Source: Tubulanus polymorphus
Taxonomy: Eukaryota; Animalia; Nemertea
Reading direction: 5' to 3'
NCBI RefSeq assembly: GCF_964204645.1
Contig: NC_134034.1
Location: 372,001 to 436,000 of the forward strand
DNA: 64,000 nucleotides
The translations under genes were made by a program, and so were the position numbers. Numbering within the stretch: position 1 is the first letter of the stretch; every line of letters starts with the position of its first letter. Below the pieces are notes generated by a model that was given only the letters and a program-made list of their open reading frames with translations, did not search any database and was not told where the DNA came from. Shown piece after piece: positions 1 to 64,000 of the stretch.

Positions 1-36
1 ACTTGATTACAGATAGATTTCATCCAGCGAAGTGTT

Positions 37-3000
37 TCACATTCTACTCGGATTTCCCGGACCTCGGCTTCTAAGTGTGTTAGAACTACAGATCGAGCAG
101 GAATCCTTAAAATAGTGAAAACCACCGATATCATCGCAACAATCCGACTCGGAAATCGGAATATAAAAACTACAGTAAAAACCTCACTTACCTGGGACTC
201 TGTCGGTACACATTCTTCATGGAACGAATGTTTACAAAAGAATGTGATCACATTGCTCGCAAATCGTAAATCTGAAAATTAAAAGTCAAGGTTTTCAGCG
301 ACATTTTTTGAATCCCCAAAAATCGTACCATACCAATTCAGGGAGATCAGTGACGGGCTCACATTTCATATGCTTGCATCTTTGGGGCAAAAAGGGGTCA
401 ATAATTAGACTCTCTCTTGTTTTAATACGCATTAGCAGGCTTTAAAATGTGCTAAATTCTGCTTACACTTTTAGTCTTACATCTCACACGTGTAAAAGAC
501 CCACAAAATATTGAAGATTTAACAACGAAACTCTGTATCGCTGACGTTTCAGTTAGAATATTTCATTTCAAATAAATCTCTTGAAGATGGAAGGAAAACT
601 GAAACATTATCAGTTAAATGATGAACGAAATGAGGATAATTGATGATTAAATACTGTTTCAAAACTTCGTCATCGGAGCTAAACAAAAATTACATTATAA
701 CGATATTAAGTAATGATCTGATTTTTTAGTTTGAAACTATCAGAAAATAAAACGCCATCAACTGTGGTTTTCGATACTGAGTCTAAAATCAGGATTCATC
801 GGTGTCACAGATATTCATTGTTTGATCTTCACTATAATGCGGATCAGTGACGCGGACTGCGATCAGTCTCACCTCTAACTATTATTTCTCCCTGGCAGAC
901 GTCGCACACTTGACTTTCTTCGACGCGAATTCCACGTTTTTGAGTTTTTATCGATTTTTCCAACAACAGATAACAATCGGAGACGAGGATTTTCTTACAA
1001 CCGGCTCTTAACGCAATCTACAACACAATCATCTTACACATCGATCGTCACAAACATCTAATAACTAATATCAATCATTATGATGTCATAGGGGGATTTA
1101 TGGAAGCAGACATCTTTCTAGAAGTGTCTATAGATCAAATCACCACTAGACAAATTGATGATGTCATAGGGGGATTTATGGAGGCAGACATCTTTTCTAG
1201 AAGTGTCTTTGAATCAAATCACTAGTAGACAATTTGATGATGTCATAGGGGGATTTATGGAGGCAGACATCTTTTCTAGAAGTGTCTATAGATCAAATTA
1301 CTAGTAGGCAATTTGATGATGTCATAGGGGGATATATGAAAGTCGCCATGTAGTTTTATGATTTACCTGTAGGTTGAAATCTTGCATGATTTTCACGAGT
1401 GAATCTCGTAATCCAGGAATCTCCATCCCAGCCGGAATCCTGCGTATTAGATGTATAGGATCCACGTGCGTTCCGATATTATTCAATAAACTCGTAATGA
1501 ATTCTGCAACACAAATTCAAATCATCGAATATCAGATTTTATTTCAACAAGTTTACAAACTAGAAGTAAATAGTCGGACACCAGACGGCCTAATTCATGA
1601 AAAATTGCTTGAAAAATTATTAATACTGCCCTCCCTCTCATCTAGCACCCTCCTATCCCTCAGCCCCCTCTCTCCTCTCCCCTAGCCCTCCCATCTCTAC
1701 TCTCACCTAGCCCCCTCTCTCCCCCACACGCCCTCTCTCCTCTCCTATTTTTACCGAGGGGATTTTTACCGCTAACCCCTCCCTCTCTCCTCACAATACT
1801 TACTCGGTTTATCGATAGAATAATCGATTAAATCCTTCCACAAATCGATATCGTCATGTTCCTTACAGAAATCAATAGCACGATCGACATCCTGTAATTC
1901 ATTAGTGATCAGTTCTAAAGCTTGTTTAGTGTTTCCCATTCGACCTGAAAATCACATCAAACAACTATTCGTCAGACACTGGCAACAAAATCTATCGGAT
2001 TCTAGAATATTTCGGAGGCAGTTAGACTAAGAGTGAATATTTTGGAGGCAGTAACAGTAAGAGTATAGTCTGAATACCAGACATCGTTACAGTGTGGCAA
2101 TATACTACACCAGAGAATTGTTTGGACTCTGATTCTTTCCCTGAATTCACACCGTAATGAAACAACCAAATATTCACTTATATTGAATAGATCTATGAAT
2201 TCCTATACAATTCCTTAATACTAGTTCATAAGTTTTATCCTTCAGGCATAAACCCACTGGATCTAGGGGCTGGAGGTATTTTGGACACATATGAGGGTAT
2301 TCTGGGTGGTGGAATTCTGGGCGTGGGATATTTGGGTGGAGGTATTTTGGGCGGAGGTATATGATCCCGATTTAAATAATTTTGATGTTTGCATAGATCA
2401 TAAAGTATTACATTTTATCTGAACTACTGTATTACAGTCTATCATTTTACTGGATACTAAAACACCTTTCTAGTCAATATATACCACACCCACTAGCAAC
2501 AGGTCACTGTGTACAGCAGCTAGAGACCACATGTGACATGTGCATGTGACACTAGCCAGCATTACATGACCATCTGTGACATCACATCCCCAGCCGGTCA
2601 ACCACTAACCCTAACCCTAGGTCACATGACCATCTGTGACATCACATCCCCTGCCAGCCAACCACTAACCCTAACCCTAGGTCACATGACCAGCAGTGAC
2701 ATCACATCCCCTGCCAGCCAACCACTAACCCTAACCCTAGGTCACATGACCAGCAGTGACATCACATCCCCTGCCAGTCAATCACTAACCCTAACCCTAG
2801 GTCACATGTGACAGGCACTAGCCAGCCAATCACAGACAAGCTCTTGACCACCTGACCACATGTGACATGTAAACAGATCTCATCTTTGACATGACACAGT
2901 TGAGAGGAGCGTGCATGTTTACAGCTGTCTGTCTGTCTGTCTGTCAGCTGTCTGTCTGTCTGGTCTGAACTCCATTCAATTAGTTGACATAGATTTACAG

Positions 3001-6000
3001 CCAATGAAAACAAATACAGAACAAGTTACTGTTAGATCTGGACAAAGAACAAAGTACTGTTTCATCAGATCAGCTCTCTCATCTCCTATCAATAAAATGT
3101 TCAAATCGTTTTTAACCATAAATAAGTAATTAAGCCATCTCTGTTTGTTAAATCGACAGAACAACACAGAACAACGTTACTGAAATCTCTGTTTGGGAGT
3201 TTTATTGATTTTCACCACACCCGTCCCCTACCTAGAGAAACAGAAAATTGTGTTTTTACCTAAAAGGAAGACCATTTCCGGAATGAGAGTTCTGCGTCTG
3301 CATTCGTCGAGAGCTTTCTGTAACGGCAGGTAATTACTGCTTCTCAGGAACGGTAACAGTTTCTTATAGTCGTACTCGGCGTACAGCGCCACCTGGATCC
3401 CGTGATACTGCTGTCCGACGTGTGGATCTTTAGTGAACAACGCATCCAGATACTAGACAATACAATACAGAAATGTGAAACTCTGAATACAGCAACGGTT
3501 TCTGAGACCACCAACATACGCCCCCTATTGTGCAGAAACAGCACCCCGAAATACTCACCACATGCAACAGCTCTGAATAATCTCTCAACTGATCAACTAC
3601 TTTTTCAATCTGTTGAAATAAGAAAATAGATCTGAAATGAAGATCTGAAATGGGTGGCTCCAAGCTGCAGATTGTCTGAAGGGCTGCAGTTCCATGGCAG
3701 ATTGTCTGAAGGGGTGCAGGTTACAGGCCGCAGATTGTCTGAAGGGCTGCAGATTACAGGCCGCAGATTGTCTGAAGGGGTGCAGGTTACAGGCTGCAGA
3801 TTGTTCGAAGGGGTGCAGGTTACAGATTGTCTGAAGGGGTGCAGGTTACAGGCTGCAGATTGTCTGAAGGCTGCAGGTTACAGATTGTCTGAAGGGGTGC
3901 AGGTTACAGATTGTCTGAAGGGGTGCAGGTTACAGGCTGCAGATTGTCTGAAGGCTGCAGGTTACAGATTGTCTGAAGGGGTGCAGGTTACAGATTGTCT
4001 GAAGGGCTGCAGGTTACAGGCTGTAGATTGTCTGAAGGGGTGCAGGTTACAGGTTGTAGATTGACACCTGAAATAACTTTTCAACTTACTGGAACTTTGT
4101 CAATGTTATCGATGAAGAGTTGAACTGCTTTCTCTTTATCAAATCTCATCAGTTTCACAATTTTATCACTGATCGAATCAAATAAATTGTGTTTATGAAT
4201 TAAATCAAACGCGTTCTCGTTTTTCAACCTGAAAAGAAATCCACGAATTTGTTAAATAATCCAATCGACTTTCAAAGCGGTGTTTTTAATAGATGAGTTA
4301 CTGTTAGAAATGGTGTTTTCAATAGATGAGGAGTTACTGTTAGAAATGGTGTTTTCAATAGATGAGGAGTTACTGTTAGAAATGGTGTTATCAATAGATG
4401 AGGAGTTACTGTTAGAAATGGTGTTTTTAATAGATGAGGAGTTACTGTTAGAAATGGTGTTTTCAATAGATGAGGAGTTACTGTTAGAAATGGTGTTTTC
4501 AATAGATGAGGAGTTACTGTTAGAAATGTACTTCGTTTTCCAATAGATATAAAAATATGGTACAAATCCGTTTTTATGGTGAATACAGTTTTTGCTGAAA
4601 CTGTAAGATTTCTGCGAAGCACTTAATTTGGAATCGACAATTTCTTACCTTAAATACGTAGATAAAGCCTTCTCGTACTGCATATCAGCGACATACCTGA
4701 AATAAATCTAAATCTTAATTCTGCATCTTGTTGTAAAATAACGATAGTTGTTTGCTGCGTAATTTCACTTACAATTCAGCGAGGCATTGATGTAAAATTG
4801 CGTCTTCGTTTCGAGATTTATTCAGTTTATCGACAACCGCATAAATTACGCTCTTTATATTGTACAAATTCGTCGGCCATTCTTCGATCAAATTCTCGAA
4901 ACCCTGTGAAAATATGATGTCATAGGGGGATATATCAAATCACTGGTACTCGGTAGGTTACTAAATGATATCATAGGGGGATAATGTAGGCAGACATCTT
5001 TTCTAGAAGTGTCTATAGATCGAATAACTAGTAGACAATGATGTCATAGGGGGATTTATGGATGCAGCCATCTTTTCTTAGAAGTGTCTATAGAACAAAT
5101 CACTAGCAGACAATTTGATGATGTCATAGGGGGATTTATGGAGGCAGACATCTTTTCTAGAAGTGTCTATAGATCAAATCACTAGTAGACAATTTGATGA
5201 TGTCATAGGGGGATTCAAGGATGTAGCCATCTTTTCTAGAAGTGTCTATAGATTAAGGATATTTTTAGAGTGTGTTTGTCATCACTTACTTTTTCATCAG
5301 TTTGTAGAAATTCATTGAGAACCATTTCGTAAACTGCTGGATCTAATTTCGGATTTGATTTGGGTAGAAATGGTGCAATTGCCTAAAAACAAAGAAACAT
5401 GAAACATACTCAACTGTGACTATAAAACCGGGCACGATCAGGGTTCAGTTTCAGGAAAATGTTTGAGCTTAAAACAGGTAAGTTTGAATCGACGTGGACA
5501 ATAAAAACATTGAGAACGTTACCAACAGATAATAAACCCAACAATTTGAGTTAAACTTTTAGTCAAACCATGCTCCGGTTGGGCCTGATGGTAATTTGAT
5601 GATGTCATAGGGCAATTTATAAAGACATCATTTCTAGAAAAGTCTTTAGATCAAATCAGTGTATTGATGATGTCAAAGGGGGATCTATGAAGGCAGACAT
5701 CTTTTTTAGGAGGTCATATAGATCAAATCACTAGTAGATGATGTCATAGGGGGATTTGTAGAAATAGACATCTTTCTAGAAGTGTCGTATAGATGAAATA
5801 CCTTAAGCTGATGGATATGAGCGAATTTATAAACCTCTTCCTCCCACAGTTGTCGATTGTTACCCAGAACTCGACGACACAATTTTCCGCCCTCGTCGTA
5901 TTTTTTCTCTTGTAGCAAATAATCCAAATAAAGTCGACCGATTTCCTGAATGTTGTGATATTTTAATTGTTTGCTGTGTTCGGTCGCCGCATTCATCGCG

Positions 6001-9000
6001 TCCTACAAATTATCATTTACAAAACTATTTCAACAGGGATTTCTCACGAGGATGTTTTTGGGGTTTAACAGCTTTAGACCCGGTTCAACAGTTGCGAGTT
6101 GAGATTTGAGTATCAATATTTTAACTCTCAAACTGCCGTTCCAGTAAAATATTAACTAAAATGTAGTTATTTCTGGTTTGACTGAGTCAACTTTTTCTAA
6201 TAGCTGTGGATATCTGTTGTACCGGGTCTAGACTGTCGCGTCTCGGGCCCCCGGTTACCGGGCAGGTCCAGACTGTCGCGTCTCGGGCCCCCGGTTACCG
6301 GGCGGGTCTAGACTGTCGCGTCTCGGGCCCCCGGTTACTGGGCAGGTCCAGACTGTTGCGTCTCATGCCCTGGTTAACCAATTGTCATTCATACGTACTT
6401 CAAATTTATGATGTTCGAGTAGCCAAGCGATATGGTCGTCGTGATCGCGTATCTTAGCAACGGCGATATCCTGCGGGCTAACAATGAAAAACAGTTTGTC
6501 TTCGACCAACGATTCTACAATAGAAAACAATTCAAAAATATTCCGAACCGAAATTCAAATTTTGAATATTTCCGTGAGCTGCTGCTGCTATTGTTGTTGT
6601 TGTTACCGAGGTGATAATCATTACAGCGATATAAATTGAATCCTCGAATCGATAGCGCGTCGTTTGATAATTCCTCGTAACTAACGATCTCCGGAGCGAG
6701 GATACGCAGATGAGGACGAGGAGACGAGTTATCCTCCGTCGGAGTATCAGACGTTGACGTCTGCAAAATCAACAAAAACAAAAACTGTTTCTAAATTTTG
6801 AAGAATATTATGAATTTTTGTTGTTAGCCCGGATTGAATTGAATAGTTACTCGTTCTGTTTCGTCGTAGGTAAGAGCTAGTATATTATCATTCAACGGCG
6901 CCAGACCACACACGTAGAAATCTGTCTTAAATTGAGAAACTGAAAAACAAGAAACAGTTGAAAAAATCAATCATTTCTCTACCACATCTTCTAAAATTCA
7001 TTATCAGGCATTCCTTATTTACCAATTTCAACATTTTGACTGCAGGGAGAGGTGTTGGGGAGGGGGAGGTGTTTAGGGGGAGGAGAGATGTGTTTAGGGG
7101 ATGGGAGATGTGTTTAGGGGAGGAGAGAGGTGTTTAGGGGGATGGGAGAGGTGTTTAGGGGAGGAGAGAGGTGTTTAGGGGGATGGGAGAGGTGTTTAGG
7201 GGGATGGTAGAGGTGTTTAGGGGGATGGGAGAGGTTTTTAGGGGGATGGTAAGGGTGTGAGAGGGAGGAGAGAGTATCAAGGGGGTGGGGGAGTTGTTGA
7301 GGAGAGGGGGAGATGTTGGAGGGGATATTGTTATTTACCTATCTCTACGTATCGACTTGGTAAATCTTGAATCGTATTTGCCTGATCTTTAATTACGCAC
7401 GTTTTAATTCCGTCCGCCCAACCGATCATAAACGTACGGTCGTCTTTCCAACAAATATTACAACGATATAACTCAGCTCTTAAACTGAAATATCAACGAT
7501 ATAACTCAGCTCTTAAACTGAAATATCAACGATATAACTCAGCTCTTAAACTGAAATATCAAAGATATAACTCAGCTCTTAAACTGAAATATCAACGATA
7601 TAACTCAGCTCTTAAACTGAAATATCAAAGATATAACTCAGCTCTTAAACTGAAATATCAACGATATAACTCAGCTCTTAAACTGAAATATCAACGATAT
7701 AACTCAGCTCTTAAACTGAAATATCAAAGATAGAACTCAGCTCTTAAACTGAAATATCAACGATACAACTCAGCTCTTAAACTGAAATATCAACCATTGA
7801 GAAGCATTTGAAGGAGTCAGGAAACAGTAAAGCTGGCAGCTTGTGAGTTGCCCAGTATTTCATACCTAGGATGATGATCCCTCGGAATGTTAGTGATCCT
7901 TTTATTTGTGCTTACATCAAAAACTTTAACCCCCTAAAAAAAACCAAAAAATAAGCAAAAATGATTATAGACAGTTCTGGACGCAGTTCCACAGTTCTGG
8001 ATATATATTCATACCAAATCATTTGCCCACGCGATGAAACAAGACCGCCATTTGATCGTACGTATCGGTCCCTCCCCCTGGTGGATGACTTGTGACTTAT
8101 AACGATTGAATAAACCTTTTTCTTGATGAATCAACTGAAAAATAAATCGATACATTTACATCACATCAAAACCGGTCTCCATTTTCTGGACAAGCCCGTT
8201 TATAGACAAGACCGGTCTCCATTTTCTGGACTAGCTGGTTTATAGACTTACCTTCTCATGGCCGGAAACGAACTGACGTCCACTTCCAGATTGGTAGAAG
8301 TTTGGCGCGATCGCGACGGCGCGGACCGGCCGGTCGTAAGATTCTCGATAGTTCAGTTCGTTACCGTAGAGACCGGTTATAACTACCTGCATAGAAATAG
8401 CGACAACTGTTGCTACATTTATTATAAAGTTGGTTAATGGCGGATAAATACCAGAGTAACAATGAATTTATAATTCAATGTTACTATGTCAACTATCCAG
8501 GGATTAAATCATGTGAAACTGAAGCCATTTTTCTCTAAATTTTTGGCATTTTTCCCGTTTATTTAAACCACTGGTGTTAGATTTAATAATTTGAATTCAA
8601 CATTTTGTTCCATATCAAAAACTTGTATCGTCTTTGAGCCAGTTTTAACGAGCAAATCAACCGATCGATTACAATGAATAATTAGTCGATTGTCGAACTC
8701 TGAGTTGAGAATCACTGCTAATTGCGTAATTATCAATTAAGGTAATTAGTGACAAGTCGTCAGAAGCTGAGATGCCCCCTCCGAACAGATACTCCGTGTG
8801 TCACTTGCCAAATCATTAGTTATAAAATCTAGACGTGATTTTTCAACCAGTATCAAATTGATTCACAGCAACTGAGAACTAACACCATGGATTACGAAAC
8901 AGTCGTCGAAAACTTCTTCGAAATCGAGAAACGCTTTCAAGCGGCGTGCGAGAGAATTATCGTCATCGACGAAAGACTATCGCGTCTCGACGTTCAACTG

Positions 9001-9460
9001 AACAGAGCCGAGAACGACGTTCACTGCCCGCGTTCAAACCTTGTTAATCGTAAAATACAGATCTCGACGCTCGAAGGAGTTCGATTCGTTTATTATGAAT
9101 ACGCGCGCAGAAAAGCGGCCGAAATGAACGAACTACGAGAGATTTGTTTCATCACCGAGCAACAACAACAACAGACGTCGTTGGATGAAGATTATTATTG
9201 ATTATTTCAGCAGCAGACAATGTTGGATGAAGATTATTGATTAGTTCTACGGACAGTCCTTTTCAGGACCCCCTAAAACTACCAGTTAGACCCGGTCTAC
9301 ACTTATTCCGCTTTAAACCAATATTTGTTTCAAATTAATGCTTAAAACATTGTCAAACATTCTTTCTAAAGGAATATATCTCTAATGATGTAAGTAGTGC
9401 GAGTTTGTTTTTGATGAATTTCTAGCATCTGATCATCGAGCAGCAGCGGCGGCGGCGGCG

Positions 9461-9491
<31 letters not shown>

Positions 9492-10837
9492 TGTTTGTAC
9501 TTACATTACCATCGTCCGAACAACTCGCTAAATAATCACCATTATCATCAATGCTGATCTGATTTACTGCAGTCGTGTGCTACAAAATATACAGCATTTA
9601 AATCACGTCATAGGGGGATTTATCGAAGCAGAGACATCTTTACTGGGAGCATCAATACATCAAGTCTGTATTCGGAGATTTGATGTCATAGGAGGATTTG
9701 TGGGAGCAGTCATCATTTTTAGAAGTGTCTACAGATCAAATCACTAGTAGACAATTTGATGATGTCATAGGGGGATTTATGGAAGCAGACATCTCTTCTG
9801 GAAGTGTCTATAGATCAAATCACTGGTAGACAATTTGATGATGTCATAGGGGGATTTATGGAGGCAGACATCTTTTCTAGAAGGGTCTATAGATCAAATT
9901 ACTAGTAGACAATTTGGTGATGTCATAGGGTGATTCATGGAGGCAGATATTTCAATACTTACAGCTGATATTTCTTTGTCTCGTATATTGTAACCCATAT
10001 GGTCTAATATATGTATCATACCCCAGTGAGTTCCTAGTGCTAAAAACTACAAACACAATCACATCATTAGAAGACGATCTATTGATTAAATCTGGAGGAA
10101 TTCAAGTCTGAATAGAATTGAGTAAATACCTTTAAATGAACGGCTATACAACTAGCACTGTCACGGTCTAATATCGGTTGAACATCGTTACCGATCCGGT
10201 CGTATTTCAGTGTCGGTTCTTCATCCTAATTATTGAAATAAAATATTCATTCTCAATTCATTAAGAGTTACGAGTAGTTAGTTACCTAATCGTTGGTGGT
10301 AAGCTTTCATAATTATGTGGGCTTATGTGAAAATATCCGATTGTGAAACTAAATCATGGACAGGCTACTGGCTACAGTAGGGTTTACTTCAGACCGAAGC
10401 ATCTAGGGTTAGCATCGAAAATAAAAATTTCTTAAATTTATGTTCTAGATTGAGTTGATCTTTAATACAACATATCGTTACCTCTTCTTCTTCCTCTTCT
10501 GTAGTTGAGGTTTCCTCGTCATCATCGCCTTCTTTGGAATCGTCGTCGACGTCATCGTTTTCCGATTCGTCCTGAAAATAATCGTCAAACAATCGAGATT
10601 ATCGAATAATAATCGTCGAAAGGTCGCCGCACAGACTAACCGATCAGTTCCGTACAACTCATAATTCTGCGATTTCTGGAAATTTTCGGGTCGCAAACAA
10701 TTCAAAAATCATTTCACGGAACTTGCGCTGAATAGAACTTCGTATTTCAGAAGTTTGTCACTAAATAAAACCGTTTATTTTCGCACCTTTTCCGATTGAA
10801 ATTCACTAGAAATTGAATTTACTTCCTGGTTCGCCAT
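37..10837 (-). CDS. VPS41: Vacuolar protein sorting 41 (HOPS subunit), multi-exon, complete
   Basis: Exon 1 MANQE (ATG at 10837, donor gtaaat), acidic exon 2, then EEPTLKYDRIGND..SASCIAVH, FLALGTH, HTTAVNQISIDDNGDYLASCSDDG, LSIRGFNLYRCNDYHL, WEEEVYKF, YAEYDYKKLLPFLRSSNYLPLQKAL, GTHVDPIHLIRRIPAGMEIPGLRDSL, and RING-H2 FFCKHSFHEEC. Last exon 37-105 reads DSCSICSSNTLRSRGPGNPSRM*. GT-AG introns. Confidence 0.95.
1081..1345 (+). repeat. About 79-bp dispersed satellite array (TGATGATGTCATAGGGGGATTTATGGAGGCAGACATCTTTTCTAGAAGTGTCTATAGATCAAATCACTAGTAGACAATT)
   Basis: About 3 tandem units. Same family at 4915-5255, 5595-5795, 9606-9950, 20415-20585 (rev), 22229-22410 and 24310-24523 (rev). Confidence 0.9.
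2566..2808. repeat. 60-bp tandem repeat x4 containing TAACCCTAACCCTA
   Basis: Directly visible, period 60. Confidence 0.95.
3666..4062. repeat. Minisatellite GCAGATTGTCTGAAGGGGTGCAGGTTACAG variants
   Basis: Tandem units of about 23-33 bp. Confidence 0.9.
4280..4528. repeat. 36-bp tandem repeat x7
   Basis: AATAGATGAGGAGTTACTGTTAGAAATGGTGTTTTC. Confidence 0.95.
4915..5255 (+). repeat. 79-bp satellite family array
   Basis: Four to five units. Confidence 0.9.
6220..6378. repeat. 40-bp GC-rich tandem repeat x4
   Basis: AGACTGTCGCGTCTCGGGCCCCCGGTTACCGGGCAGGTCC. Confidence 0.9.
7462..7793. repeat. 33-bp tandem repeat x10 spanning a VPS41 splice acceptor
   Basis: The minus-strand unit is TTGATATTTCAG|TTTAAGAGCTGAGTTATATCG. 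Confidence 0.95.
8821..8852 (+). promoter_or_regulatory. TATA box plus initiator-like element of the nested gene
   Basis: TATAAAA at 8821, pyrimidine-CAGT at about 8847-8851, ATG at 8887. Confidence 0.55.
8887..9201 (+). CDS. Intronless 104-aa uncharacterised coiled-coil protein nested antisense in a VPS41 intron (8387-9504)
   Basis: Clean non-repetitive ORF with good Kozak context (ACACCATGG). TATAAAA at 8821-8827 and an Inr-like CCAGT about 26 nt downstream. Amphipathic helical sequence ending ..STLEGVRFVYYEYARRKAAEM. Confidence 0.75.
   Translation: MDYETVVENFFEIEKRFQAACERIIVIDERLSRLDVQLNRAENDVHCPRSNLVNRKIQISTLEGVRFVYYEYARRKAAEMNELREICFITEQQQQQTSLDEDYY
9606..9950 (+). repeat. 79-bp satellite family array
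   Basis: Four to five units. Confidence 0.9.
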
Positions 10838-12691
10838 TTTTGAAACGCTAGATGGCGTTAGCATAGGGCATATTCGATTAACTTACTGTTTAAATACTAT
10901 ATACCCCACCAGGGATTTTTTTCCCGTTATTCAATATTTTCAGATTCAATCGAGATCTTTTAAAAGATTTCCGATGTAAATTCTCATTTTTATGGTTAAA
11001 TAGAAGATGAAGATTTTTGGATCGTCTTGGGTTTAGAGAATGAGTCAATAAAATAGACCCTCAGTTCACGAAAAATAGCTCGTCATAAATCAACATATTT
11101 CTGATCGATTTATTCATTTCAAACCCGAGAATTTCACTTTTTCCATTAAGAAATTTACAAATCTAAACGTCGCATGTTTCATCTTTTTTTGATACATCAT
11201 TTTAGTCACGTCATTTACCTTAAGAACGAAGGCGAATGAATACAGCCCTTGAGGGGGAACGTGTCAACATAAATTTATTACTAAATTTTTAAAAGTGAAT
11301 TTTGACAATAAACTTGAGCACATTTCCTCCAAAATTGCTCTTATAAGTTATACTTTAATAATGTAAATGCTACGTATGAACATTTATTTAAAATACAAAT
11401 AAAACGGCACTTTCGAAGCGGCCGTCGGTTATTAAACGGTCCCCTTCTCGTAAACAATTGCGGATTGAAGAAAGATACGGGTAAATTTGAGCATCTTTTC
11501 TCTTTAATTCTTCGAATTTATCGACGATTTTCGATTTAACGTTCGTTTATCGTTTTTGACGGGTATTTTATCGTCCCGTGCGCTCGTCTGGTCGGTCTGT
11601 AATCCACGAATTGTTAGCCTAATCAAGGCGATTAGCATAATTTATTTTCAGCTATGCTTCGCTTCCCAGGCATTTTATATGCATTCTGCTTCGCCCTATG
11701 TCGTTGTACTAAACACTAAAACCACCGTTCAATAATAACTTTATTTACAGATTACGAAGCTGAGAATATTGAAAATTTCCTGCTTGCACCAGCAGATGAA
11801 ACAAACTCTCCAATAAGGCTGTGTCCTCCGTTTAATCAAGAGAAAGGTATTTAAAGATAATGCATGTGTGATTTGTGTCTATGGTAAACATATTCCAATT
11901 AATGTTCACTTGTATATACTTTATTTATCATAATTTATAATATAATGATGATATAAATAAGAACAGACTCGAACAATCGACGCAGGCAGAGCTAAGGGTT
12001 TTCTGAGGGTTATCCAGCTACTCTGTCACACCTGATCAGCAAATTCTTTTTGCATGAAATAATAAGATGATTAATATTCAGATTAATATTGTGTGAAGCT
12101 TTGTGTGAATTGTATTAGAGGGCTCGGTCAATAGAGTGAGGACATTTTGTATAGACAGCGATCTCAAGTGGGACAGGGCCATAATTTGGTAGATTAGCAT
12201 AAATTATTCGTTTTTAATACATAGGACGCTCCCATTTGGGGGATAATTAGATATACATTATTTGACACTCCAGAAATGTTGATATGTTATTAATTATAAA
12301 TAGACCTTTTATAGCTCGATGAACTTAGGTGTTTTTGTGTCTGACAATTTATTGATCAAATTCACGCTTTGAATCAAATCAAATTCAGGAATCTCGCAAT
12401 TTTATATTTGATGAATGATCAGGTTTATATTTAATCAGGAATGATATTGATTTAGAAAACAAACCTCTAAATCTAAATGTATTGCAGTGTCAGGGTTTTT
12501 GTTGAATTGATTTTTAAGGGTGATTTTTTATCTCAACCATGAAGGTTTTTTTATTAGTGAAAGATCAATTTTTATGGCTATTTTTATCTTGAAGAATCAG
12601 GAATGAATTATTTCTTCCTTGTAATTTGTGAAATTTATTTTGTGAAGATTTTTAATATTTTCATGTGCAAATTAATTTGGGACAGCAGCAC

Positions 12692-13210
12692 CTAGTTCCA
12701 CTATTCTGGATCCAGTTCCACTATTCTGAACCTAGTTCCACTATTCTGGATCCAGTTCCACAGTTCTGGATACAGTTCCACAGTTCTGAACCCAGTTCCA
12801 CAGTTCTGAACCCAGTTCCACTGTTCAGAACCCAGTTTCACAGTTCTGGATCCAGTTCCACAGTTCTGAACCCAGTTTCACAATTCTGAACCCAGTTCCA
12901 CAGTACTGGGATGCAGTTCCACAGTTCTGAACCCAGTTCCACAGTTCTGGATGCAGTTCCACAGTACTGGATGCAGTTCCACAGTACTGGGATGCAGTTC
13001 CACAGTTCTGAACCCAGTTCCACAGTTCTGGATGCAGTTCCACAGTTCTGGATGCAGTTCCACAGTTCTGGGCTACAGTTCCACAGTTCAGAACCCAGTT
13101 CCACAGTTCTGCATCCAGTTCCACAGTACTGGATGCAGTTCCACAGTTCTGGATGCAGTTCCACAGTACTGGAATACAGTTCCACAGTTCTGGATGCGGT
13201 TCCACGGAAC
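12692..13210. repeat. 19-20-bp CCAGTTCCACAGTTCTGGA minisatellite family
   Basis: Related arrays at 34566-34930, 53745-54066, 57962-58230 and 58320-58492, plus scattered single units. Confidence 0.9.
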
Positions 13211-13834
13211 TTGATCTAGAGAATGTTTTCAAACACTGGTATTCATTGTGGTGTTGATGATACTCAGTACAGTACTCCCCCTAGTGGCACATATTACAAA
13301 TAACTCGCATAATAAAATCTCAGATTAATAATTTTTAACATAAAGTATTTGATAATTAACATATTTCATTATTTATACTAAAATATGCCAAATCTATTTG
13401 ATATTTTTGTGAATAGGTTTCACGAGGAGGTGTGGGGGTAGGAGGCAGGGCGTGAGGGTAGGAGGCAGGGTGAGGTGGGGTAGGAGGCAGGCTGTCGTTA
13501 CTCTACACAAACTAACCACATCATTACATGTAACATTGAGTGATCTGTGAGATTGTGGATTTATGTTGCTCGTCCTTCCACAGGTCCACCCAAGAGAGGC
13601 AGACCTAAGAATGGGTGGGTGGGCAGTGACTCCTCACAGATTCTCACAGCTCCTCACAGCTCCTCATATCTCTCACTAACACTGTTTCTACTCTCAGAGA
13701 CTGACAGTGAAAATTATACATGTTTGATGTTACAGCAGCAGTTTCCATGGTAACGCAATAAGCGTGATGGTTTGTACATAATCCATGCATGTGTATGAAA
13801 ATCAACATTACACATCAAATCAACATCAATCAAT

Positions 13835-14410
13835 GTGGGGCTTTATGGGACTGTGGGGCTGTATGGGACTGTGGGGCTGGACAGGACTGTGGGGCTTTAT
13901 GGGACTGTGGGGCTGTACAGGACTGTGGGGCTGTATGGGACTGTGGGGCTGTACAGGACTATGGGGCTGTATGGGACTGTGGGGCTGTACAGGACTATGG
14001 GGCTGTATGGGACTGTGGGGCTGGACAGGACTGTGGGGCTTTATGGGACTGTGGGGCTGTACAGGACTGTGGGGCTGTATGGGACTGTGGGGCTGTACAG
14101 GACTATGGGGCTGTATGGGACTGTGGGGCTGTACAGGACTATGGGGCTGTATGGGACTGTGGGGCTGGACAGGACTGTGGGGCTGTATGGGACTGTCGGG
14201 CTGTACAGGACTGTGGGGCTGTATGGGACTGTGGGGCTGTACAGGACTGTGGGGGCTGTATGGGACTGTGGGGCTATATGGGACTGTGGGGCTATATGGG
14301 ATTGTGGGGCTGTATGGGACTGTGGGGCTGTATGGGACTGTGGGGCTGTATGGGACTGTGGGGCTTTATGAGACTGTGGGGCTTTATGAGACTGTGGGGG
14401 GGGGGGGGCT
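13835..14410. repeat. 18-bp G-rich minisatellite (GGGACTGTGGGGCTGTAT)
   Basis: About 30 units. It produces spurious ORFs in all three + frames. Confidence 0.95.
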
Positions 14411-14944
14411 GTATGGGATGTAGGGCTTTATGGAACAGTGGTCCTGTACAGGGCTAGGGCAGTATAGTGCTGTAAGGCTACCATGTGACTGTGACTGTTT
14501 GTGACTGTACATGCGTTCGATGTGACTGTGGGGGCTGTGGGGCTGTATGTGACTGTGGGGGCTGTATGTGACTGTGGGGCTGTTTGGGGCTGTGGAGCTG
14601 TATGTGACTGTACATGCGCTCTAAATGGCTGCAACTTTTCAGGATTGTTCGACTCTAAGGAAGTTTATTAAGGAAATTAGCTGGCGCCATCTGTTGGAAT
14701 AGCTCAGAACCCCACTATGTAAATGTTTGCGTAAAAATATGCTCGACATTTTGAGAAATTTGGAGCAATATTTCTTCGGGAAAAAACCGTCGACGCTTAG
14801 TTCGTTTTATTACCGTTTCCGTCCAACATTGAGCGGTTATCACGGCGGTTTCCATGGCAACGCGTATAGAGCAGCTGACAAGGTTTTTATGTGAAAGAAT
14901 TTGCTGCGCTACGAGACGACGAGAATTAATATCACTTGACACTG

Positions 14945-15110
14945 ACTGAGAAAACACTGAGAAACATCGGGAGAAAACACAGAGAAACATCGGGAGAAAA
15001 CATTGAGAAACTGCGGGAGAAAACATTGAGAAACATCGGAAGAGAAAACACTGAGAAACATCAGAGGAGAAAACACTGAGAAACATCGGAGGAGAAAACA
15101 CTGAGAAACG
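14945..15110. repeat. About 23-bp minisatellite GAGAAAACACTGAGAAACATCGG
   Basis: Directly visible. Confidence 0.85.
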
Positions 15111-16244
15111 AAAAAATACAGGGAAACACCATGAGAAAACACAGAGTAACAGCAGAAGAGAACAGTGAGAAACGTCAAGAAAAAAACACTGTGACTATCA
15201 GAGACTGTGGAGTCGTTGGAGTCATTGATTGTGGAGTTAAATATGACAAGATTCTTCACGTCTTTGGTTTTAGCAGCAACAAAATGTTTAAATCTGCAAT
15301 GTGCAGTTTTGATATTTGTGGAGAAAAGTGAATGTTAGCGTTTTAATTTTGTAATTAATTAATGTATCGTAATTATAATTTTCATTAATTATTTATGGGT
15401 GAAACTAATTAGGTTCATTAACGAATCCGATGACGAAGTTGTCATAAATTATGGCTTGATTTTCACAAATCAATTAGTGAATGATAGATTCATGAACCTC
15501 CGGAGTCACGGAGTTGTGGAGTCGTGGAGTCATCTTGTCGGAAAATAGAATTCTTGCACGTGCGATTGGCAAGTAATCTTTCATCCGAGTCCGAGTCCGT
15601 GCGGTCGATACCTCTCTTTACAACGAAAAAATGATTATAATGGAAAACCGGGCATTTCATGATTTATGATTCAAATTACAGGATTTAGCGGGTTAGTCCA
15701 CGTTCCCTCCCTCCCTCTCCCCTCGTTTGAACACCCCCTCTCCCCATCCCCCCTCCGGGATGAGACGATATCAAAAACATTTTATCATAACGGAAATAAT
15801 ATCGAGTGAAGATTTCCCAATTTCGGGGGTGTCCTATTTGACGGCGTCGGGCGCGAGTTGTAATCGGTGGAAGCTACCACCCCCGCGGTTACACGAATAG
15901 ACCGATCCATCTCATCAGTATCTCCCGCGCAGACGGAGCCTGTTTTATAATGCAACCGCTCGGTGAGATCATTAGGATAACATATTCACAGCGGAGATAT
16001 ACTGGATAGCTGATGAGGCTGGTAAGAGATGCTACTGCTGTTGATGCTGCTGCTGATGCTGCTATGATGATGACTCTGTTCTCTATGTGTTTAATTATTT
16101 ATGCTAATATCGCGAGATCTTTCTCTCATATTCACTTGTGAAATTATTACTGTTCGTATTTAATTAATCCATTTTAATTAATTTATTAATTAATTATTAA
16201 TGAGTTTAGTTTTCGTCATTTTTTTGGTTTTTTCCACATGCTCA

Positions 16245-16275
<31 letters not shown>

Positions 16276-16694
16276 TAGCTGTTGTTGTCATGGTTTCTCG
16301 ATCTCGTCAGTATTTTATCCTACCCCTCTGTCCATCCGTTTTGTGTGATACAGTATTCATCTGCGTTATCAGCTGTTTCCCAGCATCCAGTCGTGTTTAT
16401 TTGCGTGCGCTGTTTGTCGTTCCTTGATGTTTTACATTTCACTTCAAAAAGTAGCCATTTTTACAATGAGACCGTGATAGAAGTATGTAAATTGATTAAG
16501 GGGGGAAGGAGGGAGTAGGGAGGGAGGGAGGGGGTTTGGGTTATGATTCAACGGCACTAAACTTTGGATTATCTTGTCAAAATTGGCAAAACCAAAAACC
16601 AGTTTTTCCAAAATCTAGTTTTGAGTCGAGAAATAAATTTTTCGATTTTTTTCCCGCTAAAGATGGCCATGTAATTTTGAGAGCTACGTGGGGT

Positions 16695-16832
16695 CTATAG
16701 TCACTGGTCAAACTCTACAGTCACTGGTCAAACTCTATAGTCACTGGTCAAACTCTATAGGGACTGGTCAAACTCTATAGTCACTGGTCAAAATCTATAG
16801 TCACTGGTCAAACTATAGTCACTGGTCAAACT
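16695..16832. repeat. 20-bp tandem repeat TCTATAGTCACTGGTCAAAC
   Basis: About 7 units. Confidence 0.9.
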
Positions 16833-18429
16833 CGGATTGACGCTGGTCAGTTTATCACAGGTCATTCACCCTTACGGTTAGAGACAGGACTGAAACATAT
16901 GACTTTAACACTGACATATTCTACACAGGCTTTTGTCGTCCAGATATAAATCTGACCAGCCTTAAATCATAAAAGCCTTAATGTTAAATCTTAAAACCAG
17001 TTTTAAGTTGTTAGATTGACGAAGAACTACGATTAATGGTCTGAGACCGATATTAGATCTAAGCCACGTCTCGATGTATCTAGTCCCTTGGCCTTGAACT
17101 TATGATAAGATGTACATACATAAAACTGAGTCTGATCTAAACAAAGACTGGTTTTAGATTTGAGATCGGTTTTAGACTGAGTCGCCGGTTTATAGTATAA
17201 CTGAGGAAATAGAGACTTACTATTAGTAAAGCGGTCGATGCAGAAACTGCTGAATCCACGGAAATCTGACGTATTTTACCAGAATTCATCATTTAATCCT
17301 CCAACAGTAGCGAACAGTATCGTCGTCGCCGTCGGTTACCGGACGTAGAGGCAGACGCAGCTCTCGCACACTGTAAACACACGACAATGCAGCTTAGATT
17401 ATTATTATTAATAAATTAATTTATTTAAATTATTTCCGAGTTGATGATTTGTGTCTGTGGTAAATTTGATATGTAATGAGGTTATTTTAGAATCGGAACT
17501 GCTGAGAAATGAATCTCATTTCCGACTCTATATACAAACTACATATTACTTATAACATGTTAAATATATGACTTTTATTAAGCAATAAGGAATGATACAA
17601 ACTATGAGAGGTTTATATATGAAGCAGGGTAAACTGAGAAATTAATGATTGCATTTGATACGGAAAAACTGTTTTTATCAATTCCAACCAAATACATGAG
17701 GATTACCGATACTTGGGGATTCCCGATACGTGGGGATTTCTGATATCTGAGGATACTTGGGGATTACCGATACTTGGGGATTTCCGAACACGGCGGTTTT
17801 ATTACGGAAGTTATGCCTGGATTTACCGATAAAAAAGTAATGAATTCCACGGAGAAAATGAGATATATGTGAAATTTGGTTCTTGTTTTGTAAATTTAAC
17901 CCTGGTTGAATGAATCAGCTTGACAAAAAACGATGAAAAAATTGATGAAATGAATTAATGAAGAATTATATTTTATGCGTCGATTTTCAATTCAGCCCCT
18001 CATTTGGGTGTAGTTGCTACTCAGCTGATGCTCAGGGGGGGGGGAGGGGGGAGGGATGTTTGATGTTTAAAGATATTCTGCTTGTACAGCAGAAGAGACA
18101 GACAGACAGAGTACGCAGTGTTTATACCGGTATCTATCAGCAGGAAATACTGTGAATTATTCATTAGATCTGACTGAGACCCATCTTCCTCCTCTCCCTC
18201 CTCTCCTCTCTCCTCACTCTCCCCCTTCTCATCTCCCATTCCTCTCATCACTCATTGACCAGTTGTACGTGACCAAGACTCAAAGGCTCAGATTTAAAGA
18301 TGGGTTTAGTTTGTAAACCCAGTCTATCTCTGCCATGTGCGTCTGCTCTAATACCGTCTGCTGCTGCTGCTGTCATACGGTTGCCAGGGACAACGGTAAT
18401 CGATGCAGATGATGTTTTTTCATCTCATT

Positions 18430-18463
<34 letters not shown>

Positions 18464-19362
18464 TGATTGCCTGACTCTATAACACTCTCTCCCTGACCGC
18501 CCCACAATTCACAATTTAGTTTGTCGCCCCACACAGAGATGATATATATCGTCCCTCAAGATCCGAGGCTCCGCGAGCAGCAATCGCCGATTTTTACTAT
18601 ACTTAGATATATAGAACATTATGAAATATTGATAGATTAAATCACCAGGGGGCAGTAGTAACAACGATATGGCTTAGATTTTAAGACTATTGTAGGTCTA
18701 ATCTTGCAACCGGTAATCCAACAACCCTGCAACAACTCCACGATTCCTGAAAAACTTCTAAACAGAAAATACTTTTAAAATGTGCTTGAAACTCCATTAA
18801 TTTGAACACTGCGCAAAATTCCTTAAAATGTCAATTTCGAGAAAAAGACGATTAAGAATGTTTGTACATGTACCAGTCGTTGTACAGTAGACTACGCAAA
18901 CAGATACAGTTGGGACCAGGATTGTTTTTTACCGAATTAGGCAGCTGCCAAATTAAAAACTGAGTAGACCTACAGGTATTGTAAAGATTTGCTTACAAAA
19001 CCACTGATTTGAATTACCGATTTACTGAGATAAACAGTGCAGATTAAGGAGGAGTCTAGATGCAGACGCTTCCTCAAAACTAGAAATTTTCTCCTTATTA
19101 GAAATGTTTTATATCCAGGAATGACCTGCATGTAGTGACCCGGTGTTACAACTTTAGACCAGTCCTTAGATTTAAGAACACTAGTCACGGCTGTTTAGCC
19201 GAGATTTGATATTTGAATTTCTAGATTTATTCCCTATCATTTCTTTTTTTTCAGGTCGATATATCGGAAATAAGAGATTGATTATTTGAGATATCATCAA
19301 AACTCAAAGTGAAATCGATACAAGTTGGTGGCGCGGGGTATTTCACCTCAGCTGCTCACATC

Positions 19363-22300
19363 ATGGATCCAGACGCAACCGATAATGGCGCAAACGATGT
19401 CATCAACGGTGATATTAAACCAGACCCGGCTAAACTAGCTCAACAAGCCATCATTAAACAGGTATTAAACCAGATCCGGCTAAACTAGCTCAACAAGCCA
19501 TCATTAAACAGGTATTAAACCAGACCCGGCTAAACTAGCTCAACAAACCATCATTAAACAGGTATTAAACCAGACCCGGCTAAACTAGCTCAACAAGCCA
19601 TCATTAAACAGGTATTAAACCAGACCCGGCTAAACTAGCTCAACAAACCATCATTAAACAGGTATTAAACCAGACCCGGCTAAACTAGCTCAACAAGCCA
19701 TCATTAAACAGGTATTAAACCAGACCCGGCTAAACTAGCTCAACAAGCCATCATTAAACAGGTATTAAACCAGACCCGGCTAAACTAGCTCAACAAGCCA
19801 TCATTAAACAGGTATTAAACCAGAGCTGGTTTATGTAAACTGGATTAACCCGTTCAGTGCTGACTAATTAATACCCTAATGTGCTGAAGATAATTTGAAA
19901 ATTTTGAAAAATTCCGCCCTAGTGTGTTGAATAACGGGAATACCACTATAGTGCGTCTACACCGCAGTGCGGTGTATCGTTAGTTACTTATATTTCACTA
20001 TGTTTGACAGGTGCTGCCATCTTTCAATAGAGATGAATACTAATAAAATCAATACCTCGCGGTGCAGTGTACTAACAAAATCTATCACTGATTTATACAC
20101 CGCACTGCGGTGTAGACACACTGATAGGGTTAAACAGTTGTTTGTACCGATTTTCAGGATGTGATGCTGTCTGGTTCCAGTAACCAATCACCTATGACTT
20201 CGTCGTTATCCCTTGCAACAATGGCAATGCCGACAGTTGCTATGGCGAATGCGGGATTACCGACGGTGAATATGGGAACGGCAGGACTCGCTGGGACGAT
20301 CACCGATCAGTTATTCATGTCAGTCGGAGCGTCTAATGGTGATACACTAACTACTCCAACTACTTCATCAGAACTCAAACCTGAAGTTCAAAATCGTAAG
20401 TATACAGAAAATACCTCCATCAATCCTCCTATGACATCATCAAATTGATCAATTCACCCGTCCAAAATACATGTCTGCCTTCATAAATCCCCCTATGACA
20501 TCATCTAATTATCTACTAGTGATTAGATCTATAGACACTTCTAGAAAAGATGTCTGCCTCCATAAATCCCCCTATGACATCATCTTACAGGTCGACTAAT
20601 ATTTGATTATTTTTCACAGTTTTATCGTCGGCAGCAAATACTCAGTTACTCGGACAGCCACAGGTGGCGCCACAGTTTATAATGGCTGGTTCGGGAGGTC
20701 AGGGTACGGTAGGAGGGTTACCTACAGTTCAACAGTTCTTTATACCTGTCTCTACCGGTAAGTGTCAATCAAAACAAGCTAATGTTAACCGCTCTGATTG
20801 TTAAACGAGCTAACATTAACCGCTCTGACTGTTGATTATAATCTATTTTTCAGCGAATGGAGCTCAGCAGTTGTTGAGTATACCGATGTCGCTAGGCGGC
20901 GGACAGCAACAGATTCAATTGTTGACGTCTAACGGACAGTTGATCGCCACGAATCTAGCCGGTTTACCCGGAATTCAAACTTTAACCAATAATCTAACGG
21001 CTAATCATCATCCCGGTAAGGAGGGTGCTACGACTACGAGCCAAAGGGGTGAGGATTTACCGGCAGCTGCTGCTGCTGCTGCTGCTGTAGCTGACTACTA
21101 TTATATGGTTTTATATCATATTTTGATCATAGTCTATTTCAAATTTTATCTCCTCCCCCTTGGTTCTTTTTCATTATTTTTACCTGCATTAAATCGTAGA
21201 TATCAATCTGCAGCCTGGAAACCTGGCCAGCTCGACCAGCCCCTCGGATATTCACCACATTGGGGGTCAAGTTCCAGATTGCAGATTGATAGCTGCATTA
21301 ATATGTATAAAATAAACCCAGTTCCACCTGTGTTCCGCCAGTGTTCCACCGGTGGAACACTGACAGTGTTGGTTTAGTTTGACTTTTGAGTTAAGATTTT
21401 CCAATATTGTAACTTAGCCAAATCTGAATTGTGGAATTGTGGAATTACAAATGTACTTTGGAATTGTTTTTCGTATGGTTGTTTATATGTTTTCAATCTC
21501 AATGTATTTAGTTATTTACTTTGTAACTGATGGTTAATACAGAAGATTTTGTGACTTCTGAGGTCGAGAGGCCTCTCTCCTCAACAAGTGAGGTCTGAAG
21601 GCCTCTCTCCCTCCCTCCAACATGTGAGGTCTGGAGGCCTCTTTCCTTCCTCAACTAGTGAGGTCTGAAGGCCTCTCTTCCTCCCTCCAACATGTGAGGT
21701 CTGGAGGCCTCTTTCCTTCCTCAACTAGTGAGGTCTGAAGGCCTCTCTCCCTCCCTCCAACATGTGAGGTCTGGAGGCCTCTTTCCTTCCTCAACTAGTG
21801 AGGTCTGAAGGCCTCTCTCCCTCCCTCCAACATGTGAGGTCTGGAGGCCTCTCTCCCTCCCACCTGCTAATGGTCAGTTTCCATTTGAGTAGCAAAATTT
21901 AACCATCTTCAGTTTTTTCGATCGTAAATTTTGCTCCCAGATTTGTTTGGTGTTGTATGAAATCGGTGTACGTTGATTAGAATTCTCTCTACGAGTCTAA
22001 AAAAACAGCCGGCTAGTATCTAGTATTATTGATTATTACGTGATTTTATATTGAACAGTAGCAGCAGCCCAACCTAATCCAACTCTGGCAGCTACGCAGG
22101 TTCTACCACAACTACTGACTAACGCACAGGGACAGATTATCGCTTTAGGAACGCAGGTATAAATCCCCCTCTAACCTCTCATCTCTAGGTTACGGTTAAC
22201 TATTATTTGTAGTGAGTCAAATCAGTAATTTGATGATGTCATAAGGTGATTTATGGAGGCAGACATATTTTCTAGGAGTGTCTATAGATCAAATCACAAT

Positions 22301-24677
22301 TTGATGATATCATAGGGGGATATATGTAGGCAGACATCTTTTCAAGGAGGGTCTATAGATAAAATGACTTGCGCCTAAGTCAGTGATGTCATAAGGGGGT
22401 TTATGAGGCAACGTAGGGAGCAATAAAAACAAAGCAATGTTTTTCTTATTTTCGCGTTTCAGGTTTTACAGCAACCCTCGGTGACGTTATCAAATCAGCA
22501 GCAGGCGGCAGCAGCGGCGCCCTCTACGAATCTGAACCAGGCCGCAGCAGCGATCCAGGCGGCGGTGACTCCACATATCACAATACCTCGTCCCGATCCG
22601 GTACCTCAAGCGTTAACGCAACCGATCTCTATAAACAACCAGAACGCAGTCGTCACTCAAACAGCGCCACCTACTGTGAAAACTATACAACAAACTACGA
22701 CAACGACGACGCAGCAAGCTTCCGCCAATAACCTTCCACCTAACGTTAGCAGTTTATTACCCAGTATGTATTACACACAGCTTCTAGACCTGGTCTCTGA
22801 GTTTAGACCTGGTCTCTGAGTTTAGACCTGGTCTCTGAGTTTAGACCTGGTCTCTGAGTTTAGACCTGGTCTCTGAGTTTAGACCTGGTCTCTGAGTTTA
22901 GACCTGGTCTCTGAGTTTAGACCTGGTCTCTGAGTTTAGACCTGGTCTCTGAGTTTAGACCTGGTCTCTGAGTTTAGACCGGGTCTCTGAGTTTAGACCT
23001 GGTCTCTGAGTTTAGACCTGGTCTCTGAGTTTAGACCTGGTCTCTGAGTTTAGACCTGGTCTCTGAGTTTAGACCTGGTCTCTGAGTTTAGACCTGGTCT
23101 CTGAGTTTATACCTGGTCTCTGAGTTTAGACCGGGACTCTGAGTTTAGACCTGGTCTCTGAGTTTAGACCTGGTCTCTGAGTTTAGACCTGGTCTCTGAG
23201 TTTAGACCTGGTCTCTGAGTTTAGACCTGGTCTCTGAGTTTAGACCTGGTCTCTGAGTTAAGACCTGGTCTCTGAGTTTAGACCTGTTCTCTGAGTGAGT
23301 TCAGACTTGCAGTCAACTCATTTGAAAGGGTTGAGGACTCTTGGGTCCGTTACTTGGAAGTCAAGTTCGACTGGTAATTTCATGATTTACTGTTTATTTG
23401 TAGATACCGTCAGCCAATCAAACGAAAGTACAACCGTTGACGGAATTAACTTAGACGAAATCAAAGAATTCGCAAAACAGTTTAAAATTCGGCGTTTATC
23501 TCTGGGTTTGACGCAGACTCAAGTCGGACAGGCTCTCAGCGCTACTGAGGGACCCGCGTACAGTCAGTCAGCTATCTGCAGGTAGGTTGATGTTTATCTC
23601 TGGGTTTGACGCAGACTCAAGTCGGACAGGCTCTCAGCGCTACTGAGGGACCCGCCTACAGTCAGTCAGCTATCTGCAGGTAGGTTGATAAAACTCAGTG
23701 TTCTCCATAACAGGTTTTAGAGGAGCAGCCACCTCCACCCCTCTGAAAATCAGCCAGCCCCTATAGAATATCTGCTGCCCAAACTAGAGTGGATGCCAAT
23801 ATTCTATCAATGCTGATAATTGCTTTGAAATATATCGGACTAAACTGAAAAATAGAAGATTCCATGTCACGTAAATAAAAATACCTTTATTTCATTTTCA
23901 GGTTTGAAAAATTGGACATAACTCCGAAAAGTGCGCAGAAAATCAAACCAGTTTTAGAGCGATGGATGTTAGAAGCTGAAGATCGGTATAAAAACGGCGT
24001 TCAGAATCTAACGGAGTTCATCGGTAGCGAACCTTCAAAAAAACGGAAACGTCGGACGTCGTTTACTCCGGCAGCGCTGGAGGTGTTAAACGATCACTTC
24101 GAGAGGAATACACATCCTTCAGGTGAGACACACAGAGGGGAGGGGAGGGGAGGAATGGGAGGGGAGGGCGGCGCTGGAGGTGTTAAACGATCACTTCGAG
24201 AGGAATACACATCCTTCAGGTGAGACACACAGAGGGGAGGGGTAGGGGAGGCGGAGGGGGAGGGGGGATAGTTTAAACTAAGTGAAGAGTTTGAGAAATG
24301 TAACATCATCTATAGACACTTCAAAATGACTGTCTTCGTAAATCCCCTTATGACATCATCAAATTACCTACAAGTTGTTTTAATCTATAAACACTTCTAG
24401 GAAAGATGTCTGCCTTCATGAATCCACCTATGACATCATCAATTTGTCTACCAGTGATTTGATCTATCAGCACTTCTAGAAAAGATGTCTGCCTCTAGAA
24501 ATCCCCCTATGACATCATCAAATTATGCATGTATATTGCTGATATGTTTCAGGTGCTGAAATGACAGATTTATCAAATAAACTGAACTACGATCGTGAAG
24601 TGATACGTGTTTGGTTCTGTAATAAACGACAAGCTTTAAAAAACACGATCAAAAAACTCAAACAGGAGCAACAATAG
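19363..24677 (+). CDS. POU6F2: Class VI POU-homeodomain transcription factor (POU6F1/POU6F2-like, pdm3-like)
   Basis: POU-specific domain VDGINLDEIKEFAKQFKIRRLSLGLTQTQVGQALSATEGPAYSQSAICRFEKLDITPKSAQKIKPVLERWM. Homeodomain SKKRKRRTSFTPAALEVLN..LNYDREVIRVWFCNKRQALKN. Q/A/T-rich N-terminal exons. ATG 19363 (MDPDAT), stop TAG 24675-24677. A probable non-coding first exon ends at a gtaag donor near 16021. F1 versus F2 orthology cannot be resolved. Confidence 0.93.
19413..19823. repeat. 50-bp tandem repeat x8 spanning a POU6 splice donor
   Basis: CAG|GTATTAAACCAGACCCGGCTAAACTAGCTCAACAAGCCATCATTAAA. Confidence 0.95.
19849..20129. mobile_element. Non-autonomous piggyBac-type MITE
   Basis: TTAA|CCCGTTCAGTG...CACTGATAGGG|TTAA, with internal inverted AGTGCGTCTACACCGCAGTGCGGTGTAT. 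A solo end also occurs near 59305-59333. Confidence 0.7.
21560..21862. repeat. 70-bp tandem repeat, about x4
   Basis: GAGGTCTGAAGGCCTCTCTCCCTCCCTCCAACATGTGAGGTCTGGAGGCC... Confidence 0.9.
22784..23296. repeat. 19-bp tandem repeat, about x27 (TTTAGACCTGGTCTCTGAG)
   Basis: Highly homogeneous array. Confidence 0.95.
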
Positions 24678-25125
24678 ACACCGGTAAAAACCTGTCGTTA
24701 ACGGTTACCGCTCGCTGTCGTCACGGAAATGGGACTTCAATCGATTGAGATGACGTAGATTTTTTTCCGAGTTTTTTTTGTTTGTTTTTTTTTACGTTCG
24801 CTGAAAAAATGACATCAAATGTTTAAGATTTTCAAGGACATGTGGTCTCAAAAATGGTGTTTGTCTTTATGAGGTTTATTTCATTTTCCATGAATTTATG
24901 TAACTGTGTTTAGGATATACTTTGATCTGATTAGAGTGTTTGGAGTGGGGAGTGGGGAGGGGGTGAGTGGGGGGATGGGGAGGGAGTCTGGTCTATTGTG
25001 TTGACTTCATGCATTTAAAGGTTGTAATATTAACACTATTAATTTATGTTGAACTTTTAGTATCCAAAAATATCTACAAAACTTGGATCCAGTTTCACTG
25101 TTCCTGACTGTGAAACTGTATCCTG

Positions 25126-25401
25126 GGCCCAGTTGTACAGTTGTAATTAATGTCCAAATGTGGTTTCAAATTTTAGACTGATCTTTAAGTTTTAAGATTG
25201 GCTATAAAACCAAAATGAGCTTTCGCTGGTCTTAAGTTGTTAGATTGACTATAGAACTAAATTGAGTTTAGACTGGTCTTAAGTTAGATTGGTTATAGAA
25301 CCAAAATGAGCTTAGACTGGTCTTAAGTTGTTAGATTGGTTATAGAACTAAGATGACCTTAGGCTGGTCTAAAATCTAAGCCATGACTGTGCAACCGGGC
25401 C
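25126..25401. mobile_element. PIF/Harbinger (Tourist-like) MITE
   Basis: CTG|GGCCCAGTTGTACAGT...ACTGTGCAACCGGGCC|CTG, with internal GTTGTTAGATTGGCTATAGAAC repeats. Confidence 0.65.
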
Positions 25402-26042
25402 CTGGTTCTTCTAACCTGGTTTTTGGAGTCAAATTTTCTGCCCTTGCAGTCTCTTGTGCCCAGTGACTCCAATACGACTCCGGAGTCTGTAATCAGGGGA
25501 CGCAGGGCGCGTTTTACTATTTTGTTAAGTTATATTGTGTACATTGTATTTCTATTTGATGTACATTGTTTTTGTTATCGCATTGTATTAACATATTCTA
25601 TTGCGCGCGACGTCCATTGAGTTATTTGTTTTTTTCTGTTTTCAAAAACTGTTTTTTCTTTCTATCGGAATCAAATCTTAACGGATGTTTTTGATAACTA
25701 TAAAACTCTTTACTCGGACTCAAACTCGGGTTTAAATTGAACTGAGTCTAATTTAAACTCGTAGTTTTAGCTATGATGCGCGAGGTGCTAATTTTATTAC
25801 AAATTAATAAAGAATGATTTTGTATCTTGAACATTTTTTAAAAAAAATGCAATCTCGAATGTAATTTTGTTTGTAATCGAATCTGTTACCGGTATTATTG
25901 TTTATAGGCTATTCGTAAAATATTTGACTTCTAACAAATAACGATCTGACTTCAGTGGAGTTTATCGTATCGTTTCTCGGACGCGCTTGATTTTGTAAAA
26001 ACCCGAACGTATTTTGATTTTAATGAATTGTACATAAAAACC

Positions 26043-26045
<3 letters not shown>

Positions 26046-26128
<83 letters not shown>
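26046..26128. repeat. (TA)n microsatellite
   Basis: About 40 units. Confidence 0.98.
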
Positions 26129-26129
<1 letters not shown>

Positions 26130-26651
26130 GTGTATATATATATTTATAATGATGATAATAATCATTAAGATTAGTATGATAATAAATTTAAACCAGTATG
26201 AAGCATTTAACTAATGAATATTCTAATTTAATGTAATATATCGTGTATAGATGGAGAGTTACTCTCCTTTCGCGACGGTCATGATGCCATGAAAACTGTT
26301 TTTGCTCTATTAAATATGCATGTATATAATTTGCATATTTACCGTTTTGGTACCTGATTGGTCACTATTTCGACCAATCATAGAGCTTAGATATGATTTT
26401 GCCATAGGTGATGTATCGGCCATCTTGGATGAACTTCAGCTCAGATTTCTATTGACAATTGGCTTTGCGGATTATAGTCCGAATGAGACTCAAGATGGCC
26501 GACACTGTGGTGTAAGACCGAATTGCGTTTGATTTCGGCCACGAGACAATTTGAAAGGCAAAGTTTGACCTTGCCCTTGCTTGCCAGGGTTTGTTTGCCA
26601 CTGCCCTCAAACTCACAGGATTTGAAAAGCTATTTTATGGCATGTCTGCAC

Positions 26652-26870
26652 TGGGTAGATCAGTCTGTTGCTGAAGGCTGAGTGGTCTGCTGCTGAGGGC
26701 AGATCAGTCTGTCACTGAGGGTAGATCGTTCTCTGCTGCTGAGGGTAGATCAGTCAGTCGCTGTGGGTAGATTTATCACTGCCACTGAGGGCAGATCAGT
26801 CTGTCCCTGACGGTAGATTTATCTCTGCCACTGAGGGCAGATCAGTCTGCTGCTATCAAGGGCAGATTGG
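26652..26870. repeat. Degenerate minisatellite of about 22-24 bp (CTGAGGGCAGATCAGTCTG)
   Basis: Directly visible. Confidence 0.75.
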
Positions 26871-27802
26871 TCTCTGCGGCTGATGACAGAGTAGTCTGAT
26901 CTACAGTAGAACTGTCGCTTTACGAGTAGAAACTAATGTGAATATTTCATCTACGAAATGAATTAAATTATGAAAATTTATAATGAACTACAAAATAATG
27001 ACGAATAAAAAGACGAAATGAATATTGAATGAAGTCCGAGCTTGGTTTTGAAGTTGAAAAATTTTTCCTTTGGGAGTTTTTCGTCTCGCACTGACATGAA
27101 TAGGTCAGAACTTCCGTGCTAATAGGAAAAATTATCACCTCGAAGGAAGATGGGGTTTGGTATCTTATTTTCCTTAAGTTATTTCCCGGTTTCAACGAGA
27201 CATGCCAGCGTGAGCCGACTCTGCCATCATTGACCAGGAGCAAAAAAGTCTAGGCCTAATAAGTACACGGTTGAACGTGACTTATGATGAATAGATGAAG
27301 TCTGAAGCTCTTATACGACTAAGGCTTTATCCAATCCACCGGTGTTTTGTTCTTGGGCTTAAATATTTCCAAATTAAGCAAAATACTTCATGAAAACTAT
27401 ATTCAATATTTGTTAGAACAAATTCCAATATTTTAAGTTGTAAATAAATTTTCCTTTCAGGACAGAACTATGATTTGGACCCATTAAAACTGTTTTTGTT
27501 GAATTCAGTGTCTATTCCAAATCCCACCAGATGGCGGGCGTAAACCTGGACTCGGCGCCATTTGATCCAGTACATTGAGGATTCTCAGCCGAACGAAATG
27601 ATTTTTTCTCTTCCTAAGGCTGCTACAGTAATGAATAAACTTGTTTTTTTTCGTCCCAGCATTCATGATGTATATTTCATGAGTACTGTTTCAAAATGTA
27701 ATCTGCCGGCGTCGAGCGCGCCGGTCGGAGCGCTCCGCATAACGGCGCCGGGTAACGAGCTCGTATTCCGGGCTATGCCGTACTGCCTCTAGCACTAAGC
27801 AG

Positions 27803-27810
27803 CTTCCTCC
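27803..27810 (+). promoter_or_regulatory. 5'TOP/TCT-like pyrimidine transcription start of EF1-beta
   Basis: CTTCCTCC 43 nt upstream of the ATG. This is typical of translation-apparatus and snoRNA-host genes. Confidence 0.5.
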
Positions 27811-27845
27811 ATTTACACGTTGTCGACGCTTCTCTCGAGTTTAAA

Positions 27846-30628
27846 ATGGGTTTCGGTGATTTATCGACTGCAGCAGGAGTATCAGTACTCAATGAATACC
27901 TGGCTGATAAGAGCTATATCGAAGGGTAAGTGAAAAATCTCTGATTTAACCGTTATTTTAGCCGTAATTCGCTACCAAAATGTGATTCAGTTCGTCGATC
28001 GGCCGGATGGTGGCAGCACGTGATAGTAGTGTTTTATTATTTACAGGTATGAACCGTCTCAAGCCGATACAGTCGTCTTCAAGTCGATGAAGTCAACTCC
28101 GTCGGTAGAACTATTCCACGCTCTACGCTGGTACAATCACATCCTGTCATTCCGTGACGAGGCTGACAGGTAAATACAGCGCAACCTAGTGGATTGCTGT
28201 AGCATCATTCAAAAACTAACATCGTCCGAGTTTGTGATGAGATAATTTATTTCTACCTAGAAGAAAATTTGTTTTTACAAATATTTACATGTAATAAGAG
28301 ATATGTTTTAACCGATCACGCCCCCTGGTGATAGTTTAATGAACCAGTTTTTTCATTGTCTCTTCAGTTTCCCGGGAACAAAGAAATCTGTAAGCGAGTA
28401 CGGACCGTCGGTTACCCCGAGCGATAACCGTAAAAAGGCCGCTGCAGCAGATGATGATGATGACGATGACGATGATGATGATTTCGATATGTTAGCCAGT
28501 GATGATGAGGAAGAACAAGCAGCTGCTGAGGAAAGGAGGAAGAAAGCAGAAGCCGCTTATTACGAAAAGAAAGCCAGTAAGTTTAGAGCGGAGCCACCCT
28601 TCCACATCCACTCTCGGCCTTGTGAGTCTGAGTCACCCTTCCATATCCAGTCTAGAGCCATCCTCTATGCACATTGAGGCTGGAGTCATCCTCTATGCAC
28701 ATTGAGGCTGGAGTCATTCTTCCTGTTAAAGTGAGCCCGGAGCCACTGTCCCTGCGCATTGAGCCCGGAGCTGCCCTCCCTGCGCATTGAGCCCGGAGTC
28801 GCTCCCAGCTCAGTGAACCTGAAGCCGCCCACCTGTCCAGAGTTACCCCCTCACAGCCCTAAACATAGTTTTATCTACAAGGATGAAAACTTCACAAATG
28901 AATCAATGATGAATTCAAGTCTAAGAAGTTCTCTGAGTGGAGAAGGGAGCAGGGGGTTATTGTATCATAGGGGGACCTGGGGAGTTGAATGATGGTTTCA
29001 ATTCTTAGGTTCAATTAAACATGTTTGATAAGAGTCTATTACTTATACGATGATGAATTAAATAATCAGAATTCACAATTTCTGAATATTTTTATTACCT
29101 CTAAGAAGTTCTGAGTACAATTCAATAGATCAATAATTTATTGCTGGTATTTCTATTCTATTCGATTGAAATTTCTATGAGAAAGATATTTTTATCTCGC
29201 GCCTACTGACTGCTGTGCTGTGCTGTGCTGTGCTGTGCTGTACTGTGCTGTGATGAATGAACAATTCAGATAAACAGAATGTTGATATTCGATTTTAACC
29301 TCTAAGAAGTTCTGAGCACAAATTTGAATTATTAGGCAGCAGTAGAAGTTGGTATTAGTTTGACTCTTACGAAGGCGGGGGTTCACTATGGGGGTCAGGG
29401 AGGGAGGTGGTTAAACCTGCTGTGCTGTGGAGGGAGGTGGTTAAACCTGCTGTGCTGTGGAGGGAGGTGGTTAAACCTGCTGTGCTGTGATGAATGAACA
29501 ATTCAGACAAACAGAATGTTGATATTCGATTTTAACCTCTAAGAAGTTCTGAGCACAAATTTGACGCAGCAGTGGAAGTTGGTATTAGTTTGACTACTAC
29601 AGGGGTTAACTACAGATGGTCAGGGAGGGAGGTGGTTAAACCTGCTATAGATAGTTGAGACTGTTACAGGGGCTTATTGGCTATTCAGAAGTGGTTAAAA
29701 GTTTCTAAAACCTGCTGCGCCATGATGAATTGACGAAGCAGAATCAAACATTGTTGATATTTGTTTTAATCCTCTAAGAAGTTCTGAGCGCAATAACAAG
29801 CAGTACTGGGTTTGGTAGACTAGGACTGCAGCAGGGAATCAGAACTTAAAACACGGTTCATAAAACGGTCGTTTAAAGTCACGGGATGAAACAATGAACC
29901 TCCACTTATCAGCATTATGTTGTATCATGATTGAAAGGGAGAGATTTTGTTGATTTATTTCAGAGAAGCCGGCTGTGATCGCTAAAAGTTCAATCATTCT
30001 CGATGTGAAACCATGGGAAGATTCGACTGATCTCGTCGAGATGGAACGTCTGGTGAGAACTATCCAAACTGACGGACTCGTCTGGGGAGCCTGTAAGTTC
30101 ATTCAATCGGTTTAATTCTTCAAGGGCTCAAACTGAACCCTAGAATATTACTAGCAACTGCTTTATTTATGCAAATATCTTAAAATGTCATCTTCATTTT
30201 CTTTTCTCCATCGTTTTCAGCTAAATTGATCCCGGTCGCTTACGGCATCAAAAAATTACAGATCATGTGCGTCGTTGAGGATGACAAGGTGAGACGAGTA
30301 AAAACCCGTTTAAATTTCGAGTCCTTGATTTCGTCCGATCGTGGAAACAAATCTAATACTTGAAGCATCGTTACTTTAGGTTGCATTAAATGTTTTCGAT
30401 CAATTTCAACAATTTGATCGAAATCATTAAATGTTTACTAAAGTTTGTAGGATTTGAGTTGACTATATTTCAGAGCACAGCGAGAGAGCTGCGCGAGGTG
30501 TGCTGATGTTGTAATAATATTTTGTATTTAATGGTTTTTAGGTCGGTACCGATTTCTTGGAAGAGAACATCCTCGGTTTCGAAGATCACGTCCAGTCCGT
30601 AGATATCGCGGCTTTCAATAAGATATAA
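27846..30628 (+). CDS. EEF1B2: Elongation factor 1-beta
   Basis: Exons 27846-27925, 28047-28169, 28368-28576, 29964-30092, 30221-30288, 30542-30628. Translation: [35 protein letters not shown]..acidic linker..[71 protein letters not shown] at about 30665. Confidence 0.96.
28874..28941 (+). ncRNA. Box C/D snoRNA, SNORD125-like (predicted 18S Cm1440-equivalent guide)
   Basis: Variant C box AGGATGA at 28880, D' ATGA, C' ATGATGA, guide TCTAAGAAGTT-CT, then D box CTGA 28933-28936. Terminal stem TCTAC/GTGGA. The fifth nucleotide upstream of D is G, pairing with the C of 18S AACUUCUUAGA. Confidence 0.65.
29046..29117 (+). ncRNA. SNORD61: Box C/D snoRNA, SNORD61/U61-like (18S Um1442-equivalent guide), copy 1
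   Basis: C box ATGATGA 29050-29056, guide CCTCTAAGAAGTT, D box CTGA 29111-29114, stem TAC/GTA. Confidence 0.8.
29244..29320 (+). ncRNA. SNORD61: Box C/D snoRNA, SNORD61-like, copy 2
   Basis: C box GTGATGA 29250-29256, D' CAGA, C' ATGTTGA, guide CCTCTAAGAAGTT, D box 29312-29315, stem TGTGC/GCACA. Confidence 0.85.
29481..29557 (+). ncRNA. SNORD61: Box C/D snoRNA, SNORD61-like, copy 3
   Basis: C box 29487-29493, D box 29549-29552. Nearly identical to copy 2. Confidence 0.85.
29716..29792 (+). ncRNA. SNORD61: Box C/D snoRNA, SNORD61-like, copy 4
   Basis: C box ATGATGA 29722-29728, guide TCCTCTAAGAAGTT, D box 29784-29787. Stem TGCGC/GCGCA shows a compensatory change relative to TGTGC/GCACA. Confidence 0.85.
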
Positions 30629-31402
30629 AAATGTGCTGCTTAGAAATTACAACATCAATGTGCGAATAAATAATTTATATCTGAATATTAATTAGTATCA
30701 GTAATTGAGGCTCTGGTTATCACTGGTTAGCCCCCGATATCCCTCGGCTTTGTCCCTCATCTCAGACTCGACATTTTGGGTTATTTGAGAGGTTTTCGAT
30801 ATCTAAGCACGAAGCAGAATTGGGTCAACCTATCCTAGCCCTGAAAAGTAGTTGTTAAAAGGGGTGAGGGTCCCATTCCTCGTGATATTTGATTCCATTA
30901 TGATCAAGCCAGCGCAGGAAACCACACACTGTGAGGATAGTTGCATCTCCGAACATTAGGAGATAGATTTAAGTGGGGTAATTCGAGCTTTTTGGTGTAA
31001 CAAATCACTCGCATGCCGAAGTAGGAATTTCAATCAGTCCGATATCACAACCGTCTAGTGCTGCCGCTATACATATCGTTGACGGCGAATGCGGGAACTA
31101 GCTTGCTACCTACATGCCACAGCAGGAATATTGCGATGACGATTTAGTTCTCATTTTTACCGTCAATGTAATACATAGGGGCAGCACTTGAAGATGCTGC
31201 CCTGAAATAATTTCAGGCAATATAATAAGAATGATATAAAATATGAAATCTATGTTGATGATGGCGTTGACTGAACAAGAGATTTTATATGTTTTTACTT
31301 AAATTTCTTTATTAACATCTTTACACAATTATATTCGAATTATCGAAATTTTCCCTCCACTCGAATAATGACGTCACCTGTGTGTCAAGGTCGCACGTGT
31401 GA

Positions 31403-34400
31403 TTAAATGTGTGTCGTCACGAATACGGAAGATACGACACCAGCGATGATCAAAGCAGACGTGAATTTTACAAATGAACCTGAATAAAATCAAATTGAAT
31501 CAATGGATTTTGCAATTTGCCATTGTTGTTGCCAGTGGAGAGGCTACAACTGGCAATATGCATTGAGAGAGAGGGAGACGGAGACGGAGACGGAGAGCAA
31601 GGAGCGGGAGAGGGAGAGGGAGAGGGAGAGGGAGAGGGAAGGGAGAGCAAGGAGAGGGAGAGCAAGGAGCGGGATAGGGAGAGGGAGAGGGAGAGGGAGA
31701 GGGAGAGGGAGAGAGAGAGGTATCAACAGTCTAGCAGTAAGGAAGAGGTTATCGGAAGCTGGTGTCAGAACTCGCGTTCTCCAGGATGGCATACCAACTA
31801 TGTATGGGAGGGGCTGGATGGATTACCAGCCCAATACTGATATACCTGAATGGATAAATGAAGTCAGTATCGCCACGGCACAATTAGAAAATATGGAGAG
31901 GAGGGAGGCATACGACTAGTTGGGAATGAGAGGCGGGGATAGATTTAACCTATTATCCGCTGTCTGAATGGATAAATACCTGACGCTTTGACGTCCACCC
32001 ATATCTCCTGACCAACTGCTCGACACGGTTTCACAAAGTAAAACCCGGCGTTTTTCAATTTGAAATCTTTTATCGTCAAAATCGACAGACGTTTATCGCC
32101 AACTGTCTGCAGAAATAAAAATATGAAATATAAGGGATGGTTGATCACAGAATACCCCAAAAACATCAAAAACTTCTACTGATGTTTTTCCATTCAGGCG
32201 CGAAAGGCAACCGAGCCCTGGTAAGCGAGTTTGGAAAATGATGGGTTTTTTGATAAACTCGGCAAAGTTACCTCTTCAGTAAGTTTATACTCAGTTTGTT
32301 TAGTATTCGGTATCGGGGCTTTGATTTTACCGAACCACCAGCCCAGTTTGCAGTTGGCGGGTAACGGATTAGCGTAGAACGAGGCGGTCAAGTTGAAATT
32401 TTTAGTTCCGATTTTAACGCGAGGGGTCGCTGGATCTATGGTAAATCGCTCGGGATTAACTGTGAAAGTAGAAGAATATATGTTAGACATAAAAATCGAC
32501 GATTATAGGTTTCATGTTTGTAAATCGGATTCGGTATCGTATTCACAGGATTCACAATATCCTTACATTCGACGTTCAACTTGAGCACCGCAGTTTTCTG
32601 TTGTTCCGGCCGATAGGGGGCCTTGTGATCGAGTTGGTTAGCCGCGCAGACGAGCAGACGACCGTTATCAGCAGACGATACAGTACTCGGTTTCAGATCG
32701 ATATTCGTCGACATGACGGCAGCGTCTGCGCATCCTTGACTTAGAAAATTAAAAATTATTTCATTAGGAGATTACGAGTAAGGACCCGACTACGATTCAT
32801 TGATGGACCCTTCATTCGAGTGAATTTTTGAGTTCTTTACTTTTATTTTGGTGTCACCCTCGCCTGCCAGCAGTGCACCGAAGCTCACTCCTCGGGCAAC
32901 AACCGAACCCCGGCAAGCGAGGTCGGTAAGTATAAACTTACAGTTTGGTGCACGGAGTGACGTCACTCTTGACGCCGCTTGTTAATTTCATCATTCTGTT
33001 ACCAAGCGTCACTTGAATCGATGCCATTTCCGTGTACGATTTCGCCTCGCAGGTCAGGATTGTAGGGGTCGCTGCTTTCTGCCTCAGATCGTACATGACG
33101 TCACTACCATTCGATAGTGCACTCCCGGCTGAGTTTTTCCAATCGACGCTAACAGGGGGCGCTGAAAACGATTTTTACAAATAAAGCGCTTGTTTTGTTC
33201 CAATTTATTTACAGTTCGTCTTACAATATTTAACTTGGTGGTGAAGGTTTTGCTGGTCACATCCCCCTCACACATAGATTCATCAGACATTTCTAATTGA
33301 AATTGAACTAAACACAAGGGGCCGGTTTTATAGACTGGTATTACCTTTAACCCGGGGGCTAACTCAATTGAATTAAGTTAGCCCCCGGGTTAAAATAATA
33401 CTGGTCTATAAAACCGGGCCCAGGAATTAACCAAACATTTTGCAACTGATCTTTTACAGTTCACGTTAAACTGATGAATGTTTCAGTAGATGAACTACAG
33501 GTTCAGACGTCACATCAATTAAAGGTTGGACTGGTTGTCGAGTAATAGGGGGAGGATCAGCGCCCTCTGGTGGCTCACCTATGACAACGATCTCCTTTGA
33601 AACAGCTGGAGTAGGTTTACCCTTCAGCGAACAGGTGTAGTTACCAGCATCAGACGGTTTCAAATCTTAATTAAAAATAAAAACAATTGTATTTTCATTC
33701 AATTCTACTTGGTTTCTGGTTGTGTAAGTCGAGATGTGTAGAAATTCGAGAAAAAATATTCAATAAGTCATCAAATCACTTTTGCAAAAAAAAAATAACG
33801 CCAACTTCGATCATATCAGGTCAACTTTGATCCCTAACCCTAGATGAGCTCGTAACCCTAGCGTGTCATCACCAACTAGCCGGACTCGAACCTGCGACCT
33901 CCAGCGTGCCAGCAGGGCACAATAACCACTAGACCATAGACCAATAGTGAGTGAAATTGTTCGTCTGGTGACCATATCAGCTGTGGCGACCGGTGACCAG
34001 TCAGGTGTGGTAACCGGCAACCAGTCAGGTGTGGTAACCGGCGACCAGTCAGGTGTGGTGACCGGTGACCAGTCAGCGGTAGTAACAGTATGATATCTTC
34101 CTCCCATTTAAAAGTCTAATTAAACCACATTCTATCCGGACAGCTTGGTGTAGCTTAACAGAAAAAGAGCTTTGAGGGGGGGGGGGGGGGTCGAGGGACC
34201 TGTTTATACCTGTTATAGTTAAAACGACGCCACTGGTGGCATCTATTGTCACATTGTAACTGCTCGGAATTCCCTGCACTGCACTACCATTCTCAAACAG
34301 TTTAATTCCCGGATCATCTTGTTTTATAGATCTAGTCCACACAGCATCCGTCAGTCTTTTTACCCCCTGAAATAATCAATTAGACCGTCGTGCACATTGT

Positions 34401-35174
34401 GATGCTAGGATCTTGTGGAGGACGTCGATCAGTTTTTGAATCACTTACACTCGGACATTTTGCTTGCACCGTGGATCCAACTGCTGTCTCGTTACCAGCT
34501 TCAATTGTTACAAATACAACTGTGAAAAAAGACATCAAATCCGAAAATTGTGCGTTGAACCGCACACCACAGTGGAACTGAGTCCCACAACACCGTGGAA
34601 CTGGAGTCCGACAACACCGTGGAACTGAGTCCGACAACACCGTGGAACTGAGTCCCACAACACTGTGGAACTGGAGTCCCACAACACTGTGGAACTGGAG
34701 TCCCACAACACTGTGGAAATGGAGTCCCACAACACTGTGGAACTGGAGTCCGACAACACCGTGGAACTGAGTCCGACAACACCGTGGAACTGGAGTCCCA
34801 CAACACTGTGGAACTGGAGTCCCACAACACTGTGGAACTGGAGTCCCACAACACTGTGGAAATGGAGTCCCACAACACTGTGGAACTGGAGTCCCAGAAC
34901 AACGTGGAACGACTGAGCTCTCCCGTGGAACTGTCTCCCCCAACATAGCTGGGCTCCCCTTCGGAATTACGCCTGGATCTTCCCCGCCCCTGGAACTGGG
35001 CCTCCCCTGCAGAACTACCGGAGTATCGCATGTGGAAGCCCCCCCCCCCCCCTGTAGAACTACCGGGGTATCCCATGTGGAAACTAATCTAATAAACCGA
35101 TTCTACCTACCACAAATCACAATAAATATTGCCACTGTTTTATCGCACAGATCGGGAGGATGAGCGGCGACCAT
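31403..35174 (-). CDS. Immunoglobulin-superfamily cell-surface protein, probably GPI-anchored (about 3 Ig-like domains)
   Basis: Hydrophobic N-terminal exon MVAAHPPDLCDKTVAIFIVIC. Ig motifs VWTR..LTITG..DAGNYTC, DNGRLLVCAANQ..LKLNV, FYANPLP..WW..LSILTIKDFKLKNAGFYF. Last exon GSFVKFTSALIIAGVVSSVFVTTHI* is a hydrophobic tail with no cytoplasmic domain. Confidence 0.75.
31566..31720. repeat. (GAGAGG)n purine-rich microsatellite
   Basis: Directly visible. Confidence 0.9.
33318..33421. mobile_element. Near-perfect palindromic MITE (about 104 bp)
   Basis: CCGGTTTTATAGACTGGTATTA..TTAACCCGGGGGCTAACT / AGTTAGCCCCCGGGTTAA..TAATACTGGTCTATAAAACCGG. Confidence 0.7.
33832..34080 (-). mobile_element. Composite element with tRNA-like head and TTAGGG-like tail, copy A
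   Basis: A box TGGTCTAGTGG, B box GGTTCGAGTCC, downstream TAGGGTTA repeats, upstream 21-bp minisatellite. Confidence 0.6.
34566..34930. repeat. GTGGAACTGGAGTCCCACAACACT minisatellite
   Basis: 22-23-bp units in intron 1 of the Ig gene. Confidence 0.9.
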
Positions 35175-36355
35175 TGTTTAATGATCTCTGTTTATATCCA
35201 ATATGTATAAAATCCGTTTCGCAAAAACAACCACCGCAGTTAATACAAACACACAGATAACAGAATTCCATGCAGAGTGATATGAATATATTGAAATACA
35301 TATTTATTCAGAGATTTTGCATTAATTTGAATAAATCAAGCAGTTTTTTAAATGAGTATTATTTTCCAGGGTCTAACTTCATAGATGGATAATACTGCGT
35401 CGTTTAAGGGTTGGGTTAGGTCTCGTCGTTTATCTCGGTGCGAGTCTCTTTCACGCCATCCATGGTGGGGAAAATGGGCTGGAGTCGAGGATAGGTCATT
35501 TTTATCGGACCGAGTACAATATCCGTATGAACATAACGATTAAAACTGTACGTAATCCTCGTAATGAGCCTCCCGAGTCTCTGAATGGTGGCCAGTGCAC
35601 GTTCACGTGCCAGTGCACGTTCCGGGGCAGGTGTACGAAGCAAAATCCTCCTTTTTAGAACCGGACGTTCATAAAACATGGTACCAGAAAATGACAGGTT
35701 TCTGAACGTTTATCTTGATACATTTATTTACAACTAATTTAAACATTAATAGATTGTGTTCAAATATGTACAGATTAAATAGCGGAAAATTCGTAGAAGA
35801 CATATTCGACGAGTGCTGGGTGATATTCTAGATTTGTTGGGGTCGGAGTTTGCCGAGTATCATAGGCCCGGTTTTATAGACTGGGTATCAAAGTTACCTC
35901 TCGGGGTAAAACACTGAAACTCAGTTTTACCTACGAGCAATTACGTTTAGACAATTGCTCGTCGGTTTTACAAAGCGCCGATATCGAGTGAGTCATCATT
36001 CTGTAGATTGTACGACACACAACAAATAGATCAACTGCTGGTGACACATGTTTCCACGTATATTCTCTATCAGTCTACTCGTGTAACAGAATCGCACGCT
36101 ACCGGGCACGTGTAGTGTAGAATTATGCATAAAAAAGTAGAAACTAAATTATTATTGATGACTCAACCGAGGAATGTCCTGGATCTCCACTCTGTATTCT
36201 CCCCACACCTGCTCTCTCCTGCCCTCTGTCCCCAATCTCTCCTCTCATCATCCACCCCTTATCCTCCTTCCTTTCCTCGTGTGCCCTCTATCCACTTTCT
36301 TCATCCTTTCCCTTAAAAACTCGTAATCATCATCTACAACTAGCGCGGTATCTCG

Positions 36356-39300
36356 CTATAAACACATTGTACACTGTAAAAACTGAAAGAAAAATAAAAC
36401 TCAATCAATCAAATTTACTTCAGAACAATTTATGTAAAATGTTGTCAGTATAGGGAACCACAATGAGGCCAGTCGCGCAGTCTTGGCTTAGGATTTAGAC
36501 AGGTCCAGGACCAATAGTTCTATAGCTAATCTAACAACTGAAGACCAGGCTTATCTCCCAGTCACGACGACTGCGCGACTGGCTCCGGGGCCGGTTCCAT
36601 AGTCAAGACTTAATACAAAAAGTGGTCTTAAATCTTAAGACTGGTCTGAAGTTGTTAGATTGGCTATAGAACTTAGTTGGTCTTAGAACGGTCTTAAGTC
36701 TAAGCCCTGACTATGCAACCGGCTCCAGGGTTTCATACTAACATCGTCGTAAGTGAACTCGTATTTTCCCGTTTCTACGTTACGGTGTTGCAGACGATCG
36801 CGGGCTCTAAACGCCTCCGTGTACGCCCTCAAGCGGACGGATAGCGAAACAAAATCGTCGAAAGCGATTAGACATCTGAGTTTTCCTGATCCGTCATCGA
36901 CGGCTTTCGAATATCGTTTCATAAGAGTGGTTAGAGCATCGCGACTCAGGCGATAACCTACAAAAATAATAATCAACATGATATATATAATCATATTAAA
37001 ATTAAGATTTTCCAAAGTGCATGAGCGCTTTTATCCGGAGACCAGTTGCACAGTGATCTCAGACCATTTTAGTTCTCGAGTCTATCTACAGTCAATCTAA
37101 CAATTCTAAAGACCACTTCTGGTCTTAAGTCTCGACTACTGTGCAACTGGGTCCCCGATCATTGAAATCAAGTCTTAGATTTAACAACTTCAGACAATTC
37201 CGCCTTTCCAGTAGGACCTGGGGTCATCTTTTACAGACAACTTCAAGTTTTGAAATTTCACTTAGTTAACCGAAGTGAATTCAGCTGATCCATGCACGAT
37301 GATATTTTTGTGAAACTTTGAGGACGGCAGCTCAGTCGTTTACGGGCGGAAATTACCGAATACTAACGGAATGAACCGAGTATTACCGTATCGTTGCATG
37401 ATTGTATTGAGAAGTTCATTCGCTTCTACGAATTTCGATCGATCGACATCGACTTCGTCAAACGTCTGCTTCCAGTAAACTAAACATTGTAATAATTCTC
37501 TAAACTCGTTATATTGCATGATTCCATCTTTACTTCTCTGTGTCAGGAGCGTCAACGTTAAGGGTTCAAAACAATTCATAAACAATCATTTCAGTATTTG
37601 AATTTGAATTTCAGCTGTTACATCTATCTTTGAGTACCGGGTAATCAGACTGATTACTTGATGCATACTGGTGTTCTAGCAGAGCGCCTAGATTTAGGGG
37701 GGTGGGGGTCTCGGTGATGCGGACCCCTGCCTTCCTACTGAGGCGGTCATTTGTCGTCAAGTTAAAGATCATTAAAACGTGTATATGTAAATCTGTCACT
37801 ATCGGAAACTTCAACCTTTCGGATTGTAATTCTCATCTAACCGAGGATCCTGGGACCCGACGCTTTAACTGGGACCCTTGCCTTCCGTAGATCTGTAAGT
37901 ATCACGTGACCTCGTGTGAGTTCAAAACATTGTTTGAAATTCATTAAAAGGATACATCCAGCATTGCAATCATAATCCTGAATGAAAACAGACAAACAAT
38001 CAGCGCAAAATTCATCATTTATCTATTCAAATTCTTAACATTGATTGAAAATGAAAAAAATCGCATACTTGCAAAGTTCCAAACTCCAGTTAACTGAAAT
38101 TGGAATTTGAAAAAAAATATTCGTTAAAATGACCAAAATTTTTCGACCAAAATGCGGCCGAACCACAATTAAAACAACATAATCAGACAACCTCTCACCA
38201 CACTGAATTGATTGGATTTATATCTGTTTATACTTTATTGCCTAATTGAGTTATATTCAAATGTGAATTATGAAACCGAAAATTCCTTACTTCCGTAAAA
38301 TTGTTGAATTCTGGGTGTTGTATTGAGAATATATTGTAATTCTTCGCCTTGGATTCCGTTGATTCGCTACGGAATAAAATCATGATTGTAATTTTTCTGA
38401 AACTGTGAGAATTCTGTGAGAATTCTGCGCTAAGTTCTACCTGTGATTTGATCTGTGAATTAAACGCGTGTTGAAATTCAGCTTCCGTTTGAAATTTCAT
38501 CGCCTACAAAATACGCATTGTCCATCTTTTATAGGGTGAAATATACAAGACAAGAAAAGATTCCATTTCTTGCTATAATCATAAAGATTTGATTCAAAAA
38601 TAAATTTCAAATAGGGTTTCAAATTTAATTCAAAAGTAATTAAACTAACTGATAACGAGAAGAAAAATCTTAAAATTTGATTCTTAAAGTATTTGAACAA
38701 TGAATTTCATTTACAAAACAATTATATTTTTATTTTATGAGGTCTAAAATTCAATTCAAAGAGTAATTACAAAACGAATTTCTTTCAATTGATAAAGATA
38801 TTTCTTTTTCTTATATAACATGCAATCCAACAAACAAATTGTAATCAGGTTTACATCGGTGTGAAATAATGAGCTGATAAAATAGTAATTCAAAACACTT
38901 CAAATGTTCACGGAGAATCTTAAAATTTTAAAATTACCATTTTAGAAGAAATTTCATAAATGAATATCCTTTTTCTAAATTAAATTTCTATTTAAGAGGA
39001 TCTCAAATATCTCAAATTTAGCTTAGAAAGTAATGAAACTAACTGATATCAATAGGAGAAACGATGGAAATTTTTTTCAAGAGGTCTTATAAATTCGATG
39101 AAAGAAGTAGATTTCGATAACAAATACTTCATGATGATGATCAAATTTGGTTTTCAAGATCATGAAAGTTAAGCAGGGTCCCAGTACATACCTGCCAGGC
39201 TTGAATTTGGTAAATATTTTGCTGTACATTAGTTGCATATTCTCCGTAATGTTGACTGGGTGGTGGAGGCTGCTGCAGCTGGTGTTGCTGGTACTGTTGT

Positions 39301-39416
39301 TGAGGATACTGCTGATGATACTGTTGATGATGATACCCACCCCCAGCCTGCTGCCGCTGCTGCTGCTGCTGGGGTTGTAAGGCGTAGTACTGCGACAATT
39401 GATTCAAAAAATTCAT
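36356..39416 (-). CDS. Penta-EF-hand Ca2+-binding protein (sorcin/grancalcin/peflin-like)
   Basis: Q/Y/P/G-rich N-terminus. WSLELCRIMIAMLD|RSKDGIMQYNEFRELL..WKQTFDEVDVDRSKFVEANEL..GYRLS..LMKRYS..IAFDDFVSLSVRLRAYTEAFRARD..FTYDDFLQCTMCL*. Confidence 0.88.
36466..36726. mobile_element. Two adjacent MITEs of the same Harbinger-like family
   Basis: TIR pairs GCCAGTCGCGCAGTC/GACTGCGCGACTGGC (about 36468-36584) and GCCGGTTCCATAGTC/GACTATGCAACCGGC (about 36590-36723). They share the internal TTAGATTGGCTATAGAAC core. Confidence 0.65.
37037..37156. mobile_element. MITE of the same family
   Basis: ACCAGTTGCACAGT...ACTGTGCAACTGG inverted ends. Confidence 0.6.
37538..37955 (-). other. U12-type (minor spliceosome) GT-AG intron in the penta-EF-hand gene
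   Basis: 5' splice site GTATCCTTTT at 37955-37946. Branch site CCCTTAAC at 37564-37557, about 19 nt before CAG. No polypyrimidine tract. Splicing restores MLD|RSKDG. Confidence 0.9.
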
Positions 39417-42400
39417 CTTCCGAAAAATCGAGAAATTGCTGAGACAGAAAATACGGAGAAATACACTGCGAGTTGTTTACCTTGGATACCAGTACTCCAC
39501 GCGACCTTCAGCCTACTGGTATTGACTTTATCGTGTCACTCACAACCACCTTTTCATTATTCCGGCTATTCGTCGTTTCAGCGAAAATACAACGTTCTCA
39601 CTATATATCAACACAATACTCGCGCAAGTCATACCCACGATTTCGACGACTCGCATAATGCGGGCAAGCGTCTCTTGACGGTTTCTAGATGAGAGGGGCC
39701 CAATTTGATTTCACTCAAAGGAAGTTGGAATAAACACTTTAAAAGCCGTGTATGCTGTACTAGATAATCAGAAGAAATTCCAAACTAAAACAATCGAAAC
39801 AAAATCAAAATCGATTATATTTATTCTCAATACAACAATCATAATGTAATCAAGTCCTCAAACACGTGGACCGTATTTCAAAAACAGTCCAACCATAGAC
39901 TCTAAAACAAAAAAGTTTATGGCCCATGGACTAGAAATTATATTTTGCAAACTCTGCCTTGTCTTAACATATTTTCACACTATCAATCTGTTTATTTTCT
40001 CAAGGTTACACTTCTTTCAAGTGTACCAGTCACTTACAACCTCAAAAACAGTCTCCAACATAAAAACATATAAAACAGGAGACAATATCATAAATTCAAT
40101 CTGGATAAACTAATCAATCTCTTATTTCAATTGATTAGAATTGTTTTTACTAGAATCCGAAGTTTTGCACAGTTTATACGAATGATGAACATGTACAAAT
40201 GTATTTGTACTGTCGGTTTTTTCTCATGACAACGATACAAAAATATATCAACATAAAACGTCAAAACCAAAGCATTAAACCCACAAATTCATACACAGTG
40301 TTAGATAAATGAAATTATTACAGGAAAACTAAAACATTGCAAACTTTGCCTTATCTTAAGAGATTTCTTCAAACATTATCAACAAGCTATTTTCACGAAT
40401 GTTAACATTTGAAACAAAGTATTATGAAGGTTTTGTCTTCTACTTAAAAAATACCCGATAGATTAAGATAAATCGAGTATCTATTAAAATGGTTTGACTG
40501 ACAATCAACATATAGCTTTAGGGCAATTACTGATTAACTTTGTAATTATAGATACATTCAGTCGGTTTATCTTGATTGTAGATGTCTTTTTCTATATAAA
40601 GATCTGAAATTCTTCTTGTGCAGATATTTCAGACCCTATACAGACATTGTTGAACCGATGATTGAATAAAGCTAGGATAATTTACCAATTAGCACTGTTG
40701 CATATATTCATAGCATTGTGATATTACAACATATATCCTCAGTTATCAAGAAACGGCTCCTCTACTTTTGGACCTTAATCAAATCGATATTTCACGAACC
40801 ACTTTAAAGATCCAAAGTGGAATTGTTGCTACAAAACTTAAACTAAACAATTGAAAAGTTGTGACATTAATAATGAAAACATATATTGTTTTTATTGTCA
40901 CAACAATAATTCTTCAATGACAGGTGTGCTCGAGGTATTATCATTATCATTAACAAACACTTGAACTGTATTTAAAGAAACAGTTTAAAACAAAAAAACA
41001 AATCACTATCGAAATCTTAATTTCGTTTTCGTTAGCATTATTTTCACTAGAAAACAAGCAGTTTGCCAACTTTGCTGAAGATTTTCAAACAACTCTCTTA
41101 TTATTTCAAATATTACATTTCTTACTTCACAGTAATCTGGCATTTTTTTCTTCCAGCTTTGAAAACTTATAAAGATAATTACACTATCGATAACCAATCT
41201 AATCAGTAGTATATCCATAAATTAAGTTCATAGCTGTTTTACACTATTTCTAAAAGGTAAAATGTATCTAAAGTAGATAGTTAGTCAACATTATCCCGAT
41301 ATCAATTAATAGTTACAGCAGTGACTGGGCGTGCTAGTTTTAAGGACACTTGAGGCCAGGACCTTTCATCAGCTATTTAAAGCATTCTATCATATCAGAT
41401 ATTTTTTCAGTGTGTTCGATTTAATTAAGGTTTATGGTTAATTGTTTCGTTTATTACTAACTGAGCTGATAGAATGCTTTAAATAACAACAGATAAGATC
41501 GCACGTAGTTAGCAGAAGGTTATTCTATGAATGAATAACTTTATTTACAACGATAATTGTGTTGATAAATATTTGAAAAAATGCCCGATGATTGATGTAA
41601 ATAGATGTATTAATTGTTTGTTGATGATGTTGTTTATTCATATATCATTAATATTTATCACGTTTAATCTATTGTTTTTTTTTAAATTATTCATTTATGT
41701 TATATGTACTATGTATTTTGTATCATTTATCATTTTTTATTTATTGTTTTTTGAATAATTTTTATTTATTCATGTACTTGTATTTTGTATCATGTATCAT
41801 TTATACTCCTCTATTTACATCATCGGGCATTTTTCGCTGTAAAGTACTGGGCTATTTTTAAAAAGCACTACAAATTCACTGCCGCTCCTAAATAATCATT
41901 ATACACCCGATTTGAAGCTAAGTGATCATTAGTGTGAAAGCCACTCAACCTCGTTATATGGATTTACCCACATTAGAAGAAGTTAAAACAGCTATAAACA
42001 ATATTAAAACGTTCAAAATTATTCCTAGCTATAACGTTATTCCTCTCTAATGTGAAGACTGTCTCTTTAAGACAAGTTTCTGCTTTCAAATACTAGCAAT
42101 GATCATCAAACAGATTGATGGAGGCTCAAAGAAAATCGATATATTCGATTCATTTGTCAAATCGGTTACATGGGCCTTCAAAAATATCTAAATTCCGTAA
42201 AAACTTATTATTTCCTTACATTATCATTTATTATGCTTAACTAAGTACAAATATTATATGAACTTGATTAAGCTCACAACACCGACCCTATATCTCAGTT
42301 TAGTTTGAAAAAGGGTAACTAATAAGGCAAAATAAATCAATACATTACAAATTACTCCAGGAGTCCGTTATTGTCTCTGCTGCTCCTGAATAAGTGTTAA

Positions 42401-43697
42401 TATGATACACTATTGTTTATGCTGCTCCTCCTCCGAATTTATGAGGCAAACTGTTGTCTCTGCTGCTCCTGAATAAGTGTTTATAGGATACAAATTGTCT
42501 TTGCTGCTCCTGAATAAGTGTTTATATGATACACTATTGTTTATGCTGCTCCTCCTCCGAATTTCTGAGGCAAACTGTTGTCTCTGCTGCTCCTGAATCA
42601 GTGTTTATAAAGATAATGTTTGTAGAAATCGCCAATTGTAGAAGAATCAATTGTAGAAGATCTAACAATTGTAGAAGAATCCACGCTGCTGCTGGCTCCT
42701 CAACTTAGCATCTGGGCTTCTACAGCAAATGGGTCTATCAGTAATCGTCTACTTCTGGATGTCTTCTTGCAGACCATCATTTCAGAGAGACCATTATTTC
42801 CGAGATGTAGTTTAGCTGAAACAAAGTGAAGAAAGCAGATCTTTTTAGGCAGACGATCCTTTCAAGCATCATTGATCATAATTTACGTGTCAATTAAAGT
42901 GGCCGTGTTTTTCACGATCACACGATAAGGAAGATGTTGAATGCGGATTTAATTAACCCCAATAATTTGTTGTTTGATTGCAAGATTCAATTTGTCTAAT
43001 ATTGTTCATATCTCAGCATACATTGCCCTCTATATATTTTGATTTACTATACCGGCCAAAGAGTTTCAATCCAGTTATATGGAGACGCCAAACTTCACCA
43101 GCGCCTCTATTCTCTCCAGTGCTACGCATCCTGCCCTGGATGCTAAACACAGAAATGAAAAATCAACTTAGCTTTTAATCAAGACTGTCAGGTTCAGTTT
43201 CTGCAAGGGTTTCAGTGTTTGGCTGATGAGTTGATTCAAGGTGGAGTCTTTCGTTATCACTCCTGGTCGGTAGATCTTAGATGATTCGTTGATCTCAACC
43301 CGGGCCTTTCCAGAGTTAATTGAGCTGAGAAATAAATAAAAAACGACATTTTGTAGTGACACATTTCTTCAGATCGTAAATCGTAATTTACATGTGTATC
43401 AACTTAACTTTTTGCTGAGTTCAATTTCGGCTATGGTCTCATGGTGGCGGTTAAATCTGCAGAATCCGTTTTTTGTCTTCTTCAGAGTAAGTTGGTTTAG
43501 CTGGAATAAATAAAATAAACGACATTTTGTAGTGACACATTTCTTCAGATCGTCAATTGTAATTTACATGTGTATCAACTTAACTTTCAAGTTTGAAGAG
43601 TTCACCGTTTGGGTTGGATCTGCAGAATCCCTCCGTCGTCTTCCAGCGTCGTCTTTCGTCTGAAATGAAAAAAGAGAAGAGCGATGAAAACCTGGTA

Positions 43698-43860
43698 CGG
43701 AACAAAACTAATGTTCGAAAGCTTTTCAGCTCTCCATCGCCGGTCACATGCCGAGAACACCAGACAAAGAGCCAGCCAGGAATATACTGCCCTCTACACG
43801 CCCTCACACAGAACGCGAAAACCAGGATGACGACGCCTCACATTCCCCATCTAACTGCAG
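43698..43860 (+). mobile_element. Degenerate 3' fragment of an RTE-like LINE ORF2
   Basis: With frameshifts it reads QLSIAGHMPRTPDKEPAR..ALYTPSHRTRKPG*RR, resembling the RTE C-terminal L.FAGH..R...G.R..GRP motif. Confidence 0.6.
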
Positions 43861-44301
43861 GATGTACTGGGCGACGTCAGTAACTGACACACCTGTAAAA
43901 TTGCACGAAACACAAATAGCGCAGTACAACCAGCTTGACCGGGTTGAGATTCAGGATCTCAACTAGCACTCAAAAGCGTGACAAGAGACTTCATCCACTG
44001 ACCGAGGTTGTCACAAGGACACAATGAAACTAGCACTCACAAGCCGACGAGAGACTTCATCCACTGACCGGGGTTGTCACAAGGACACAATGAAAACTAG
44101 CACTCAAACTAGAAATCAAAGAGCGTGACAGTAGAATCATCCCTCAGCCGACTCAGAATACCAGAAACAAAGAGCGTGACAGTAGAATCATCCCTCATCC
44201 GGGCGGTCACAAGGACACAATGAATGCTAGTAGCGTGACAATCCAGTATAACCGCTCCATTTGTATCCCGCGCAATCCCGCAGATATGCCCGTCATTGAC
44301 A

Positions 44302-44691
44302 TCACTCAGCACACTTTGTAGATAGGTGGGGGCAGTGAGGCCTCGTCATCCTGGTTTTCGTGTTCCGTATGAGGGCGTGTAGAGGGCAGAATTTCCTGAC
44401 CGACTCTTTGTCTGACATCCTCGACACGTGACCGGCGAAGGAGAGCTGATGCTTTCGGACATTAGTTTTGTTCCAGCAAACGTTGAAATTCGACAGAGAA
44501 ATCGGCCCTGAAAAATAAAACGGGTTAGAACCTGCAAAAAAGAACGGGTTAATAAACACGCAACAGTACAGGACAGCACAGAGACGAACGGTAACACATA
44601 AAACATAAAGACGTCGTTCCTCAGGAAGCAGGAACAGGAGCGCAGCGAAGATCGCCAGGATCATGATCGCCAGGAGAATCCACGGAAGCAT
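44302..44691 (-). CDS. Possible small membrane or secreted peptide at the 5' end of an unidentified spliced transcript
   Basis: MLPWILLAIMILAIFAALLFLLPEERR. TATAAG about 40 nt upstream. Several good acceptors downstream (44507, 43660, 43501, 43324, 42816). The distal part of the ORF is LINE-derived. Confidence 0.3.
   Translation of the reverse strand: MLPWILLAIMILAIFAALLFLLPEERRLYVLCVTVRLCAVLYCCVFINPFFFAGSNPFYFSGPISLSNFNVCWNKTNVRKHQLSFAGHVSRMSDKESVRKFCPLHALIRNTKTRMTRPHCPHLSTKCAE
44316..44475 (-). mobile_element. Second, inverted copy of the RTE-like LINE fragment
   Basis: The reverse complement aligns with 43698-43860 and reads QLSFAGHVSRMSDKESVR..ALYTPSYGTRKPG. Confidence 0.6.
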
Positions 44692-45504
44692 GTCTGCACA
44701 GTGTGAGAGAGCGGAGGTGAATGGCCTATGCTTATACGTACACTGTGGTCAGCCGGTGACGTATTCCAATTGTGATTAATAGTGCGTGCGAATGATAACA
44801 ATTGTGAAAAGCCGCAATAGTGTCTCTCTATCGTTCAATGGGTTTACATTTGAACACGCGCCAGTAGCCTAACTATTACCTGGTCACAATAGGAACTCGC
44901 CGAAGCTCTCTAAACATACGACATGTCTTAATACACTTATTAAGGAACCTGATAGAAAACCCGAGGGGATTAACTACAAAGCAAAACTGAATCACTGATT
45001 TGATGCTTAATTATGCCCACTTAAAATAAACTGATATATTCTTTCATTAAAGATCCAATTATGCCCTCCACTGAAATATGCTAATATATGTTATAAATCA
45101 AGATAGACATAACTGGATCCAGACCTGTGGATCTGAGTCCAGATGTGGAAGTGGATCTAGAACTGTGGATGTGTGTCTAGAAACAGTAGTGTACGGTGTA
45201 ACTCGGTCCGGGACGACAGTAGGGACGACAGAGATTTCCAGAGACAGTAACCTGTCTTTGTGCGATCTGATATTTTCACTAACTGATTTACTGCACGATT
45301 ATAGGTTCGTTCTCACTCAGGGATTTCCAGTTTTTTCCACGCCCCGAAATAAAATTCACTGTGATGAAATTTATCGAAGCCATGTGGAAATCATTTGATA
45401 TTTTACCAATTAACAATCAATTAATACATAATTAAAGAAACTCATTACCGGTAATTTATTTTTTCCATATGTTTCATTTACAATTTCAATTTAAAAGGTT
45501 TTTT

Positions 45505-45785
45505 GACCCAGCAGCTACCGGTGTTCACTGGACCCAGCAGCTACCGGTGTTCACTGGACCCAGCAGCTACCGGTGTTCACTGGACCCAGCAGCTACCCGG
45601 CGGTGTTCACTGGACCCAGCAGCTACCCGGCGGTGTTCACTGGACCCAGCAGCTACCCGGCGGTGTTCACTGGACCCAGCAGCTACCCGGCGGTGTTCAC
45701 TGGACCCAGCAGCTACCCGGCGGTGTTCACTGGACCCAGCAGCTACCGGTGTTCACTGGACCCAGCAGCTACCGGTGTTCACTGG
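45505..45785. repeat. 26/30-bp tandem repeat upstream of MOB4
   Basis: GGACCCAGCAGCTACC(CGGC)GGTGTTCACT. Confidence 0.95.
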
Positions 45786-46042
45786 TGGCGGTGGATGGAC
45801 GCCAGCCGCTGCGGGCTGTCTGAGTGGTCGTGGGTGGGTCGGTCCCAGTTGCAGTTCTTTGACAAAAAAATTATTTCAACTTGAATTTGAGCAAAATTTA
45901 ATCATTGGCTGTAACGAAGTGACGACTGTCATTTGGATTTCTATCGTTTTTGTTTTGCCTTTCGGGCATGTTTTTCATTACTTTTTTCATATTTATGATC
46001 TGACCGTAAGATGCTGCCACCTGGCCGTAAATCGGTGCAAAA

Positions 46043-48651
46043 ATGAAGATGGCCGACGTTACTGCCGTTTTACGGCGAAACAGATCGGGCACTAAATCAT
46101 CTGTAAGTTCCCTTTCAATCATGTTTTAAACGTTTTAAATGAATCTACGTGTTTTACAATAATCGAACTTGTATTTAGATATATTCACGTAAGTTTTAAT
46201 TGGATGGAACCCGCGTAAAACGCATCTCAAACTGCTCAGATCTAGTCTGTGTTTATACTGCTCTGTTTTTGACGGCGTTTTGACAGCTCAACTGGCGTCG
46301 ATATGAATTCAATGTTTGCTCCCGTTATTTACTCTCAGTGCTAAATCAATAGTAGTAAGAAGAGTGTAGTTAATTGAAGAAAGCTCCTGCTGGTCTTAAG
46401 GTCTCCAGTATCTGTCAGTTAGGCCTACTCGCTGAACAAATTGATGCATAATATTCACAGACAGTACTTTGATAATGTTTAGGATTGGTGTAATTGGCCC
46501 GATGAGTCATTTGAAGAGATGGACAGCACGTTAGCAGTTCAACAGGTTCGTTTCATTCCTCTCTATCCAGAAATATTTAATTCTACTGATTTATTAGAAG
46601 TGATTGAGCAATATTTGAAGTGAATATATTTATAGTTTATCCAGCAAGCAATACGTAAAGATTTCAGTAATATCGACGGTATTTTAAACCCACCCGATGG
46701 ACAGGATGAAGGAGTCTGGAAATATGAGCATTTAAGACAATTCTGTATGGAGCTGAATGGATTGGCCGTCAAACTACAGGTAACAACAACCCTTCAAACC
46801 CACACACGCGCATTGTTGCAAGTGATTTTAGATTGCTGCGGCCAATTGCTGATTTTCGACAGGTTTTAATGTCTTGCTGAATTGATCTTCAACGTGATAG
46901 AGAAAGACAAAAAACATCATTCAGTAAATAATTCTCTCATGAATTATGCTCTTCTAACGCCACTGAGTACAGATCAAAACTTAAATTAAGCCATCATTTG
47001 GAAAAGTCCTCGACATGATTTATTACGTCTGCTAGTTTCACTGTAACTGAGTCCCTACGACTCCTCAATTCCTTACAATCTTCTTCTAAATAGAAATTGC
47101 TTTTAAAGCTGCTCGAAACTCCTTGAATTATGAGAAATGTCTAGTTATGACCTGGAATTTAAAGTGAATTGTTGATATTTTGTAGATGGAATGTCAGCCT
47201 GAAACGTGCGCTCAGATGACTGCTACTGAACAATGGATATTTCTGTGTGCTGCTCATAAAACTCCTAAAGAGGTGATTTCAACAAACCCTTCGCCCTCCT
47301 ACCTCCTCACTACCTCCTCATTTCCTCTCCCTACCTCCTCCTTCACCTTCCGACCTCCTCATTACCTCTTCCTGCCAACTTCACCCTCCTACGTCTTCCT
47401 ACCTCCTTCACCCTCCTACCTCATCATTACCTCCTCCTGCCTCTTACCTCTTCCACCAGTCTGAATTCAATTTAGTTAATAAATGTTATCAATTTTTTTT
47501 CAGTGCCCGGCTATAGATTATACTCGTCACACACTAGATGGCGCTGCATGTCTGTTAAACAGTAATAAATATTTTCCGAGCAGGTAAATAATCGAACTAC
47601 AAGTTTTCTGGGAGTCAGTTGCTTAAGAAACCATTTGTTGAATAATTATCACAATGTCATCAGTAAACTTTAGAACTGACGGTAAGAAAATACAGTGAAA
47701 TGACGTTTCAATTGGATGATATGAATTGTTTTTTGTAGAGTGAGCATAAAAGAGTCGTCTGTAGCTAAACTCGGATCCGTCTGTCGAAGAGTTTATCGCA
47801 TATTCTCGCACGCGTACTTTCATCATCGTCCGATGTTTGACGATTTTGAGGTCAGAGTCCGCAAAACAAACCGTTCTTTCTACTTATCCGAACAAACCTG
47901 ATAATAGTCCTCGTTGTAGTTGTAATCATTGTGTTCCAATGGAACCTCTTTATAACAACCTCAGATAGAACAATCTATCAGTTATTAGTAATTACAAACC
48001 TAGAATTTCACATGATTATCACTGAGATAAACCCACAATATCAATTCTAACAACTGCTATTGTTTTTCATCTTGAGTTCATTTCACCTTCCTTCTTTATT
48101 TGAAAGGAAGGATTCTGCCTGGAGCTTAAGAAAAGGCCAATAAACAGTTGTTTAAATTGATATTGTCGGTTTCTCTCGAGGACTGGAAATGGTCTCAACA
48201 ATTTACAACTAGAATTTCACCCCAAATAGGATAATTTCAATGATTTCACACTGGAACGGATTTTTTGGGTCACCTGAAGTTTGTTGTAACGAGGTTCCAG
48301 TGTCAATTGTCTGAATTGCAAATACGAAAATATTAAATTGTGCTCAAGATGACTTGCGTATTATGACCACTAACGATCAAATCAATGACTTTCAATAAGT
48401 TTGAACGAAATTGTGTTGAATATTTGAGTTGAGATGTTTAACGGTAATTATCTGGTATTTTGTAGAATGAAACCGCTCTGTGCAGACGATTCACGATCTT
48501 CGTGATGAAATATAATCTGATGTCGAAGGACAATTTGATCGTTCCAATTCTCGAGGAGCAGATTCTAGAACAACAGCAAGCAGCTGCAGCAGCGGCGGCG
48601 ACGGCAGCTACGCAACAACAAACTGCACCTGCAGCTGAAAGTGATGCGTAA
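46043..48651 (+). CDS. MOB4: MOB-like protein phocein (STRIPAK component)
   Basis: [157 protein letters not shown]. Seven exons. Confidence 0.96.
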
Positions 48652-49957
48652 ATCATTGACCCCCCTTAAATTAATCAGTCCTATATATTTATCATGATCG
48701 GAGGAAGAATTATAAACTTTGTCCTCGTGAAATCTGGACGATGGATCAACTTCACAATCACAACAGTAGTGCTGGGTTTTATTTGACTATATAGTCATCA
48801 GACTCTGTGATGTGGAACTAATTGGTGGACTCAGTTCCACATGGAATTAACTTGTGGACCCAATTCAACTTAACACTTGAGTCGAGTATGTTAGCTCAGA
48901 ACTACATCCACTCCAGAACGTCCGTGGAACTTTGTCTTCTACAGATTTGTGGAATTGAATCCACGGTGGAGCTGAATCCACTGTGGAAGTGGATCCTGAA
49001 TTGTGTGTATTGTTTTGTATATACTCATTGTATGTAGAGCCCATATATATATAAACTGTATTTATTGCTATTTGTAAATCTCTCATTAAAAACCAAATCA
49101 AAATTCAACTGCTTCGTGTTGTCGAGTTTGTATTTGATTTCTAATCATCTTATGGATAGATTTGGATTGTCTCTCGTGATTGTTTGAATGCCTGCAGAGG
49201 GAGGATGTATCGGAGATTAGAGGAGAGTGATTCTCAACTGCGGCAGTAGTAATGTCCTTGTTTAAACTTTTCCTGTTTAAATCCATACAATAGCCCCAGC
49301 CTCGAAACACCTGCAAAACCCAATAAATACAAGATAGAAGTAGGAACTAAGAATTTAACAATAAATTTTATTTTTCTTGCTGAGAGACAAAGAAAATGCA
49401 AAGAACACAACAGTTGAACCATGATTCCTTATTTCAGGCCCCGCTCGCTGTCTATCTACGGAGGTGACCAACCTGAAAATAAAACCGAGGGCTTAAACAA
49501 GATTGCTATAATGATAATAACTCCACTGGAGCTAAGTTCTCGGTGCAAACTGCAAAACAGTTTGTTTAACTTGCGTCTAATCTCTAAAACAAGAACTGAG
49601 GAACTCACAAGGGCATCATGTTTCTCAAGGAGTCAGTTGCAGGTAAACTATTAGATGAATACAAGGAAACTAGAGTTATTAGGCTAAAAAAAATTGATAC
49701 CTTGTTTCTCCGCTCTGCTGAGCTTAAATGTTGACCCGGCCGGCCGCCTATCTACCCTATACATTACTTTTTTAAAAATCGTGATCAATTTTACCATAAC
49801 AGACCCGGCCGCTATAGAAATGAACTGTTTACAAATTTTATCATATTTTACAAAAATGACCCGGCCGCTGCGGAGAAACAAGGAATCATTTTTGTTTAGC
49901 CTTATATCTGCCCCCCCCCCCAGGAAGCTGCCCCCCTCCCATCCTGCAGTTTACTAT

Positions 49958-52410
49958 TCAGGTGTTACTTACATGGAAATCATTAAGGAAGCGTAACGAC
50001 GGAGGAAGAATCTTCGTCGAGTCAATTAATAAACACATTAACAATAAACACAGTGAATGAGGTAGATCAATACAGTGAACTGTAGAATCTTTCATCCATA
50101 ACTCACACAATCTGAAAACAAACATCAATTCATAAATCATTGGCCTGGCTTTATACACTGTCTGTATATCCCCCCCTAGACATGTATCACACTTCTTACA
50201 ATTTGTGATCGTCAACACTTTTGTATGTGTTCAGAATTTCACCGGAGAAATATTAAGTTGCAAAACTACAAACACCAGATATTAGATATTTTATCAGATC
50301 GCTTTCGAAAACTGATCGTCCACACTTAGCACACACTTAACGGTCGAAGGGCTGCAGATTGAGAGACTAGAGATAAGATCAGTCAGAATTACAAGTCGTC
50401 TAACTTACCGAGTATTTTTACTAGCACTGTTGTAAAGTATTTTAATCACAGGTTCAGGAATCAAATCGATTTGTTTCATCGATGTTGAAATTCTCTTTGA
50501 GCAGACGTGAGCGTCTTTATCGATAAACCATAACTAAAAACAAACAAACATCAGAACATCGGTTCCGGCGACACAAACCGGCTGCTTCGTGCTTAATTCA
50601 GTAAAACTTACCAAAATATACGGTTTAAATTTACCATTGATTTTACATTCTATGATAAAGCGTCGATTGTTATGAATCTTTACTTGCGAAACCAGAAGGC
50701 GACTTATGTAAACTTCACTGGAAAAATCCCTGAAAATTCAAAATCGAAGACGACAAGAGATTTAAATTCACCTGTCAATTTCAAGCTCAATGAAACTTTA
50801 TCACCGTTATTTATTCTTACTTCGATGAAAGAGCTTTCTCAATTTGCGGGGTCATTGAGTGCGTAATTCTGATGCTGTGATGACGGATTTGAAATGTAGA
50901 ATCACCATTCGCTGAAAACCATGAAAACCGACCGAAATTTTGACAATGGATCCACAGAAATGTGCTCAAGTGACTCGGCCGTTTAGGAGAAACAAGGTAT
51001 CATTTTTAGCCTAGTTGGGTCAAACTGCTATAATATAAAACTCATCTTATTGGTTCAGAGGGCTGCGCTGTAGGAGACCAATCATTATTCTGACAGCCGC
51101 AGGATTCACGTTCTGTCTCCATGAGATTACGTATCAGTCCACTGAGATCTGATCAATTGTAACAGTTTATTTTGAATTTAACTTACCATACTGTTGCATT
51201 TTACCGAGAATATGTCGACACCTGCTGCAAATAACGCAATCACCATCGATCTTCAGCCCTTCGTATTCAACAACATCATCAAAACACAAAGAGAAATACT
51301 GATCACCTACAAAACATTCATCCCTCTTCGGTAGGATAGAGTTGTGAGAGTTCTCGGTGGACGAGTTACAGCACTCCGACGCAGACGAGTTCTTCGTAGG
51401 ATGTTTACAACAATACACGTTTTCCATTATTTCCGTCCAGTCGTCCGAGGGTAAAGGTAAAACACGGCTAAATGGCCTGAAAAACGCGATAATAACAAGA
51501 TTTACATAAATACAGCTAAACTTTTGAGACCCAAACTGTGGAACTGGGTTCAACGATTGTACAGGATCCACAGTTGTAAAAAGTCAAATTTCTGTAGAGA
51601 TCTACAAAATTGTCAATACACTCAACTTACGTATTTCTAGAAATGACTTGCGCGCCACAATTTTGACATTTTGCTTGAAAAAGACTTTGCTGGAATAAGA
51701 ATAAATCCGTCTGTTGAGGAGCTGCGTCTACAGCAGACGGATCGATGTATTCTATATCCGATAACTTCTGTTCCTGAAACAAATACCATTTCATATCAAA
51801 AATAGATTTAAAGTAAACCTACCAGTCTCAAGAAAAATCTAAATTGTTCTCTGATTTCCTCTTATTATATTTTGCAAACTAACCTTGAACTTGTTGATTT
51901 GAACGCGCCATTGTAATTCCTGTGAGCTGGTGAACTGTAACCCACTACACGTTAGAGGTAACATTGAGAAATCTTTCACGCTCAGCTCAGTGACTGTTTT
52001 ACCACCTTTTGAAATGGATAAACCATCCTGGAAAACGCTTATCTCTGATCCAGATGATTTCTGACTGAAATTATAAGTAGTAAGTCAAGATAAAAAGTCC
52101 TGCCAAATTAATTTCTTACAAAAGATGAAAACTTAAAGAGCTCTTCATAGAGCCGAGCAAGCTGTATTTCTCGCTTGCCGTATCGTAAAAAGACGAGAGT
52201 CTACATTTCAAAACACTTCTTTTTTAGGATCCAGTTTTGAATAAAACATAATTGAATTTGTTAATGATTTTCAATACTATCGCAGATATTCTGCCCGATT
52301 TCTAATCAATACCTGATATTTTGACCGTGAACTGCGACCTGTGCAACGCTTAAACGCGGCTTAACATCGATATACACAAATAAATCCTCAAAACACTCGT
52401 TTTCTGTCAT
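49958..52410 (-). CDS. UBE3D: E3 ubiquitin-protein ligase E3D (HECT_2 family)
   Basis: CQNCG, RVLPLPSDDWTEIMENVYCC, CSRCRHILG, C-terminal W..DSTVHCIDLP..C..L..LLIDSTKILPPSLRFLNDFH. The 3' end is uncertain: either the in-frame stop at 49958 or a donor at about 49971 leading to a short extra exon. Confidence 0.8.
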
Positions 52411-52463
52411 TTTATCAATTTTGAAGACAATCCCGGTTAGCGCCGGTGGTTTTCCCCAACTTA

Positions 52464-52495
52464 TGACGTCATTAGGCGAAGAGCTGGTGACGTCA
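52464..52495. promoter_or_regulatory. Bidirectional promoter with two palindromic CRE sites
   Basis: TGACGTCA at 52464-52471 and 52488-52495, inside the 288 bp between the divergent ATGs (52410 and 52699). Confidence 0.7.
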
Positions 52496-52698
52496 TCTAC
52501 GGGAATGCCGGATGTAAAAGGAATCCCGGTATCGTAGCGACGAGAACGCGGAAGATTCAAAATGTCACAATAGCAGACGCTTGAAAGTCGATAAAATCGG
52601 ATTAATTCGGCCGTTTGATAATGTCATCGATTCCTAAAAACTATCGGAATCGAATATTCATAATTTGAAGTGTCCGATCGGTTTGTTTGGATGGAACA

Positions 52699-55600
52699 AT
52701 GGACGACTCCGACCCGAAACATGTCCGTCAAAAAATAATTGACGAAATAAACGACAGCGCTTCGAGAACGACTTCACGGGCTTCGAGTTGGCATTTCAAC
52801 CGCGCCCTGGTGTCTGACAGTACCGCCGATACAGCTGCAGATCTGAATAACGGTCCGTTCAGCACCAGTCAAATATGTGACGTCGAAAACAATAAGAAAA
52901 AGTTAGCGCCGAGCAAAACGAAGTTCGTAATGCCGAAACTTTCCGAGTTAGATATCGGCAGTATGGTGCAAAACTTCGAAACTACCGCAAATACATTCAA
53001 CCAAAATCCCAATTTGACAGGTAACACTAAGCCCAGTTTCATAATGATTAACTCTTAATGAATTAGGCATAACCCTTCTTATTGATAACAATAAGAAATT
53101 ACTTTTTTTGTGAAACTGAATCAGCGCCGTGGTTATACAGCTGGGCGGATATACGAAAATTGGAGGAAGGCCCCGGGGTCCAGAAGAAAAGACAATACAT
53201 TCAAAGCAGTCATTGCCGCGTATCCAACTTCGGTTTTAGATATTTTGAAGAAGTAAATCTGAAAGGTTGCAATTTCAGAGAGGTGTTATAATATTAACAG
53301 GAAAAGCAGCGGAACATCACTGGGAAGGCAGGGGTTCATATCCTCGCCGAGATCACACCCTAAATATGTCCACGTTGCCGGAAACCAATAGACCACCATA
53401 TTCTTATAGATAGCCTAACCCAGAATTGTGGATATTTTGCAGAAGGCGAGAAGTTGGTGAATGTCGCGCTCGGTTTGGACTCGTTGAAAGTAACGCCTGA
53501 TGTGAGTCCCGGCGGAGGTTTACTGTTACCCGACGGTACTCAGCCAGCCGCGTCAGCTCACAGCGCATTGATACTGATGGTACAAAGTGCCGCTGACCGG
53601 ATGTTCCACGTGAGCAGTATCAATAAAGTGACGAAAAAAATATTCCGTAGCGACGACGCGATCGAGAAAGAGCAACAAAGACAGTTCGCAGTAAATCGAT
53701 TTGTTATTCATCCGTTTAGTAAATTCAGGTATTTACAATAAGGGGGGACTGAGTCCCACATTCCTGAACCCAATTCCACAATCCTGGACCTAGTCCCACA
53801 TTCCTGGACCCAGTCCAACATTCCTGGATCCAATTCCACAGTCCTGGACCTAGTCCTACAGTCCTGAACCCAGTCCAACATTCCTGAACCCAGTTCCACA
53901 GTTCTGGACTTTGTTCCACATTTCTGGCCCCGGTTTCTCAGTCCTGGACCCAGTTCCACAGTTCAGGACCCAGTTTCATAGTTCAGGACCCAGTTTCACA
54001 GTTCAGGACCCAGTTTCACAGTTCAGGACCCTGTTTCACAGTTCAGGACCCAGTTCCACAGTTCCAGATTGATTCCCAAACTATAAAAACAAACCCTGTG
54101 CCTACAAGATCCGCACAATAGTTCTAAGACGGTGCTATCTGTTTGTTGTTTGTAGATGGTATTGGGAGATGTTACTGGTTGTTGTACTAGCGGTAGATTT
54201 GATAATACTCCCAATACAAATCGCTTTCTATAACGATGGACCCAGTAAAGAATGGGACGGAATCATGTTGTTTTTTGACGTCGTGTTTATGGTGGACATC
54301 GTCATCAATTTCCGTACAGGCGTCATGACCGAAACGTCCTCTGAGGTAACAGTCTACTTTTCATTTAAAAAAAAACAAACAATTAACACCACAAAAGTCA
54401 TTTTGGCAAAAAGCCCAGTTAGTCGAAGAGGCCATCAGGTCATTCATCACACGCCTCGAATATTGATCGACCCTAACCCTAGATCGTAACCCTAACCCTA
54501 GGTCGACCGTAACCCTAACCCTAGCAGGACTCGAACCTGCGACCACGAACACGCCAGCCGAGCATGCTACCACTAGACCATAGACCAGTAGTGATTGAAC
54601 GAGTTTGTAAGTCAATCTGGTCAGGTGTGGTGACTGGTGACCAGTCAGTGAGGTAACTGGTGACCAGTCAAGTGTGGTAACTGGTGACCAGCCAGTGAGG
54701 TAACTGGTGACCAGTCAGTGAGGTAACTGGTGACCAGTCAGGTGAAGTAACTGGTGACCAGTCAGGGACCAGTTGCTGAAAAGATGTTTAAAGATAACCA
54801 GTTGATGAATACCATAATAACAATGAATTTGTAATTGTCACTATGTCAACTATTTCAACTCTAAGCAACCTTTGAGTATCTGCAGCCCCTGATGTTTTAG
54901 CCTGTTCGGTATCGCAGTATTATCAGAGTATGTTTGTATTTGTAGGTGATATTAAACAGCAAAGCTTTAGCGATACATTATCTGAAGACGTGGTTTTTTA
55001 TCGATCTCGTCTCGTCTGTTCCGTTTGATAAACTATACGAGCTGTTCAGTGGTCAGTCGCTCGGTTCGAGCGATTCAACTGCTTTCTTAGCGTTCAAAGT
55101 GTTCAGGTTAGTGAGATAACTATCATCAATCCGCTATCTGTACCCATCACCCCATCACAACCGATGAATACACGACAGAAATCCCACAACAATTTCAGCC
55201 AAGGATGGAAAGTTCTTAAAATATATATTAGCCATCATCAAGAGTACTCAACACGCCTGATGATGGCTAATAGTCTTTAGCCGAAACGTTACTCACAGTA
55301 AGGCACTTTTTATCCAAGAACTTTTCAGCTTCAGCTCAATTTATTGTGGGATTTCTCTCTTTGTCCCGGTCCTTTTTATTGTCTAGTTTTTATTTTTTGT
55401 TTTTGTAACAAGAGAAAAGATCTATATATGAATCATCCGCGGAAACCTTTTAAAACAAAAGTGCGCGGTTTTATCATTATATTATATGTTGTATTTATGG
55501 CGCAGGTTGGTGAAGTTATTGAGTCTACTGCGGGTTTTACGGATGGCCAGACTTCTGCGATACGTTCAGAAATTGGAAGAGGTATCATTTACGACACGAA

Positions 55601-58600
55601 CAATTTCGAGATGAATTTTACGAACGGAAAACGCGTCTAAAAAATTGGAAATTCAATTTAGGAAAACTAACATCTTTTTACACGAATTTTCTCTATTTTC
55701 TCCGCGCAGTTTTTGAACATCCAAGAGTCGTTTATACGTATTATAAACCTGGTTGTGTTCATCCTGTTATTGTCTCACTGGAATGGATGTATGCAGTATT
55801 TTGTCGTCGCTATTGAGAATTTCCCCGCGGATTCTTGGGTCGTGCGTATGAACGTCATGGTCAGTACTATCGTAATATGAATTCGGTATCTTTCAAAGCA
55901 GTTTAACCCGCTGATACACAACCACGCCCGCCTAAACCCCACGACCACCCAGTTCCACAGTTTCCAGTTTAGATTTGACTTTGGAGTTAACTTATTGAAA
56001 ATGAATTATTTTTTACTCTAACTCACAACTGTGGAACTGGATCCATGGTTTTGGGGAACCGAAGATCTGCATTTTGTCCCAGTTGTCTTGGCTCGTAAGT
56101 CAAAATTACCCCCTGATATATCGCCATATTCTCTGTGTTGTATCGCGACTCTCCACTGCTCCTAAACGCCGGTCTAACGACTGAATGTGATTATTATTAT
56201 TTCTCTGTGAATTTTTTGTAGAACGGCACTATTTGGGAGATGTACACGTTATCAGTATTTAAAGCTATGTCTCACATGTTAAGTATCGGATACGGTCGCG
56301 CCCCTCCTGTATCAGTCACTGATACCTGGTTAACTATGGCCAGTATGTTACTGGGAGCCACGTTCTACGCGCTGTTCATCGCGCACATGTCTTCACTTCT
56401 TATCGGTATCGACTACTCCGGACGACTTTACAACGAGAAGGTATGTTGAAAGGGAGTGGTGAGAGGATGAGGTTACGAGGGGGAGTGAGGGGAGGGAGTC
56501 GAATAAATGTAGACTGTGTAATTATTAGAGAAAATAAGATTTGTGAAAAAATTATTTTTTATTTCCTCATGGGTACGTACTTGCTTGGGTTGGTGGGAGA
56601 GGGAGAGCTGGCGGGGTTGAGGGGATGGGGAAGCTGGTGGGGTTGAGGGGAGGGGGAAGCTGGTGGGGTTGGTGGGAGGGGGAGATGTACTTCTACACAT
56701 GATGTGCAATTTTTGCCCCCAAAAAAAGCCGCATAAACTAAGAATAGAAACTGTTTGAGAACGACGCCCACTTGTTATAGCTATAGATATTGTTTACTGT
56801 GATCATTATCGTATTTGGAAGTCATATTGTTTCCATATTTCTCTCAGTATTTTGTAAGGTTTCTCTTCCTCTCTCCCTCTCTCTCTCTCTCTCTCTCCCT
56901 CCCTCTCACTCGCTCTTCCAGTTATAATTGCATTTCGACTCGACGTCTCACTCAATCTCTTCTACACTTGTAGCTGGCTCAAGTAAAAGAATACATGAAG
57001 TTCCGTCACGTTCCGCATCTCACCAAACAACGAGTTTTACAATATTACGAACAGAAATATCAACGTAAATATTTCGACGAGAACGCCATCCTGTCTCAGA
57101 GGAGTATGTCATCTGGATTGCGTAAGGTATAAATCTTTATTCTCTCGTCGAGTTCTAACAGTTTCACATCGAAGTTTAGGAGCCGCTGTCGGTCAACAGT
57201 TGGTTCGAGTGGATAGTGGACATAGTGACAATAAATACTTCATAGTTACTATGGTATTTATCCATCTGTTATCTTTAACTAACTTTCCAGCAACTGCTGC
57301 AACTGACCTCAAATGATTTACTCTAAAGAACTTAACAGTTCAATATTTCAGTCAAAGGTCGAGTTTCCGAAGTGGTTTTGACTCCTAAATCGAACCTGAG
57401 GTTACTATTTTGAGTCGAGATTTGAAAAAAAGAATATTTAAGTTGTTGCTACCGTAGCTAAACGCATCCGACAACTGTACAAATGGATCCCTGTTTTTTT
57501 TTTCAATCTAATACGTGTACAATCTTAACGTTTCAAAATTTGACATTTTTTTAAGTTCTAAGAAATCTTGTTAATATTCTCTTCGATTTTGCAGGAGATT
57601 CTTCTGCATAATTGTCAAACGTTAGTCGAGAAGGTGCCGTTTTTAGCTCGAGGGCCTCCTGAGTTTATTATGGATATAATCGGGCACCTGAAATTTGAAG
57701 TATTCCTAACCGGGGACACGATCATCACAGCAGGTGCGTATCTGACCGAAACTCGCGAACTTTCGCGGATTCTAGAATCTGTTTATTTTTGTTGGTATTT
57801 TATTTTCAGGAGCCACTGGTCGGTGTATGTATTTTATTGAACACGGTAAAGTTGAAGTGATTCTGCCAAACGGTAAAGTTGTAAATCGTCTCGGCGATGG
57901 ATACTATTTCGGAGGTAAGTGTCTGACCAGAGGTTTGAGATCATAGACCACCAACAGACCAAGTTCCGCAGTTCAGGATCCAATTCTACAGTTCAGGATC
58001 CAATTCTACAGTTCAGGATCCAATTCTACAGTTCAGGATCCAATTCTACAGTTCAGGATCCAATTCTACAGTTCAGGATCCAATTCTACAGTTCAGGATC
58101 CAATTCTACAGTTCAGGATCCAATTCTACAGTTCAGGATCCAATTCTACAGTTCAGGATCCAATTCTACAGTTCAGGATCCAATTCTACAGTCCTGGATC
58201 CAATTTTGTAGTCCTGGATGCGGTTCCACAGATGTGGCTAGATTTGAGTTCAGAACTATATGAAACTGGATCCAGAACTGTTCAACCGAGTCCGGGACTG
58301 TAGGAAGCGATTTCGAAATTGTGTTGGAACTGGTTCCAGAACTGTGGAACTGGTTCCAGAACTGTAGAACGGATTTCGAAACTGTGTTGGAACTGGTTCC
58401 AGAACTGTGGAACTGGTTCCAGAACTGTGGAACTGATTTCAAAATTGTGTTGGACTCCTGAAGTGTGGAACTGAGTCCTGAACTGTGGAACTTTCTCTAG
58501 CATTTTTCTAAGAAAAAAAAAACATTTTGATAATATGAATTGTATGTGAATGTTCACAGAAATCTCGTTACTGATGGACGAGCGTCGAGTGGCGTCAGTT

Positions 58601-58771
58601 GTAGCTGTTGAGAATTGTGACGTGTTCGTGTTGACGCGAAGCGCGTTCAATGAGATCCTAGACGAACATCCGTACATGCAGGAGATCATGGAAACAGTGG
58701 CTACTGAGAGACTGGAGGCCATCAAACAGATACTGGAACCTTCTGGGTTCGATTCGGACGAGGAGAAGTGA
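52699..58771 (+). CDS. HCN-like (hyperpolarisation-activated cyclic nucleotide-gated) channel
   Basis: HCN domain IEKEQQRQ..FVIHPFSKFRWYW. S2 DIVINFRTG. HYLKTWFFIDLVSSVPFD. S4 FRLVKLLSLLRVLRMARLLRYVQKLEE. SHWNGC. Pore FKAMSHMLSIGYGRAPP. C-linker VKEYM..YYEQKYQRKYFDE. CNBD FEVFLTGD..GDGYYFGEISLL..RRVASV. The stop at 58771 overlaps a possible donor (gtgagt), so a further exon is possible. Confidence 0.9.
54471..54770 (-). mobile_element. Composite element with tRNA-like head and TTAGGG-like tail, copy B
   Basis: GGTCTATGGTCTAGTGGT...GCAGGTTCGAGTCCTGC followed directly by TAGGGTTAGGGTTA blocks. Upstream ACTGGTCACCAGTTACC repeats. Confidence 0.6.
57962..58205. repeat. 20-bp tandem repeat CAATTCTACAGTTCAGGATC, about x12
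   Basis: Directly visible. Confidence 0.95.
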
Positions 58772-60699
58772 GTATTGAAATAACATTTAAAACCGTTCAA
58801 ATCGATATCAGGATTAAACACAAATTGCAACCAGGAACCGACACCATGGAATCCACAGATTCTAACTCACAGCTAGAGATGCCTGAATCCTCGCTACACA
58901 TATCTCTAACATTCTACCAATTTCATTTTCTACTGATCTGAATCGTTCAAATCATAAATTTGGTCCTAATTTTGAAAGACGCTGAACGGAAATCTCTATA
59001 TTTTTCTAATTTCGACTCGTGGATCTAGGTGGACCGGTCTAAATAAACTTTGGTACGATTCGATAAAAGCCAGAGGTGCGTCGTGTGTGAATTCAACGTA
59101 TAAACCCTGTAGGAGCATGCGTCCCTCCTGACCACCACTCATCAACCCGACCGCGTGTGACGTCACCGTATTCTCTCCACTAGTAGGCGTCCAACCATTT
59201 ACACTCAAACTCTTTACGCGTTTTAGTCGCCGCTTTACTGAAGTCATCTTTATTTGTCTTTATTTGTAAATTTCCGATTAAATTAACTAAATGTAAGTCG
59301 TCAACTGCGGTGTAGACGCACTGAAATGGTTAATGATGATCACAAATACGACGATTTTCTAAGCGGCGAGTTTGACTTCACTAATTCTGACGCCAATCAC
59401 AAATTCTCTGGTGGCAATTTGAACAAAATGAAGATGATTTTGTCTTTGAGGGACGCCTGCTATGCCGGGGGAATACGGTTAAGACTCATATTAAACACAA
59501 GCCGACATGAATTCGATTAAATAATCTATGTTTATTTCTGTGAATTTACAGTGAACATGTAATGAACGTGGCCGAACATCAAGCTTCCAGTATCAGCCAA
59601 CAGGGCGGCGCTATATCGTCGTCTGCCAGAGCAACCGGTTACCAAGGTGACATTCCCAGAATTGATGTCTAGAACTTTAATCCCATAGGGGGCGTGCACA
59701 GTCGCGAGACCTGGCCCGGTATATATCCCTATTGGTTCTATGACCAATTAAACAAATGTTTATAAGAGTTCAAAACTGTAGAACTGCTGGGCCATGGATG
59801 ATTTAACATTATATTTAACTTTGAATAGATTAATAATTTTAATCAACCCGATCGTAATTCAACCGGCGGCAAGGTGAAGGTCAGGGGATAATCGGTGCCG
59901 TATTAAACAAATGTCCAATGAATGATTCTCATTGAAATAATTCTCCAAATGAAAATGTCTTTTAAAACTCCATTCTTATCATCGGATCTTTCGTGTAAAT
60001 ATTTGATAAATTATTCACGTATCGTCTGCTATATGTCAAGGTCACATCCTACGCCGACGTCACGTGACCGGAGATGACCACGTCCCTCCTCGTTATTCGA
60101 TGTATGACGATTATTTATTGTAAATGTTAAAAAAATATTTTCTATTTTTGTTGCTGTTTTTTTTTTTACACGAATGAATTTTGAAACTTGTTGTTGTTGT
60201 TGAAATGAATCCTTATCGCTCGTCCGTCCATTAACTTTATTGTTATCGATTGCGCGAAATGTTTTGATGATTAAAATGCTCCGTCATGTTGCATGTTTGA
60301 AAATACAATTCTGTACATACGGGACTTTATAAAATTTCCCATAATACAATCCGATCTGCCGTTGCTACGATACGTTTCTACATTATTGGTAAATATTCGT
60401 CGCAACGATGTAACGTATCGCTTAGCAACCGCATTGTTGTGGATACGTGATGATGAAAATGTTAAAAGTTTCTGTTGAAATTGTTGTTTGTAGTTGTTAT
60501 ATTTGTAATGATATTTCTGCACATACCGCTCCAATAGCTCGTATAGCATCCCTCACCACTCTTTATGTTCAGTGGTTGTGAATTCAAAACTTATTACATA
60601 TAAAATATGAAAAATGTGATGAAAGATTTCTTTTGTTTGTAATTGTTTTTTCTTCTTGAGGAGTTTGCAGACCTTACTAAACTTTCCAATTTCCCCGAC

Positions 60700-60980
60700 T
60701 CCTGGTGTATGATGACAGTGTCCTCCTGATCCCTGGCGGTGTGTGGTGACAGTGTCCTCCTGATCCCTGGCGGTGTGTGGTGACAGTGTCCTCCTGATCC
60801 CTGGCGGTGTGTGATGACAGTGTCCTCCCGACCCCTGGCGGTGTATGCTGACAGTGTCCTCCCGATCCCCTGGCGGTGTGCGATGATAGTGTCCTCCCGA
60901 CCCCTGGCGGTGTGTGATGCCAGTGTCCTCCCGACCCTGGCGGTGTGCGATGATAGTGTCCTCCCGATCCCTAGCGGTGT
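60700..60980. repeat. About 34-bp tandem repeat downstream of the GPCR stop
   Basis: GACAGTGTCCTCCYGATCCCTGGCGGTGTGTGRT. Confidence 0.9.
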
Positions 60981-61006
60981 TAGTTCACACCGAGACGTTT
61001 CTCTTG

Positions 61007-61993
61007 TTAACCCTTGCTGCTCCGGACGACGCAGTATTTTACACTCTGAATTACAGTCGTACGAACTTCTTTTCCAAGCAATAGATAAATATAGAAATTC
61101 ACTACGTAATTACAACTGTGCAGCAACGAAATTCCCGCTAGGAGGCGCTCCATATCTTCGATCGGCATCGACACGTATATCGACAACGTCGTCGGTAGCG
61201 TAGCAACGATAAAAACGGCCGTCACTGTTACCAGCATAACGGTCGTTTGGCGGTTCCGAGCTATAGATGTTTTATTACTACTAGCGCCCCCTGTCGCGTC
61301 GAATTCGGGTTGCCGGTTAAGGCTGACAACAATGATGACATTAGCGACGGTTGTCAACAACATGGGGACGATAAACACGTATGTGACGGCGTACGTGAAA
61401 ATTATATTTTGATAACGACTTCCGCCCGAATAATGGCAGCCATTTTGTCGCGTATAACGCATGTGCACCACTCCCTGGAATGGACTGACCAATAAACAGT
61501 TTAACAGTATTACAATGCAGGAAATTTTGCGGGCAATGGCCGGGCTACAGACCTGTCGTGCTGAAAACGGCCATAATACGACAACAAGTCTCTCCACAGC
61601 GACCACGACTACGAACCAGCTGCTCGAGTGCGAACAAACCAGGAAAAAATACTCATAAATTATGCAAATCGGTAAACTTTTTATGCATGACGTCACTAAC
61701 GATTCGGTTGAGTATTGGACGGCGGGCATTAGTGCCAGACCTATCGATGAACCGAGGTCGGTTAGCGCCAACACGGTCAAATAGGTAGCGTAGGATAAAC
61801 GCCGGAATCGTCTGCTTGTCATAACGAATATACTAGCCAGATTACCGACCAATCCGAATCCGAAAACAATCAACAGTCCGCTGAATACGATTCGTCTGTT
61901 TGCCGGCTTCATCCGGGATAGATTCGTCAATACAATATAGGTCCAATAGGGTTTACTGACTGGTGGCGTCGCCCCTTCAGTAGACGAGTTCAT
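61007..61993 (-). CDS. Intronless class A GPCR (invertebrate peptide-receptor-like, FMRFamide/sex-peptide-receptor-type group)
   Basis: 328 aa with seven hydrophobic segments: GLVGN (TM1), YLTVLALTD (TM2), SSWFVVVVAVERL (TM3), TLP (TM6), NYVVNFYIY (TM7). N-terminal N-glycosylation sequon. Confidence 0.9.
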   Translation of the reverse strand: MNSSTEGATPPVSKPYWTYIVLTNLSRMKPANRRIVFSGLLIVFGFGLVGNLASIFVMTSRRFRRLSYATYLTVLALTDLGSSIGLALMPAVQYSTESLVTSCIKSLPICIIYEYFFLVCSHSSSWFVVVVAVERLVVVLWPFSARQVCSPAIARKISCIVILLNCLLVSPFQGVVHMRYTRQNGCHYSGGSRYQNIIFTYAVTYVFIVPMLLTTVANVIIVVSLNRQPEFDATGGASSNKTSIARNRQTTVMLVTVTAVFIVATLPTTLSIYVSMPIEDMERLLAGISLLHSCNYVVNFYIYLLLGKEVRTTVIQSVKYCVVRSSKG

Positions 61994-62513
61994 TTCCTCT
62001 TTGCGACAACAGATTCTTGATTCAGAGATGATCTTACTGTAATGCTATCTGCTATTAGAGTGCCTGCTACAATTTCCACCTAAAGCTCAATCATCTATCA
62101 TTTTCTAAATGATTCATTTTGCGCACTAGTGACGTTTTGTAAATGGTGAAATCAATTTCAAACTGCCGATGATTATTTGAAATCATCCTCTACCGGTTGA
62201 GGGCAGACATAAAAATATCAGACACTCGTAACGGTCTTATGTCTATATTTCTACTTGTTTGAAAAGATTTTGTCGGGGCCGCAACTCATTGAATTCTGAC
62301 CTGACATCGCGTCGAACCAGCACGGACGATGGGCAGCCGAACTAAAACATAGGGATATTTTTCGGTGTTTTGTGGTTTGAATAACCTGTAGTACCCTGAT
62401 TTGAAACCCTGCGAAAAGCTGCAATCAGTCGATCTGTGACGTAACGATTCATGTTGCTATATCGAGCTAGTTGATTAAGTTCAACAATGTTTTCTGTTAA
62501 ATGCTCAAAAATG

Positions 62514-63026
62514 TTGATGCGCGTGGATGTTATTAAACACGACTCGGATGAAGATGAAATCATCAACGTTGTTGATGATGATGATGATGATGACGATGCC
62601 AGTGGTCCAGCAGCAGCAGCCGCTACAAAGCGGCAACTGGTCTCGGGTCCTAGCATCCACACGTCACCGGCAAAACCTACACCTCATAGGCCCGATACAG
62701 GCCTAAACCGTCACCAAAACTTTCGACGATATCTAGCGCCCCCTAGTGGTGATCGCGTATGTCGTCTGTTGAAGTTAGCGCGCGATCTCGGTCGATTACG
62801 TCATCAAACTACACCACGTGACGGAACTACGGCGCAAATGACTGATAACCTTCACCTTCCAAACTTGCAGGACGAAGCCAGGAGCGGAGCCTCGGGAATT
62901 CCAGATGCAAAAAGGCCCGAAACTACTGATAGAACTACCGTCTGCGGAAGGAGGAAGGTCTACAGCGTCGCAGAGAAGTTGGATATTGATGTCGACCATT
63001 CAGTTTTCAAAGGTGATGAAATTTAA
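62514..63026 (+). CDS. Hypothetical acidic protein or pseudogene, ending in a truncated HTH-like motif
   Basis: About 170-aa open frame with a poly-D tract. RRKVYSVAEKL resembles the start of Brinker/CENP-B/pogo HTH domains, but the frame stops shortly after. Confidence 0.3.
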   Translation: MMRVDVIKHDSDEDEIINVVDDDDDDDDASGPAAAAATKRQLVSGPSIHTSPAKPTPHRPDTGLNRHQNFRRYLAPPSGDRVCRLLKLARDLGRLRHQTTPRDGTTAQMTDNLHLPNLQDEARSGASGIPDAKRPETTDRTTVCGRRKVYSVAEKLDIDVDHSVFKGDEI

Positions 63027-63752
63027 GTCAAACTTTCAACACGGTATTCGTGGGGAATGAACCTAAGGTCTGAAGAATCACGTCTACAATTTATCAAAAA
63101 AAGTCGTCCTAAATCTATTTGCAGAAAATCTGGGAATTCCTTTTCACATGAATTTAGAGAATATCATCGCTGCTGATTCCATTCCGGCAGTGCAGGTTTA
63201 GACCTACTGACACTGACCCTGGGGATTGACAGCCTGTCAACGGAATATATCAGGCCCGAGAATGATTCCAGTGCAACCCTAGTGACCCGGGGGGTTCGGA
63301 GAAATTTGAATCACATCTTACGCAGTGTTTGCAACAAAAACTTCAGACAAAATTTACATTTATTTTGTAAAAAAAAGAACAATAAAATCATAATCATTTA
63401 TTTCTACTGTAATGTGATAAAATGTAACTAATAGATTATAACAAAATATCAATTTCAGGACGAAATTTTCGTCCCGACTTCTCTGAGATATAGACGAGTA
63501 TGTCGAGATCTGAAACTCATTAGAGATAAAATCTCAATATGTAAATCAGCTCGTCATTTGCATAAAACAAAATGTAACATAAATAATTCGATATTTGAAT
63601 AATACAAATGTGAATCAACTTTTTGCGATTTCGTTCATTTGTTTCAAGCACTAATACAAACTTTACAATACAATTAAAATTCAAATCAGAATATTAATGA
63701 ATCATGTTTTCTAATGTAGCTGGGTTAATTTCATTGCAAATGAATTTTTCCA

Positions 63753-63854
63753 TCAAGAGTCTGACGTATAATCTTCGTCTGCCGTTGCCTCGCTTTCGAT
63801 CTCAGCCTCGTTATCATCTCCTCCTCTCACGTACTTCCGGTGTTTCGACAGGAC
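63753..63854 (-). CDS. Terminal coding exon of a gene extending beyond the right edge
   Basis: AG acceptor at 63855-63856 after a T-rich tract. Reads VLSKHRKYVRGGDDNEAEIESEATADEDYTSDS*. AT-rich 3' UTR with AATAAA (tttatt at about 63359). Confidence 0.5.
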   Translation of the reverse strand, partial: VLSKHRKYVRGGDDNEAEIESEATADEDYTSDS

Positions 63855-64000
63855 CTTCAATCGACAAAATACGAACGTAATGAATAAAATCAACGATAAA
63901 GAAATTTGAAAAAAAGTTAAAGAAAAACAATAATTTGTGATAGACGTATCCTTAGTGTCAAGGTCATTCGGCAGCAGAATCTTACAAATCGTAAACAGTT

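Follow-up and report, generated by a model that had tools for sequence, protein, structure and literature searches.

The question raised by the third intron of the EF1-beta gene of Tubulanus polymorphus is whether one animal intron can be the source of several box C/D snoRNAs, and by which route the interior copies would then be freed. The C/D snoRNAs of vertebrates and insects are described as lying one to an intron, with their release explained by debranching and exonucleases, and we know of no animal enzyme that cuts between the snoRNAs of one intron. The window is a stretch of 64,000 nucleotides (contig NC_134034.1, positions 372,001 to 436,000, forward strand), for which a sequence-only reading had proposed five such snoRNAs within one intron; all coordinates below are those of the window. 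A neighbouring GPCR has a mostly nemertean cluster as its nearest in the Atlas. The runs compared with it are X3, which behaves as RNA (not recorded as such), X1, which behaves as DNA, and X2 and X4, which behave as Hi-C-like DNA. The exons of the host, compared with Pfam one by one, and the intron under study are listed below.

27846 to 27925, + strand: EF1-beta exon 1, coding part (start MGFGDL...); translation, X3 spliced joint to 28047
28047 to 28169, + strand: EF1-beta exon 2; translation, X3 joints at both ends
28368 to 28576, + strand: EF1-beta exon 3, acidic region; translation, X3 joints 28166 to 28365 (cut +3) and 28576 to 29964
28577 to 29963, + strand: intron 3, 1387 nt, GTAAGT...AG, host of the snoRNA array; exactly these 1387 nt absent from X3 spliced contigs, ends GT..AG
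29964 to 30092, + strand: EF1-beta exon 4, start of the EF1_GNE domain; Pfam PF00736, E 1.3e-8, X3 joints
30221 to 30294, + strand: EF1-beta exon 5, 3' end inferred; PF00736 positions 37-59, X3 joint 30092 to 30221
30545 to 30628, + strand: EF1-beta exon 6 with stop, borders from translation only; PF00736 positions 60-88, without X3 contig

The X3 spliced contigs show a strongly expressed host (1e4-7e4x on exons) and contain one GT..AG joint, 28576 to 29964, that encloses all five units, which bears out the intron borders proposed earlier, 28577 (GTAAGT) and 29963 (AG). No internal joint is present within intron 3 in the X3 contigs, and the intron contains no internal or recursive GTRAGT/AG splice motif, so a separate sub-intron for each unit was rejected. 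The array has the layout that defines intronic clusters of the rice and Drosophila type, with two or more snoRNA genes in sense orientation inside one intron of a host gene that is expressed. With the unit borders drawn as a 5-bp stem, 1 nt and the C box on one side and CTGA followed by the 5-bp stem on the other, the array is composed of the following units.

28874 to 28941, + strand: unit 1, 68 nt, divergent; stem TCTAC/GTGGA, C box AGGATGA; sequence, X3 contig starting at 28887
29044 to 29119, + strand: unit 2, 76 nt, SNORD61-type; stem TATAC/GTACA (4/5 pairs); Rfam 46.5 bits
29244 to 29320, + strand: unit 3, 77 nt, SNORD61-type; stem TGTGC/GCACA; Rfam 47.9 bits
29481 to 29557, + strand: unit 4, 77 nt, SNORD61-type, 1 nt different from unit 3; Rfam 46.0 bits
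29716 to 29792, + strand: unit 5, 77 nt, SNORD61-type; stem TGCGC/GCGCA (compensatory); Rfam 44.7 bits

These exact borders agree with the span of 28874-29792 given in the earlier reading, and the unit-to-unit spacings are 180, 201, 237 and 235 nt. The expected matches to SNORD61/U61 (Rfam RF00270, clan CL00067) are found for units 2-5, all above the gathering score of 43 by small margins of 1.7-4.9 bits, while unit 1 has no SNORD61 or snoU61 match in Rfam even at E<=10. Units 2-5 contain the C box ATGATGA or GTGATGA and the D box CTGA (in unit 2, C ATGATGA, D' CAGA and D CTGA, with a guide of 13 nt). Unit 1 combines CTGA with a weakened C box (AGGAUGA, where G replaces the conserved U), contains a perfect ATGATGA internally and lacks a canonical C box and the CAGA D' box that units 2-5 have in common, so that the claim of a full set of boxes in every unit holds for units 2-5 only. 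A strict C/D filter (RTGATGA, CTGA 45-110 nt further on and a 5/5 stem), applied to both strands of the whole window, is passed by units 3, 4 and 5 only. The units are SNORD61/U61-type box C/D snoRNA genes, ordinary as genes, since both the family and its target are old and well known, and the array, earlier counted as five units, is best read as four canonical units and one divergent unit.

The guide 12-mer CTAAGAAGTTCT occurs five times in the 64-kb window, always on the + strand and within intron 3, against 0.59 occurrences expected from shuffles, and 0/100 shuffles reach five copies. The 13-nt guide of units 2-5 is perfectly complementary to the 18S of this same genome (locus L010, positions 2004-2016, within an SSU match at 434-2438), and the fifth position from box D is U1575, equivalent to human U1442; in unit 5 an added G-U pair extends the duplex to 14 bp. 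The proposed complementarity to the conserved 18S segment recognised by U61/SNORD61 is thereby confirmed on the organism's own 18S, with a U at the +5 position. The guide of unit 1, TCTAAGAAGTTC, pairs with the same 18S over 12 bp, and an extra CT just ahead of CTGA places it 2 nt further from that box; this insertion moves the predicted target from U1575 to C1573, the fifth position in this unit. For a second guide, at D', the first 10 kb of the rDNA unit gave no rRNA match beyond chance expectation.

The bodies of the units are 74-79% identical, whereas their 80-nt flanks share 44-52%, which is the random level (shuffled 48 +/- 3.6). Of the 25 cells of the terminal 5-bp stem, 24 (96%) are paired, and in three of the five pairs both partners have changed, a result equalled in only 3 of 500 shuffles. 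The compensatory change reported before (TGTGC/GCACA versus TGCGC/GCGCA) is real and is joined by two more, from unit 2 (G-C to A-U) and from unit 1, and the conservation pattern of the array, with bodies kept, spacers at the random level and stem changes compensatory, supports the earlier reading. Some of the contrast between bodies and flanks could also result from gene conversion. Units 3 and 4 are 98.7% identical, with a single difference (29271 T, 29508 C) and different flanks, so that only about three independent canonical lineages are represented. Two tandem repeats border on these units.

29211 to 29252, + strand: TGCTG microsatellite in spacer 2, overlapping the 5' stem of unit 3; TRF
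29399 to 29489, + strand: 30-bp tandem repeat in three identical copies, spacer 3, overlapping the 5' stem of unit 4; TRF, 100% matches

The tandem SNORD61/U61 family of intron 3 probably arose by local duplication, and is likely to be released from the EF1-beta intron and to guide modification of U1575. According to this model, duplication would have produced the four canonical units (2-5) and the divergent unit 1, all transcribed within the EF1-beta pre-mRNA, no separate promoter being evident. Each unit would fold as a C/D kink-turn closed by the 5-bp terminal stem, would then be expected to bind the core proteins Snu13, Nop56, Nop58 and fibrillarin, and would be trimmed out of the spliced and debranched intron. 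The 13-14-nt guide of units 2-5 is predicted to direct 2'-O-methylation of 18S U1575, while unit 1, if active, would aim 2 nt upstream at C1573. We infer the expression of RNAs of ~70-77 nt, the methylation of the target and the release route of the interior copies. For that route, cuts between the snoRNPs, which the earlier reading reached by logical argument, have about an even chance, and partial occupancy, in which exonucleases would reach whichever unit is assembled, is possible but somewhat doubtful. Several points count against the model, among them the small Rfam margins, the near-identity of units 3 and 4, possible gene conversion and the weakened C box of unit 1. Compared with shuffles, none of the four spacers folds more stably (z -1.4 to +0.4), nor do they have a fold in common that might signal cleavage. 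In mammals, a distance of ~70-80 nt from the 3' splice site is said, after work by Hirose and Steitz in 2001, to favour splicing-coupled assembly, and all units lie outside this position, at 171-1090 nt from the 3' splice site, with unit 5 ending 171 nt from it.

RNA contigs of X3 lie inside intron 3 at 28887-29204 and 29324-29551, at a depth of ~15-42x, and one of 256 nt (28887-29142) starts inside unit 1 and contains the whole of unit 2; contigs show no ends, and holes between them prove nothing. X3 contigs are absent from the first 290 and the last 410 nt of the intron, both of which the DNA runs cover. Intron RNA spanning units 1-2 and reaching unit 4 is present, and the confinement of its contigs to the region between units 1 and 4 is suggestive, though no proof. 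The main stable product might be a long sno-lncRNA-like RNA with snoRNA ends, running for instance from unit 1 to unit 4; nothing would then cut between assembled snoRNPs, and single snoRNAs would come mostly from the end units. Two snoRNAs per intron are the prerequisite for such RNAs in mammals (PMC4234469), and the confinement of the contigs to 28887-29551, a stretch that begins just within unit 1, stops where unit 4 ends and includes whole spacers, would fit. This product is nevertheless unlikely, as exon 6 is equally devoid of X3 contigs, which demonstrates that such holes occur, the contigs do not mark RNA ends, the intron depth is about 1/1000 of that of the exons, as for any splicing by-product, and the introns with 3 to at least 8 units elsewhere in this genome would be a waste unless their interior units could be freed.

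It is also improbable that only one or two copies work while the others, certainly unit 1, are decaying slippage duplicates in a repeat-rich intron. Tandem repeats do fill intron 3, some of them adjoining units 3 and 4, the single difference between these two units points to a recent duplication, and unit 1, with its non-consensus C box and no CAGA, fails the SNORD61 model; yet units 2, 3/4 and 5 retain boxes, guide and a compensated stem between flanks at the random level, even unit 1 keeps CTGA, 12 nt of guide and a stem that differs in sequence but pairs throughout, and an X3 RNA contig starts just inside it. An assembly artefact that inflates one snoRNA gene into all or part of the array is very improbable. 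Short-read contigs break at repeats and none from another run spans units 3-4, but units 1, 2, 3/4 and 5 differ in sequence and flanks, X1 DNA contigs contain both the unit 3-specific 3' flank (29314-29428) and the unit 4-specific 3' flank (29551-30447), X1 and X2 contigs cover units 1-2 and 5, and the division of the genome into 77 contigs points to an assembly from long reads.

The tandem SNORD61/U61 family shares with its human counterpart, whose gene sits within an RBMX intron and directs 18S Um1442 (PMC3511933), the box C/D architecture, a length of ~72-77 nt, the use of one guide only, at the D box (CCUCUAAGAAGUU), and the conserved target site in 18S. It differs in its host, EF1-beta instead of RBMX, in the presence of 4-5 tandem copies per intron instead of one, and in the 2-nt insertion by which unit 1 shifts its predicted target. 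The layout had been called unusual for an animal, which holds in so far as one box C/D snoRNA per intron is described as the animal norm (PMC3089462), but is overstated, as clusters are known in Drosophila (Huang et al. 2004 J Mol Biol, 2005 RNA) and in rice (Liang et al. 2002 NAR), according to the citations of these studies in PMC3089462 and PMC5932544, and also occur in EF2 and RPL8 here. As in these clusters, several snoRNA genes, often paralogues, lie on the sense strand of one protein-coding host intron without a promoter of their own. The Drosophila clusters are H/ACA, with C/D snoRNAs reported as one per intron (PMC3089462), whereas the clustered genes here are C/D; the rice clusters belong to a plant. 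Mammalian sno-lncRNAs (Prader-Willi region, RPL13A), discrete non-polyadenylated RNAs that end in a snoRNA on both sides and reach high levels, likewise come from introns with at least two snoRNAs, and the RNA contigs here include whole spacers; no discrete and abundant RNA of that kind is evident from the contigs here, and the mammalian introns are rare or alternative, whereas the present array occupies a constitutive housekeeping intron. Polycistronic snoRNA transcripts of yeast and plants, which are cut by RNase III (Rnt1) (PMC10557570), similarly carry several snoRNAs on one precursor and need separation between units, but they are mostly independent transcription units with Rnt1 stem-loops in the spacers, in contrast to the spacers without a significant fold in EF1-beta intron 3.

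EF1-beta intron 3 is the sole SNORD61 locus of the 268-Mb genome, with the only covariance model matches, and copy number may simply be a dosage solution, since this intron is the only source of a U1575 guide. Two other genomic matches to the 13-mer (L004 and L009) were rejected as copies, as they have neither C/D boxes nor an Rfam match. In the same genome, EF2 contains 2 snoRNAs in one intron and 3 in another, and a single intron of RPL8 carries at least 8 C/D-like units; the organism must thus be able to use such introns, and the layout appears to be a habit of the lineage rather than a one-off. The value of the locus lies in this layout. A constitutive intron of an animal with four or five copies under selection is at odds with the debranching and exonuclease scheme, and introns of EF2 and RPL8 are packed likewise. 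The organism could therefore be a natural system for studying how interior snoRNAs are freed, and for asking whether long RNAs with snoRNA ends are by-product or product. Tentatively, multi-unit arrays in single housekeeping introns (EF1-beta, RPL8, EF2) might be a routine source of C/D snoRNAs in this probably spiralian lineage, which, if true, would imply an animal pathway cutting between snoRNPs or stable snoRNA-ended intron RNAs; the X3 contigs over units 1-4 might then be a first trace of either, and unit 1 the retargeting of a guide, caught in the act, to a nearby nucleotide through its 2-nt insertion.

A search with the exon-4 ORF returned only 14 short EF1-beta/delta fragments of at most 77% identity, with no close relative among them, and in six of their loci (L012-L018) neither SNORD61 or any other Rfam snoRNA nor the guide motif is present. 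In metagenomes, the 18-nt sequence of guide plus D box matched 75 loci, none of which contains EF1-beta exons, so that hosting by EF1-beta is not general. As identified by our own model R1, these metagenome loci carry mostly single units, while L074 contains two, L036 three weak ones and L066 a fungal-looking pair.

The third intron of the EF1-beta gene contains five box C/D snoRNA units, confirmed as new SNORD61 genes organised as an intronic cluster, as a sequence-only reading had proposed. The window contains five copies of the 12-mer CTAAGAAGTTCT (0.59 expected by shuffles), all in sense orientation within this intron. The units are built alike: half of a 5-bp stem is followed by a single unpaired nucleotide, then by a C box of 7 nt, the body, CTGA and the second half of the stem.

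Box C/D units in EF1-beta intron 3 (window positions)
28874-28941, + strand, unit 1
29044-29119, + strand, unit 2
29244-29320, + strand, unit 3
29481-29557, + strand, unit 4
29716-29792, + strand, unit 5

The successive spacers measure 102, 124, 160 and 158 nt, with 297 nt between the 5' splice site and unit 1 and 171 nt between unit 5 and the 3' splice site. Units 2-5 score 46.5, 47.9, 46.0 and 44.7 bits against Rfam SNORD61, all exceeding the gathering score of 43, so that the anticipated Rfam support holds for these four but not for unit 1, which matches neither the SNORD61 nor the snoU61 model at E<=10. A strict box-and-stem filter applied to both strands of the 64 kb returns units 3, 4 and 5 only. 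This intron holds the only SNORD61 covariance-model matches in the 268-Mb assembly, and two other exact guide 13-mer matches were rejected as copies, as they are without C or D box and without Rfam match; it is thus the only SNORD61 source in the assembly.

The host gene has six exons (window 27846-30628, + strand), where the translation of exon 1 begins MGFGDL and successive stretches of the EF1_GNE domain (PF00736) are matched by exons 4, 5 and 6 in turn; searched against the whole genome, exon 4 yields one match. Expression evidence comes from Logan contigs, with sequencing run X3 taken as RNA by its behaviour, not by its record: EF1-beta exons are covered at a depth of 1e4-7e4, with GT..AG ends at the joints.

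EF1-beta splice junctions in X3 contigs
27925/28047, + strand
28169/28368, + strand
28576/29964, + strand
30092/30221, + strand

The third junction matches the intron borders drawn earlier from sequence (28577-29963, 1387 nt), and the units are shown to be transcribed with their host and the intron to be spliced. Intron 3 has no internal joint in X3 contigs and no recursive or internal splice-site motif. Intron 2 has a minor alternative 5' splice site (X3 joint 28290>28368, depth 10) beside the main 28169>28368. The pyrimidine tract CTTCCTCC (27801-27815), about 35 nt 5' of the start codon, is a candidate TOP-like start, a feature of many snoRNA hosts. A weak mir-181 match antisense in intron 5 (30370-30446, - strand; 31.4 bits against a gathering score of 45.5, E 8.7e-4 in a 7-kb search) is probably due to chance.

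The bodies of units 2, 3/4 and 5 are 74-79% identical, while their 80-nt flanks on either side are 44-52% identical, which is the shuffled level (48 +/- 3.6). Among units 1-5, 24 of the 25 terminal stem cells are paired, and three of the five pairs change on both sides, equalled by only 3 of 500 shuffles.

Compensatory stem changes
U-A to C-G, unit 5
G-C to A-U, units 1 and 2
G-C to C-G, unit 1

The compensatory stem change described previously is seen in unit 5, alongside two further changed pairs. Conserved bodies between random-level flanks, together with the paired stems, argue for selection on the units. A single base distinguishes unit 3 from unit 4, while indels and a 3 x 30-bp repeat set their flanks apart; such near-identity suggests a recent duplication or gene conversion, so that the independent canonical lineages number about three rather than four. 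Assembly collapse or inflation as the source of the duplication is ruled out, as the unit-3-specific and unit-4-specific 3' flanks are present separately in run X1, which behaves as DNA. X1 also carries a 7-nt insertion (AAATTTG) directly after unit 4 (29556), and the Hi-C-like DNA run X2 a 35-nt deletion in spacer 4 (29634-29668), while both alleles of two spacer polymorphisms (29143 G>A and 29165 A>T) are found in X3. In contrast to the spacers, no variants are reported inside units 1-5 in the run contigs.

The rDNA array lies on a contig other than that of EF1-beta, and one 18S copy (locus L010, 434-2438, 2005 nt) contains AACTTCTTAGAGG once, at 18S 1571-1583. The predicted guide complementarity is thus borne out on the genome's own 18S, with 13 bp of pairing in units 2-5 (14 bp with G-U in unit 5), where U1575 faces the fifth nucleotide upstream of box D. 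Human SNORD61 is hosted in an RBMX intron and targets 18S U1442 (PMC3511933), the site to which U1575 corresponds. Upstream of the CAGA D' box, comparison with the first 10 kb of the rDNA unit gave no credible second guide. This 18S is long, and a GC-rich expansion directly precedes its U61 target; the array (L010 and L011, G000:C12:7003600-7013599) has six tandem repeats of about 104 bp in the spacer after 18S (L011 3313-3833), a unit period of about 13.7 kb and at least 14 copies, with two more copies on contig C16.

Unit 1 retains CTGA and a 12-bp guide, and its stem, which has a sequence of its own, is paired throughout. The C box reads AGGATGA, the CAGA D' box is missing, and a perfect ATGATGA lies internally. 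As two extra bases (CT) separate the guide of unit 1 from CTGA, its target by the +5 rule would be C1573, not U1575. Unit 1 is a paralogue that has either acquired a new target or begun to decay.

From family membership, a C/D snoRNP would assemble on each unit. After debranching, exonucleases would free only the ends of the protected block, so that interior units would need cuts in the spacers, or release from molecules with a single occupied unit. The earlier proposal of endonucleolytic cuts or sno-lncRNA-like products appears reasonable. No significant fold was found in spacers 1-4, so that nothing resembling an Rnt1 signal is evident there. Hirose and Steitz reportedly found in 2001 that a certain position in the intron favours splicing-coupled assembly in mammals; all five units lie well upstream of that position, which fits with the terminal stem kept in every unit.

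X3 coverage within intron 3
28887-29142, contig of 256 nt, beginning within unit 1, spanning spacer 1 and unit 2 and extending 23 nt past unit 2
29113-29204, contigs in two allelic forms
29429-29488, contig
up to 29551, covered bins

Depth over the covered parts is 15-42, and 28640-28867 and 29552-29893 are without X3 contig. An RNA whose ends had been trimmed as far as units 1 and 4 would give this pattern, which is taken as a lead only, since contigs show neither ends nor absence and EF1-beta exon 6 is equally without X3 contig.

Drosophila C/D snoRNAs occur one per intron and H/ACA snoRNAs are clustered in introns (PMC3089462, citing Huang 2004/2005), intronic clusters exist in rice (PMC3089462, citing Liang 2002), and two snoRNAs within one intron are the prerequisite of sno-lncRNAs (PMC4234469). 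The EF1-beta array is a known kind of organisation, yet departs from what is described as the norm for C/D snoRNAs in animals. Its description as unusual for an animal is softened by precedent and by other multi-snoRNA introns in this genome, among which the array is not unique. EF2 (L020, G000:C5:3404000-3409000, + strand) has several snoRNA-bearing introns.

snoRNAs in EF2 introns (L020 positions)
Intron ~1541-2105, + strand, SNORD18-like unit (1597-1668, 39 bits, just below the gathering score of 41) and SNORA73 (1713-1927, 118.6 bits)
Intron ~3455-4326, + strand, SNORD18-like unit and two SNORA73
Intron ~2397-2767, + strand, fourth SNORA73, alone

In RPL8 (L101, G000:C9:14990000-14998500, - strand), one 1.14-kb intron contains at least eight C/D-like units from three guide families with 2, 1 and 5 copies (reverse-complement 4861-6002), and the next intron one further unit; no Rfam family matches the RPL8 units at E<=0.01. 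HSC70 (L019, G000:C6:6095000-6101500, + strand) has four SNORD14-like units (49.6-56.9 bits, below the gathering score of 64), one per intron, sharing the host-snoRNA pairing of vertebrate HSPA8. The genome-wide pattern would be of more interest than the EF1-beta locus alone, if RNA shows how the arrays resolve. In the literature available to the search, no paper dealt with how snoRNAs are organised in nemerteans or other spiralians.

Three metagenome contigs from other eukaryotes also have multiple U61-type units: two units separated by 207 nt, accompanied by TACTAAC motifs and fungal-looking (L066 494-718, - strand), two units about 430 nt apart (L074 4477-4969), and three weak units within a CACNA2D-like gene (L036 3461-5671). 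Elsewhere in the window, 61007-61993 (- strand) encodes a single-exon rhodopsin-type GPCR of 328 aa, whose closest ESM Atlas cluster is mostly nemertean.
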